Shown here: positions 1 through 64,000 of the stretch, piece by piece | How positions within the stretch are numbered: position 1 is the first letter of the stretch | Layout: each line of letters starts with the position of its first letter | NCBI GenBank assembly: GCA_021613535.1 | Contig: CP075494.1 | Location: 4,340,001-4,404,000, forward strand | Length of the DNA stretch: 64,000 nucleotides | From: Adineta vaga | Taxonomy: Eukaryota > Animalia > Rotifera | Direction: 5' to 3' | The notes under the pieces: generated by a model | What the model saw: the letters and a program-made list of their open reading frames with translations, nothing else | What the model was told of the DNA's origin: nothing | Database searches by the model: none | Translations under genes and position numbers: made by a program

Positions 1-1303
1 ATTTTCAAGAAGGAATATATGGCTGATCATCTGCTGTTATTGATCTTATTCACTATTTTTATATTTACTTTTATACATGGAATAAGATTGATGAATACTT
101 GCATTTATAGATAATTAATAGGTTCTACTATGACTAAACAAGGTTCTACTGGTCTTACCATCACTCTAATTCAATTTATGGCAATTATCTTTAAGTAAAA
201 TCATCTTATGAATTATCTTTTCGGAGTCATCTCTTTCTTTCGATAATTTTTGTAAGTAGAAACCAACAAATATGATACATTATTCGAACAATCAGCGTTT
301 GATTATTAAACTAATAATTTTGCGTTGTTTGGCTTTTCATTGTTCATATTTACATGTTTACGAAAAATTCTTGGCGATTCCGTTCTACTCACTCATGTAG
401 AGATTCATCTATGATTACGAAATTTGTTAAAGCACATGGTTCTGGTTTTATAGTGCTGCACTATGTTACGGTTATTAATTTGAACTATGTTTTTTACGAT
501 GTCTCAACAAAATTATTCAAGCACGTTTCAAAAACTATCAAGAAGATGAAGAAATGTTTGATATAAAAAATGTAGTAGATACGGAAAAATCCACTAATAA
601 CTGTTGACAAATATTATATTGAACTGACTTTATTTGATTAATGCATACTCTTCTTTTCTTTGCCTACGCTAAAAACGCACCCTTTGACGATTAGTATCTC
701 AACTTAAATCTATTTACGATAAGTCAAATGAAATCTAATGAATGGAAAGGTGAGTGCAGACTCAAGCTTTTCTATCTTAAAATGTTATCGAATTGGTCAA
801 ATATCTAAAATTCTTAGAATATAGGTTGTCAAAATATGATTACTTCGGAAGAAATCCATTGTGTTCAGTAACGATTTCTAGGAAATATACTTTCATGGTT
901 TGCTTTACGACAAAAACAAAATGAACAAGAACATAGAAATTATTTAGTGCACAGCTTATATCGAAAGAAAACAAATGTCTTATACAATAGTATGGAACAA
1001 AAAAATATCACTTATGTCTTTGACTTAATAAAGTTAATGACATACTGATTATGACTAAGAAGCAAAAGTTTTACATGGACTAGATATTTTAGAGCTTCGC
1101 AGTTCACGGGCATGGTAAAACTTATGTTACCTATAGTGTGCATTATAGAAGAAAAGAAAGAAGAATGGAAAGTTGGAGAAAAATATAGTTCATATGAGAT
1201 GACATGTTTGACATCGAATCTTTGTGATATCCTATAATGAGCAAGGTATATTTTTAAAATTGATTCAACGTACTACTTACACGAAGATTTGAAAAGCATT
1301 GAA

Positions 1304-1981
1304 CTAGTCTGTTGATTGTATGGGAGAGCATCCCTCTAATATATGTTCTTCCTTCTGTTGAAGTGTTTCTTGTCGTCGAGTTAAATCTTTCAGTTGTCTT
1401 TCTAAATTTCGCATCGTTCGAGTATAGTTTTCTACCGCCATTTGATGGTCTAATTTGCATTTTTGAGCAAAAATAAGTCGTTGACTCAAGTCATCTAATT
1501 TAACCTGGATACATTGTCGTTCCTCTCTTGAATGTATCGCAACTAGAGGAGTAATACTGTTAGCAGAATGTATCCGTCTCATTGTATCATGATACTCAAG
1601 TTGACGATCACAGTTTTGTGCAATTAGTTCTTGTATTTGTAAATCTTTATTTGTTTCAATTTTGTTAATTGATTTCACTTTTGGATAATTGTCATCTGCC
1701 CATTCATCAACAGCCTGAGTATTGTTACATAAGATGTGAAAAGCATTTATTTGTATCAAATCATGGTTATTTTTGACAATTTTTTGAAATTGTCCGATGT
1801 CGAAAAGAGGGAAAATTGGAATAAATGTAATTTGAGAATCGTGTTTTGAATATATGTGTTGTAAACATACATCAGTGTCGTAATGACGTTCGTAGACAGT
1901 AGGGGCACAGGAAATAATAGGGTAACAACAGTCAGGTTCTAATATAATTGTCAATGGTCGCCTAGGTGGTTCATCGGACAT
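1304..1981 (-). CDS. Uncharacterised protein: receiver-like alpha/beta domain plus C-terminal coiled coil
   Basis: 225-aa ORF with an in-frame TAG two codons upstream of the ATG. The segment YDTDVCLQHI...NHDLIQINAFHILCNN...EWADDNYPKVKSI resembles the domain usually found N-terminal in bdelloid ART-TPR proteins. The C-terminus is heptad-rich (LERQLKDLTRRQETLQQKEE). Probable 5'UTR intron at 1993-2049. Confidence 0.65.
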   Translation of the reverse strand: MSDEPPRRPLTIILEPDCCYPIISCAPTVYERHYDTDVCLQHIYSKHDSQITFIPIFPLFDIGQFQKIVKNNHDLIQINAFHILCNNTQAVDEWADDNYPKVKSINKIETNKDLQIQELIAQNCDRQLEYHDTMRRIHSANSITPLVAIHSREERQCIQVKLDDLSQRLIFAQKCKLDHQMAVENYTRTMRNLERQLKDLTRRQETLQQKEEHILEGCSPIQSTD

Positions 1982-2269
1982 TTTCTAATGGACTACAATA
2001 GAAGTTAAAGCAAGAATTAATTCAAGACATGACAGAAGTGTTCACTTACATCTAGGAAGAAGTGGTACCTGTGTATTTGCTATACAAACTAATGACACAT
2101 CCCGTCTAAATAACAAGGAGCTGTAGAATCTAAAAAAAAACTAAACTGATATTTCATAATCATCAACGCATAGATAACTAGAGAAAAAAAAATCTTAGAA
2201 GCAAAAAACTCTAAAATCTTATGTTCATTTGAATAGTATAAGTTTTCTCCACAGTTAAATAAATTAACC

Positions 2270-4469
2270 TTATTCGTCTTCTTCTTCTTCTATCGGCACA
2301 CTGTTAGATACATTTTTAAGATAAGTCTGAGATTTTCGATAGTATTTTTCTGCCAGATCAAATTCACCATGTTCTATCGCTTGATCACCTGCTTGTCGAT
2401 AGTATGTCGCCAAATTATGACTTAAATGAAATTGTAATTGATCCAATGTTGTTGCCATACTTTTAGTTTTTGAATAACCAGAATATGAACCAATTAACAA
2501 AGGATTATAATCAATTATAGAGTGTACATTTTCCAGATTATCTAGTTCATGTAGTATTTCAACAGACATTAGATCGTGCGATACAACGCACATGATACAA
2601 CTTGCCTTTTCTTTTGAAGTACGAATAAAATTCATAAACGCTAGTGTATCGCTGAAAACGTTTGTTTCTTCTTGCGTAACACAATTAGGTTTTTCGGTTA
2701 CTATGTAAACAAGATTCAATATTTTTTCACTATTTTTTACCGTATTTGTTTGTTTTGCTTCTAAAAAAAGTATACAAATATTTTAGATTGTCGTATATTT
2801 GTATCAATCAAACATTACCTTCATTCAATGTTAGACGAGTGATTTTTGCTATAGTTTCATTGATTTCTGGATGATTCTCTTCTAAATTCGACTTTTGAAT
2901 ATATAAAGCATGTAGATAATATTCCAAAGCCAGTTTTGTTTCATCCACTAATGTACAAAGTGTTGCCAAGTTAAGAAAACTTGCTGTCATAGTCACATGA
3001 TTTGTTGTTGTAGTATTCAATCGTATTTTCTGTGCATTCATATAATAAGTCAATGCGGTATGATAATTATTCATTTCTTCATAGACGGAAGCTATATTTT
3101 CTATTGAATTTATTAGACTTAAACGATCTTGCTTCGAATCAATTTTCATTGCTTGATTATAATAATATAGTGCATTTTCAAATTTCTGCTCTTTTTGATA
3201 AATCATACCCATTGCCGTATAAACAGTTGATAATAAACTATTACAATTATTCAACATTTCTTTACTTTCAAGTATTCTATGATAGTAATTCAGTGCTCGT
3301 TCATAATCATCCCGTTCAAAATACACATTAGCAATCATCTGTAGTGTACGTGCAATCAGTGTATCATTAGCTGAAAATTTCAATGTTGAATTGTAAGTCT
3401 CCAGTGCAAAATCGATTTCACCATGACGATAATATTGACCGCCAATATCAAAACAAAATCGTGCTATATCTTCATATTTCTCTTTGGTAAGTAGAAGTGG
3501 CGCGATTTGTTTGATGTATGTATCAGCTGTTTTATATTCACCTAAGTAAAAAAGAAGACGTCCAAACAGTAATTCCGAAGAATTTTCTTTCATTTCACGT
3601 TTTGCAACATCGACATAATTATCAACCAATTGTGTATGCTTACTAGTATTACATAACTTCACAGTCCAAATATTTTCGTTTGATTCAACATTTGTAATTA
3701 CAAATACAGTTGAGAAAGCAAATAGAAATTCTTTTTCATTTAAATTTATACTATATCCTTCAACATCAGCAAAAATTGTCGAATGTACATCAAGACTACA
3801 GTTAATTTCATAGATAATTGGATATGTATCACCATCATTGTCCGCAACTTGATAAGCTTCAATATAATTTAAAGCAATATTTCTATCACGAGTAGTTGAC
3901 ATGAATGTATTTAATGAAATAAAACTACCGATATTCGCTTTTAATTTTTCCAGATCATTCGATTGTATTCGAGCGCCACGATATAGAGTAACCATGGATG
4001 ATGCTAACTTTTTCGGAGCGGCAGTCGATAATTGTTCAAGTTGAGTTTGTAGATCGATAATAAGCGATTTAAAAGTATATAAGATATCAATATCACGTGT
4101 TCTTATTGCGTTATTCAGAAGACGGTAGATAGATACATTTTTTGTATACCAATAGATAGCATTTGTCGGACTATAATGTTTTTGAAATTCATCCAATGCA
4201 CAATTGTCATCATCTCTGTCAACATATTTTCTAATCTTATTAGAGATATCTGTCGAGTTATTGATATTGTCCACTGTATAAGAATCACATTGTACATCTT
4301 TTACTAAACTTGATAATAATCGATACCAGATGAATAATGCTGATTCTCTTGTTAAATGTAGTGATGATTGTGATTGCAAATTGAGTAAGGAGAAGCCAGA
4401 AGAAAACTTTTTATCCAAACCATCATGATCTTGTATCGATTCAGAATTATTATTTAAGACATCAATCAT
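2270..4469 (-). CDS. NAD:arginine-type (R-S-E clade) ADP-ribosyltransferase + TPR repeats + C-terminal receiver-like domain, ~713 aa, 2 exons
   Basis: ART motifs LYRG, FMSTT and NEKEFLF, then about 6 TPR-like repeats. A 58-bp intron at 2761-2818 (GTAATG...TTTTTAG) joins ORF 2808-4469 in frame to ORF 2270-2719 (1651+491 nt = 714 codons). An acceptor-like site near 4493 suggests a possible further 5' exon. Confidence 0.85.
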
Positions 4470-5863
4470 TTTGCTTTGATATTTCTTACTATCTATTTAA
4501 ATATAAATAAAATAACGCGCTTTGCAAAGTCAAATAGAAAGAGGAAGTTGGAGAAAGAAAAAAGAAAGCCTTTAAGTATTATACTTTTGTTGGAAAAAAC
4601 CAACGTCAGCTTGTGAAAATAAGTTTTTTCATTCTGTCCTCTATAGCATCTATATCGATGAGTCATATACACATTCATCCTTTCAAAATCGGAATCAAAT
4701 AATAATAAATGAATTCTTTAATACGTTCACTTCACATAGTAGCGTAGAATTAGTCTTTCGTATGAAGTATGAATTACCATAATTTCATATCTATTGATTT
4801 AAATAATCATTAAAAGCTCCACTCGAACCGAATGGATATTCTGCATGAATCTGGAGTATGAACTTGACAAAATTGGAAAAGTGGATCACTCAAAAAAGGA
4901 CATGATACCGTACAGTAGATGTAATGAATATATTGTACAACAGAGATTCTATTGGTTTCCTGTGAAATTATTCTTTTACTATTTATATTTGAAAAGAAGA
5001 AACAATAGAATTTTTAATTCAAATTCTACAATTCATACAGAACGGATATTTTTTATTTTATTTTTATTTTACCTGTAAAAAAAATTGTTAGTTCTTGTAA
5101 ACAACATCAGAAAACATTCTACAAGGCGTAGGTGTGGGTTTAGATGGAACCAATATACATGCACTCTCAAGACAATCAGATCACAAGTAGTAGTCAGAAA
5201 ATTCTACAATCCGTAAATCAATTTAATTTTGTTGCTTTCGAAACATACTATCAAAGTACTTGTGCTCTATTTAATTTCGTATAAATAGAGAACAGATATG
5301 AAAGAAAATACTTTTGGAGGAAACCAATATAGTTTCTTTTGTAAAAAAAATTCATTATATACATAGTATGGTATTGTGTACTTTTCTTTGTTAACCTATT
5401 TTGCTGATTTCTTGCAGGCTGAATTCAATGTTTTCGTTCTCATTCGAAATACATTCATAGGCTGTCGTACATTAGTAAGAACATTCAAGATATGCAACTA
5501 CCGCGCATCTCTGTGGCTCCCTTTCGGCCTCGTGTTCAGCGCGTAAATCCAAACAGAAACTCATTAGTCTCTGAGAAAAATATTGTAAATCCATCATTTG
5601 CACCGGTCAGTTGTTATGTTTAGTTAAAACTATTTTATTGATTTCTATTTCGTATTCTCTAGTCAACGATTGCTGAAAAAAACACTGATAAAGGGTGTAC
5701 ACTGGGAGAAATGGAAAATTTCTCGACGAATAGCAAACAATCACAAAGACGACGAAAACGTAAAACGTAAGGTCATGGACTGAATCGTAATAGTCGATAG
5801 TTCCACCTAATATAGGCATGAAAAGTATAAGAAATAGCGACTTCTATATTGAACATAATTACT

Positions 5864-7453
5864 ATGAATAAAACAAAAATCAATGGGAGTGATCTAATAA
5901 TCTACGAAAAGGTTCTATTCTATTTCTTTATTTTATTCACCAAATATAGGGCTTATCCATTACGTCGAGTATGTTGCTTACTTTGTTCAAGCTTGATATG
6001 TGCTCTTCTATTATGTGGACTTGCTGGTCTTATCCTTGAGTTGGATTTATGTGAGTACTGTATTTTTCTTCTCATACTTTACTTATATTTTTGTTCTATG
6101 AACTGACGACAATAGTAAAAACAACTACTTTATCGACTACAGCAACAAGTAAGTGAGCTTTTCAGAATACTAATAAAGAAATATCAAGAATTCGAATTTT
6201 CTCGCATCGATTATAAAATCTATTTCTCTTTCATTTATGTATAGCTGTGACAACAGCGACGACTACTACAGCAACAAGTGAGATACAAAACTGCTAGATA
6301 CATATTAGAAATTCATACGAACTCTAACTAAACCGATATTCTAGCCTCGACATCGACATCCACCAGCACCTCAACTTCAACGTCGACCTCAACTACTACG
6401 ACAACAAGTAAGATACAAAATTGCCAGATACTTATAAAGAATTCACAGAAGTCTTAATTAAATTACTATTCCAGCCTCGACATCCACATCGACCAGCACT
6501 TCATCTTCAACTTCGACTTCGACCACTACAACAACAAGTAAAATATCCCAAACTTCAACATGTCTACTATTATTCACTATTCTAGCTTCAACATCGTCAA
6601 CTAGCAGCACGAGTTCTACTTCCACAACAAGTACGTAAAAAATATCTTTGAAAAACATGAATGCACATCCAATCATTTATGGATAAACATTTACTAAGTA
6701 TATATATATGCCTATTAATAGGTACTACAGCAACAACCAGCACAACATCAAAAACAACTACGACTACTAGTAATATTTTGTTTTATGAGATCATTATTAA
6801 GCAAAGTCTATTACTAATTTTAGCTAGTACAGCAACAACTTCAACAAGTACAACAAGTAAGTATTACGAGCTTGTATGAGTGCTTATCGAATGCATAGAA
6901 CTTTTCTATTATTCTAGCAACGACAACAACCGGTAAGTAACTTAAAATGTGAGGTGAGTTTTATGTCTTACTCTATATTATAGTATCTCACTGTGCAAAA
7001 AGTGGCTTGGGTAGTCTTTTGACTCAGAGTGGAGCAACTAGTTGGTACCAGTTTTCATACACTTATGTAGCAACGAGCACAACACCTGTTCTTCAATTTA
7101 CATTTAACAATGGTCCAGCGGACTGTTCTTACCTAGATGACGTTTCTGTTACCAATAACAATACACCTTCTGTAGAGCTGCTTGACAATCGTAGTTTTGA
7201 AAATTCAACAGCATCAGCAGTCGGTTGGACAACGACAAATACAGCTTCATGTTCAAGTGGTACGCAAGGACAAGTGATTAATAGTGGTTGTCATTCATCT
7301 TCAGGTACTAATTGCTACAAGGATAAATGTCAGAGTGGATACGAACATGTGTCTCAATCCTTTACTGCAACTATTGGAGATTCGTACATCATCTCGTTTT
7401 GGTTGGATCAAACAGGAGGACAAGCTGGTTGCTTTTATGTTGATGTTACTTAA
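5864..7453 (+). CDS. Membrane-anchored Thr/Ser-stalk protein with C-terminal carbohydrate-binding-module-like jelly-roll domain (multi-micro-exon; 5' structure uncertain)
   Basis: Hydrophobic segment VCCLLCSSLICALLLCGLAGLIL. Phase-1 Thr/Ser micro-exons at 6245-6277, 6345-6407, 6475-6537, 6586-6630, 6722-6769, 6824-6856 and 6918-6932. Terminal exon 6984-7453 carries YLDDVSV and LLDNRSFE...GW motifs. Splice sites near 5912-5949 and 6100 do not resolve cleanly. Confidence 0.6.
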
Positions 7454-7697
7454 GAGAGAAGTATATGTCTTACCTATAACATGACTTCTGACAAAACAGA
7501 AAATAGAATTCTATTCTAACTAATGACTCTGTCCAAAATTTTTCTCCTTCAGTTTTGAACTTCAAACTCTTTGATATTTTGTAATTAATCCACAGTTTTG
7601 ATGAAACAATTAAGTTTTTATTTTTAGTATAAAAACATCGAAGAAAGCAATGATTGTCTTATTAAAACTTTTGAAGATAAATGTTTATTCTTCATCC

Positions 7698-9449
7698 TCA
7701 CTCGCATTCAAAATTCAATCGTTTTTCTAAACGTATATTGACAGCTTCTGGTGCAATAATAAATTTTTCTGTTAAAATCATGCCTTCTTTGAATTTATCA
7801 CCGGGTTGAATTGTATACAAACGTAAAAGACGTACTAAACACATTTTCAATTCCATTAATGCAAATCGCATTCCTACACAATTTCGAGGTCCCATACCAA
7901 ACGATAGATATGCAAGAGGATGACGTTTCACAGAGTGTCGTTCTGGATCGAAAACATTCGGATCTTGTGGACCCCAAAGATCAGCATTGTAATGAATAGA
8001 ATAAACATCAGGTAGAATCACACAACCTAAATAAATTTGATTTATCATAATTTCTTAACGAAAATTTTATCACATGTCGATTACTAATTACCTTTATCAA
8101 TCTGATGACCACCGATATTCACTGACGCATTACTTTCTCGATTAATTGCTTGAGTTGATATGCCATACATTCGAAGAACTTCTCGTACAAACATATCCAT
8201 ATATGTCATATTGGCTATAATATCATAATCAAGATTATCAATATCATCATTCCAAATTTCATCGATTTCCATTTGTAATTTATTCTGAACATCAGGTGTG
8301 GTTGCCAAAGCAAACGTTGCAAATGCTAGAGCATTTGAAGTTGTTTCAAAGCCGGCAAGCATAAATAGAAAAGCATTAAGTACAACTTCATTAGAATGCA
8401 ATTTTTTCGATGACAATTCCTCCGATGTATCATCCTATAGAAGAATTAAATATTGATAAAGCAATCTCCAAGTGACTTTTAATATAATCTGACCTTAATC
8501 TCGTCTTGTGTTGATGCATCTAACATTAACTGAAGTAAATCTGTACGTTTATTTTCAGATGTCAATCTTTTCTTTAGAACTTCTTCTAATCGTTCAATCA
8601 GCCATACTGCAGGAATATCATCATTTTCGAATGTCGTATTTGATATGCATTTTCGAATTGTTTTTTTCACAAGCAGACCAATTTTAAAAATTTGAGTTAA
8701 TAATGGAATGAGAAATGGCATTACATTTGATAATTTAACGATGAACAATTTCTCAATATCAATTTCAAAGCAAGCAATAGACTTTTTCATATAAACATTG
8801 TCTATATCGTTTTGCATATCTGTATCAATACCAAATGCACAACCACCTAGAATACAGTCGATCGGTTCGTTTCAGAGAATTAATCTTAAAAATCATACTT
8901 ACATATAACATCCATAGTCATTCGTTTATATAATGCATAGATATTAAATTCTTCGCCATTCGTATCGTTTATTTTGTTCATGAAAGATTCAATACATTGA
9001 TTTATTAATGGTGTCATCATTTTCAATTTTGCTGCTGAAAACGTTGGATTGATAACATGTCGTTGGCGTCGCCATTGATCTGCTTGAGCAGAGAATAGAT
9101 GTCCTCGGTTACCTTTGATACTACGCGTGATAAAAGGTCGTCGACGTGAATGGAACGATGAAAATTGTTTTATAAAAACTTCTTGCAGAAAATCTACATC
9201 AGATACAACATACACTGGACGTGTTCCTTCGAATAGACCATAAATACTGCCGTATTCTTTAGTCCATTTCTGAATTTGACGTGAATAAAATGGTACATTC
9301 CAAAGTGTTAGATAATGTCCAAAAAAGAATTGAGGTAATGGACCAGGAATATTTCGACGTACAAAATAATCATAACGAGATTTTAACGTATATAAATAAG
9401 TAATAATCAAACAGATAACAATCGTAAGTAGAATAATAGCGATAAACAT
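7698..9449 (-). CDS. Cytochrome P450, CYP3 clan, 4 exons
   Basis: N-terminal TM and PGPLP hinge, C-helix WRRQR, I-helix AGFETTS, K-helix EVLR, PERH, heme motif FGMGPRNCVG. First intron 8847-8902 restores DVICGCAFGIDTDMQ. Confidence 0.93.
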
Positions 9450-10425
9450 ACTATACTTTACTTGCGCATGTCAACATAAACACAACTAAAATGTGCCAAT
9501 GTAAAAGTATTCGATGCATGGTTCTTTTTTTTTTCTTTCGTTCTGTTTTTGTCATAAAACGAACGCACATGAAACGATTAACTATAGAACGATAACAACT
9601 TGCATACGACATGTATTTTATTCAAACAAGTGAAAGATATCTATCATTATTGCTGTATATATCTGAAATTTTGATTGTCCAGTAAACAAAGAACTTTTCT
9701 ATGTAATGAAAGAAAAATCTAAAAATAAAATAGAAAGATCTACTAGCAAAATATTGAAATACATATAATAATTACAATATATCTTTAAAAAAGTGATGTC
9801 AAAAGGTATTACCTAGTGCATTTAGTTTTGTGACAAAACTATTTTCTTTCAAAGCCAACCAAATGCGTAAAAACATTAGTGTTAACAGTTTTGGGATACT
9901 AGAGATATGAGTTTTTTCGTCGCTTGTACAATGGACAGCTATAAGAGCGAGGTAACAAAATCGTTAAGTTCAAATTTTTTCAGTGAGAAGAGTTGCAGAA
10001 AAAAGTGGGTATGGTGTCTCATTTGATTAAATAGTAATGACGCATTACAAAGCATATTTATTTTGTTATCTAGCTTTTAATATGTCTATGTTCCTAATAA
10101 ATTGTAACAGATGCATAACTAGTCTCCAAGAAAATATGAAAACCATCGATAAGTAAACCACTAGATCGGTAAATGATGCCTGTAACCTCCTTCGAATTTA
10201 TCGGGATCTCGTAGTTGGGGAAAACTATCAACGAATAGTTCACGACAAATATTTAATAAAGTCTTGAGAAGTAAAGGTATGTGTAAAACAACATTTACAC
10301 CTCATAAATTTTAGAATAAAGAAGATTTCTATTTGATATAAGAGATTCATATTCAGCTCTATTGAACTGTAATATTTTCATTATTTATTTCAATATTATG
10401 TATAAAAATTTTAAAAAATATCAAT

Positions 10426-11526
10426 TTAAAATACTGCATCACTTTGAGTTAATGGATGTTCAATAAGCCAACGATGAGTCGCTCTTGTACTTGGATGTCG
10501 TTGCAAACAATGATGAAGAATATTTTGAACAAGAGTTGATTGAGTTGGGTGAATACCTGATGGTGGTCGTGAACTTTCATAGACAGGACTTTTCCCATAA
10601 GTTAAATAATATAAAATAGCCCCTATTGACCAGATATCAGCTTTTGATGTTATAGGCATTTGATGTGAAAAACATTCTGGTGCACTGTAAGGATGACTAC
10701 CACCTCGTTGATGTGGATTATATCTACAAAGCAAAGATGAAGAGTGAATAAATACGTAGAATAATAGAAACTTTACTGTGAAAATGCATCTTGAGCTATA
10801 CCAAAATCAACAAGTTTTAATGTTGAACCAAAGAATACTAAATTAGCTGGTTTTAAATCACGATGAACCTATTGAAAGAAAAAAAAACAATTCCTTCTAG
10901 AGATAAACTATATGATTTACTATATGATTTCGATGAAGTGCGCAAATAATATTAACTAATTGAATCCAAATATCTTTTCTTTGAAATGCTGAAATATAAT
11001 CATAACCATTTCGAGATGATTTATGATGCATTTGATGAAAATATTGAATTTGATCTTTAAATGTTGTATTTCCTAATTCCATTACAATATAACCCATTTG
11101 TTTTTGTCGATCAATATCAAATGTATACAAAGTAACAATATAATCTATTTCATTTTTCAATCGACTAATCATTCTAACTTCATTTTCAAATGAATTCATA
11201 CGTTGATTGGAATTAATATTATTTCTTGAATGATTAAAATCAAATATTTTCACTGCAGCATAATAACCTAGAAATTTCATAAATCTCATATTTATCGACT
11301 GAGAAAAGAACTGTAAATACCGTCTCGTGTTTTAGATTTCCACACAGATGCGAATTTTCCTTGACCTAACTGATCAAGTAATGTATATGATTCATCTTGA
11401 ATATAAACTGTTTGCTTTCGAAGCCAACCGTCTTGTGGTGGAATTCGACGAGGAAAATCTATATGATCAAAAAACCAAAGATCAAATATCGATAAGAAAA
11501 AGCCACCATTAGTTTTACATACTCAT
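10426..11526 (-). CDS. Ser/Thr protein kinase, kinase-domain-only, Mps1/TTK-like
   Basis: Spliced reading gives LGQGKFASVW, AAVKIF, YIVMELG, HRDLKPANL, LKLVDFGIA, YSAPE, KADIWSIG and YLTYGKSP across 5 exons. Confidence 0.85.
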
Positions 11527-12533
11527 ATATTGAGTTTGATATATCGTATAGACGTTAGCTTTAATTTGTTTATCAATATGTGTGCAAATATGAAAAATGA
11601 CAGTTAAATATAAGGAAGAGTCATACGTGACCGAGGAAGACGAACGAAACAAATCAGATGTATACACATGTCATGATTTTGCATATCATTTGGTCATGTC
11701 TTCGTAGGCGAGATGAAATATTAGCAAACTTCCTAGGTAAAATCAAATTGCTTATTTTTTAATAATTCGTATAATTACATTACTTGGAAAAAAAACCTTT
11801 TCTTTAATAAATGCGAAATAATATAAAATATTTACATTGAAAATACATATTGAAATTAAAAAAAGTGATTTGCTACGTCTATTCTAGAGTTATGAGCAAT
11901 AGTAAAACATCTGTCTCTCAGCAACCCATGCCATTTACTTTTATATTATCGAACAGATATGTGGAACAGATTCTCAGCATTTGGATTATTCATACAAGAA
12001 CATTTTCTTGTCCTATTTGTCAAAGTTCATAAAAATGTAGAGCTTCTATAAAAATGCAGATTAAGATAATGTGAAGTTAATACTTTCTTTTAATCATGGA
12101 GGGACATCCTTCCATTATAGGGAATAAGCAGCACGTTGACGTCATTTACTTTTACCTCATACTATGTTCTGATATTTTTTTCATCGAATAAAGTGTATCT
12201 GAGGGTGTGAATATCTAAGTATGATAAATTATGTACGAAAGATACAATTATTTAAACTAAAGAAGAAAACGCTTTTTTTTCTTCAATAATAATAATCTCT
12301 GAATTTATGCATGTTGTTAATTGAATAAAAAAAATCTTCATTCATTGAAATAAAATCACAGTTATTTAAAGAAAAACGTAATCCAAAAATTATGAAAATA
12401 ATAATCTGATAAATTATAATGAAGAATAGAGGATTGATCTACGTCATTGGATTTTATTTTATACGTGTTAATCTTCTAACAGCTTTGAGTGAGTATAAAA
12501 ATGTTCATTTCATTTCAATATTAATTCATTACA

Positions 12534-13631
12534 ATGTCAATGAATACAACGACAAGTAATATCGTTTCATCACAAATATCTAACACAGTTATTGTTCTTA
12601 ATATATTATCAAAGAATTATGTGGTTCATCTTCCATTAATATTAATAATTTTCGGTGTTATTGGATTTATTGGTAATGCTTTAACATACCTTCAATCAGA
12701 ACTTCGATCGAATCCATGTTGCATATACTCATTTTGTAGTTCCATTGCCGATATTATAAATCTTATTTACAATTTATTACCATCCTATTTAAGTGGAGCT
12801 TATGGAATATATATTCCATGGTTTAGATTGCCAAATATGTGCAAGTTTTTTATTTTTTGTCTTGGATTTATACCTCATTTATCAATTAATTTTTTATTAA
12901 TGTCAATTATTGATCGATATGCTTGCACATGTAGTTTAACATCTCGAATACGTCGTCTCAATCAAATCAAAATGGTTCCATGGTTGATTATTATTACGAT
13001 TCTCACGAGTTTTATTTCTTCAATTCGAACTTTAATTCTGTATGAATATCGAACTGGAAGAGGATGTGTAGCCACAAACACATTATTGAATAATATCCTC
13101 TATGCCATAATTAATGGTACAATACAACCAGTGACAATGCTCATCTTTGTTCTACTCACTTTTCGAAATGTTCATAAGAGTCGTCAAAGAGTTGTAAGTG
13201 TATCTGTTCTTCAAAAAAAAAGAATAACCATTTCATTTATATTTGCTTAGGCGGGAATGGGTATATCACAGTCTCATCGAACGCGAAATCAATTTATTAG
13301 CTTGATTTTAGTACAAATATTGGTAACAGGTATAATATCATTACAATGGATAATCATGTATCTCTATTATTTAATACCTGTTACTGTTCCAAGAACATCG
13401 GAACAACAAACAATTGTTAATTTTATTTATTCTTTATCGAATTGTTGTTATTATCTAAACAATGTTAAATCATTTTATTTGTCAATAGCAACATCACATT
13501 TATTTCGTCAAACATTCATCAAAGCCTTAATAAGATTATTACCACGAAATCAACGTCAACGATGGCAACTAACTCAAACAAATGTTCAGATGATGACTTT
13601 AACGAAAATAAATCCACATCGTATAACATGA
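12534..13631 (+). CDS. Orphan rhodopsin-family GPCR
   Basis: GFIGN in TM1, LRSNPC, IIDRY, 7 hydrophobic segments; one intron at ~13194-13250. Confidence 0.88.
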
Positions 13632-13866
13632 TGTACAGTGAAAACAATATATCAAGTATAATTTAAAAGACCTTATATTACTCTAATCTATATGTTGTTC
13701 GTATCATCAATATAACGGTTTCTGTACCACAATATAAAAATTTGGGAGATAGTATATACGTATATTTTTATGCTTCTCAAATAAACCATCACTATACTGT
13801 ATTTTCTTCGTCTTCCATATAATATTCAGCCTATACGATATTACTAAGTCAGAGATTATACACATC

Positions 13867-14732
13867 TCAAGTTGGTAATCGAAGATATTTATTCATTGAA
13901 CGTCGTGGCGGAATGATGGCATCAAAAGCTGCGAATAGAGTCTTGCCATTTACATTTCCTTCTTTACGTTCTACTGACCAACCTTTATACCATGGCATAT
14001 TTTCCGATGCTTCAATCATATTATCACCATGCCATCCAGAAATAGGAACAAAAGCAATCGTTTCTGGTTGATAACCAATTTTTTTCATATATGAAGATAA
14101 TTCATGTTTGATTTCATTAAAACGTGCTTCAGAAAATGCTGGTTCAGTTAAATCCATTTTATTGACAATAACAATCATCTGTTTTACGCCTAATGTATAT
14201 ACTAATAGAGTATGTTCACGAGTTTGACCTGCTCTTGAAAAACCAGCTTCAAATTCACCAACACTAGCTGCTACTACCAATAGTGCACAATCAGCCTAGA
14301 CACATAATATGAATTCTTCATTGTGAACTATAAATGAATATAGAGATGTGTATACCTGCGAAGTACCAGTTATCATATCCTTTACAAGATCATTACGAGT
14401 TGGAACATCGATAACATTTATAACATTTGAATTGGTTTCGAATTGAGGAAGTGAATTATCGATTGTTATATCACGTTCTCTAGAAGATCTCAATTTATTC
14501 ATGATCCATAGATATTTAAATGAACCTTTGCCCATCTATTCAATATTTCAAATATATATAATATTAGAGTTTTTAAAAAAATCATTACTTCAATAGCTTC
14601 TTTTTCATATCTTTCGAATATTTGTCTATCGATACCACCACATTTGTAAATTAAATGAACAGATGTCGTCGATTTTCCTGAATCTACATGACCAATAACA
14701 ATAACATTTATACGTGTTTTATCTTTATTCAT
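13867..14732 (-). CDS. Divergent, truncated elongation factor 1-alpha paralog (G domain only, ~250 aa); may be a pseudogene
   Basis: Exons 14589-14732, 14356-14535 and 13867-14295 splice in frame. Retains [36 protein letters not shown] and [10 protein letters not shown]. Ends RLPT* followed in frame by DVYN (canonical RLPLQDVYK); no domain II/III sequence recognised after that. Confidence 0.85.
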
Positions 14733-15791
14733 CGAATGCAACAATTCAATTCAACGAGTCGACTAGCAGATTTATTGTTATTTAGTATGACGGCATATTT
14801 CACAATTGTTTACGTCAAAAACTAAAAGAAATGAACTCACTTTTTCGAAAAAATATTTTTGCTTATATATATATGAGTCATAAAGAAGTTTTGTTTTTTT
14901 CTTTTGTATTGAGAGTCTGTTGAATAAAGTTGGTTGGGCAATAACAGTCGTTGTAGGTGCAATTCTTTCTGATGTGTTGTTATTCTGGTACATGACCATC
15001 TAATGGCGTTTTTTTTTCAACACACTGCTAAATGTTAATCAAAACAAATAAATGCACGAAACTATGCTGCTTATTATTCAGTAAATTTCGAAAATAGGAT
15101 GATTGCTTCTCCATCAGATCCCTATGGAAGGACAGAAAGCAGAAGTTGATCAAATGTTACGGTTTGTCACACAAAATTAACTCGATGAAATAACTTCATT
15201 TGTAGAGTAGTCTCAATACAACAGTTAAATCTATATATAAACCAATTAAGTACTCTCGATGTACTACACATATAATAATCATCTTCGCGAGTTGTTTATG
15301 AAAGATGTGGGCTCACTTACGTTTGTTCCTTGCTATCATCAATTGTGCAGATATTACCATCTTATTCATTTCAAATTTCTTTCATATAATTTTTCGATAA
15401 AAACTTTCATTGAACGCCGATAACATTTGATAAATTACTTGGATGTATGAAATAATCGAGACCACTTCCATTCTAATATATCGTTGTGAGTCGTTATATC
15501 ATGAGAAAAAAGAACGAGTAGATGATTCAGTTATGATTAATATTGTCAGTTACGACTGGAATGTACTTTTAGAAGAATAAATCATACACATACGTACAGG
15601 AGATGTAGAAAACATAAAGAAATGACTGAATTTTGTTTACATCACCTTATCATTCTATAAAATAGTACATTTACGATGTACTTTTAAAGAAGAAGAACGA
15701 TGACGCATAACCAATAAACGTATGCTTTGTAACTTTAGATATAAAAGCATGGATCCAACGTAGACGATGTATGTCTATTTCAACTTAAAAA

Positions 15792-16909
15792 ATGAATCCA
15801 AACTCAATCTTTTCTACAGTTTTGGTTATATGTCTCATTTACCTCTCACCAAATTCCGTTCAAGGTTAGAATTATTAATTCACGAATGAATACTGTTAAT
15901 AATCTTCTGTATTTTATTTCGTATAGGATCGGATCGTTGTCGTCGAGCAACGTCAACATGTATTCTTACGCCTGAAACAACGGAAGGTCCATATTCATGG
16001 AATACAACGTTGATGCGTCAAAATATCTCGTAAATATATCATCACTGGAACAACTATTTTACTCAACAATTTCTCTTTGTTTTGTTTTTCAGAGAAGATC
16101 GTGCAGGAATTCCATTTCGATTATTTGCAACAGTTATGAATATCAATACATGTGAACCTATTGCAAATGCAGCTGTCGAAATTTGGCATTGTGATGCACT
16201 TGGTATTTATTCTCATTTCATTCAAGCAAGTAGTAATGTACAAAATGCTAAAACTGATAATTCAACTTATCTTAGAGGTAAGAAGATACTTTTGATGTAT
16301 CCATGACAATTCTCATTCTCTCGTGACTAATGAATTGCAGGTATGCAATTAACGAATGCAAGTGGTACTGCTACATTTGATACGATCTATCCAGGTTGGT
16401 ATGTATCTCGTGCGACACATATTCATGTACGTGTTCATCTGAATGGTATTTACGTCACATCCACTGGTTATTACTCCAGTGGAAGTCTTGTCAAAACTGG
16501 TCAATTATTTTTTAATGATTCATTAACTGATTTAGTTGCAAAACAAACACCTTATTCAACTCATTCAATTACACGTACATTAAATAGTGTTGATTCAATC
16601 TATAAAAGTAGTACGGTTACATTGATGGATATCCAATATGTAAATTCAGTAAATGGATTATCAGGTGGTTTGGTTACATCAGCAACACTTGGTATTTCTT
16701 CTTCTTCTTCTTCTTCTTCTTCTTCATCATCATCATCATCTGTTTCATCTTCAACAACAGAAGCGTCATCATTAAGTACAACTGCATCAACAAAATCGTC
16801 ATCAACTACAGCTTCAACTACTAAGACGACATCCAGATCAACTACAGTACGAACAACAACGACACGCCGTGCATCAATAGGTGGTCAGAATAACCAACAA
16901 CGACCATGA
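15792..16909 (+). CDS. Secreted intradiol ring-cleavage dioxygenase-like protein with Ser/Thr-rich tail
   Basis: Exons 15792-15864, 15927-16029, 16093-16277 and 16341-16909. Signal peptide, CILTPETTEGPY, VEIWHCDALGIYS, YLRG, TIYPGWY, RATHIHVRVH and TGQLFF; the Tyr/Tyr/His/His iron ligands are present. Confidence 0.92.
16697..16741 (+). repeat. (TCT)n(TCA)n trinucleotide run encoding poly-Ser
   Basis: Directly visible inside the last exon of the dioxygenase. Confidence 0.9.
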
Positions 16910-17469
16910 GAGCGATTGTTTTGATAAATATTCCGTTTGTTGTTGTCCATCGAACTGACTATTTTAATACAGATGGTTTTTTTTTAATATGCTTTTTAAA
17001 TTGTAACTTGGTAAATATTTCTTTCTGATAAACAATTCGAAGATGTCCTTTTTTTTAATCAGTTGAATCTTTCTGGATATTCATTTTCATAAATGATAAG
17101 TATGTTGATTAAGCATGCTTCATTTCGATATTTTTTTCTAAAATAATGATTGAATTCTTGAATTAAAATTATTTCTTATGCATTCACAATTGATTCTGCT
17201 TAAAACAATCAAATATGATTATCGTTTACACGAACTATTTCTATCAGCCAACATCCTCACTCACACCCGCAAAATACATTTCTTTACGATACGAAACGAT
17301 ATTATTCAGAAATCATTGTTGTAACGATGACGATGTTTCTCGTTTGACATCATATCTATGTAGAATATTTTACATCTGGTCAGTTTATACTGCTTTCTCA
17401 CGATGCTTCATCATTCTTTTATTTCCACAATAAATATTACGATTTTTTCCTTCATTCTTAATACTGATC

Positions 17470-17949
17470 ATGTTTCACCCAATGACAATTTCGGTTTTCT
17501 TTGTTACACTGATTATTATATCGCATGTGTACAGTATTGAAGATTCGTGTGGTGCTGGATTCAATTTATATAGCGGATGCAGTGGAACAATTACTACTTC
17601 CAGAGATTGCAAAACTTCTAAACTTAATTTGGGTAATACGACTATAACAACGTGTAATCCTGTTGGATTATTTTGGTCCTATCCAACTGATAATTTAACG
17701 TTAACAATTGAAACATTATTTACGAAAGAACATCGAGCTTATAAAATTGTAATTGATAATAAACAATTAAGTGGAGCTATTTCACATGTTTATCGAATTA
17801 TTAATGGTAAAGAAACAGAAGTTACAACAACTGATGAAAAACTTTTTCAAACTTCAGATACCAATTACCAAGTAATTCTTAAACTTCAAGGTCCTCCAAC
17901 TATATACTACTACGGAGTATTCATTGATTACCAAGTTATCGAAATATAA
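17470..17949 (+). CDS. Small secreted protein of unknown function
   Basis: 159-aa intronless ORF with a signal peptide, 4 N-terminal Cys and beta-strand-like composition; AATAAA at ~17992. Confidence 0.7.
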   Translation: MFHPMTISVFFVTLIIISHVYSIEDSCGAGFNLYSGCSGTITTSRDCKTSKLNLGNTTITTCNPVGLFWSYPTDNLTLTIETLFTKEHRAYKIVIDNKQLSGAISHVYRIINGKETEVTTTDEKLFQTSDTNYQVILKLQGPPTIYYYGVFIDYQVIEI

Positions 17950-19325
17950 TCTGATTGATAAAAAGTATTGAACTTCAGAAGAAAAAATTAAAATAAATGT
18001 ATTTCATTTCATATGAACCATATAAAAATAACTTAACTTACTGTCTAATTAAGCATCAGTCTAGGAAATAACAGCATGCTGATAAAAACGAATGAATTCA
18101 AATAGTTACTTAAGAAAAGTCTCACAGGACTGTATTATTTAATCAGAATAAAAATGCTATTGAAAAATGATCCTGATATACAAAGACCTATAACTTATGT
18201 AAATTATCAGCGGTTATCAACTGATGAACAAAAAGCATTCGTTGATCTTTGTCATCTATGATATCAGTCAAGTACAACATCAACTCACTTTCGCCGATAC
18301 TTGTATTTCAACATGCATTAGATCAATCTATGTATTATAGTCAGTTTAACATTAACTATTGAAACACCATTTACCAGAAAACTATGAGAGATGCGTATGC
18401 TATAAATTATTCGCCAAGAATGAATAAGAGAATGTAGCATTCGTCAACTATGGGTTTTTTTCGGTGAATTCATAGAGACTGTTATTTTAATTCACGATTC
18501 GTTTGGAAGTATTGTGTAATAAAGAAGGATTCATGTTTTGTATTTCAAGAGCAAAAGAAAAATAAACAATGGTATTCTTCCCACATAATAATATAAAGCA
18601 CAGCATGAGAAACTCGTTACGTACACAACAGCATTCTTTTAATACACGAAAAGAAATGTTTTTTTTGAATTAAGTAAGATTTTATGAAATATCGAAATGG
18701 AAAAATACACAGTATGTCTGACCGGTTAACTACTATACAAAGTCAATAAAAAGGATTCTTCATCATTTGAAATTTAATTTTTCTCAGAGCGAGATTGGAA
18801 GAAAACTGTTTCATGTCAATATTTCTACTGTACACGAAGTAAGCAATAGGCATTCATTTTGAAATTTTACTCGATTTCGAACACATTAAAATACAAGTTG
18901 AATTAGTACAGGTAAGAAACGATTCAAATAATTGATTGCATATATACAATAGATATCAGTTGAAGTAACGAATTCACTCACTCATAAACAGTATCAATAC
19001 ATGTATATCTGTATTGGTTCCAGGCTCTCAAAACTTTCATATACTATAGTCTCTAACGCAGTAATTTACAATGTACAGAAATCGTATCTAGAACACTACA
19101 ACAATTGAACTACGTACAAAACTCTACTAATATTATATAGACAAGTACAACTTTTTCTTTATGAACGTCATCATCGACCCTAACCGTATAGAGCCGCATT
19201 GAATATTCGTTGAAATAACATCATTAATACTAGAAACAGCACTGAGTAAGGTTGATTTAGTTTTAATATTTGATTTCAGATATAAACTCAAAGCTATCCA
19301 AATATTTTATTGAAATAAATACAAC

Positions 19326-22103
19326 ATGCATTCATTTACTGAACCAACTCTTTCTTCATCAGCTAAAAAAACTAGTGATGAAAAACGATCGGATTATTTA
19401 CGGCAACATCTTACGAAAAGTCCAACTGTACATCCGATGCCATCAGTTGCAAATAGTCGATCACCATCAAAAGCTGCCTCACCCCTATCATCTCATGCCA
19501 ATCAATTCAAATACATGATTATGATGGGTAGTGAAAAAAATAACCAGAATGATTCATTGTTTAGAGAAAACAGCTATATATCTAACAATCCAAATGCGTC
19601 GATTGAAGGAGTTGTTTTTGATATTATCAACAAAGATTTAGGAAATGATCAAACAAAATCTTTACCAATGAAAATTGCTGTAGTATCGAATAATAAGATT
19701 GTCGATGATTATCAAAAGTCAATTGATTCCGTAATACATCAATCATCATCCATACTTTATATATTAATAATACCACAATTGCCCACACCTGCCTCAACAA
19801 CGAACGGGTATGTAACAGAAGTTTTTTCGAAAGTAAAGTGATTTATTTTTTATTCTAGTTCATTAAGCGCAGATCAGAAAACGTTGATTCAATCATTTAA
19901 ATATCATTCATTTAGCAACGCAAATCACATATTCATCTATCATGCTAATGAAAAAGGAGAAGAATCATCAACACAATCAAAGCAAATTTCAAATCGATTT
20001 TTTATTTTACGAGATGTTCATCCAGAATTAACACTGGAATTAATTCGTAAAAAGGTTAAAGAAGAAAAACTAAATGACACAGGTGATCAACATATATGGT
20101 ACAATCGAAAATGTCTAACAACAACAAACGAATCGGTTCACTTAGAACATTTTCGAAATCAGTATAAAATTGATGCAAATCGATCAATTATTTCCTTTCA
20201 TTTACAAAAAAAGCAAGGTGACGATGCAGCGAAAATCGAGAAAGATATAGATGTGCATTTCGATGCATTTATATTGTTTATACGGCTGTCACTGGAAGAT
20301 ATTATATTTAATGAGCAATATGCAGAACGAATGCAACAATTTTTTACCTGGTGCGATAGAGACAAATCAAATACGTTAGAAAGACAAGAAGTTGAAATTG
20401 GTCTCTTGACAATATTGAAACTAATGATTAACACTGAAGAACATCAATCATTAGATATTCCAGGGGTAAAAACGAAGAAAAAGTTAACATTTACAGCTTA
20501 TGATTTACTACCTATTTGCGATCTACCAACGCGACAATGGACAGTTGAACAATTCAAATGTTTACTTTTGGATACTCTTGTGGAGCATAGTAAATATAAC
20601 TGTCTTTTCGAATCTTCTGCAGCCAACCAAGATTTGAAATCCTTATATGACGATGTTCAACAGGAATATTTGAAGCCGTTGAAGGAAACAATAAGTACCA
20701 AATTGTTCATACCAAAAATAAGTGAATTGAAAATAGTTCCATGGAAACAAATATTTAAAGCTATTGGAATTGCTATAATGGCACTACTTTTCCTACCCAT
20801 TTTTGTTTTTTATGTGTTTAGATATCTCATTCGAGATATAGATTTTAAAGGGCAACTTCTTTTAAAAATCGTAATCTACGCAATGGTTGTGGTACTGATG
20901 GTTCTCTCCATAGTTATGTACATCGACTACGTCGGCATCATAATCTATCATTATTTTGCAAGTGAAATTAACTACTGGAATATTACTTTTCTCGAAGCAT
21001 ATTGGCCGTTTGTGCTGCATGTATATGCGATTTTAATGCTTGGAATGTTCTGTTATCACAATTTTATATTCGAAGGAAAAAGACAGAAACAATTACTTGT
21101 AGAGCGTCGTTATGAGGATTCACGGTATGACGTTTATGCGAAAAATGCAGTGCCTATTCCAACCAACATACTAGAACCACCCAAAGATTCTGATGGGTCT
21201 TGTAAAGACATTCTATTAGCATGGTTGGGTATCTTCATTTATATGGGCATAGCAATCACCCGTGTGTTTATGCCAGAAGTATTGCGTAAGCATGCTTCTC
21301 AAATTCAATTCAATCCATCACCAACGCTCAATTATACGAATATGCCTTGGACTGGACAGATTGTTCTATACTCGTATTGGGGAGCAGGACTAGTTTATAA
21401 TTTCTACTTTTACGGAATGATTTTAGCAGCCTTGGTGTATTACATCAAATTAGCGACACAGGTGAACCAAATTATGGCTAGTGTAACGAATAACGATCGT
21501 TTTATTGAGCACAATTCTGATGCCTATTATAATCTAAAGAAACCGACGAATGTCGACTACTTTCTTAGTCGATTCAAAAGAGAAGTAGCGAATACAGATT
21601 CTCACGGTTATTATCTGGCTACAATCTCTTACGCACTCGTTATAGATGCAATCTTTATATTGATCGCAGCATTTCGTCTATTATTTGTAACTACTACAGT
21701 GAATGCGCTTACCGTTTTACTGCTGGTCGATATTATATGTCTTTCTGAGATGATTATTGCATTTGTGATGATTGTTGCTAGTATCAACCAAAGAATAACA
21801 ACGGATGCTCAGCAACTTATTAAACGAACCATAACGGAAACAACAGCAAAGTTAATCAGTATAAGATTATTGAAAGAAAAAACAGAAAATGATGAACAGG
21901 AAGAAGAAGCATTGGATAATGGAATTGAATATCTATCAGCCATGGCGGATTTCATTGAGAATGAGAAAAAAAGTTACTGTATATATCTTTTCCATTTAAT
22001 TGTGATCGACATGGATATAGTTATTAGAATTGCGGTATCTGCTCTCGTTGGCATAGTTTCGTCAGTATTCACATTTATCAAAAGTAAATCGCTTTTGGCA
22101 TAA
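19326..22103 (+). CDS. EF-hand-containing multi-pass membrane protein, PHTF/gustatory-receptor-like (7TMIC) C-terminal region, ~908 aa
   Basis: A 51-bp intron at 19808-19858 joins the two ORFs in frame (482+2245 nt). EF-hand loop DRDKSNTLERQE, 7-8 hydrophobic segments, and a C-terminus YCIYLFHLIVIDMDIVIRIAVSALVGIVSSVFTF. Confidence 0.75.
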
Positions 22104-22379
22104 TAAACTTCTTTATATTGTTAAAACTGATTTTTGAAACTTTTATTTTTTTTTTGAGTACTCCATTAAAATAAATAAAACATTTACTGTGATATATCTG
22201 AACGATGCAATTTCACTCTCTGTATGCCCCTAGCTTGCATCATGATCATTTCATCTTGCACTATATAACATAATTATTCTCTTTACGTGATTCATCCATC
22301 TGCTCAACATAAAAAGAACGACAGAGAAAAACATTCTGATAAGAACAACGCGTATTGTTTTTTATACAACGTAATTCTT

Positions 22380-22433
22380 TTTCTTCTTTCAAGTCAACAA
22401 TATATGATTAGAAAAGTGAAGAAGTTCACCGAA
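22380..22433 (+). repeat. Diverged third copy of a non-coding motif also present upstream of the duplicated Q/N-rich genes
   Basis: tttcttctttcaagtcaacaatatatgattagaaaagtgaagaagttcaccgaa versus tttcttctttcaaatcagcaatatgattagaaaagtgaagaagtacatcgaa at ~42155-42206 and ~47091-47142. Confidence 0.7.
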
Positions 22434-23643
22434 GCCGTATTTGGTTATTGCTTTTTTTTTCACCTAAAATTTCTTTCATCCACACCCACACCCTTCAGAT
22501 GTACATCGATCGATAATTTGAAGACAATTATTGAAACATCATTTACTCAAAAATAATGATCACATACACTCCAATGAAATGAAAGAGAGTTCAAAAAAAG
22601 AAAATTTTATATGTTGATCGAATAAGTGAGGATTGAAATACTTAATTATTAAAATGAATCGCGCAATGACAGAAATCTATAATATAATTTATGTTCTTTC
22701 GTTTTTTTTCCTCTTTTATCGTAATTAGGTTTGTTTTTTTTCACATTAAGATTGACAACGGATGAAAAGGCGAACAGGAAGCTTTTATAAATTAGAAAAA
22801 TAATTTATTCTTTCAGAAGCTAATCCTAGAAACAAGCACTTCTGACACGAATATGTTCTTATGGAATATACTTCTCTTTTGAACAAAAATGCGTTTTTCT
22901 GTCTGAAGTACAATATGAAATAAAGCAATATAGTTACTAAAAGATTAGAAACTCCTATAGTGTTACAAATGTTAAATAAAATCATGCATCATAATTATAT
23001 GTATTGGATTTGTCTTCAATTTTTTCATATTTACTCGATTAAATCGTTGCCATAATATTTTACAGTAAGTTTTAGTACCAATTAATCTTTTTCTAGTACT
23101 ATAATAGTATTTGTATTATTCATGCATTGATTTCTTTATTAAATAATTTCGAAATAAAGTTTTTTATTCTCGCTATTCGTGTAGTTCAACGTTGCTTGCT
23201 CATTAGTGACTATATACTAACAACAATTTTATATTCACAATTTACGAGTGCATTTATTCCGAGTTCAGTTCAAATAAAGATTGTATAGCTAACAGTATAA
23301 TGAAAATCTATTTATATAGTCATTCCTTTTTCTTTTGTCATGAATCGTATTAGTATAATGATGAATGCTGTAGCTTCTCTTATAATTATTCACAAAAGTA
23401 CATTGATTAATCCAAGCATGGATTTGAGTAAATCTCCTAGTATTTATTGTAGAGCTGTTCATGACATGTTCTATCTCTGAAAAAAGATTATATCCTTCCA
23501 TTATTCTACTTATAGTCAATTAAATTTGATTTATCTCTTATCAAGAATATCACGCAAAGTAAGTATCTATATAATATGCGATACGAAAGGACGAAACATC
23601 TCATTAATTTCTTTTATATATTGTCATTACATTAGGAGACAAC

Positions 23644-24679
23644 ATGGATCCTTGGATAATATCATTTCTCGGTTATCTTTCACAACAATTGGCTATTTAT
23701 TTAGGAATTACAATGTTAATTGCTGGTTTATTAGGAGGACTATTAACCATTGTTGTATTTCTTAGTCTACATACATTTCGAGAGAATTCTTGTGCATTCT
23801 ATTTAACTATTATGTCAATTTTCAATATTGGAAATTTACTTGGTGGCTTATTTACTCGTATAATTATTAGTGGTTTTGGTATTGATTGGACATTGAGTTC
23901 ACCATTTTATTGTGCATTTCGATGGTATTATCTTTACTTTGGTGTTTTAACGTCATTTTCAATGATTTGTTTTGCAATCATTGATCAATATTTAGCAACA
24001 TGTTCTCATCCTTATTGGCAACAATGGAGTAATATTAAATTTGCTCGTCGTCTATCTTTAGCAGTGATTCTTATATGGCCTATTCTTGGAGTACCTTACA
24101 TGTTCTTTTTTCAAGTTATTGAACAACCATCGTCGCAAAAAAAGATATGTACGAGTGTCAATACAGTTTTTTTCAAATATCATACTTATGTTTATATAAT
24201 TACTCTTTCCGGTATTTTACCGATTTTTATTACAATTTTATTTGGATATTTAGCCTATCAAAATGTTCAAACATTAGCTCATCGAACATTACCATTAGTT
24301 CGACGTGAATTAGATAAACAAATGACAAAAATAGTTCTTACTCAAGTTGTTCATAATGCTTTTGTATCGATTCCTTATGTAGTTATTATTGCAATTATGA
24401 ATAGTCCTTCTGCTCCAACGAATCCAACGACAGTTGCTGTATTACAATTTGCTCTTCTGATCACAATCTATTTGTATTATTTCAATTATATGGTTAGTAA
24501 TTTGATTTTCATAAATCGAAATCTTTTTCTTTATTATGTTTTAGAGTCCATTTTACATTTATTTTGCTTCATCTGAACGATTTCGTCAACAATTATTTTT
24601 TGTTCTATTTAAAATTCATCTGAAACGATGGCGACGAAGAAAAGGACTTGTAGATCAAGGCAATCCGCAGTTTTTATAG
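23644..24679 (+). CDS. Orphan rhodopsin-family GPCR
   Basis: FRENSCAFYL, AIIDQY, PLVRRELDKQ. Intron 24493-24544 adds the exon SPFYIYFASSERFRQQL...PQFL*. Confidence 0.9.
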
Positions 24680-24965
24680 ACACGAACTAATAGAACTGTA
24701 GCTTTGTAAAATATACTAATAAATGAATTCAAAGATTAAATTTAGAATATATATGAAATGGTACGTTAATAACAGAAATAAATCGACACTGATACGCAAT
24801 CATGCATTACTAATAAATAAACTATAATGAGTTTCTTTTAATGACATAGATGATGAAACTATTTTAAAAGTATGTCATATTATAAAAAAATGATTCTTCG
24901 TTCATCCATTGCAAAAAACAAGCTGTTTCTTTTCATTTTCCCTTATTCATCAATTCTCAAGAGAA

Positions 24966-25450
24966 ATGTCTTTACTATCATCACTATATAACATTTAACA
25001 ATATGTAATTGTAATTGATAGTCCAATATTGATAGTTATTAGAAGTATTATTTGTCTAATAAATCTAATAGTTTTCACAAAGAATACTTAACGAGAAAAT
25101 CCATGTACACTCTGTTTTATTGCTATGAATATCGTGAATTTTCTATATTTTTACTTTGATTTACTACCGACAATGCTTTCAATTGGTTATAATATTGATC
25201 CAAGTAGACATAATATTATGTTTTGTCGATTACGTTATTATACTGCCTGTGTTTTGACGAGTTAGCAATTATCTTGTCTCATTTTAGCTGCCATAGATCG
25301 TCTATGTATTACTTCACCAAATGCTAACATACGAAAATTTAGTACCCGTCGTTTCATCATTATATGCATGATCAATCTATCTTTATTTTTCTTAATATTT
25401 CAAAGTCATGCATTGATTTTTACAGAAATTTTGCAATTTCCACCGGGTAC
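24966..25450 (+). pseudogene. GPCR pseudogene (TM1-TM4 remnant)
   Basis: Reads MSLLSSLYNI*QYV...KNT*RENPCTLCF...FCRLRYY...TS*QLSCLILAAIDR..., with three in-frame stops and truncation after TM4. Confidence 0.85.
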
Positions 25451-26177
25451 GACGTCCGACAATGAATTCTCGAATTTTGAATAGTAGAACGAAGCCAGTT
25501 TGTAGATCATATATATTTCAGTCGAAAGATCAACAATCATGCCGATCTATTTGCACATAACACAATATAATGAAAAAAGTACCGAACAATCGATTATACA
25601 ATTAACATTCTTATGATACTTTGTCGATAACAGTATTGTTTGTTATACAAATATTCTAGTTTCAAAAATGTATCGTACAGAATTGATACGTATATTCTCT
25701 AACACGTATGTTTTTTATGTTCATCATTTGAAATAATATAACCCTATGCTGTCGTAATCGTTTCTATTATCAAAATCTGACACGCTCGAAACAGTTCATT
25801 ATAGAGAACATTATTCATGTGCTTTGTTTTTCTTTTCTTTTTTGACTTTTACCGATGATATTTACATTCATTAAATATCTCAATGCATAGACTATAGCGA
25901 TGAAGTATGAGTTTTTAATCTGCTCTTACATTGAATGAAAATGGTTTATGCTAAAAAAAACATGTGAAGACTGCATGTAATTCTTACATTATGTATCTTA
26001 ATGAAAAAGAGCGGAAGTAGAAAAGAAACAAAATGAACGTTAGCTAGTTCTATTATAACATCAAAGAAGGAAAGAATAAAGAATTCAATAGTAGAATCAT
26101 CTTTTTTTATTCATTTGATAATTGACATACAGCGAGTAGACAAGTATCGACAGCTAATATTAATTTAAATTAAAAAA

Positions 26178-27056
26178 ATGCCTTCGGAGCTTTTCTACTC
26201 GTTCAACTTTTCTATTTCTATCATAATTTCGATTATCGGTTTTGGATTTAATTTTCTAATCATAATTATTATCATTAATCATCGAAAATGTCATACTGTG
26301 AACTACTTACTTACCAGTGATTTATGTATTTCTTCACTTATCTATTTCATTTTACATCTGATTGGATGTTATTTTGGTATTCGTCATGATTGGCAATTCA
26401 ATCAACCATTATGTGTTTTTCGAGCCTATTGTATCATGGTATCTCTATCTGCTATGACTTATTCATTTTTAATACAAGCAATTAGTCGATTATTTTTTTC
26501 TGTTTTTTATACACATAGATTTTTACTTAATTGGCGTACGCATTGGATTTTAGTTCTATTAAAATGGTTCGTTAGTTTTGTATTAGGAATAAGACCAGTT
26601 CTTATTGAACATGGATTTGAATTGATCAAAGAACATCGAATGTGTGGAATTAAAACAAATAAACGAACTATTGCACCTTATTCAATTGGTCTCGTTTATG
26701 TTCTTCCGAAAAGTATTGCAATTATAGTTTATGGTATAATTTTCTATCAAGTTCGTCTCTCATCCAATCGAGTCAAATCAAGAAATGTATCAAATTTTAC
26801 AACTGCTTGTATCACTCTTACGTTTTTCAAAAAAAACTTGATTCTCATGCGAAATATGTTAATTATTTTAAATATTCTTCTATGTGGAGGAGCACCATAC
26901 TTAATTTTGATACTATGGGATTTGATTCTCAATGGAAGTGCACCAAAAGAATTGTATTTTTTGTCGGTGAATTCATTAGTATTAGCGGCGACAGTTATGG
27001 CAATCGTCACATTTTACAAAGATAGAAAAATTAGAAATCATGTATGTGATTGTTAA
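26178..27056 (+). CDS. Orphan rhodopsin-family GPCR, intronless
   Basis: 292 aa, 7 hydrophobic segments, LCVFRAY, QAISR, CGGAPY. Confidence 0.85.
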   Translation: MPSELFYSFNFSISIIISIIGFGFNFLIIIIIINHRKCHTVNYLLTSDLCISSLIYFILHLIGCYFGIRHDWQFNQPLCVFRAYCIMVSLSAMTYSFLIQAISRLFFSVFYTHRFLLNWRTHWILVLLKWFVSFVLGIRPVLIEHGFELIKEHRMCGIKTNKRTIAPYSIGLVYVLPKSIAIIVYGIIFYQVRLSSNRVKSRNVSNFTTACITLTFFKKNLILMRNMLIILNILLCGGAPYLILILWDLILNGSAPKELYFLSVNSLVLAATVMAIVTFYKDRKIRNHVCDC

Positions 27057-27509
27057 TTCGAATTCTAAGCTATGCAAATGAGATAGCTGTACTGAACTTA
27101 TACATGATGGTGTTTTTAAAGTATTTAATAAATAATTTCTATTAGATATTTTTATCTAATTAAATATGTTTCTAAAAAAGATAATTGGGAATGATCTAAT
27201 ACATAAAAGAAGGATATTTTTCGCGTAAAATCATTTCCTTTTTCTTTCAACTTCATCAGGAGAACCTTTTCGAAAATGTCATTTTTATATTAAAAAAAGT
27301 CCTCTAATAATAATACAACTTGTTACCATTCGGCATTTGAATGAATATCAATCAAACTGCTGCGTAATGGAGAAAGTGAAGTAGAGAAGAGCATAGAGCG
27401 GATAAAATCATGAAATATGAGAAAAGACATATAGGAGGGAGAGAAATGCGACTACTATGTCGCAGTTCCTAGCTCGTCTGAATCAAGAACAATTGATTGG
27501 GTCCAAATA

Positions 27510-27690
27510 GTGACATTCGTTTGAGTTTTAGATGCATTCGTACCTACAACAGCATATTCTTCTTTGACTGCTTGTAGCCAAGACATTATTCGATGATTAA
27601 AATAGTCAACTACATACATAGTACCAGGACCAATTTAAATGATTCAGATCATTTCCCTCACCATTACCACCTCATTGACAACTAAATACG
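27510..27690 (-). pseudogene. NHL-repeat protein remnant
   Basis: Minus-strand fragments GGNGEGNDLNHLN and GTMYVVDYFNHRIMSWLQAVKEEYAVVG match NHL-repeat consensus; broken by deletion or frameshift. Confidence 0.6.
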
Positions 27691-28225
27691 CGATCATTAA
27701 CGTTGATCACCTATTCTAAATCGATCATCTTTGATAGATGGATACACACCTGAGTATAGTTACATGACCTTCGTTAATACAGATATTAGAACGTGAATGT
27801 ATGACTTATCATCGTTCACATCCACTTCATTTTATATAAATTCGAATTAAAGACACATGCGCATCCTAACATAACATTCTTCCGTGAATATATTTTTGTT
27901 TGTTCAGGTGAGCATAGTTCATCTAGAAGTTTGATATTTAAGTGCATTTGGGTATAATATTTTAAAATGTCACTAATTGTTGTCTTTTTCTTTTTTTTTC
28001 TGAAACTTTGTAGACGTATACAAATGTTTGGATAGAAAAAAATTTTTATCTCGTTTTTCTAAAAAGAAGATTCTCGTTTAATTTTATTTTTTATAAACAT
28101 TTCCTCACTTATCTTTTCTCTCTCGTATCAAAATGAAGCACGCATTCATTTATTTTTACAATATTATTTAGAAGCTACAACTGGATCGTGTTCAACGCTA
28201 ATATTATCAACGAATATTTATTAAG

Positions 28226-29125
28226 ATGGATTTTGCTTCAATTATTAATCGAATATATATACTTGTTAGTTGTTGCAATTTTTGCATTGCAGCGGCTTTT
28301 CTTACTCTGGCTTTTCTCTATCGACATCGATGCTTCAATTTTCCCACACTCCTAGCTTGTAATACTGCTCTAGCTGTTTTGATCAATTCTGCTAATCACA
28401 TAGCAACAGCTGTCTATATGTTTATATGGGATCAATATCTAGTACCTGATATGGATTCATTATGTGCATTGCGTGCGTATCTGCAGCATTCAACTGTTAC
28501 TTGCATTTATCATTCATTTATTTTATTAGCTATTGAAAAATATAATAAGGTTATTGGCATTAGATTTCTAAATACTAAACACCGAAAAATTTGTTTGGTA
28601 CTTTTTCAATGGATATTTGATTTTACTTTTGATTTACCTGTTTTAGTCACAGGTAATATGACGAAACTTTCATTTGATAATGTATGCTTTGTGAAATTAA
28701 CACGACTTGATCTTTCATTATATATGGCTGGAGTGTCATTCTTATTAACCGATATTGTTTTAAGTATAATCTATCGATTACTAGTACGTCATGTGCGTCA
28801 AGTCTCGGCAAGACTCGATAATAATCGACAAATGCGGATGCAACGAGATTTAACTATGGTTCGTCGTATTATTTTATTAAATCTTCAATTAATCATAGTC
28901 GGAATACCGGTACTTATCGTCGTTGTCTTCTCTATAGTTCGTGTCGATCTTGTGCCTAACAAATTCATGCGTGTCATTCTTTTAATGACAATTTTACCGT
29001 ACTCACCTCTGCTTATTATTTTGTTATTACTGACACCAAATCTACAAGAAATTCTCAAGGAATGGCGAAATAAGTTCAAATTTCGTATGACAACAGGAAT
29101 TACTCCTATACAAATCGTAGCATGA
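28226..29125 (+). CDS. Orphan rhodopsin-family GPCR, intronless
   Basis: 299 aa, 7 hydrophobic segments, LLACNT, LCALRAYL, LAIEKY, RDLTMVRRI. Confidence 0.85.
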   Translation: MDFASIINRIYILVSCCNFCIAAAFLTLAFLYRHRCFNFPTLLACNTALAVLINSANHIATAVYMFIWDQYLVPDMDSLCALRAYLQHSTVTCIYHSFILLAIEKYNKVIGIRFLNTKHRKICLVLFQWIFDFTFDLPVLVTGNMTKLSFDNVCFVKLTRLDLSLYMAGVSFLLTDIVLSIIYRLLVRHVRQVSARLDNNRQMRMQRDLTMVRRIILLNLQLIIVGIPVLIVVVFSIVRVDLVPNKFMRVILLMTILPYSPLLIILLLLTPNLQEILKEWRNKFKFRMTTGITPIQIVA

Positions 29126-29396
29126 CATTATCACGCATCATACTTATTTCATTAATTATTATCCGATGAATTTATCTCATACATTCGAGTCACTATGCAT
29201 TTCGTCAATAATTCACATTCGTATTCAAAGAAAAGAAGAACTATTGACTTAAGAGAAAATGCAAAATTAACACAGTTTATGACATTTTTCTTTATTTTGA
29301 AAAAACAAAAAAGATTCAAATACATTTTATATATTGCGAGAATAAAAATAAAATATAAATTTTAAACTTATGACCTTTTCACTTATTTTTCCGTTC

Positions 29397-30023
29397 TTAT
29401 TTCATAAAAAATTGTAAAACTAACAATGAATAACATGCTACTGTTGCTATATTAAAATACTGTGCCGTGTCTGTATATTGATTATTAGAAGGCAACAATG
29501 ACGTCCTATTTTTCATGTTTACGTTCATATCTTTGTCTTTCTGATCAGCTGGCTGCTCGAATACATATACAAAATATTCCAATGCAACAGAAATCGTTGA
29601 AAATGTCATAATCAACCAGAAACATAGATGACCTAATCTTGAATATTTTAAATTTAACATATCTGTATAACTCAATGCAAAGAATTCATAAAGAATAAAG
29701 AATGCCATCGAATTTATTGTTATCACTTCATGTGAACCAAAGATAGGTATGAAAAGACTTAACAATTGTCCTAACATTGCTATTAAATGAAAGAGATTTT
29801 CCATGGTAATAATAAACATTTAAAGTCGATAATCTTTGAATTTCAGATATCCAATAAGACAAATCCAAATTGTATCAATAATTCCATAGCACACAAAAAT
29901 ATAAGCCATACAAGGACGATGTACCATTTGTTGATAGTAATAAATTAACAAAGAGAATGGCATTAACGATAAAAGTAATGGCTGATACAATGGGAAGGAT
30001 AATACCTGCATAAAAAAGCACAT
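29397..30023 (-). pseudogene. Multi-pass membrane protein, interrupted by an in-frame stop
   Basis: Two hydrophobic ORFs abut in the same frame, separated by a single TAA (CTT TAA ATG, 29820-29822). Splice acceptor at ~30006; the candidate upstream exon also contains stops. Confidence 0.5.
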
Positions 30024-30835
30024 GACTGATGTGAAGCAATCACAATGATCAGCATTCTTCTATAATTAGATCTGCGTAATTAGTTCTTTTTTATAAGATA
30101 AGAAATCAGATCGTCATCGATTATTATGAAGAAAAAGAACTGGAACCGCAAAAAGCATGTACGTTGGAGAAAAAGATAAGAGATGATCAGAATAAATAGA
30201 ATCAAAGGAATATGTAATAGAAAAGGAATTACGGTACTTCATGAGGGTATGTCTTCATGGTCATATCTACATACTTTGATGAGATAAGACAACCAATTAG
30301 ATCAAAATATATAAACGACAGATGGTAATTTTAATGACAATGGATAAATTTTTTAGATCTTTGTTCAAAAATGATAGATTTATCAATATTGGTGACAGTA
30401 TTTTTTAAAATATGTCTTTGATTTAAGCTATTCTTCATTCACATGTTGTCAGCACCCGAAATAAATCTCATTCAAGTTCTGTACTAATGCTAAATCATCT
30501 ATTTGAACAATCAAAAATCATCGGAAATATCTGAATATTTTATTTCTTCGCCTTTAGTCTTTCTGAAATGACCCTCCGATTTTGCCAATGATAGTACACA
30601 ACGAAATGAGTATTGAACACTAATTTCTATGCATATATTTTATATGAATTCAATTCATCTTGAAATCTATATTTATACATGTTGATACATTGATCAGTGA
30701 TGAGAAATTTTCGGAGCTTTTTTTTCCGTTTTGTACTTTAGAGGAGTACTATGAAAATATGATGAAATTCCTCATTTCTGCTTTGCTTTTATGCTTCTTT
30801 TTTGTTCATACATAAAATGTGAAGTTTTATTATTT

Positions 30836-31865
30836 TTATGGTTCTATTTGATTGTTGTTTTGCAATCGTAGACGGAATCGATCGAGATGCATTTTAAATA
30901 GAACATAGATCAATTGTTGACGAAACCTCTTCGATACACATGTATATATGTAGAATGCACCCTAAAAATCGAAAAAAAAATCATTTAAATGTTATTTAAA
31001 ATCGATAAATACTAACCATAGAATAAAGATAATAAATAAGAATGCATATATTTAAAAAAATACCCAGTATAGTTTTACTACATATATCGAGTCTATTGTC
31101 TGCAATATTATTATAAATGGTTACAATTGACATTGGTGTCATAGTAATAATATTGTAAATAACTTGAATGAGAACCATCGTTGTTAATTGTTTATCTAAT
31201 TCTCGTCGAACTAATGGAACTGTTCGATAAGCTAGTTGTTGTACATTTCGATATGCTAAATATCCAAATGAACCCATAATCGTTAGTGGAAAAAGTGTGA
31301 GAAGAAAAATTGAATGGAAATAATCGTAATATTGTGTAAAAATAGTACTGGTAACAATACAAATAGAATTGCCTGTACTCATTGATATAGTATGATTATA
31401 AGTCAATAGAAAAGGAATACAATATAAAATTGTACATAGAAATATTCCTATAACGATGGATCGAGCGAGTTTAACATTATTTAATCGATACCAACGAACA
31501 TTAGAAAGTGTTGCTAAGAATTGATCAACTGTTGCTAAACACATACATGATATCGATGTTAATAGACATACTTGAACATAGTATGGACGAAATTTACAAT
31601 AAAATAATGATTCATTTGGCCAATTAATTGCAAATCCATTAATCATAATAAATGTTAATAAACCGGTAAATAAATGAAATGTATTAACACTTGACATCAT
31701 TGTTAAATAACATGCACATGAATTTTGTCGAAATGTTTCAAGACTAAGAAAAATAAGTAAAGTTAAGAGATTACCAATGAGACCAAGAATAAAAAGAGTA
31801 AAACCAATATAAATAATCATGTGTTGTGATATAGAATTTAAAAATATGATTGTAGAATTACACAT
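30836..31865 (-). CDS. Orphan rhodopsin-family GPCR, paralog of 23644-24679
   Basis: FRQNSCACYL, ATVDQF, PLVRRELDKQ. Intron at the same position (30962-31015) adds GAFYIYTCVSKRFRQQL...IEP*. Confidence 0.9.
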
Positions 31866-33270
31866 TTTTTGAGGGCGGTATAAAATTTCAGTTTCTTCCT
31901 TCCTAACGATAGACTAACAGTCAGATTTCGATTTGTCTTTACAATGTAATTATGAATTTATATCAGTTATGAAAGAATTTGTCGCAATAGAGATTCATAT
32001 AGGAAATTAAAAATCTGTCTGTTAATTTCGGGTATATTCACTTATAAAGTTAAAATCTGTTGATGTCATGTGTCTGATAATCTTTCATACCTTTTTTTAA
32101 TTGAATTTTCTTAGATAATTCTTTGTTTTTAATAAATGGTGGATGTACGATCTTTTTCATTTACGGAGAGAACATGTTTATTAATATTTTTCAGGTGTGT
32201 TGCAGTTCAAAAAGGCATGCAGCTTTTTATTATAATCATATTTTGGATATGTCTCAGTATTTCGAAGAATTATTACAACAACAACAAAAAAATCGCAATT
32301 ATAAAACATTCATTCTTTCTTCAATGGGTTTTCCTTCTCTCTCTGACTCTTGTTGCTGTATATCCCAAACAAATGTGACAAGAACAGCGAAGTGATAGAC
32401 GCGTGTTTTTAACTGAACTATAGGTACCCGAACGATTTGTTTGAATTGCACATGAGCTAAGAGCCTTGATGATTATTCGGAAAACGGCAGGTTTTTTTTA
32501 TCCCGTTTGCTAGGGGAAGAAAAAGTCTTCGGCTTTGGTTTACTACTATTTTTGAAATATTGTCAAGTTCATAAGTATTTTATAGATCCGCATAGAATTC
32601 TCTTTTTTACCATAGATCTTGGTAAAAACTTGTTGTAAGTTATCAACTTATGTTTTTTTAATAGGTTGTTGCGCAACATGAAATAAGTTTCCATGTCAGA
32701 AAATGTTTTTATTAATTCAATAATTAATAGAAGATTTTATTCAAATGCAGAGAAAAAGATTATTAGTTAAAATAAATATTAATATTGTTGAGACATACAC
32801 ATTCGATTGATTATAAGACAATAAGAAAAGGAATATAGAATCATTCTTTTCTATAACAAGTCGCTTGAATGTATGCATATCTCTGTAATTGATTTAGTAT
32901 GCTAACAACGATCAACTATTTTTTCTGATATTGCATTCGATTTCGATAAGAATTGCTTATCTTCATTGAAGTTTTATAAGCCTGAATTGTGAAATACAAA
33001 AATTATGAACGCAAAATTTTGTAGAATAAATCAATTCGGTTGCATTTCTCTTCAATTACAGAAAAAAAATATTTCGCTGTTCCTATTCTTCATATTTCTT
33101 TGATCTATTTAGAAAAAGAAGATATAGTAACTTAATAAAGGATATACTGACAAGGATCGTGAAAAAAACAGATAAACTAAAATGAGAACACACATCAATG
33201 AGCGAAAGTATCATATTTATTTATTGAACGATACAAAAGTAAACAACAAATTTCACGTCGGAATATAATA

Positions 33271-34230
33271 TTATGAATTATTACATTTCAAAAACTCTCT
33301 CATTCGATTCTGATCCCATGTTTTAAAGTTTTTCAATTTACATAATTCTTGAAGACGTTTGTTTTGATTTTTCTCTAGATAATTACCTACGAATTGTTCA
33401 ATTTTATCGATCAGAAAACCAATAATAAGATAGTAAATTCCACCAGTAACTACTGCAGCAACTATGTTGCTTGAAAATAAAGGAAAAATCCAAGTGAAAC
33501 AAATTGCAAGGAAGAACGTGACCAGTAATTTGAAATGTTTTTGTCTTCGATCTTCTTGGATTAGATCAGTTTTAGTAGTATGAGTTAATCCATTTCCATA
33601 CAATTTTCCACTTTGAGTTTTATATGTAAGTACATGTCGAAATACAATAGATATTCTTTCTCCAATTTGACTTTTTTCTTTTTTGATTCCATGCACATAA
33701 TGTTTGTTAGTTTCTTCATCTAGTAAGAATAGAGAATTTCCTGGAAGATTTACATTTAATTTTTGTGGTCCATCGAATGTGCTTTCTTGCTTTTTCACCA
33801 AATCCATTTGTCTACTGACGCCAAGACTTACAACTGCAATTTTTGAACCAGATGCTAAATCTAACATACAATCACTATGTAGACCCATACTTTCTTGTCC
33901 ATCTTTATAATAAATAATATGAGCTAAATTCCAAGTTTCTCCTGTTCTGTGTTCGATTGTCTGCTTCAATTTTTCTACCGTTGGTGTCCATGACGAATAA
34001 GCAACATTATTCTGAGGAACGAGTGCAATTTTACATCTATACCATGGTTGATCTCCAGATGAGTTCACACTTGCTTGAAATGCCATTAATCGTGGAAGAC
34101 GAACAAGTAATTGATCTTTTCCTAACGCATAATATTGTCCATATTGAATTTCACCATTTTCCGGTCTTAAACAATTCAATGCTGATACAGCTTCATCGAA
34201 AGGCAAAAGATTTTCGATTAGTTCCGCCAT
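33271..34230 (-). CDS. AlkB-family 2OG-Fe(II) dioxygenase with two C-terminal transmembrane helices
   Basis: YKDGQESMGLHSD (HxD), IAVVSLG, HYVHGI and ERISIVFR (RxxxxFR), followed by two hydrophobic helices; intronless. Confidence 0.85.
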   Translation of the reverse strand: MAELIENLLPFDEAVSALNCLRPENGEIQYGQYYALGKDQLLVRLPRLMAFQASVNSSGDQPWYRCKIALVPQNNVAYSSWTPTVEKLKQTIEHRTGETWNLAHIIYYKDGQESMGLHSDCMLDLASGSKIAVVSLGVSRQMDLVKKQESTFDGPQKLNVNLPGNSLFLLDEETNKHYVHGIKKEKSQIGERISIVFRHVLTYKTQSGKLYGNGLTHTTKTDLIQEDRRQKHFKLLVTFFLAICFTWIFPLFSSNIVAAVVTGGIYYLIIGFLIDKIEQFVGNYLEKNQNKRLQELCKLKNFKTWDQNRMREFLKCNNS

Positions 34231-34571
34231 GTCAATACGCTTTACAAGTCACTAGGATACTAACTTGCTGATTTTTATACGAGTCAATTATAATTTACTT
34301 GTGAGAGTAAACAGTATTTATATGTATTCTTACTTCTCGATTGAGTAATAACAAATTGTCATGTTCGGTAAGTATCATTTCATCATTCTTATGATTCACA
34401 TTAACGTTGCATAATCCTATTTTAAAGCTATCGATGTCCAAGTGAATGAGACTTTAATATTAAAATCTCCTGAGAATGACAAATGCAGTAACGTGAATAT
34501 GGTTTTTCATACATTTAATGTTTATTTAATAACGAAACTAAACTGAAAAAACATGACAACAAAACAAAAAT

Positions 34572-35812
34572 CTATTCACTAAGAGTGAGAGTTTCTTTTG
34601 TTTGTTGAGTTACAGAGTCAACCGTATCACGATACCATTCAACTTGCTTGGATCGAACTATCCCAGCATGTATAGTAAATAGAAATCGAATAATATCAGA
34701 AAAACATTTAACAGTCCATTCTAATTTATAGATAAAAATCAAATATCTCCATGTTAATTCAATATATTTATCTTGAATTGTTAAGATCTTTTTCATATTT
34801 GAAAAGGTTTTTGAAGAATCCGTTGAAAATGACATAATTGCTAAACATAATTTCATCACGACATTATCAGAAATTATTCGAGCGGCAATACGTTTCATAA
34901 CTGAAATTGAACCAGGATTACTAATAATTCCAACAGCTTCATAAAACACAGGCAAATCCATTATTCCTATTTGAGAATTAATAAAATTCGCCAAAGTTGC
35001 TGTTGTATATATCATTGTATTTTCTAATAGAATCGAATGATCATCTGCAACTAAATCAATAAAATCCCGATTATTTGTGTATAAGAGTTGACCTTCACCA
35101 ATCAATAATTGTAATAAATGAAGGATTGATACAGGTTTATAACGTAATTTAAGTGGAAGCTTAGTTTGTTCGTTCATAAAATTTCGAGCAATATGATCAA
35201 TCCACTGTATTCATCATAACATTTTAATAAATTAGAAAGAAGATTCCATTGATCAGCATTTATATTCGATTGATCTGCATCTAATAAATTTATTGTTGAT
35301 AACTAAAATTCAGAAAACAGATAATATAGTCAAAACAAAGAATAATTTCATCTTAGAACAATAAAAGTAATCGATTGATCATCTATTTTCGATACTACCG
35401 AAGATTTTTATCAAATATTAAAGATTTAAATCTTTTACCTTTTGGGGCGTTCTCAATAAAATTGCCTTTAATTTTGATACTACGGATTTATTTTTCTTTG
35501 AATGTGGATATTCTCCTCGTAATCATTCAATGTCCATTCCATTTTCAAAACATTTCTTCAATCAACAAGAAGAATAAACATGACGATTATTAATATTTAT
35601 AACACAATCATCAATAAGGACATGGAGATATTTTCTAAAACCAAAAATAAATTCATAAACTTATAAGAAGAAAAATATCTGTAACCAACTTGACTTTCAG
35701 CGTTTCGTTTAAAGAACATCTTACATGGTCTACATGCAACACATCTATAAGAGCTACCATGAGCTGGTGCTTTACAAATTTTACATCCAAGTACCATCAC
35801 CTTTGATTCCAC
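34572..35812 (-). pseudogene. Nuclear hormone receptor pseudogene
   Basis: Zinc finger 1 is CKIC...CRPCKMFFKRN. Exon 2 reads DDCVININNRHVYSSC*LKKCFENGMDIE* after a frameshift. An LBD-like ORF at 34572-35177 is preceded by another frameshift. The start is GTG. Confidence 0.85.
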
Positions 35813-36777
35813 ACTTTTTCTTTAACTAGATCTAAAAACAAAGAAAATCTTTTTCATATTTTCTTAGTAAGAATAGAACGCAAAACAGACGAGAACAGAA
35901 AAGAAAAAGAAGAAAAACGTGTGTTTTTTCGTTCTTTCTGTTGAAAAGAATATTCTGGGTGTAGTGCAGGTCAGATTTAACATGAGTGCAAAATAGAATA
36001 AACATTTTTTTTCCTTTCAAACATAAAGACTTTATGTTTTTCTCGAGAGAAAAATAGGTGCTACAAGTTAATCAAGCTTATATTAATAGTGCGACTTTTA
36101 ATACAAATTCATAGAACACATATTTTGTTTAACATATGAAAATGGTATAATAAATTGTTTAATTTTTATTTCTTTTTCAATATCTAACATTGACATAGAC
36201 AGTTTTTTATCAGCTCGATAAAATCATTGAGGATCATTTGATAAAGGCGAGAAATACACAAAACATCACAAAAAAAAAATAAGCTCAAAACTGATGACAA
36301 ACTTCAGACTACAACAAGTTATTATGTTGTGAACTGATTCATCTTCTTTTTTTTCTTCTTCTTCCATAATATCAAGTGTGCACATTGTAGCATGCTTCAG
36401 AATAAAAATGCAAGAGGCAATATAGAAAGAGACCACTTTTGTAAAACTACAACCACAACTCGTCAGTATGATTGACATAAAAATAATCTGAGGTTTATTA
36501 CTTTTTATAATATAGAAAAATCATGTAAAGAAAACATTCTAAGCTTTTACAGTTAGCATATGAAATTGAATTTATATGATAATTTCACACGAACTATCAA
36601 TAACATTCTCACTTGGATAGTGATCTGAATATGTAGATTTATTAATAGTTTTATTAATTCTATTGTGTTTGATGAATGTGTGTGCAGAATATTTGATAGA
36701 ATCAGTTGCATTAAAAAGGACGTGACATATTAAATATTGAAATAGTTCACTCGAATGACTTGATATAAACAGAAGTA

Positions 36778-39700
36778 ATGCTCTTACAAGTAATACTTTT
36801 ATCGCTACTTTCGTTGATTGTAGAAGAAAGTATTTATCTATATGATACTCAAGATAGTATATCAGCGGAGTTTTATGATTGCATACCTCATAAAATTCAT
36901 GTGTATTGTCGTCGTCCGACCAGTCCCATTACTTTACAGCGAGATAATGAAGTACAACATTGTTATCATGGTGGTATTAGTTATTCATTCGATTTGCTTA
37001 TGAAATATAACATTAGCGCAAGTGTTATTTTGCATGAATATGGTTCTGGCATCGAAAAAGCAGAAGATTATTCGAGTTTTGTGGCACAATCGGGTAATTT
37101 GATTGATACAAACAATAATTATTTGTGTAAATGTACTAATCCACAATCATTCGGTAGACATTGTGAGTATCTATTTCCATTTGGTACAACGTTTAAAAAT
37201 ACACTTGAATGGGAATTAGAAATTAGAATAAAAGACGAAAATAAAGTACAACGATATGGTGATATTTTATGCTATACAACATTAATTTGTGATTCTGGAT
37301 TACATTGTCTCGATTGGCGAGATATTTGCGATGGCATGCAACAATGTATGTTTGGATATGATGAAGAAAATTGTGATAAACTTGAATTTAATGAATGTGA
37401 AGATGACGAATATCGATGTGTAAATGGACTTTGTATTCCTGATGTATATTTTCTTGATGGTGAATGGGATTGTATGGATATGNNNNNNNNNNNNNNNNNN
37501 NNNNNGACAGATGAAATAGGATATTATAACGGTTTTCATTGTCCATTTGACCAAGTTAGCATTATCTGTGATGATCGAACGTGCTTACGAAACGAATATT
37601 CTTGTGGAGATGGACAATGTATTTTTGACAAACTAGCTTTTCAAGTTTCGTCACCACCTGACGAACAATGTAGAAGTTATCGTGATCAATATTTTATATG
37701 TGAAACTCATAGCGATAAACCGAAATGGACTTTGCCCAATGGTAGATGTTATAATGACAAAAACTACGAAGAAACGTATAGTTTTGATCTAAGTAGAAGT
37801 GAAAAATGCATCTACTTCTTGAAATGTGTTCTTTCGCAAGGAATGGAAATCAACTGTCCATCAAGAAATAATTATTCTAATATTGACTATTTGCAGAAGT
37901 ATTGCAATTCACCATTCATTATGTACCCTTCTGGTGCACTATTTACATCCTATATATATGATTTTTATGACACGAATAGATCATCGCAACAACATACACC
38001 TGATTTTACCCTACTCAGTGGAAAGATTAAATGTCGAGGATATATAATCAATAACTATATCTTGGTGGATCATTGGACAAAGAAAAATTTTTTATATTCA
38101 GAAGAAACATTGTGCACAGATTTGTTCAACCATTCTATAGTTCTGAACGGTGGTTATGATCCATTTTGTTATAATAATTCTCAGACGTTCAACAAACAGT
38201 CGTATAATTTCATTGATGTATGCAACGAGTCAAATATATGTATTTCTGCGTATCGTATCGCAGATGGAACTCATGATTGTGCAAGTGGTGGGGATGAAAA
38301 TATAAATAAACAAGAATTAGTATGGAGAGCATGTTCAAAGATACAACATTATCGATTTTATTGTTCATCTACGCAACCAACATGTTTCCCAGTAAACATC
38401 CTCAATAACGGAATCAGCTTTTGCAACAATAGTCATGATGAAAGATGGATGGGAAGATCTATGCATTTGCATACACTAAATTGCCGTAGTACGTCAAAGG
38501 ACGATTGTGGAATAATTCGACAATATATTACGAATTCATGGAATGCTAGCTTCGCTAATGAGACTATTGTACCATTGCAACTTACAGAACAACTACCATT
38601 TCGATCGTATTGTGATACTTTTCCGAATTTTGACACAAAGCAAGATGAAGATAAAGATATGTGTAAAACTTGGTGGATTTGTCCTAAAGATCAATGGCGT
38701 TGCCGTTCGGGCCAATGTATCGATATCGATTGGATTCTGGATGGAGAATGGGATTGCTCAGATGCATCTGACGAACAAGGTTTTTTCTTTACTAATTATT
38801 CTTCATTCTCACATAGTTTAAATCGTATTGACTGGTCTATTGCTAAAGAGAAATTTCACAGACTCTACAACTACCAACCGTTCTGGAATATTTGCAACTT
38901 AGAAAAAGAATTTCCATGCTTTCCATTTAATATCACTTATCCATTAACTACTAAACATATAGTAGAACGACCTTGTATTGCTCTCGACAAACTTGGAAAT
39001 AATCATGCCGACTGTTTAGGTGGTGTTGATGAGCGAAATACAATAGATTACTGCGATAAGAGAAGTGCACTTGGATACAATTTTAAATGTCTATCGACGG
39101 AAACCTGTATCCAATATACTGATATTTGTCGAGTTCGATGCACTAATGACGTTGACGATAAACAAATATGTGCAGGTATGATGAATTCAGATAATTGCAC
39201 GAATGTTAATGATTTCAGGTGTTGGAATGGAACATGTATTAAGAACGGATGGTGCAACGAAAGATATGACTGCTCTCATGGAGAAGACGAATATCCTTGT
39301 ATTTTTCAAAAACAAGCAAATTACTATGAAAGTACGATATCCTATCGTGTTCAAAAGAAATTCAATGTAATGGAATTTCGGAAGAAGATCAGTCTACCTT
39401 TGTTCTCTTCCCAAGTGAAAATCATAACAAATTCAAATGTGATCGATACTGTAGTGCAGAGGAATGTAATAGATAATAATTCATATGACATAAGCTCTTC
39501 ATTGATTGCTTATGTATGTAATCGTGGTGTCGGTATTTATACATACAATGGTTCGATTGTTTGTTTTTGTCCCGAACAATATTACGGTGATAAATGTCAA
39601 TTTCACAGTGATCGATTAATTGTTAATCTTCTAGTAAATTTATCACAGTCAAATTACTCTCCATCTACGAATCTAACGACGGTGCTAAAAATGCTCGTTA

Positions 39701-41962
39701 TATTCTTATTTGAAAATGAGCCAATTACTGTTAAAGAATTTCAAGTACGGCCTGCTATTGAAATAAAAAAATCTCCAAAACATACTATTCGTTTTCTGTA
39801 TCCACGATCAAACGCATCGTTAGAGCGAAAAAGACAAAGATATTTCAGTCGATCAAATATTATCCATGAACATCCTTATACAGTTCGTATTGAAGCTTAT
39901 GAATTAAATCTACATGAAACACCATTTTTCATTGGTTTATGGCAATATCCGATCTATTTCGATTATTTGCCATCTTTTCGTCTTGTCAAAATTTTACGTT
40001 TCACTAAAACACGAAATGTTACAAATCCATGTTTAAACAGTTCTTGTCGAAAACATCAGCAATGTCATCAACTTCTTAATGCACAACTCGATTACATCTG
40101 TTTATGTTCAAATGGTTTTAAAGGTGATAATTGTTCAATATCGGACAATAGTTGTAATGCAGATGATTGTTCAACAAATGCTTTGTGTCGACCAAATTAT
40201 CGAAAAACAATCAGTGCTAGTCAGTCGCCTTATTGTATTTGTCCATTGGCACGTTATGGAAATCGATGTGAATTAGAACTTGATCAATGTAAACTAACTT
40301 TTTGTTTCAATCAAGGTACTTGCTTTCCGTCAAACGTACCGCATGAATATTTCTGTGTATGTACCAACTTATCCCATGGAAAACGATGTGAATTTTCGCG
40401 ATCAATAGTTTCATTATATTTTAATCAAATCATTGAACATAGAGCTATAGTCATTCAATATCTTCGAATGGACTTTCATTCATTGAATTTAATTCTTATT
40501 TCACAATATGTTTATCATTCACTTCCTAGGCTATTAGCCGATTTATATGATAAAGTTGAACCACCCGAAATCATTATTGCAAAACAATATGTCGGTATTC
40601 ATGCTAATATCCATATTGTTTCCTTGCAGATAGGTGCTTCTTTCATTAATACAAGTATAGAAATGAGTGAAACTAATCGCTGCTTTAACGTATATACGTT
40701 ATTTCCAATTGATGAAGGTAAGTTTATATCTATCATCGACTATCATCTATACTTATCAGTTTTTCTTAGAAATCTATCCATACAAATATCATAGTCTTTG
40801 TCGAAAAAATCACAGTTTATTTTGTTTTTTTGATGATAATTATCTTTGCATCTGTGATGCAGATCATTATCGTGTCGAATGTTTTGGCTATGACCATAAT
40901 CTTGATCGATGTTCAATGTGTTTTGCTGATGGTCAATGCTTAACAGGTGATCGATCGAAATCGGACAATTATCTATGTCTTTGTCCACATTGCCGTTATG
41001 GTCGTTTATGTCAGTTTAGTTATGAAGGATTAAGTTTTACTCTGCATTCAGCTCTTCTACGAGTTCATTATATTTATCAAATTATTTATTTAATACTTTC
41101 TAATCTCATTTTTGTTTTTGGTATTTTGACTAATTATGCAACATTGATAACGTTTATACGACCCAATCTACGTAGTACGAGTGTCGGAAGTTTTCTTTTC
41201 TTCTATTCAATGGTTAGTCAAACGGCACTATTCGCATTGACGTTAAAAAGTCTTCAGCTTTTTTTCGAGTTTTTACTAAATGATATCTTATGCAAAATTA
41301 TCTCCTATGTACTTTCAGTTTCTATTCGATATTCATTTTGGTTACTCAGTTGGGTTGCCGTTATACGTGTATGTTCTATCTTATTTCCTTTTTCTACATT
41401 AACAAAAAATAATCATTTTGCTACAAGACTAAGTTTTTTCACATTGATTGCTGTTGCTTGTATGGATATTCATGAACTTCTTTTCTATATCAAAGATCCA
41501 AGTGGACAACCAGTATGTATCGTTAGTTATCCTAGGATCGTCTCGACTTACGAACGAATCACTCTTCTCATTCACTACATCGTTCCATTTTGTATTCAAA
41601 TTTTATCGATTACATCCTTAATTATATTAGCCGCACGTAGTCGTTCACGTGCAACAAATCATCATGATACATTTGTTCAATATCTTCAACAACAATTTCG
41701 AAATCAAAAGGAATTATATATCACTCCAATCGTTATTATATTCAGTGGCTTACCACAAGTAATTTTTTCATTTAGTTTTTCATGTATAGAATTAGCTACA
41801 TGGCAAAAGCATCTTTTACTTATTGCTTATTTTCTTGCTTATGCACCACAATCATTAGGTTTTGTTCTTTTCGTTTTACCATCAACAAGATATTTAAAAG
41901 AATTTCAAGCAACAAAATTATCGAAAATATTTCATTTTCGATCGATGAAATTCAATAAATAG
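36778..41962 (+). CDS. Large GPCR with LDL-receptor class A and EGF repeats, ~1710 aa, 2 exons
   Basis: Signal peptide, multiple LDLa motifs (e.g. LDGEWDCSDASDE) and EGF repeats (CFCPEQYYGDKC). Intron 40718-40769 joins in frame to a 7TM domain (ILCKIISY, WVAVIR, SGLPQ). Confidence 0.92.
37483..37505. other. Assembly gap (23 N)
   Basis: Run of N inside an LDLa repeat. Confidence 0.99.
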
Positions 41963-42393
41963 AAAGACCTGCAAGAGTTTTCTCATTTCTTTTCTTCAAA
42001 AAAAAAGCAAACGCTTTCAAATATTCGTACTTATCGTTCTCAGAAAGTATTGATGGTCATTTTTTTTTAATCTTTTTCATCTGAATCATTCCTATGTGCA
42101 CTTAAAGAACAGCACAAAAAAGACACATGCCACACTTCCCACAACGTCATCCTCTTTCTTCTTTCAAATCAGCAATATGATTAGAAAAGTGAAGAAGTAC
42201 ATCGAACATTTTCTCTTCTGTTCTACTCGGACACAACACTACGTTAATTGTTTTTCTTACCTGGAATCTCTTTCACACATACATTGTGCGATTTTGATCG
42301 ACGCAAAAACCGATTCCGTTGCACAACTGTTTTTCTGATAATACGTACTCTTATCGATTTCTTTTTTTCGTCGGTGCACCATTTTTGAGAAGT

Positions 42394-42400
42394 ATAAATA
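42394..42400 (+). promoter_or_regulatory. TATA-box candidate (TATAAAT) upstream of the Q/N-rich gene; conserved in copy 2 at ~47328
   Basis: About 90 bp upstream of the ATG and retained in both copies while adjacent bases differ. Confidence 0.5.
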
Positions 42401-42483
42401 CGAGATGCACAACATTGAATAACATAATAAAACTTAATAACTAACACATTTTATCTCAAACTACTCAATTCATTTGACACACA

Positions 42484-42738
42484 ATGTCAGCAACAATATT
42501 AAACAATCAAAATCAACAATGTTGTCATGATGGCATCAATAAACAACAACAAGGCCATCAAAACGATCAAGGTATTAATGTTCAACGACAACAGCAGCAA
42601 CAAGGTCAACAATTAAATAATAATCAACAAGATATAAATCGTCAACAAAATCATCAATGTGGCTGTGCTCAACAATTTCAACAAGCTGGTCAGATTGGAA
42701 ATGAACATTGCTACGAATATCAATATTCAATTCATTGA
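42484..42738 (+). CDS. Small Gln/Asn-rich, Cys-containing disordered protein, copy 1
   Basis: 84-aa ORF in ACAATG context with a TATA upstream and AATAAA at ~42838; ORF conserved in the duplicate. Confidence 0.7.
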   Translation: MSATILNNQNQQCCHDGINKQQQGHQNDQGINVQRQQQQQGQQLNNNQQDINRQQNHQCGCAQQFQQAGQIGNEHCYEYQYSIH

Positions 42739-43283
42739 ATGAAATGCATTTCTGATACAACAAATGACAGTCATTTGTACATTTTACTGTAAAGTGATGT
42801 TTTTGTCGTATTTAGAAATATGTTTGTACGTATTTGAAATAAAGTAATCGATCCATAAGAAACATTTGTAATGAGACTGAAAATCATGAAGTCAAATAAA
42901 ACAATGTTAAGTGTGTGTGGGTGCGGTGGATGTGGATTCTTTATCTATTACCGAAACGCTCGCACCTACACCTTTAAGAAATTTCGAACATCTGCACGAG
43001 ATTGCTATAAAAGTTAATTTCCTTTACGAACAATCGCACACATTGCCTGGTGTCCGGAATGGGTATTACGAAACGTCATTTACCCATCTCTATTAAAAGA
43101 AAAATATTTAAACAATATCGAGTACATGCTGAACAGATTCGTTTATGAAACATTATTCAAATGAAAACAATCTTATATATGTTAGTTTTATGAATAAATG
43201 ATATTTCAGAAATGAATATTATTGAAAATAAGTCATTAAGAACTTGGCGTTCAAACAAAATGATTTCAAGGAATATTTAAAAG

Positions 43284-43377
43284 TAGGGGTGGACCATTTA
43301 ATTTAACGCGAGTTAATTAACGGGCGTTAATTAACGCCCGTCGATTAACTCGCGTTAAATTAAACGGTCCACCCCTA
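43284..43377. mobile_element. 94-bp spacerless palindrome, probably a fold-back or internally deleted DNA-transposon remnant
   Basis: Two 47-bp arms (TAGGGGTGGACC...GCGTTAA|TTAACGC...GGTCCACCCCTA) with 3 mismatches. Confidence 0.75.
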
Positions 43378-44584
43378 TTCGTAGCCGTACAGTCACTCTT
43401 ATTGATCAGATATCCTTTTATCTTTATTATTATGAAAAGACGGAAATACCATGAATCAAAGACGAAATATCAACTAGATGATGAAATCATCCAACAAACA
43501 AAATATTATGAGATACAAAGATGGAGAAAGTAAAAATATCAGTTTTGATCAGGAATATTTGACGGACGATAGTTTTTTTACATTTTTCTTCTCAAGTTCA
43601 AGTGAGTTATTCATTGTTAACTTCTAAAATTAACAACAAATTAGTTTATTCTTACTGTTCTCCCAAATGAAATTTCTTACTTCTTGTTTCGTGTTGTCTC
43701 TTTTTCACGACTGCGACGCAGTTACCGCATTTCTTTAGCTTATCTATTGGTTAGTTTTGAATAATAACGTTCATTATCTCTAATAGCGTGAGTCATTCCC
43801 ATATGTGGACCAATCAACTATCAGGTGCTGTTTCTTCTGACCAATGAGTGATAGAGGGTTGGGTGTTGCGGAAACCCGCCAAGATGTGTACAGTATGCTG
43901 TTTAGTAATGACCGATTTTTTGCAGAGTTTTTTGTTATCTTTTTAAATGTTTAATAAATATTATTGAATGTAACACAATCGCTACTAATTCCACCCGTTT
44001 AATCATCGATTTTTTCGTAAGCATTTTATTTGTGCGCGTAAATCATGAATATCTTCATATGCATTTCTCGGCAGATCTTGTTAACGCTTTTTTTAGTTGC
44101 TCGAGTCCATGTTCTTTTGTTGCGATCCACAAAGAAATATTATTCTTCTTTTAATTTCTATTCGATATACATTACTAAACGATCGTTCTCTTTGAGTTCC
44201 TTTTTTAACCATGTTACTACGTGTTCTGAAAGAGACATCTACGACAAAATGTAATATCTAGGCTGGTTTTATAATGGAAAACATAATTACCCATGTTCAG
44301 ATATCGTATAGAAAAGCGAATGACTAAAGAGGATTATCACTTATTTGTTATTCATTGCAATATTTACGTCTTCTTAGCCGTGCAATGAACTTAGTTGATG
44401 GTATCAAATCCAGGGAGTCAGTAGTTAAGAGGAAGCGACGATTAGTCGAGGAGAAAATTGGTCGTATATCAGAGATATTGTCATACTCTAATTTATTAGA
44501 AAACAAAAATACAAAAAATAATTTAGTCATAACTTATGATTTACAAATTATATACAATCGCTTCTATTTGTTTAAGTAATGTTG

Positions 44585-45050
44585 AATGAGGAGAAAAACC
44601 TTCACTAACATTTTGACATTCAAGAAATGCTAATACTGGAATTTTATTAACATCGTAAGCAAATTTTGAATCATTTTCATAATTACTCTTCAATCCAAGA
44701 TCGTATAACGAAAAATAAGTTGAATGTGCTTTTCAAAAAAACCACAAACCCATCTGAAGTTTTTTTTTATACTTTTTTGTAGATGAAAGAAACATCCTAA
44801 TATCAACAGTTTCCTCAATGCAGTATCGAAACGTTTTTGGATTGCGTTGATAACGATTTTTTCGAAGTCTACCATGACAGAATTAGGAGTCCACGAAGGA
44901 CATAAACGACGTATATCATCAATTAATTTTTCATAAGTTGGTTGTTGTTTATCAGAAGGTAACGCAAAAACCAAAGGAAAAACGTTGTCTCGATAAATTC
45001 CATGAACAGTATATAATTGAGTGAATATCGTTGGTGTAACGTAGAATCAA
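44585..45050 (-). mobile_element. Mutator-like (MULE) transposase remnant
   Basis: FYVTPTIFTQLYTVHG...FPLVFAL..DKQQPTYEKL...VMVDFEK...GCFFHLQKS, then DLGLKSNYEND...VLAFL; the first catalytic DGT motif is damaged. Confidence 0.88.
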
Positions 45051-45054
45051 TATA

Positions 45055-45619
45055 CAGTAATACCTCTGCTTTATGAATCCCCCTTGATTCTGAATGTGAA
45101 CGCTTCTTTTAGTCACATTTGCATACGTTTACCTGTTTAATATGAACATTTGTATAGTCCGCCATTATACAAAGTTGAATAATTGGACTGAAAGAGAGAG
45201 TGAGGAAGAAGAGAAAACAATGATAGAATAAACACACATGTAATAGCTGGAGTGTACTTCAATTTTTTGTTCAATTCTGACTACTCGTAATGATCTTATA
45301 TTAGAAAACAAAATTAAAAACAATTAAACAAAAATCAAGTTGCTTTAATTTATCGTGAATTACGAGATAAGCTTTCCCTATCTACTGGTGACTGAACAGA
45401 TCGTAAACCTAAAAAGGTATTTAACTTTTTCTCTTGCAAATCCGTCATGTGGATGTTATATTATTCAATAAACTTAATCAATTCACTTTAAAGTTGTGAT
45501 TAGATCATCAAAAGAACGCTTTGATCTTATATAGCTTATACACCTCCTTTATGAACACTCTGTTATACTGAACACTTTTGGTCGGTCCCGACAATGCTCA
45601 GATTAGACAGGTTTTACTG
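45055..45619. mobile_element. Non-autonomous Tc1/mariner-pogo-like element (MITE), TA-flanked
   Basis: TA|CAGTAATACCTCT... at the left end and ...ACAGGTTTTACTG|TA at the right end form imperfect TIRs; no ORF inside. Confidence 0.65.
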
Positions 45620-46158
45620 TATATTCATGACAATAATTATGAGAAGCGAGTTGTGCTAGAGACTATACTTTGACTTCATTCACTGATATGCGTGTGATGA
45701 AAGGGTAGAATACGTATTACTAAAGAAGTGAACAGAACTAAATTTTTTGTAAATATAATTCAAATTCTTATCTAATATCTACATGTTTTATATATCATTA
45801 TCCGATGTTTTTTGGAAGAAATTTCGAAAAACAAAGCACAAAGTCACATGGAAAGGTGTATCATAGACCAAAAATGTATAAGCTTTCTCTCGTTCGTTAA
45901 AGTATTCTTTTTTTCCGCATAACCAATTGTACAGCTTTCGTTTGCATATTGAATGAAAGGTGTTTATCATTTCGATAAAAAAATGCATATCTGTCTAAAT
46001 AAATTATGGCCATATCAAAACAAACGATATAAACACATTTATTGCAAACTAGTAATAATGCTTTTTTTATCTCTATCATACAAAAAATGTATAAAAAGAC
46101 GACGGTAATTCACCATTTCACAAGCATTTGAATAATATCAACATATATACTCGACGAC

Positions 46159-46606
46159 ATGGTTAACGCAAAGTTTGTGTATTTCATTTTGTTAGTGGTT
46201 ATCATCATGATTACAAATGGTAATGGAAGATATGCAAAATATGATAATGATTTTGAAATTCTTCGTCGTCGTTTGAATCATCTATTGGCTGCTCGACAAG
46301 AACCTACCGATGAAAACAGTGAAACTGACCATAGTAATGATTGTCCTTATCCATTTCAATACATCATCGAAGGTAATGGCTTCGGTTCGTGTAGTTGTAA
46401 TACTGGCAATCGTGCTTGTAAAGAAGACGTTGAATGTCCTGAAAATTATTCTCAGCGTCGTGTGTTTTGGGATCATCGAAAGGGAGGAAAGAAAATGACT
46501 GGTATCGTTTGTTATCCGTCACCAAAGTATGTGATTATTCTTTGCGAATTGTTAAGTTGATTGAAATATTTGTTTTTATTATAGGCCACTTGGAGATGAT
46601 ACTTAA
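46159..46606 (+). CDS. Secreted prepropeptide with 6-Cys mature domain
   Basis: Signal peptide, RRR-containing pro-region and a 6-Cys C-terminal domain. Intron 46527-46584 gives the end KPLGDDT*; AATAAA at ~46634. Confidence 0.75.
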
Positions 46607-47008
46607 GCCGTCAAATCAACAAATTTATAACTAAATAAACGCTTTTCTGTAGTTAGTTTTTCTTACACTATATTTCAGCAGAAAATTCAATTAAAAAACA
46701 AATATCCAATTTGTATCAGATTCACTATAGTTTAGAACCAGCTAAAAGATCATACTTAATGTTTTTATACGATAATCTACCAGTCGGTAGTCGAAACTTT
46801 TGAAAATTACATGCGGAGACAAATCGAAAAAGGAAATATCAGACTTTTCTTTCGATCAAATCAAAAGAATTTTAAAATTAAACTAACTTCTCTCTTTCAC
46901 AATACTTTCGATTTTCTATATTGGAATATTATTAAATACTTTGATTCGAAACTATTCACTTCGATATAGTCGCGTACTCATCGTTTTTTCACAAGTCGTC
47001 ATGATTAT

Positions 47009-47783
47009 TTTTTCATCTGAATCATTCCTATGTGCACTTAAAGAACAGCACAAAAAAGACACATGCCACACTTCCCACAACGTCATCCTCTTTCTTCTTT
47101 CAAATCAGCAATATGATTAGAAAAGTGAAGAAGTACATCGAACATCTTCTCTTCTGTTCTACTCGGACACAACACTACGTTAATTGTTTTTCTTACCTGG
47201 AATCTCTTTCTCACATACATTGTGCGATTTTGATCGACGCAAAAAACAATTCCGTTGCACAGCTGTTTTTCTGATAATACGTACTCTTATCGATTTCTTT
47301 TTTTCGTCGATGCACTTTTTTGTCAAGTATAAATACGAGATGCACAACATTGAATAACATAACAAAACTTAATAACTAACACATTTTATCTCAAACTACT
47401 CAATTCATTTGACAAACAATGTCAGCAACAATATTAAACAATCAAAATCAACAATGTTGTCATGATGGTATCAATAAACAACAACAAGGCCATCAAAACG
47501 ATCAAGGTATTAATGTTCAACGACAACAGCAGCAACAAGGTCAACAATTAAATAATAATCAACAAGATATAAATCGTCAACAAAATCATCATTGTGGCTG
47601 TGCTCAACAATTTCAACAAGCTGGTCAGATTGGAAATGAACATTGCTACGAATATCAATATTCAATTCATTGAATGAAATGCATTTCTGATACAACAAAT
47701 GACAGTCATTTGTACATTTTACTGTAAAGTGATGTTTTTGTCGTATTTAGAAATATGTTTGTACGTATTTGAAATAAAGTAAT
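47009..47783 (+). repeat. Direct segmental duplication, copy 2
   Basis: Near-identical to 42073-42848. Confidence 0.95.
47419..47673 (+). CDS. Small Gln/Asn-rich disordered protein, copy 2
   Basis: Differs from copy 1 by one synonymous change (GGC/GGT) and one Q>H change. Confidence 0.7.
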   Translation: MSATILNNQNQQCCHDGINKQQQGHQNDQGINVQRQQQQQGQQLNNNQQDINRQQNHHCGCAQQFQQAGQIGNEHCYEYQYSIH

Positions 47784-47982
47784 TACAAATGAAAACAATA
47801 GATAAACATGTCTTTTTTAACCCGATATAAACTAGAGTAATGAGAGTGAAAAGCCTGATTATTTAAAAACAAAAGTCATAATGAACTGAACATGAGATGG
47901 TATGCAACGATTTACTCTAAGCAATTCACTGAATCAAATCTTTCTCTTTTTTTTATATTAAAAACAAAAAACTTTCTAAAAT

Positions 47983-50534
47983 TCAAATTTTTGATAATGT
48001 TCCTTGTTTGATGGAGACCCAAATTGGAGGAACTTTACGTCGATTTGATGGATTAAGTCGAGCACGTTCCATTAATGCTTCATATGCTTGTCCATCATAA
48101 CGACCCAAACAAGAATCTATTCAATAGATGTATGTATATCTATATTGATCAGAGTTTTTAGAAGATTCATACTCAATTCAAAATCATGGAAATCAAAAGC
48201 ATCAACTAAAGTGACAAGATTTGGACGAAGTTGTGCGTATAAATCCGGTAAAATACGAGTTTCAAGATCATAGATTTGATCTGCTGGCAATAGTCTCAGC
48301 TGATATAGAAATAGAATAATTTGTTTTCTTTATCAAAGTCAACGTACTCGAATAAAATCTGTCGATTCATTTCGTAGTGTATGAATTGCATATACATAAA
48401 ACAATTGTTCAAGAACTGATGCAATCGATGAATATTGAGGAGCTTTCTTCACTTGTTCATAAAATGCACGCATTATAAATGTTTCCATATGAGCCTAAAT
48501 ATAAAATCCATCGAAAAAAAAATCCAATGAAAGTAACCAATCTATCTTTATACTTTAGCCATATGTACTAATTCAATTGAATTATTGATGAATGTGTCAT
48601 AAGGAGACGATAATGATGATTCGAGCATCTTTCTATACATATCTTTTATCAATCTACAAATAATATAATGAAAATAATCAACTAAATACATATTTCTATA
48701 ATTACAATTGTGATCGACTTTCAAATAAACGACAATAATCATCAAGTTTAATATTTGTTGTTGACGACCACAGTGGTAAATTTAAATACGTCACGGACGA
48801 ATGCATATTTGCATCATTATTATCTTCTATGTGCTGCATTATTTTTAAAAGATATCTATTTTATATAATAATTAAATATTCCATAGATTGAAATAGAGTG
48901 ATGAATATTACCTTGCGGTTTGTTGAAGTAAAACCACATTATCTCCTTCAGCACTACATCCTCCATCAATACCATTTCTTGATGTTACTAATCCACTTGC
49001 AACTAGGAAACCATGACCACCACAAGCAACACGACATATTTGTGCTATTCGTTCACTAATTGTTAATGTATAACCTTTGAACCCACATGAAAGTGCATGA
49101 AGCTAAATAAATGGATAGATTTTATTACAAAGAAAACTTCATTCTCTAATTTACTTCTGGTAATTGTTGAAGATAAAGATCATCATTTGATTTTAATTGA
49201 AAAAAATATTGATCAAGTTTAATAAAAGCAATAAGAAATGCATAAGTTGTTGATAAAGATGGAATTAATTTTTCTTGTTGCAATGGATAATCAAGAATTC
49301 GTGTTTCTTTCCTATATATTTCACACCCTTAACAAATCAATTTATTGATTAACATAAAACCTACCCTGATGGATTGAGTCCTTGAAATCGAATAGCTGAA
49401 TAACGTACTGCAATAGTCATAGCTTGAATAAGTGCAATCAAACTTGTATTGATAAGACGAAGACGTTCATGAACCATTGTACCATATAAAAGACGAGCAT
49501 CACCTCGACGTTGAAAACGACCTTCGGAATCGACCTTTGGCAAAAGAAAATAGATGATTTAAGAAGAAAAATCAAACATACATGTGCTAATTTCATAAAC
49601 ATATGTGTACGTGGAATACGAACATTTGTCAATCGTAGATAACCATTATCACCAAGAATATGTGCAAATCGAGTACTAATTTCGCCAACTTCCACACCTA
49701 AATATTCAACAAAATGAAAACCAATCGATCATCAATTGAATATTCTTGTACCTGGTAATGGTTCATGTGTTTTTAAATCTCGGATTTGTACTAAAAACAT
49801 TTGTATTCCACATGAATGCTCACGATCAGGTGTATATAATTGAGCCATTAAAAGAACATGATTTACTGTTCTTCCCATTGAACCTGGCCAGAATTTTGTT
49901 GCTGTTAATGTTGGCGTATTCAAAATAAATGAATCGGTTTTTCGATCAAAAACAGCTTCGGTTTCTAATCGTCGTATATCAGTTCCATGACCGAGTTCTG
50001 TTTGTGCATAACTTGCAATGATTTGAAATGATTGAGCTAATGGTAATAGTTGTTGTTTTTGTTCTTCACTTGCTAAATTTTCAATGGCATATAAACACAT
50101 GGATGTATGAATATAGAATGAAAAATAGTAACTGACAAATATATCATAGAACCAAGCACGATGCTTTGGATTTGTAATATTTAAACGATTGACTTCATCG
50201 ATTGCTGCAAAACTTTTTCGAATACAAAGTGAATAATGTTCATCAGCAGAAAGATATTCAAATGGTAAATGTGTTTGATGAATTGGATGAGAACTAGCAA
50301 GACGAACTGAATAGAAAAAGAAACGAAAATATGTATGAGAAAGAAGAAATGATGTGCTGCTACGAAACTCAGTTGACGACGTATGTTTATATCGAATGGA
50401 TTATTAGATCCACCAAACATAAATTGAGTCAATTCTTCAACATTGATTGTTGCTGATTGACGTTCAGTTAATAAATGAATATTCTTTGTATCATTTATTT
50501 GATAATGTGGTTTCGCATCAGCATATTCAGACAT
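47983..50534 (-). CDS. ACOX1: Peroxisomal acyl-CoA oxidase (ACOX1-like), multi-exon
   Basis: YAQTELGHG, TKFWPG, DNGYLRL, TIAVRYSAIR, ACGGHG, AEGDNVVL, DAFDF and LGRYDG; ends in a PTS1-like SKI*. Confidence 0.92.
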
Positions 50535-51110
50535 TTTTTATCGACGATGACGATTTCGTGAAAAGTAAAACACGTGTGCGTTGATTGAAGAAAGAAAATC
50601 TAACAACATATAGTTAACGAGAATGACTCATTCATCATGATCCATAATATACGTACAGTTCGTCTCTGTCTCTACTATTCGTTACATGCTTGAAGGACGA
50701 AATTATTTGTTGATAAATTGTATGTTTATTTTCGATCCATAAATCTTTCCATCTATATAGTTTTCTTCAAGTCTATCGACGACATCTATCGTTTTAAATC
50801 GTATAATGTGCTTCGCTTCAGACTGAATGTAGATATGGATAGTGTTAAATCTTCTCAATACAATTTATTTGTTGTATGAAGAAAGAAAATATAATGACGA
50901 ATATGTTGATATTTTCATTAAATAGAAAATCTTTGCTTTTTTAAAGTTTTGCTAGTTTGAAAAAAGAACATCATTACATAAGTATAATGTTATTTGCATT
51001 CAGAAAAATGAAATTTTTTTGCACTGAGAAAAGACATACAATAGTGAATATAGAGAAAATGTTCTTTCTTAGTTATACTCATTTTACCAACTTGCACTTC
51101 CCTTCCTATA

Positions 51111-52841
51111 ATGTATTGGAAAAGTTATGTTTTCATATTTTTCTTTATATTCCTTGAACAAACAATTGGACAAGATATACGATCAATTCGAATGTCTTCA
51201 TTAGTTAATTTAACATTTCAATGTGCACAGACAACTTGTTCATCATTTATGAATCTGACAAAATCAAATATTCGTCAGTGTCAAATGGCTTGTTTAAATC
51301 AAGTCTATTGCAAAGCAGTTACTTATTATCAATTAACATTAAATTGTCAATTATTTGATAATTCAATTAATCAAAATGGAAACATGTCACATGTAATGAA
51401 TGCTGTGACAATGATTGCCATATCTGGAACACGATTTCCACCTGGTAAGTATGAAATAAACGATCTATAGTTTAAAGATGGAAAAGAATTGATATGGGCA
51501 ATATTCTAAATGCGCACGATTAGAACAACTAGTAGTAAGTTAATTTCACTGAGAGCATGCATACATGAATACCCGCAAAAAGTATGAATTCAAAGTATCC
51601 ATAAAGTTAATGAGTAAAAATATTTAAATTATAAATGAAGCAGACGGTCGACAATCTCCTGGTTTTATAGAAGATGCTCGACTCTCTCTCTCTCTCTCTC
51701 CTTACAATTAGCTTTGCTACGAAAATATCTTTTGAGCATTATTCAACAAATTTTTTCATTATTTGCCCATATTACAAAATATTATCTAATTATAAATAGA
51801 ATTTTTTATATAAAAATTTATTTCTTAAAAAAAATAGAGCCAACTAGCACAACAACATCGACGACAACGTCATCATCTACGTCAACGTCGTCATCAACCT
51901 CTACAGTAACACTACCACCACCAGGTTAGTAATATATGTTACTCAGTGATCATTCAGTTCTTTACCTTATATGATAGGAACAGTCCACGGGAAATATGAC
52001 TTTCGTACGGCAACGTCACACAGCAACCGTATTAACAAATGGAAATGTCTTGGTTGCAGGTGGATCTGGTAGTGGTTTTTGGAATACTGCTGAATTATAT
52101 AATTCATCGACAGGTATATGGACAACAACAAGTAGCATGATCACTCAACGACAGTATCATACAGCATCTTCATTAGCAAATGGAACGATATTAGTAACTG
52201 GTGGATATAACTCTGGTACCAGTTATGTTAGTAGTACTGAGTTATATAATCCATTAACAGGTAATTGGACTGCGACAGGAAGTATGAGTACTACACGGCT
52301 ATATCATACAACATCTTTATTAACAAATGGAAAAGTATTAGTCACTGGTGGAATGAGTAGTTCTAATACTTTTCTCGCTAGTGCTGAACTATATGATCCA
52401 ACGTCGGGTATTTGGTCAACAGTAGCAAGTATGGCTAATTCACGAGCATATCATACAGCATCCGTCTTAGCAAACGGAAAGGTATTAGTTGCTGGTGGCT
52501 CTACTACGGGCCCTTCTTACGTTAGCAACGCTGAATTGTATGACCCAACAGCTAATAGTTGGACAACTGCAGGATATATAAATGTTGGACGAGTTCAACA
52601 TGCAGCATCTGTATTATCGAATGGAACAGTATTAATTAGTGGTGGATATAACTCGAATGCTGGCTACGGTTATCTCAGTAGTACTGAATTATATAATGTA
52701 TCAACAAACACTTGGATACGTACAATCAATATGACTAGTACTCGATGTGATCATACTCTATCAATTTTAGTCAATGGAAAAGTATTAACTGCTGGTGGAA
52801 ATAGCAATGGTAATTATCTTAACACAGCTGAACTCTATTAA
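51111..52841 (+). CDS. Secreted PAN/Apple - Thr/Ser stalk - six-bladed Kelch propeller protein (apparent +1 frameshift at start of exon 3)
   Basis: Signal peptide plus PAN-type Cys pattern (CQMACLNQVYCKAVTY...CQLF), stalk exon ~51839-51924, and six repeats of RxxHTASxLxNGKVLVxGG...AELY. The phase-1 donor does not match the frame after the acceptor at 51977 unless one base near 51986 is removed. Confidence 0.8.
51682..51701 (+). repeat. (CT)n microsatellite in an intron
   Basis: Directly visible. Confidence 0.9.
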
Positions 52842-53144
52842 TAAATTTTGATGTTGTATAAGCAACCTATTTACTCATTATTGCTTTTAATTATATAAAT
52901 TTGCTTTACTAACTCATTTTTTTTAATACTTTTATGTATGTATTATCATATTTAATTTCAGTATTCATTTATGAATTTTAATTCAATTCTGACTTTATCT
53001 TTTATTTCTAATTAACAGATTTTAAAAAGAGTGAATCTTGATTATTTGTATTAATTATAAAATATAAATAAAAAAAGAGAAAAAGACACTGTCAAGATCG
53101 ATAGTTAATGTTCTGTTGCTGTCGTATATATTACGTTTGTATTC

Positions 53145-55622
53145 TTACGTAACACATCGACAATTTTTTTGTTGACCAGGAATGAAGAAATTGGTACCGG
53201 CGAAGTGTACGGCTAGATAATATATAGTTGCCCATCCCTGACAACTAAGATGTAGAGGCACAATAGGAAGAAATTTCACACAATTTTCCTGCATACTCTC
53301 AAGAAAATTTGCATCACATGCGCTTCGTATTTTGTTACATCCTCCATAGCACTGATCGTGATCATTGCAAGCAGGCGTAAATCCCCACCCATCGCCTAAA
53401 GGTTCAATAATAAAGTTATAAGGTGAACCTTCTCCTCCACAACCGTTTTGTGAAGCATTTAAAATTTGCTCAGACTTTTGTTGATTTAATCCACAGTAGC
53501 ATATATTATCTTCACAAATTAACTCGTTCGTACATTCAATCGAATAGACCCAAGCAGTATTAGTTTCACCTGCACAATTGGGACTAACATTAATTCTTAT
53601 AGTACTTTCATCACCATCTAAAGCAAAAGAAGTTACTCCACTCGCACCGACACATCCAGTTGAAAAGGTTTGTCGATTCATGTAATAAACATCAATGTTG
53701 TCTTTAATCACATATGTTTGATAGGAGAATTTCACTGTCGTATGCGCTTTCCCAACATCAATGATTCTATCATCAGGTATGTCATTTCCAGCTACTGTTT
53801 GTTGATTGCATTGACCACGAGCACCATTTGTTTGAGCAGAAAATGTATTTAATTTAGTTGGATCTAAGTCGTTGATATTTCTAGCAGCTCGAGTATTCGA
53901 TTGAACACTAATAAGATTACTTGCATTTAAAGGTATTATCATAGATTCTTCTCCGGGAACCAAAGCAACAATTGTAAAATCACTCATTTGACTAAATGAT
54001 TGTGATTGCCATTGAAATTGTGAAATATGTTGAGAGGCTGTACGAAGTGCTTCAGGAATTGTCACCGTCATGTCTTGAACAACGAGCGAACAAAACGATT
54101 TGCCACTATCGGGTACTTTTGAGCATATATCAACAATTGGATAAGCTTGAAATAATTGTAAATATGCATAACTCTGTTGAGTAATGGTTGTACGAAACTT
54201 ATTTGAATCAAAATACTTATCAAACAATGAGTCATTGGTTGGTAATGGAACATAATATCGTCCTCCACCCATATTTAACATAATTACACTTTTATTGCCT
54301 TGATTTGTGTCAAGATAATTCAATATTAAGGTACCACTATCGACTGATCGACTATTAATCTTATTGTTCAGTTCGACAAGAATTCCAGAGAAAATATTGG
54401 GCACCGATTCATTTTGTGGGAAGCTAAATACTGGTTTTGGAAATGTTATATTAGGTTTCTGATACGTAGTTGATATTTCGTAGGAATTATTTTTTAGTAC
54501 AAGTAATGCTTTATATTGATTATCGCTGTCACCATTGTTGAAAACGAATGTCTCATACAACGATCGTATTTGAACAATTTGACCATTTTTTATTGTATAA
54601 ATAGCATTATCTGTTTGGATTGCATAGATACTTTGAATATTTCCAGTGTAATCTTTTATACCGAAGACATTTACACTGTTAAATTTTATAATTTGACTAT
54701 CCTTTACATGATAACTAATTGTGCGTGCTGATGAACCCTAAACAATAACATGGGCTTTTAATCAAACATGACTGTTCGATCTATATTTACTTACGGAAGT
54801 AGAATCACCAAATAATGCAAGAACTGTATTCAAACAAATATAATTATTGGTAATAAAAATAAGATATCAACTTACATGTCGTAACATTGAATTCGATTTG
54901 ATTGAAAATATTAACGAGAGCACTCGAAATCAAACTCTTTGTTAAAGGTGCATGACGTACTAATCGAAACAGTATTTGTAACTGATCATATTCTGTAGAA
55001 TTCACTTGCCCTTGGGAGATAATCACTTTATCTTCGTTAGAAAGACGATGCTGAATTGTTCGACGGCTACGAATACGCGCTGTTGATTGAATATTTGCTT
55101 CACTGATATTAATTCGAAGGTTCTTAAAATTTGGATTCGAATAGAATTTGTTTTGAATCTAAAACCGAACAGGTTTATAGATCAAATTCGACTATCTGAC
55201 ATACAATGGTTTCAAGAAGTTTGACTTGATCACTGGTTAAATTGCCCGAACTCAATACCATCGTGTTTTCACTGAGGGTTGGTACAAGACTTCGTAGCAT
55301 ATTGTATTTCAGATCGATTGATGAACTATAAAAATCTAAATGAAATAAAATGGATATGTTGCATTTTCACTATGTTTGTTGTCCTATATACCGTCTGCTG
55401 ACAAATCTTTTATTGGTATATAGAGAGGAATCAGTGAAAGTACAATTGTACTTGCGATCAAAAAGAGTACTGTACCAATAACTGTTGTAGGAATGAAATA
55501 AGAAAACCATTTGGACCTAAAATATATGGAAGAACAACAAAATACGAGTCAAGCGAATAAGATATCTTATACCATAACGATGAAGACTGGTCATTTCCAA
55601 TCAAAACTTTATTGATTACCAT
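53145..55622 (-). CDS. Type II membrane protein with C-terminal secretory phospholipase A2 domain (group XII/IX-like)
   Basis: Spliced start MVINKVL...W/SKWF with signal anchor VIGTVLFLIASTIVLSLIPLYI. Large last exon from ~54736 contains NGCG...FTPACNDHDQCY...CD.NF...C...ATIYYLAV (His-Asp dyad). Confidence 0.8.
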
Positions 55623-56329
55623 TTATATTTGTTTCGTCTAATAGATTCTGTTATCGGAATGAAAATAAATCAATATTTTCAATACTTGCCTATCATATAA
55701 GACTATATGATTTAAAACGCTTAATGCAATTAGTAAACGAGTATACTGATATTATTCGTTAAAATCTAAACCTTTTATAGTTGATAGTACTGTTTCTAGT
55801 TAGTCATATAAAAAATACGTTTCTCCAACCATGTCTAATCGTACATATGGATGTGTCACTTCCTCTCTGCTCATTTATTTGAAATTAAGGGATTTGATCC
55901 TTATTTTGATAGTTAAATCGAAGAAAAAGGAAGTAACATACCATTAATTAGGTGTATATGAAAAATATGATGAATATCTATTTTGTTTATTTATCCTTTT
56001 TTCTTCGTAGATACATGATATGCATCATGGGTTCTCTTAGAAAATCACTTGATTTGTTGTAATTTACTCATTTATATACGAAGTCAAATAATTTTATCAA
56101 TTTTGGCACAAACTGTTGTGAAACAGTTGTTAGATAGTTTACAAAAATTGAGAGACTTTAGATGAGTAAGTAACAGTACAGACATTTTCTTGGTTTTGAA
56201 CTTTTCTCGTTTCTTGATTATATAAAAATAGCGGCTTAATGTTTACGAGATGGTGCAAACTCTGCTCGTTGAATTTAGGTAGCCATATGTTGATTGCGCT
56301 GTAGCCGGTCGACATACGAATACTTGCCG

Positions 56330-56816
56330 TCGTCGTTGATATAATTCATAAGAGTTTTTACGCATCCATGAAAACTTGTTACTCATAATTTTTTCGTCTG
56401 TCGTTTTTAACCAGCGATTAAATGGACTGAACAGCTAATAATTCATGACGAACTTGACCGAATTCATAGAATTTATTTTCACTATCACCACTTAGTTGTT
56501 CGACATTAAAAAATACTTGATTCTCAAATAGATCAGGACTAAGATATTTAATAAAATAGAAGAGCACTCGTTTGTCTTCTTCCATAAGATATGACCAATT
56601 ATGATGATTTCGATACTTTCTCATATCTTGATCATTGTAGTCAATAACTGAGAGAACACAACTTAAATAATACATAGGTCGAGCAAGATCATTATCAGGA
56701 GCTGTTGCTTTTGAACTTGTTGGACGGAAACCGAATAGATCTCGAAAGAAATCTTGAGGGTGTGGGTGTGACTGAGGATGTATTATATTCAAACCGTTAC
56801 TTTCATCGACACTCAC
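56330..56816 (-). pseudogene. Degenerate copy of an uncharacterised protein
   Basis: The ORF ends LLAVQSI*, but protein-like sequence continues in shifted frames (IAG*KRQTKK..MSNKFSWMRKNSYE). Confidence 0.45.
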
Positions 56817-56955
56817 ACCTTCAAAATTATTTTGTATATGTTTCAGCTCTTACTATGATCGGTGATCGAATGCATTCGATGACTCAGTTATTTATTCAAA
56901 GAAAAACATTGTTTCATAAGTGAAGAAAGTCAGATATTTATTGTTATCAATTAAT

Positions 56956-57852
56956 TTAGTTTTCGGTTTTACAAACCAAAAAACTATCAGAACTAATAAA
57001 ATGACAAATACCATCACCGGGTCGTTTATGTAACATACGGAATGCCACATGTTCTTTGCCAAAATTATGTGTATCCAGATGACACATAGCATACATTTTG
57101 ATATCATTGATTTCCTCATTATAATCGACAATCACTTGTTTCACAATTGTACCTTTAACAGCATGACAAAGATAAAGTGTATTGCAATCTGATGCATTTG
57201 TTTTCATTGAATGACAAACAATTGGATTACCATTACAACCAGTAATTTGACTAACTTCTAAAATAGTAACATTAAATGTTTCGGGAAATGGAAGTTGAGC
57301 TAATTTTTCATCTTCTTTCAAAATTTCAATCTTTTCATTTGAAACATCAAATAAATCGGATGCATACGATTTTATTTCATCTATTTGATGAAAACATTGA
57401 CGTATTTCACCTGGAACATTGTTATCATTATTACAGATCGAAATATTTGAGATTTCACAAGTATCAATGACCTCATCATCATCATTAATTTGATGAACAT
57501 CACCCCATGGTCCACCAAATGAGAGTGTATTGTTAACTGCTAGAGATGTTGGGTTCTGATACCATCCTTGATATAAAGAATGATTGAATGGTTTCTTCGA
57601 GTTTTCTTCATCAAATTCGTAAGGCTTTGCTTTTGAATGGTGATGATAACCGTTTGTTTTACTTCTTTCCGATACTTGAATATGATTTCGACGAACATAT
57701 GATTGTTCTTTTTCATCCGATTGAGTATCGACACTAACTGCACGAGTTCTTGGATAAACTATCCATCGCCAATTAGATTTCAAGTTTGGATTAATAATAC
57801 CATTCGAGTTTTTCAGAATTAATGCACAAATAATAATTAATATCAATTTCAT
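56956..57852 (-). CDS. Secreted BURP-domain protein
   Basis: Signal peptide; C-terminal CH-x14-CH-x26-CH-x24-CHF with AMCHLDT.NF..EHVAFRML..RPG..ICHF, matching the plant BURP consensus; intronless. Confidence 0.9.
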   Translation of the reverse strand: MKLILIIICALILKNSNGIINPNLKSNWRWIVYPRTRAVSVDTQSDEKEQSYVRRNHIQVSERSKTNGYHHHSKAKPYEFDEENSKKPFNHSLYQGWYQNPTSLAVNNTLSFGGPWGDVHQINDDDEVIDTCEISNISICNNDNNVPGEIRQCFHQIDEIKSYASDLFDVSNEKIEILKEDEKLAQLPFPETFNVTILEVSQITGCNGNPIVCHSMKTNASDCNTLYLCHAVKGTIVKQVIVDYNEEINDIKMYAMCHLDTHNFGKEHVAFRMLHKRPGDGICHFISSDSFLVCKTEN

Positions 57853-59049
57853 CTTTGAAAAGCACGAATATAAGTTGATATCTGTGAAATTAGAAATAAG
57901 ATGAGCTTATACAATGTGTGTTGTTTTCTTATCAGATCGTCAATATATATATATATCGAAAAACAGTTGGGAAGTAAATTTGCACATTACTTACATGAAA
58001 AGAAATAAATAATGAAATACTTGAATTGAAATGAGTACCTGACGTGTCAAAATATATAACTTGTATAAAGTACTGACTATGCAAATATCACTGTACGATT
58101 CTCAAATCATAGGGATCATTCATTGATCTGTAATAATGTTTATAAGATTTTTTAGAGAGAATGAAAATTTTTATAACGGAAAAAATATTCACTGCATAAA
58201 TTGAAATGACCTTTTTACGAATAATTGACTGTATTGTTCGAATATTACACGGTATGTGAATCTAGCAGCACTTTTATTTTCTCTCAGACATATCAAACTT
58301 TTCGATTTCAAGAATATGAAACCTTATTTCAAAAATTGTTTTCAGTTTACTATGCATTCAATTAATATCTTTCAATTCCACCCAGATGATCTTATAGGTG
58401 TAGAAATAAATATGAGATTGATGTAAAATTAATATCCGCAAGATACATACTCACATCTTCAAGATGAACTTTAGTCGTGTCATTGAGAATAAATTATGAG
58501 TTTCGATGTATTACAATGTGAAAAGTTTTAAATGATACGATTACGACAACTGTTTTTTATTTGTAAATCAATGTTGAATGAGTATATGATATTACTTATT
58601 ATAACGATGTCATTCTATCTAGTTCGTTTTATGGTCAATATTTGTATCTTATCTTATTGACTTTAACTCTCTCGATCTTTTGCTAAGCATTCAATGCATT
58701 TCATTCGTTTCGTCTTTTCATGCTTTTTGATCTATTTTTACCACTTACTTCTACATCCATCGATGATAATTATTTATCTGATCAGATTATATCAGCTTAT
58801 AATCTTAGCTTCACAACTGTTTGGTTAGAAGACTCACATTTGTCATGATTATACTCGACATACACCAATAGACAGAGAGAGAGAGGGGGTACACTTAGAT
58901 TTTCTACAATTTGCCACTCAAGTGTTGAGCGAAACAGAACAAATAGGTATCGGTTTTGATATCCTAAATATTTTATCTATTGATGAACCAGATGAAGATC
59001 GCAAATTTTTGGTACGAGTCGGTATATTAATTAGTAGAAGAGTTGTTTT

Positions 59050-59190
59050 ATTCACGAAGCTTCAGCAATGAAATGGAAATATAAAGCATTTCAGTTGTTA
59101 GGTCCTCCTGTTTGGGATGTTCAGTTTCATCCAAATTGGTTTGAAGATATGAACCAGAAACTATATTTCGTATTGTTCAATCACATAGTT
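59050..59190 (+). pseudogene. Possible class I glutamine amidotransferase-like fragment
   Basis: AFQLLGPPVWDVQFHPN resembles the (Q)AF....vwGVQFHPE motif; no intact gene around it. Confidence 0.3.
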
Positions 59191-59937
59191 CAAGTGTCGT
59201 GTTGGAAAGACAAGATAGTTTTGACGAAAATGAACGTGTCATATGACTCATAATTTTCTTTGCGTATTTTATCATCGATAATTTTTATTGATTGTTTCTT
59301 AAAAATCAAATGTCAATAGTGAATCATACTTTGGTTGAATTCAGATATATTATTGTTTGTTCGCCAGTCGACATCAAGAATATTCCTTAGATGTTAAAGT
59401 TAATTGTCGTATGTGGTTGATATAGATATTTGAAAATATGAAAGTTGATCGTCTTTTTTTTTGTAAATACGTGTAAAGAAACATTCAATATGTTTGACTT
59501 ATGAACTTTTCGTTTGATATTTTTCTCTTTCTTCTTTTCCGTCAACCACAACTATAGTGTTACAAACCGCCGATCTGGACGTGTATAAAAGAAAAAAGGA
59601 AAGGAAAAAAACAGAAAAGTACCTATATTCTTTGCACTTTTTACATACAGATAAAAAGTATCAAACGTGTTAACGTAGATATCAAAACCTAATCAATTCA
59701 CCATGAGGTTAAGGTTTTCTTGTTTTTCTTTTTCTCTCATTTACACATACAAATACGCATAATAACATATGAGCTATAGTTAAGTGCATTTCATCTTGTC
59801 AATAAAATACTGATTGAAAACAAGCCATCGAAGAGTAAGCATCGTTATGATCGAGATGTTTAGGAAAAGGACAAAGAAAAAGATTTAACTACAAGCAACT
59901 ACAGAGCTTCTTCATTATAAATTGTAGATTTATATCT

Positions 59938-60462
59938 GTGGTCGACGAAAATCGTTCATACAATTGTTTTTCCACAATGAACAGACAAATAGATTTTCGG
60001 TACTGGCAACAAGCACGCGATGCATTCATACAAGGAATAGGACTTATGGCTGCTAGTTTAGTTTTAGGTGGTTCTCATGCATCGAATAATGAATTTAATG
60101 GTCGACTGATCGATCAATTTCGTTGTTCAAGACTTTTGATGGATGGAATGACTATTCGTCGTTTTTATGTATACGAAACTCTTATTCGTCATAACTTTGT
60201 CGTTTTTCAAACTGACACAGGTCACACTTTTAAAGTTCATCTAATTGCCGATATCGATCCTGGATATTATTCACCGGTTTATGTTGATATCTTATCGACT
60301 TACTGGAAGCCAGGTGGAAGATATGTCGGATGCTCTAACAGAAGTGCGCTGGAGTTAAAATGGTTCGTACTGCTAGAAGTTCAAAGGTTTGGCAACTACG
60401 AAGTGGGTATCAATGATTGTCGACATTTTGCTCGATCCATAGCAGCATTTTTAGCCTGTTAA
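59938..60462 (+). CDS. Permuted papain-like (PPPDE/DeSI/LRAT-type) thiol enzyme, paralog 1
   Basis: His strand RHNFVVF precedes NYEVGINDCRHFA (cf. YxLxxxNCxHF). The true start is uncertain (ATG 59977 or a spliced upstream exon). Confidence 0.7.
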   Translation: MVDENRSYNCFSTMNRQIDFRYWQQARDAFIQGIGLMAASLVLGGSHASNNEFNGRLIDQFRCSRLLMDGMTIRRFYVYETLIRHNFVVFQTDTGHTFKVHLIADIDPGYYSPVYVDILSTYWKPGGRYVGCSNRSALELKWFVLLEVQRFGNYEVGINDCRHFARSIAAFLAC

Positions 60463-61634
60463 TCGCATGTTTTGGAAGATGTCAGAGATACTCATAGTAT
60501 AGACACTATTCTCAAATATAATAAAAATAAAATTTGATAAGTGAATATTTTTAACAATTGAGTTTTAAATGAAAATATTTCTTAGATCTTTTCATAGTAT
60601 AAATTCGTTTTCATTAGTTGTTAATTTGATCCATCATCGTACATTTTGCCGATATGCAAAATACTATACTATTCTTCAGATTCTATTTCCTATACACAAT
60701 AGGATCATTCTATATTGTATTATCATCGATCAAACATGTATGACATCATTCAATGCATCAATTAGTATTTTAACAGTAAAAAATCTTCATCGAATACTCA
60801 TCGATCAAAAGATCGCCAATTGACTATACTATGTTATTGACTGAAATAGCTATCTATATTCTCTGTTAATAGACATGCTTAATATCTACCAAAATCGTTT
60901 CGAAACAAAATAGTTGAAGGGTTATTCAAGTTTTGTCGACATCCACTCACTCATAGTGGCTGATGGTAGACTATTTCTGTCGCCGTAATTTTACTGATCA
61001 CTTGGTTAAAGACGAAAATGTATATTTATCTATTTTGTTTATTATTACAAGTGTAATAGTATTTTGAAAGTTTTGTATACTCATAAAATATTTTTTATGA
61101 TTGCCTTCATATTCTAAAATAAGTATTTGCTTAGCTGTCGAAATAAAAGAAGAAAAACAACTTCGATACAATGTCGATGTAACTATGTGCATTTGATTCA
61201 CCCTAAGTGAAAGGTTAACATTACAATATAGTTTTAAGAGGTACATTTGAAAATAATAATAAGGCTTTATTTAGTAAAGAGATTTTTTGTTACACTACAC
61301 ATCTGTATACAATTTTTACAGAAGATATAATGACGAACTTATTTTATTCCAATTTATTCTTAGAAAATTGATAAAAATTGTACTATTTGTGAAAAATGGA
61401 ATCTCGAGTATTTTTTCTAATCGAAAATTGATTTTTTTTTTGTCTCGAAAGACTTTAATCCACCTTTCAATAAGTTATCACCCACGCTGTTAACGTCATA
61501 TTTGTTAAGCTGAAAGAAAATATTGAAAGCACTTTAAAAGGATCATATTCGATATCAAAACTCAGTACCTAGCTCAAAGTGTGAATTGATCATTTCTGAT
61601 TGAAACGATTGGTTTTTCTATCAACGTCGAGAAA

Positions 61635-62906
61635 ATGCCATGCAAAGGATCATTTCAACTATTCATCTGGACATTAACTATGGTTGTTTTTATGTTCATG
61701 AATGATGAAACAACAGCAGCAGCAGCAGAAAATCCATGCAAAAATACGAGTTATGGAAAAAATACTCTGAAGCCAATGAGAGATCAAACAATCGCTGATT
61801 CTTTCGTTGACTTATCTTCGTAAGTTTCATTATCTTCAACTGGAAATAGTTTCCAAAATTAAATAATTGTCTGAAAAACCTTTTTTTTTCTTTTAGGTAT
61901 AACGAACTCGAAATGGTTCCTAATCGTTTTGAAGCATCCGACGTTGTTCTTAGTCGTGATGGTCATGTCATGTATGTTGTCTTTGATAACACTTATCAAA
62001 TAGGTGCACTCTGTACTTCATTGGGACGTTCATTTAATTGTACTGATCGTTTACTTTCATGGCCAGATTCATCATTAGATGGAAAAGACTCAAGTTTTGA
62101 AGGAGTGACTTATAATCCTCTGGCAGGTACGTATTTTGTTATACAAGAAACAATACCAACGAATTCGAAGAAAGTATTTCAAGCAAATGTTTTTGAAATT
62201 CGTATCGATATGAAAGATTCAATACCTATTCGTGTAGTTGAATCTTGTATAGTCAATTGGGAATTTGGATCAGAAAATAAAGGTTTTGAAGGTCTTGAAT
62301 TTGTTTTTCATGAACGATCGGGACAAACTTATTTGCTTGGATTATGTGAAGCAAATAAATGTGATCATACGTCAGCCTCTGGCAATGATGGACGTATCGT
62401 TGTTCTGGAAAAGAAGCAAGCCACTGCTAAAAGTAATTCATATTATCTCGAAAAAAAAAGGAAATTTTTATCAAATGTTATTTTTTTTTCAAGGAGAATG
62501 TGTATGGCAACCTGTAAGTACAGTTGATTTGCCATCATCTGTTCGTTTCACTGATTATTCAGCTATATCAATTTATCATCAAGAATCACGTAAATTACCT
62601 ACCTATGTGGCTGTTACAAGTCAAGTTAACAGTCAATTGTGGATTGGTCGTATTAATGAAATAGATGAAAAGCCGTTCTTTGAATTTTCACAACTCAATA
62701 AGAATACAGTATATAATTTACCACGAACTACCGAAACTGCATCTGAATGTCAAATAAAATATTGCAATATTGAAGGTGTAGCATGGCGAGGTAAAAATCA
62801 ACTTATTTTAGTTTCGGACAAGGCAAAAGCTGAACAAGGTGCTCATTGTATTGAAAAAGATCAAAGTGTTCATTATCTTGTGTTACCAGAACACTTGACT
62901 GATTAA
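61635..62906 (+). CDS. Secreted beta-propeller protein, SdiA-regulated/YjiK-like, 3 exons
   Basis: Signal peptide; introns 61820-61896 and 62433-62493 restore the frame; repeated blade motifs FEASDV, FEGVTYN, NKGFEGL, NIEGVAW and LVSD. Confidence 0.75.
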
Positions 62907-63671
62907 AATACTCTTCTTCTTTTCATTGTAATGGATTGATTTATCCCTTACTAATAAAAAAATAAAGAAACGCTTAACTGACTTTGCCGATATGGTCGTT
63001 TTGATTTATTATCACATCTGCACTTTCTTTCAAGCAAAGCAATCAGTCATATAATATTTCAGAGTTCGATCGTCAATGTTTTCAATATCTTCCACGTGCT
63101 ACAGATCACGTCGAGGAGACATTGATTTATGAGATAAATTTATAGATTGTTTGTAAACACTACAATTAATTGTGTTTTTCGTCAACATACATTTGAGAAC
63201 GTTTCGCATGTTACTTTTTCTACATTTCTCGTCAACAACAACAACAACAAACACAAATATGACTAACCGTCAATATGGACATGACCATAGTGCGCAGCCT
63301 CGAGAACAGAGAAAAAAGATATGCATATTCGTCGTACCTTTCCAGGTAAATAAAAAACAGCGTTATATTTTGTTATGATATGTATCATACATTGATCGAC
63401 GTACTGAAAAGTGCACATTTTCATTATTTCTTTTTCTTTTAAGAATAATACATGCACGTATATAGATAGACAAACTGATCTGAGTTGTTCTCAAGTATTT
63501 TATTTTGTCAATAGTTCAACGATACCATATTCTGAATGCTTGATAACATTTAAACAATCTTGATATGACACTTTGAAATTTTTCTTTTAATTACAGATTT
63601 TAGATTTACATAAAATCATCTTGAAATGAATTCTCTATGATAAAAACTCATTCGATCTGGTCAACAAACAA

Positions 63672-64000
63672 ATGGATTTTTTTAGAAAACCACGTGAAAC
63701 ACTTATGCAAGGTATAGGAATTCTTGCAGCTACCTTGTCTTTAAGTGGTATGCGAGTATCCAATAATGAATTTAACGATCGATTTATTAAACAATACCGT
63801 TGCTCCCAACAATTCAAGGATGAAATGACTATTCGTCGATTTTATGTATATGAAACTCTTATTCGTCATAACTTTGTGGTTTTTCAAACCGATACAGGTC
63901 ATACCTTTAAGGTTCATTTGATTGCTGACGTTGATCCAGGACATCACACACCGGTTTTCGTAGAAATTGCACCGACTTATTGGAGACCAGATGGTAGATA
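63672..64000 (+). CDS. Permuted papain-like enzyme, paralog 2 (runs off the window end; absent from the ORF track)
   Basis: Translates to MDFFRKPRETLMQGIG...MTIRRFYVYETLIRHNFVVFQTDTGHTFKVHLIADVDPG..., nearly identical to the core of 59938-60462. Confidence 0.85.
   Translation, partial: MDFFRKPRETLMQGIGILAATLSLSGMRVSNNEFNDRFIKQYRCSQQFKDEMTIRRFYVYETLIRHNFVVFQTDTGHTFKVHLIADVDPGHHTPVFVEIAPTYWRPDGR

Follow-up and report, generated by a model that had tools for sequence, protein, structure and literature searches.

The window analysed here is a 64,000-nucleotide stretch of the genome of the rotifer Adineta vaga (C5:4340001-4404000, in an assembly of 6 contigs and 100.8 Mb in total). Positions 56956..57852 of its minus strand carry an uninterrupted open reading frame (ORF) for a protein of 298 amino acids, with an ATG start and a TAA stop. 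The orthologs of this gene in Adineta steineri and Adineta ricciae also consist of a single exon. An initial annotation, made from the letters of the window, had described an intronless ORF encoding a secreted BURP-domain protein in an animal-type genome, and the ORF was recovered at exactly these coordinates in an A. vaga chromosome, among animal genes. The features of the locus are as follows.

56956..57852, minus strand: complete, intronless coding sequence of the BURP precursor, with TAA at 56956-56958 (ORF list, single-exon orthologs, continuous contig of run X1)
57799..57852, minus strand: predicted signal peptide, residues 1-18, read from the sequence (K2, hydrophobic residues 3-13, probable cleavage after S-N-G)
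57688..57792, minus strand: the one core-peptide unit (residues 21-55), a homologue of the tandem units of 38 aa in the related proteins P0002, P0003 and P0004
57751..57774, minus strand: putative core octapeptide NWRWIVYP, residues 27-34, with N27, W28, R29, W30, I31, Y33 and P34 invariant
57637..57645, minus strand: His-rich linker (H70-H72) that separates the core unit from the folded domain; the A. ricciae and A. steineri orthologs have His-rich stretches in the corresponding position
56959..57591, minus strand: folded BURP domain, residues 88-298 (AlphaFold2, Foldseek, VIA-align)
56977..57450, minus strand: part matched by the Pfam BURP profile (PF03181 HMM), residues 135-292, profile positions 67-213 of 216
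57211..57216, minus strand: CH motif 1, C213 and H214, invariant in 135 rotifer and plant domains
57163..57168, minus strand: CH motif 2, C229 and H230, invariant in the 135 domains; 14 residues past CH motif 1, where 10 is canonical
57079..57084, minus strand: CH motif 3, C257 and H258, invariant in the 135 domains
57001..57006, minus strand: CH motif 4, C283 and H284, invariant in the 135 domains; spliced out in the NCBI model
56891..56942, minus strand: short 3' untranslated region with two AATAAA signals (56937-56942 and 56891-56896); transcript-like contigs stop at 56893

Residues 1-280 of the encoded protein are identical to an A. vaga protein on a 16.9-Mb contig. The corresponding NCBI gene model (I4U23_023154, 387 aa) lacks the 18 C-terminal residues, among them the fourth CH pair, and fuses the remainder to a downstream ORF (56418-56816). 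We consider this model to be wrong, because the C-terminus is kept in every ortholog, the fourth CH pair is invariant throughout the family, and a contig of run X1 (56893-57149) continues unbroken over the supposed splice site, the C-terminus and the stop codon. The two AATAAA signals lie 14 and 60 nt past this stop codon.

Contamination from a plant or another source, or a chimeric assembly, would mean that the gene is not the rotifer's own. The closest non-rotifer relatives, all of them plant-side, could be taken to favour such an origin, and the initial annotation had named it as an outcome that would overturn its reading, with linkage to flanking metazoan genes as a check. However, the gene is located 4.4 Mb into a 16.9-Mb chromosome, and its neighbours in the window are of animal type: four rhodopsin-type GPCR ORFs, an LDL-receptor class A protein and a Kelch protein. 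Window GC content is uniformly ~30%, and the BURP coding sequence has host-like values (GC 0.31, GC3 0.19). An independent, DNA-like data set from 2013 (X7) covers the gene and both flanks in 30/30 bins, and the block upstream of the gene (window 59959-63998) has a collinear counterpart beside the A. ricciae ortholog (L004 3144-6507). Moreover, orthologs and paralogs in three bdelloid families form a clade that is about one substitution per site from plants. Because GC content, animal-type neighbours, X7 coverage and A. ricciae collinearity all point to the host, contamination or chimerism is effectively excluded, and we regard it as exceedingly improbable. An ORF for a 2OG-Fe(II) oxygenase in the same window (33271-34230) was considered as a tailoring enzyme and set aside; it is AlkB-like (PF13532), lies 23 kb away and has no link to the BURP gene.

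Contigs from three runs (three studies) that were guessed to be RNA are confined to positions 56893-57829, which correspond to the ORF plus ~60 nt of 3' sequence. None of them falls on the intergenic flanks, whereas a DNA-like run covers everything. This pattern is that expected of a transcript, and the evidence it provides is modest, because the RNA label was guessed, the data are contigs and coverage is thin. The gene is under purifying selection. Comparison of three Adineta genomes by the Nei-Gojobori method gave dN/dS values of 0.15-0.21 for residues 88-298 (dS 0.9-1.5) and of 0.25-0.45 for the N-terminal part. Differences from an independent data set affect 0.65% of sites in the ORF, compared with 2-4% in several flanking pieces, and four of the five in the ORF are synonymous.

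Sequence and predicted structure of the BURP domain

The domain is a genuine member of the BURP family by profile, fold and invariant residues. The Pfam profile PF03181 matches residues 135-292 with an E-value of 1.3e-18 and a score of 67.8 bits (cut-off 27), and a six-frame scan of the species' own genome gave 68.5 bits. No columns other than the four Cys-His pairs are invariant in an alignment of 135 domains from rotifers and plants. The canonical pattern is CH-X10-CH-X25-27-CH-X25-26-CH (Hattori 1998, quoted in PMC11253845). All five Adineta-type proteins depart from it, with spacers of 14, 26 and 24; over the bdelloid clade the first spacer ranges from 10 to 17, and it is 10 in P0007 and P0154 of Didymodactylos. 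The departure is a variation in loop length that leaves the motifs themselves in place.

The C-terminus also differs from that of plant domains. Plant proteins carry a conserved terminal Trp (W-[VI]-P), whereas the A. vaga protein ends in F-L-V-C-K in place of the plant W-V-P and the bdelloid clade as a whole in F-x-[LIVM]-C, with C294 invariant within the clade. Four extra Cys residues (132, 206, 223 and 294) are conserved among bdelloids, for ten conserved Cys overall. C223 lies inside the four-residue insertion that lengthens the spacer between the first two CH motifs, and C294 takes the place of the plant terminal Trp. From these positions it is reasonable to suppose that the bdelloid domain has two extra disulfides, which would bring the predicted number to five. 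In plant cyclases the four His residues form two type-2 copper sites and the Cys residues act as disulfide staples (PMC11253845; PMC12186524), and His-to-Ala mutants are inactive (PMC12186524; PMC11253845).

With the 135 domains as its alignment, AlphaFold2 yielded a model of residues 88-298 with a pLDDT of 91.8 and a pTM of 0.87; the five Adineta-type sequences alone gave a pLDDT of 35. A Foldseek search of the PDB with this model returned solely the four chains of 8SY2/8SY3 (E 1.7e-8 to 5.3e-8, TM 0.57-0.63; next match E 0.07), and VIA-align superimposed the model on 8SY2 with a Z score of 14.6 and an rmsd of 2.9 A over 160 residues (next match Z 3.5). A sequence search of the PDB likewise found the peanut BURP peptide cyclase 8SY2/8SY3 as the sole meaningful match. 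The BURP fold, in which a beta-barrel faces a beta-sheet, is unique among solved structures. As the structural alignment with 8SY2 spans model residues 5 to 211, and so begins well before the Pfam match, residues 88-134 belong to the fold as well.

The initial annotation thus proved accurate on the domain, and all the features that it described were recovered where it had placed them. Its assignment to the BURP family holds at far above the profile cut-off, all four of the Cys-His motifs that it had listed are present, and the first CH spacing of 14 rather than 10 and the missing terminal Trp that it had remarked on are as described. The comparison with known BURP structures that it had proposed singles out the peanut enzyme.

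The N-terminal region and its repeats in orthologs

A hydrophobic N-terminus like that of the predicted A. vaga signal peptide occurs in all full-length orthologs. The region that follows it is organized around a unit that is present once in the A. vaga protein and repeated in its relatives, with two copies in A. ricciae P0002, four in A. steineri P0003 and five in the metagenome protein P0004. In the orthologs the tandem units keep an exact 38-aa period, and each consists of NPN, two variable residues, usually YQP, the octamer NWRWI[AVS]YP, an acidic spacer of ~18 residues and a closing R-[VI]-R-R. The single A. vaga unit has the same layout, with NPN followed by two to four variable residues and then by the core and an acidic spacer; it ends in V-R-R instead of the full R-x-R-R. 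Between species the core octamer is identical at a fraction of 0.90 of its positions and the spacer at 0.18. A degenerate DNA pattern for the core NWRWIxYP occurs once in the window, where 100 shuffles put the expectation at 0.

In A. steineri and P0004 the signal peptide stops directly before the first NPN. Signal peptidase cleavage before NPN and convertase cleavage after each R-x-R-R would therefore leave all units with the same N-terminus. Such units, with a short conserved aromatic motif, a freely varying spacer, conserved basic ends and a copy number that changes, bear the hallmarks of a multi-copy propeptide. As the conserved block of a tandemly repeated ortholog unit, NWRWIVYP behaves as a core peptide, in which the two Trp residues and the Tyr are candidate cross-link residues. 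The His-rich linker that separates the unit from the domain may serve in metal capture.

Three aromatic segments had been pointed out in the initial annotation as core-like (NWRWIVYP, SLYQGWYQ and SFGGPWG), and all three are present. This reading stands for NWRWIVYP, the repeated and conserved block, and fails for the other two, which are single-copy, invariant among orthologs and located within the folded domain. The first 30 residues of the model have pLDDT values of 92-98; lying within a confidently folded domain that aligns with 8SY2 from model residue 5, SLYQGWYQ and SFGGPWG are structural parts of it. The convertase-type sites, the multiple cores of the orthologs and the bdelloid-wide extent of the family had escaped the initial annotation.

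A stand-alone NWRW-type precursor, of the kind used in split pathways, was sought in the A. vaga genome, where the gene itself was the sole match. A second BURP-like gene of A. steineri (L003:6439-7482), located upstream of the ortholog, was considered as a precursor-only gene and rejected, as it is a near-identical copy cut off by an assembly gap. A Pfam match to DEFB136 in P0004 was also discarded; it is below the cut-off and falls in the repeat. A predicted complex between the BURP domain and residues 19-60 had a score of 0.01, with the partner peptide disordered and the alignment not used, and it counts neither for nor against the core as substrate.

Distribution and origin of the family

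An exhaustive profile search of 1.84 billion representative proteins returned 189 hits. Below the Adineta clade lies a tier at 60-163 bits in which every named member is from a bdelloid: several paralogs from Didymodactylos carnosus, proteins from Rotaria sp. Silwood1 and Silwood2, and a second paralog from A. steineri. Named plant proteins begin at ~56 bits. The named rotifer hits are limited to Adineta, Rotaria and Didymodactylos, and all named non-rotifer hits are from plants. Database pipelines automatically label some of the rotifer proteins 'BURP domain-containing'.

The N-terminal regions vary widely within this family. In Didymodactylos P0154 a domain with the plant-like X10 spacer is preceded by at least nine units of 19 aa that centre on SSF[GD]LVGNY, and P0155 from the same genus has two copies of a unit containing GIARWA. 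Because these repeats differ from those of Adineta, different lineages have placed different Tyr/Trp repeats on one domain, as plants have. The bdelloid paralogs P0013, P0017 and P0020 have no visible repeats. In the A. vaga genome the gene described here is the sole intact BURP gene, accompanied by a pseudogene of a second paralog on contig C3, which has in-frame stops and a 26-aa gap, has lost the segment between CH motifs 1 and 2, and has DH in place of the third CH pair.

A phylogeny with plant and non-plant hits had been proposed in the initial annotation as a check on the origin of the gene. The careful tree was an unrooted maximum likelihood analysis of 80 rows and 216 columns under LG+C20 PMSF, in which the 23 bdelloid rows form one clade (support 100/99), outside all plant subfamilies and about one substitution per site from all plant-side rows. 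The clade's point of attachment is basal, between two plant groups of weak support; one of these holds sequences from Marchantia, Ceratodon and Adiantum and a PG1beta-like legume protein. A quick tree had placed the bdelloids on the bryophyte, fern and PG1beta-like side with 99% SH-aLRT; this placement gives way to the basal position in the careful tree, and we therefore claim no donor.

By the standards applied to horizontally acquired genes in bdelloids, the BURP gene appears to be one, with its closest relatives outside the Metazoa, no counterpart in the predicted proteins of other animals, and integration into the host genome. The view of the initial annotation that the gene is horizontally acquired or a relict finds support in these plant-side relatives and in the host integration. 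The most economical history would be one old acquisition before Adinetidae, Philodinidae and Philodinavidae split, followed by duplication. A single old acquisition would fit the record of bdelloids, in which about 10% of genes are of foreign origin, with plants among the sources (PMC11258130).

It is also conceivable that an ancient eukaryotic BURP gene was kept by vertical descent and lost nearly everywhere but in plants and bdelloids, or that the donor belonged to a non-plant lineage. The basal attachment of the bdelloid clade, which is not nested in any plant subfamily, agrees with such an origin, as do the BURP genes borne on some eukaryote-like metagenome contigs. In contrast, no other animal, fungal, protist or prokaryotic BURP protein is named among the 189 hits in the predicted proteins searched, none was found in 14 control genomes, and vertical descent would need very many independent losses. 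Set beside the known share of foreign, partly plant-derived genes in bdelloids, these results lead us to consider vertical descent or a non-plant donor improbable.

Proposed function, alternatives and significance

The architecture invites comparison with the fused burpitide precursor-cyclases of plants, such as AhyBURP (PDB 8SY2/8SY3), LbaLycA (lyciumins) and CcaBURP1 (cercic acid). Like these proteins, the rotifer proteins combine a predicted signal peptide, Trp/Tyr cores that are often in tandem and, at the C-terminus, a BURP domain, and they share the four invariant CH pairs, the same fold (Z 14.6) and a core whose sequence and copy number vary with lineage. LbaLycA carries twelve cores ahead of its BURP domain (PMC11253845). 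The rotifer proteins have only ~20-25% domain identity to those of plants, and differ from the plant enzymes in their animal host, in their CH spacing (14/26/24 versus 10/25-27/25-26), in the insertion with its extra conserved Cys, in the C-terminal Cys where plants have Trp, in their ten conserved Cys, and in units that start with NPN and end in R-x-R-R, a site of the proprotein-convertase type.

Other known systems are less close. The split cyclase ArbB2 with its precursor ArbA2 (arabipeptins/cyclopeptide alkaloids) pairs a copper- and O2-dependent BURP enzyme with repeated units of recognition sequence plus core, and Tyr is the last residue both of ArbA2-type cores and of the Didymodactylos SSFGLVGNY repeat; in the rotifer, however, core and domain are on one polypeptide, and the A. 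vaga genome holds no stand-alone NWRW precursor. Plant BURP proteins that are not cyclases (RD22, USP, BNM2 and PG1beta) share a layout of four modules (signal peptide, short segment, member-specific repeats, BURP domain); they are linked to stress, and their function is largely obscure. The rotifer repeats, unlike theirs, resemble units processed into peptides, in that their aromatic cores are conserved and they carry basic sites for cleavage. Within bdelloids, the NRPS/PKS clusters (Nowell et al. 2024, PMC11258130) are likewise foreign natural-product genes that are kept and expressed and plausibly defensive; they are non-ribosomal and of bacterial or fungal type, whereas the BURP gene would represent a ribosomal (RiPP) pathway of plant type.

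Taken as a whole, the A. vaga gene is a genuine, expressed gene for a predicted secreted protein with the architecture of a fused burpitide precursor, comprising a signal peptide, a core unit and, at its C-terminus, a BURP domain. The putative core, with its Tyr and Trp residues, lies N-terminal to the domain on the same polypeptide, as in fused pathways, and would be its substrate. We propose that the precursor enters the secretory pathway, where the BURP domain would bind copper through H214/H230 and H258/H284 and, with O2, would act in cis to cross-link the side chain of a Trp or Tyr within its own NWRWIVYP core. Cleavage by proprotein convertases at the dibasic or R-x-R-R site closing each unit would come next, and further trimming would free a small macrocyclic Trp/Arg-rich peptide, plausibly defensive. 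This full mechanism, a fused burpitide-type precursor and cyclase adapted to processing by animal convertases, is in our judgement probable, if only just. The family would have entered the bdelloid stem lineage once, most likely by horizontal transfer from a plant-lineage donor, and duplication would have followed, together with the rise of cores particular to each lineage (NWRWIAYP in Adineta; SSFGLVGNY and GIARWA in Didymodactylos). A single core with a V-R-R end is present in the A. vaga protein, whose CH1-CH2 spacer of 14 and C-terminal Cys depart from every characterised cyclase; both observations weaken the cyclase reading.

A true BURP protein need not be a cyclase. The protein could have another extracellular or vacuolar role, for instance in stress or desiccation as for RD22, in metal binding or in the wall or matrix, with its repeats structural or released unmodified. 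For cross-linking of extracellular matrix, which the initial annotation had offered beside cyclic peptides, the analysis brought up no evidence. Distinctive N-terminal repeats are a general trait of BURP proteins, seen in RD22 and PG1beta, and their meaning is often obscure. Bdelloids are anhydrobiotic, three of their paralogs have no visible repeats and a His-rich linker is present, all of which would suit such a role. Conservation of the copper ligands does not discriminate here and is no proof of activity, because all BURP proteins, including plant non-cyclases, keep the four CH pairs. In plants, BURP expression is tied mainly to drought and other abiotic stresses, and most members have so far been assigned no function (PMC11253845). 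Against this stands the pattern at the N-terminus, where selection keeps a short Trp/Tyr motif (0.90, versus 0.18 for the spacer) that is bounded by processing sites and variable in copy number; this pattern is the signature of a released peptide product rather than of a structural linker. Moreover, independent lineages carry different aromatic repeats on the same domain, as do the proven plant cyclases. On this evidence we find a non-cyclase role rather unlikely.

A released product might also be linear. Each unit is closed by R-x-R-R, copy number varies and the peptides, being rich in Trp and Arg, are similar in composition to linear antimicrobial ones, so that the gene could encode an animal-style multi-copy propeptide, antimicrobial or signalling, from which convertases release NWRWIAYP peptides that carry no cross-link while the BURP domain acts as a carrier or folding scaffold. 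Yet the BURP part is more constrained than the N-terminus (dN/dS 0.15-0.21 versus 0.25-0.45), every predicted catalytic ligand is kept, where a mere carrier would need no copper site, and the same domain is joined to unrelated repeats in Didymodactylos. We consider a plain propeptide quite improbable. The fused precursor and cyclase is the reading that we carry forward.

Burpitides and BURP cyclases are described as plant-specific in the burpitide literature (PMC11253845). Our literature search returned no paper that pairs BURP with rotifers or bdelloids, and those pairing BURP with horizontal gene transfer were plant papers only. The text and searched supplements of the study of acquired bdelloid biosynthetic genes (PMC11258130) do not mention BURP or RiPPs. 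New here are the one to five tandem 38-aa core units, the aromatic repeats of Didymodactylos and a single bdelloid clade of BURP proteins in three families. More tentatively, with slightly less than even credence, we suggest that these proteins constitute the first animal-encoded burpitide pathway, in which a plant-type copper cyclase was captured once before the bdelloid families diverged, was rewired to signal peptidase and convertase, and yields lineage-specific macrocyclised Trp/Tyr peptides from multi-core precursors.

If this proposal is true, it would extend copper-dependent peptide macrocyclisation to the Metazoa and define a new class of animal RiPP natural products. The naturally divergent cyclases of bdelloids, with their different loop lengths and disulfide patterns, and their new cores would be of use in enzymology and peptide engineering. 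Beside the antifungal non-ribosomal clusters of bdelloids, the family would clearly exemplify the movement of a ribosomal natural-product pathway of plant type into an animal.

Gene model and neighbouring ORFs at the BURP locus

In the public annotation, model I4U23_023154 (387 aa; window 56418-57852, minus strand) joins the BURP gene to a downstream ORF at 56418-56816, and in this model the invariant fourth CH motif is spliced out. The downstream ORF has no match in Pfam and zero coverage in the runs that were taken as RNA by guess. Elsewhere in the window, four rhodopsin-family GPCR ORFs (7tm_1) cluster at 23644-31865; all are intronless and 289-310 aa long, and three of them are encoded on the plus strand, the fourth on the minus strand. 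Two further ORFs encode enzyme domains, and no link between either of them and the BURP gene was found:

Window 2808-4469, minus strand: ORF with an NAD:arginine ADP-ribosyltransferase domain and TPR repeats
Window 33271-34230, minus strand: ORF for an AlkB-like 2OG-Fe(II) oxygenase (PF13532)

BURP copies outside the locus

In A. vaga, a second BURP paralog of bdelloids is represented by a pseudogene, while A. steineri has the intact counterpart (P0013/P0157). The pseudogene's reading frame is interrupted by three stops and has a 26-aa gap; it lacks the stretch from CH1 to CH2, and its CH3 reads DH. eIF4A-like DEAD-box exons adjoin it. The second copy listed here, from A. steineri, is multi-core and nearly identical to the ortholog of the gene under study, 1 kb upstream of which it lies. 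This copy, which an assembly gap ends after CH1, either arose by tandem duplication or is an artefact of the assembly.

G000:C3:13633483-13636623 (L002), match at L002 1489-1978, minus strand: A. vaga BURP paralog pseudogene
L003:6439-7482, plus strand: second multi-core BURP copy of A. steineri

Three BURP genes also occur on L006, a eukaryote-like ENA metagenome contig of 21.6 kb, as a tandem array with a spacing of about 6.3 kb. In the tree, L006 falls on the plant side, grouped with proteins P0079 and P0035.

L006 2075-2980: BURP gene
L006 8414-9256: BURP gene
L006 14627-15532: BURP gene

Linker, spacer and candidate cores

A His-rich stretch (HHH at window 57637-57645, minus strand) follows the core units and precedes the BURP domain; the orthologs carry it in the same place (HHHHH in A. 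ricciae), and it could be a metal-capture element. A contig from run X3, labelled 'organism B', matches window 57747-57829, from signal peptide to core, and beyond 57747 runs on for 68 letters unlike the window, which points to a strain or species that is related but differs, beyond the core, in its spacer or in its number of repeats. Two BURP proteins of Didymodactylos carnosus have N-terminal repeats other than those of Adineta: at least nine tandem 19-aa units around SSF[GD]LVGNY in P0154, and two units with GIARWA in P0155. These repeats look like lineage-specific candidate cores.
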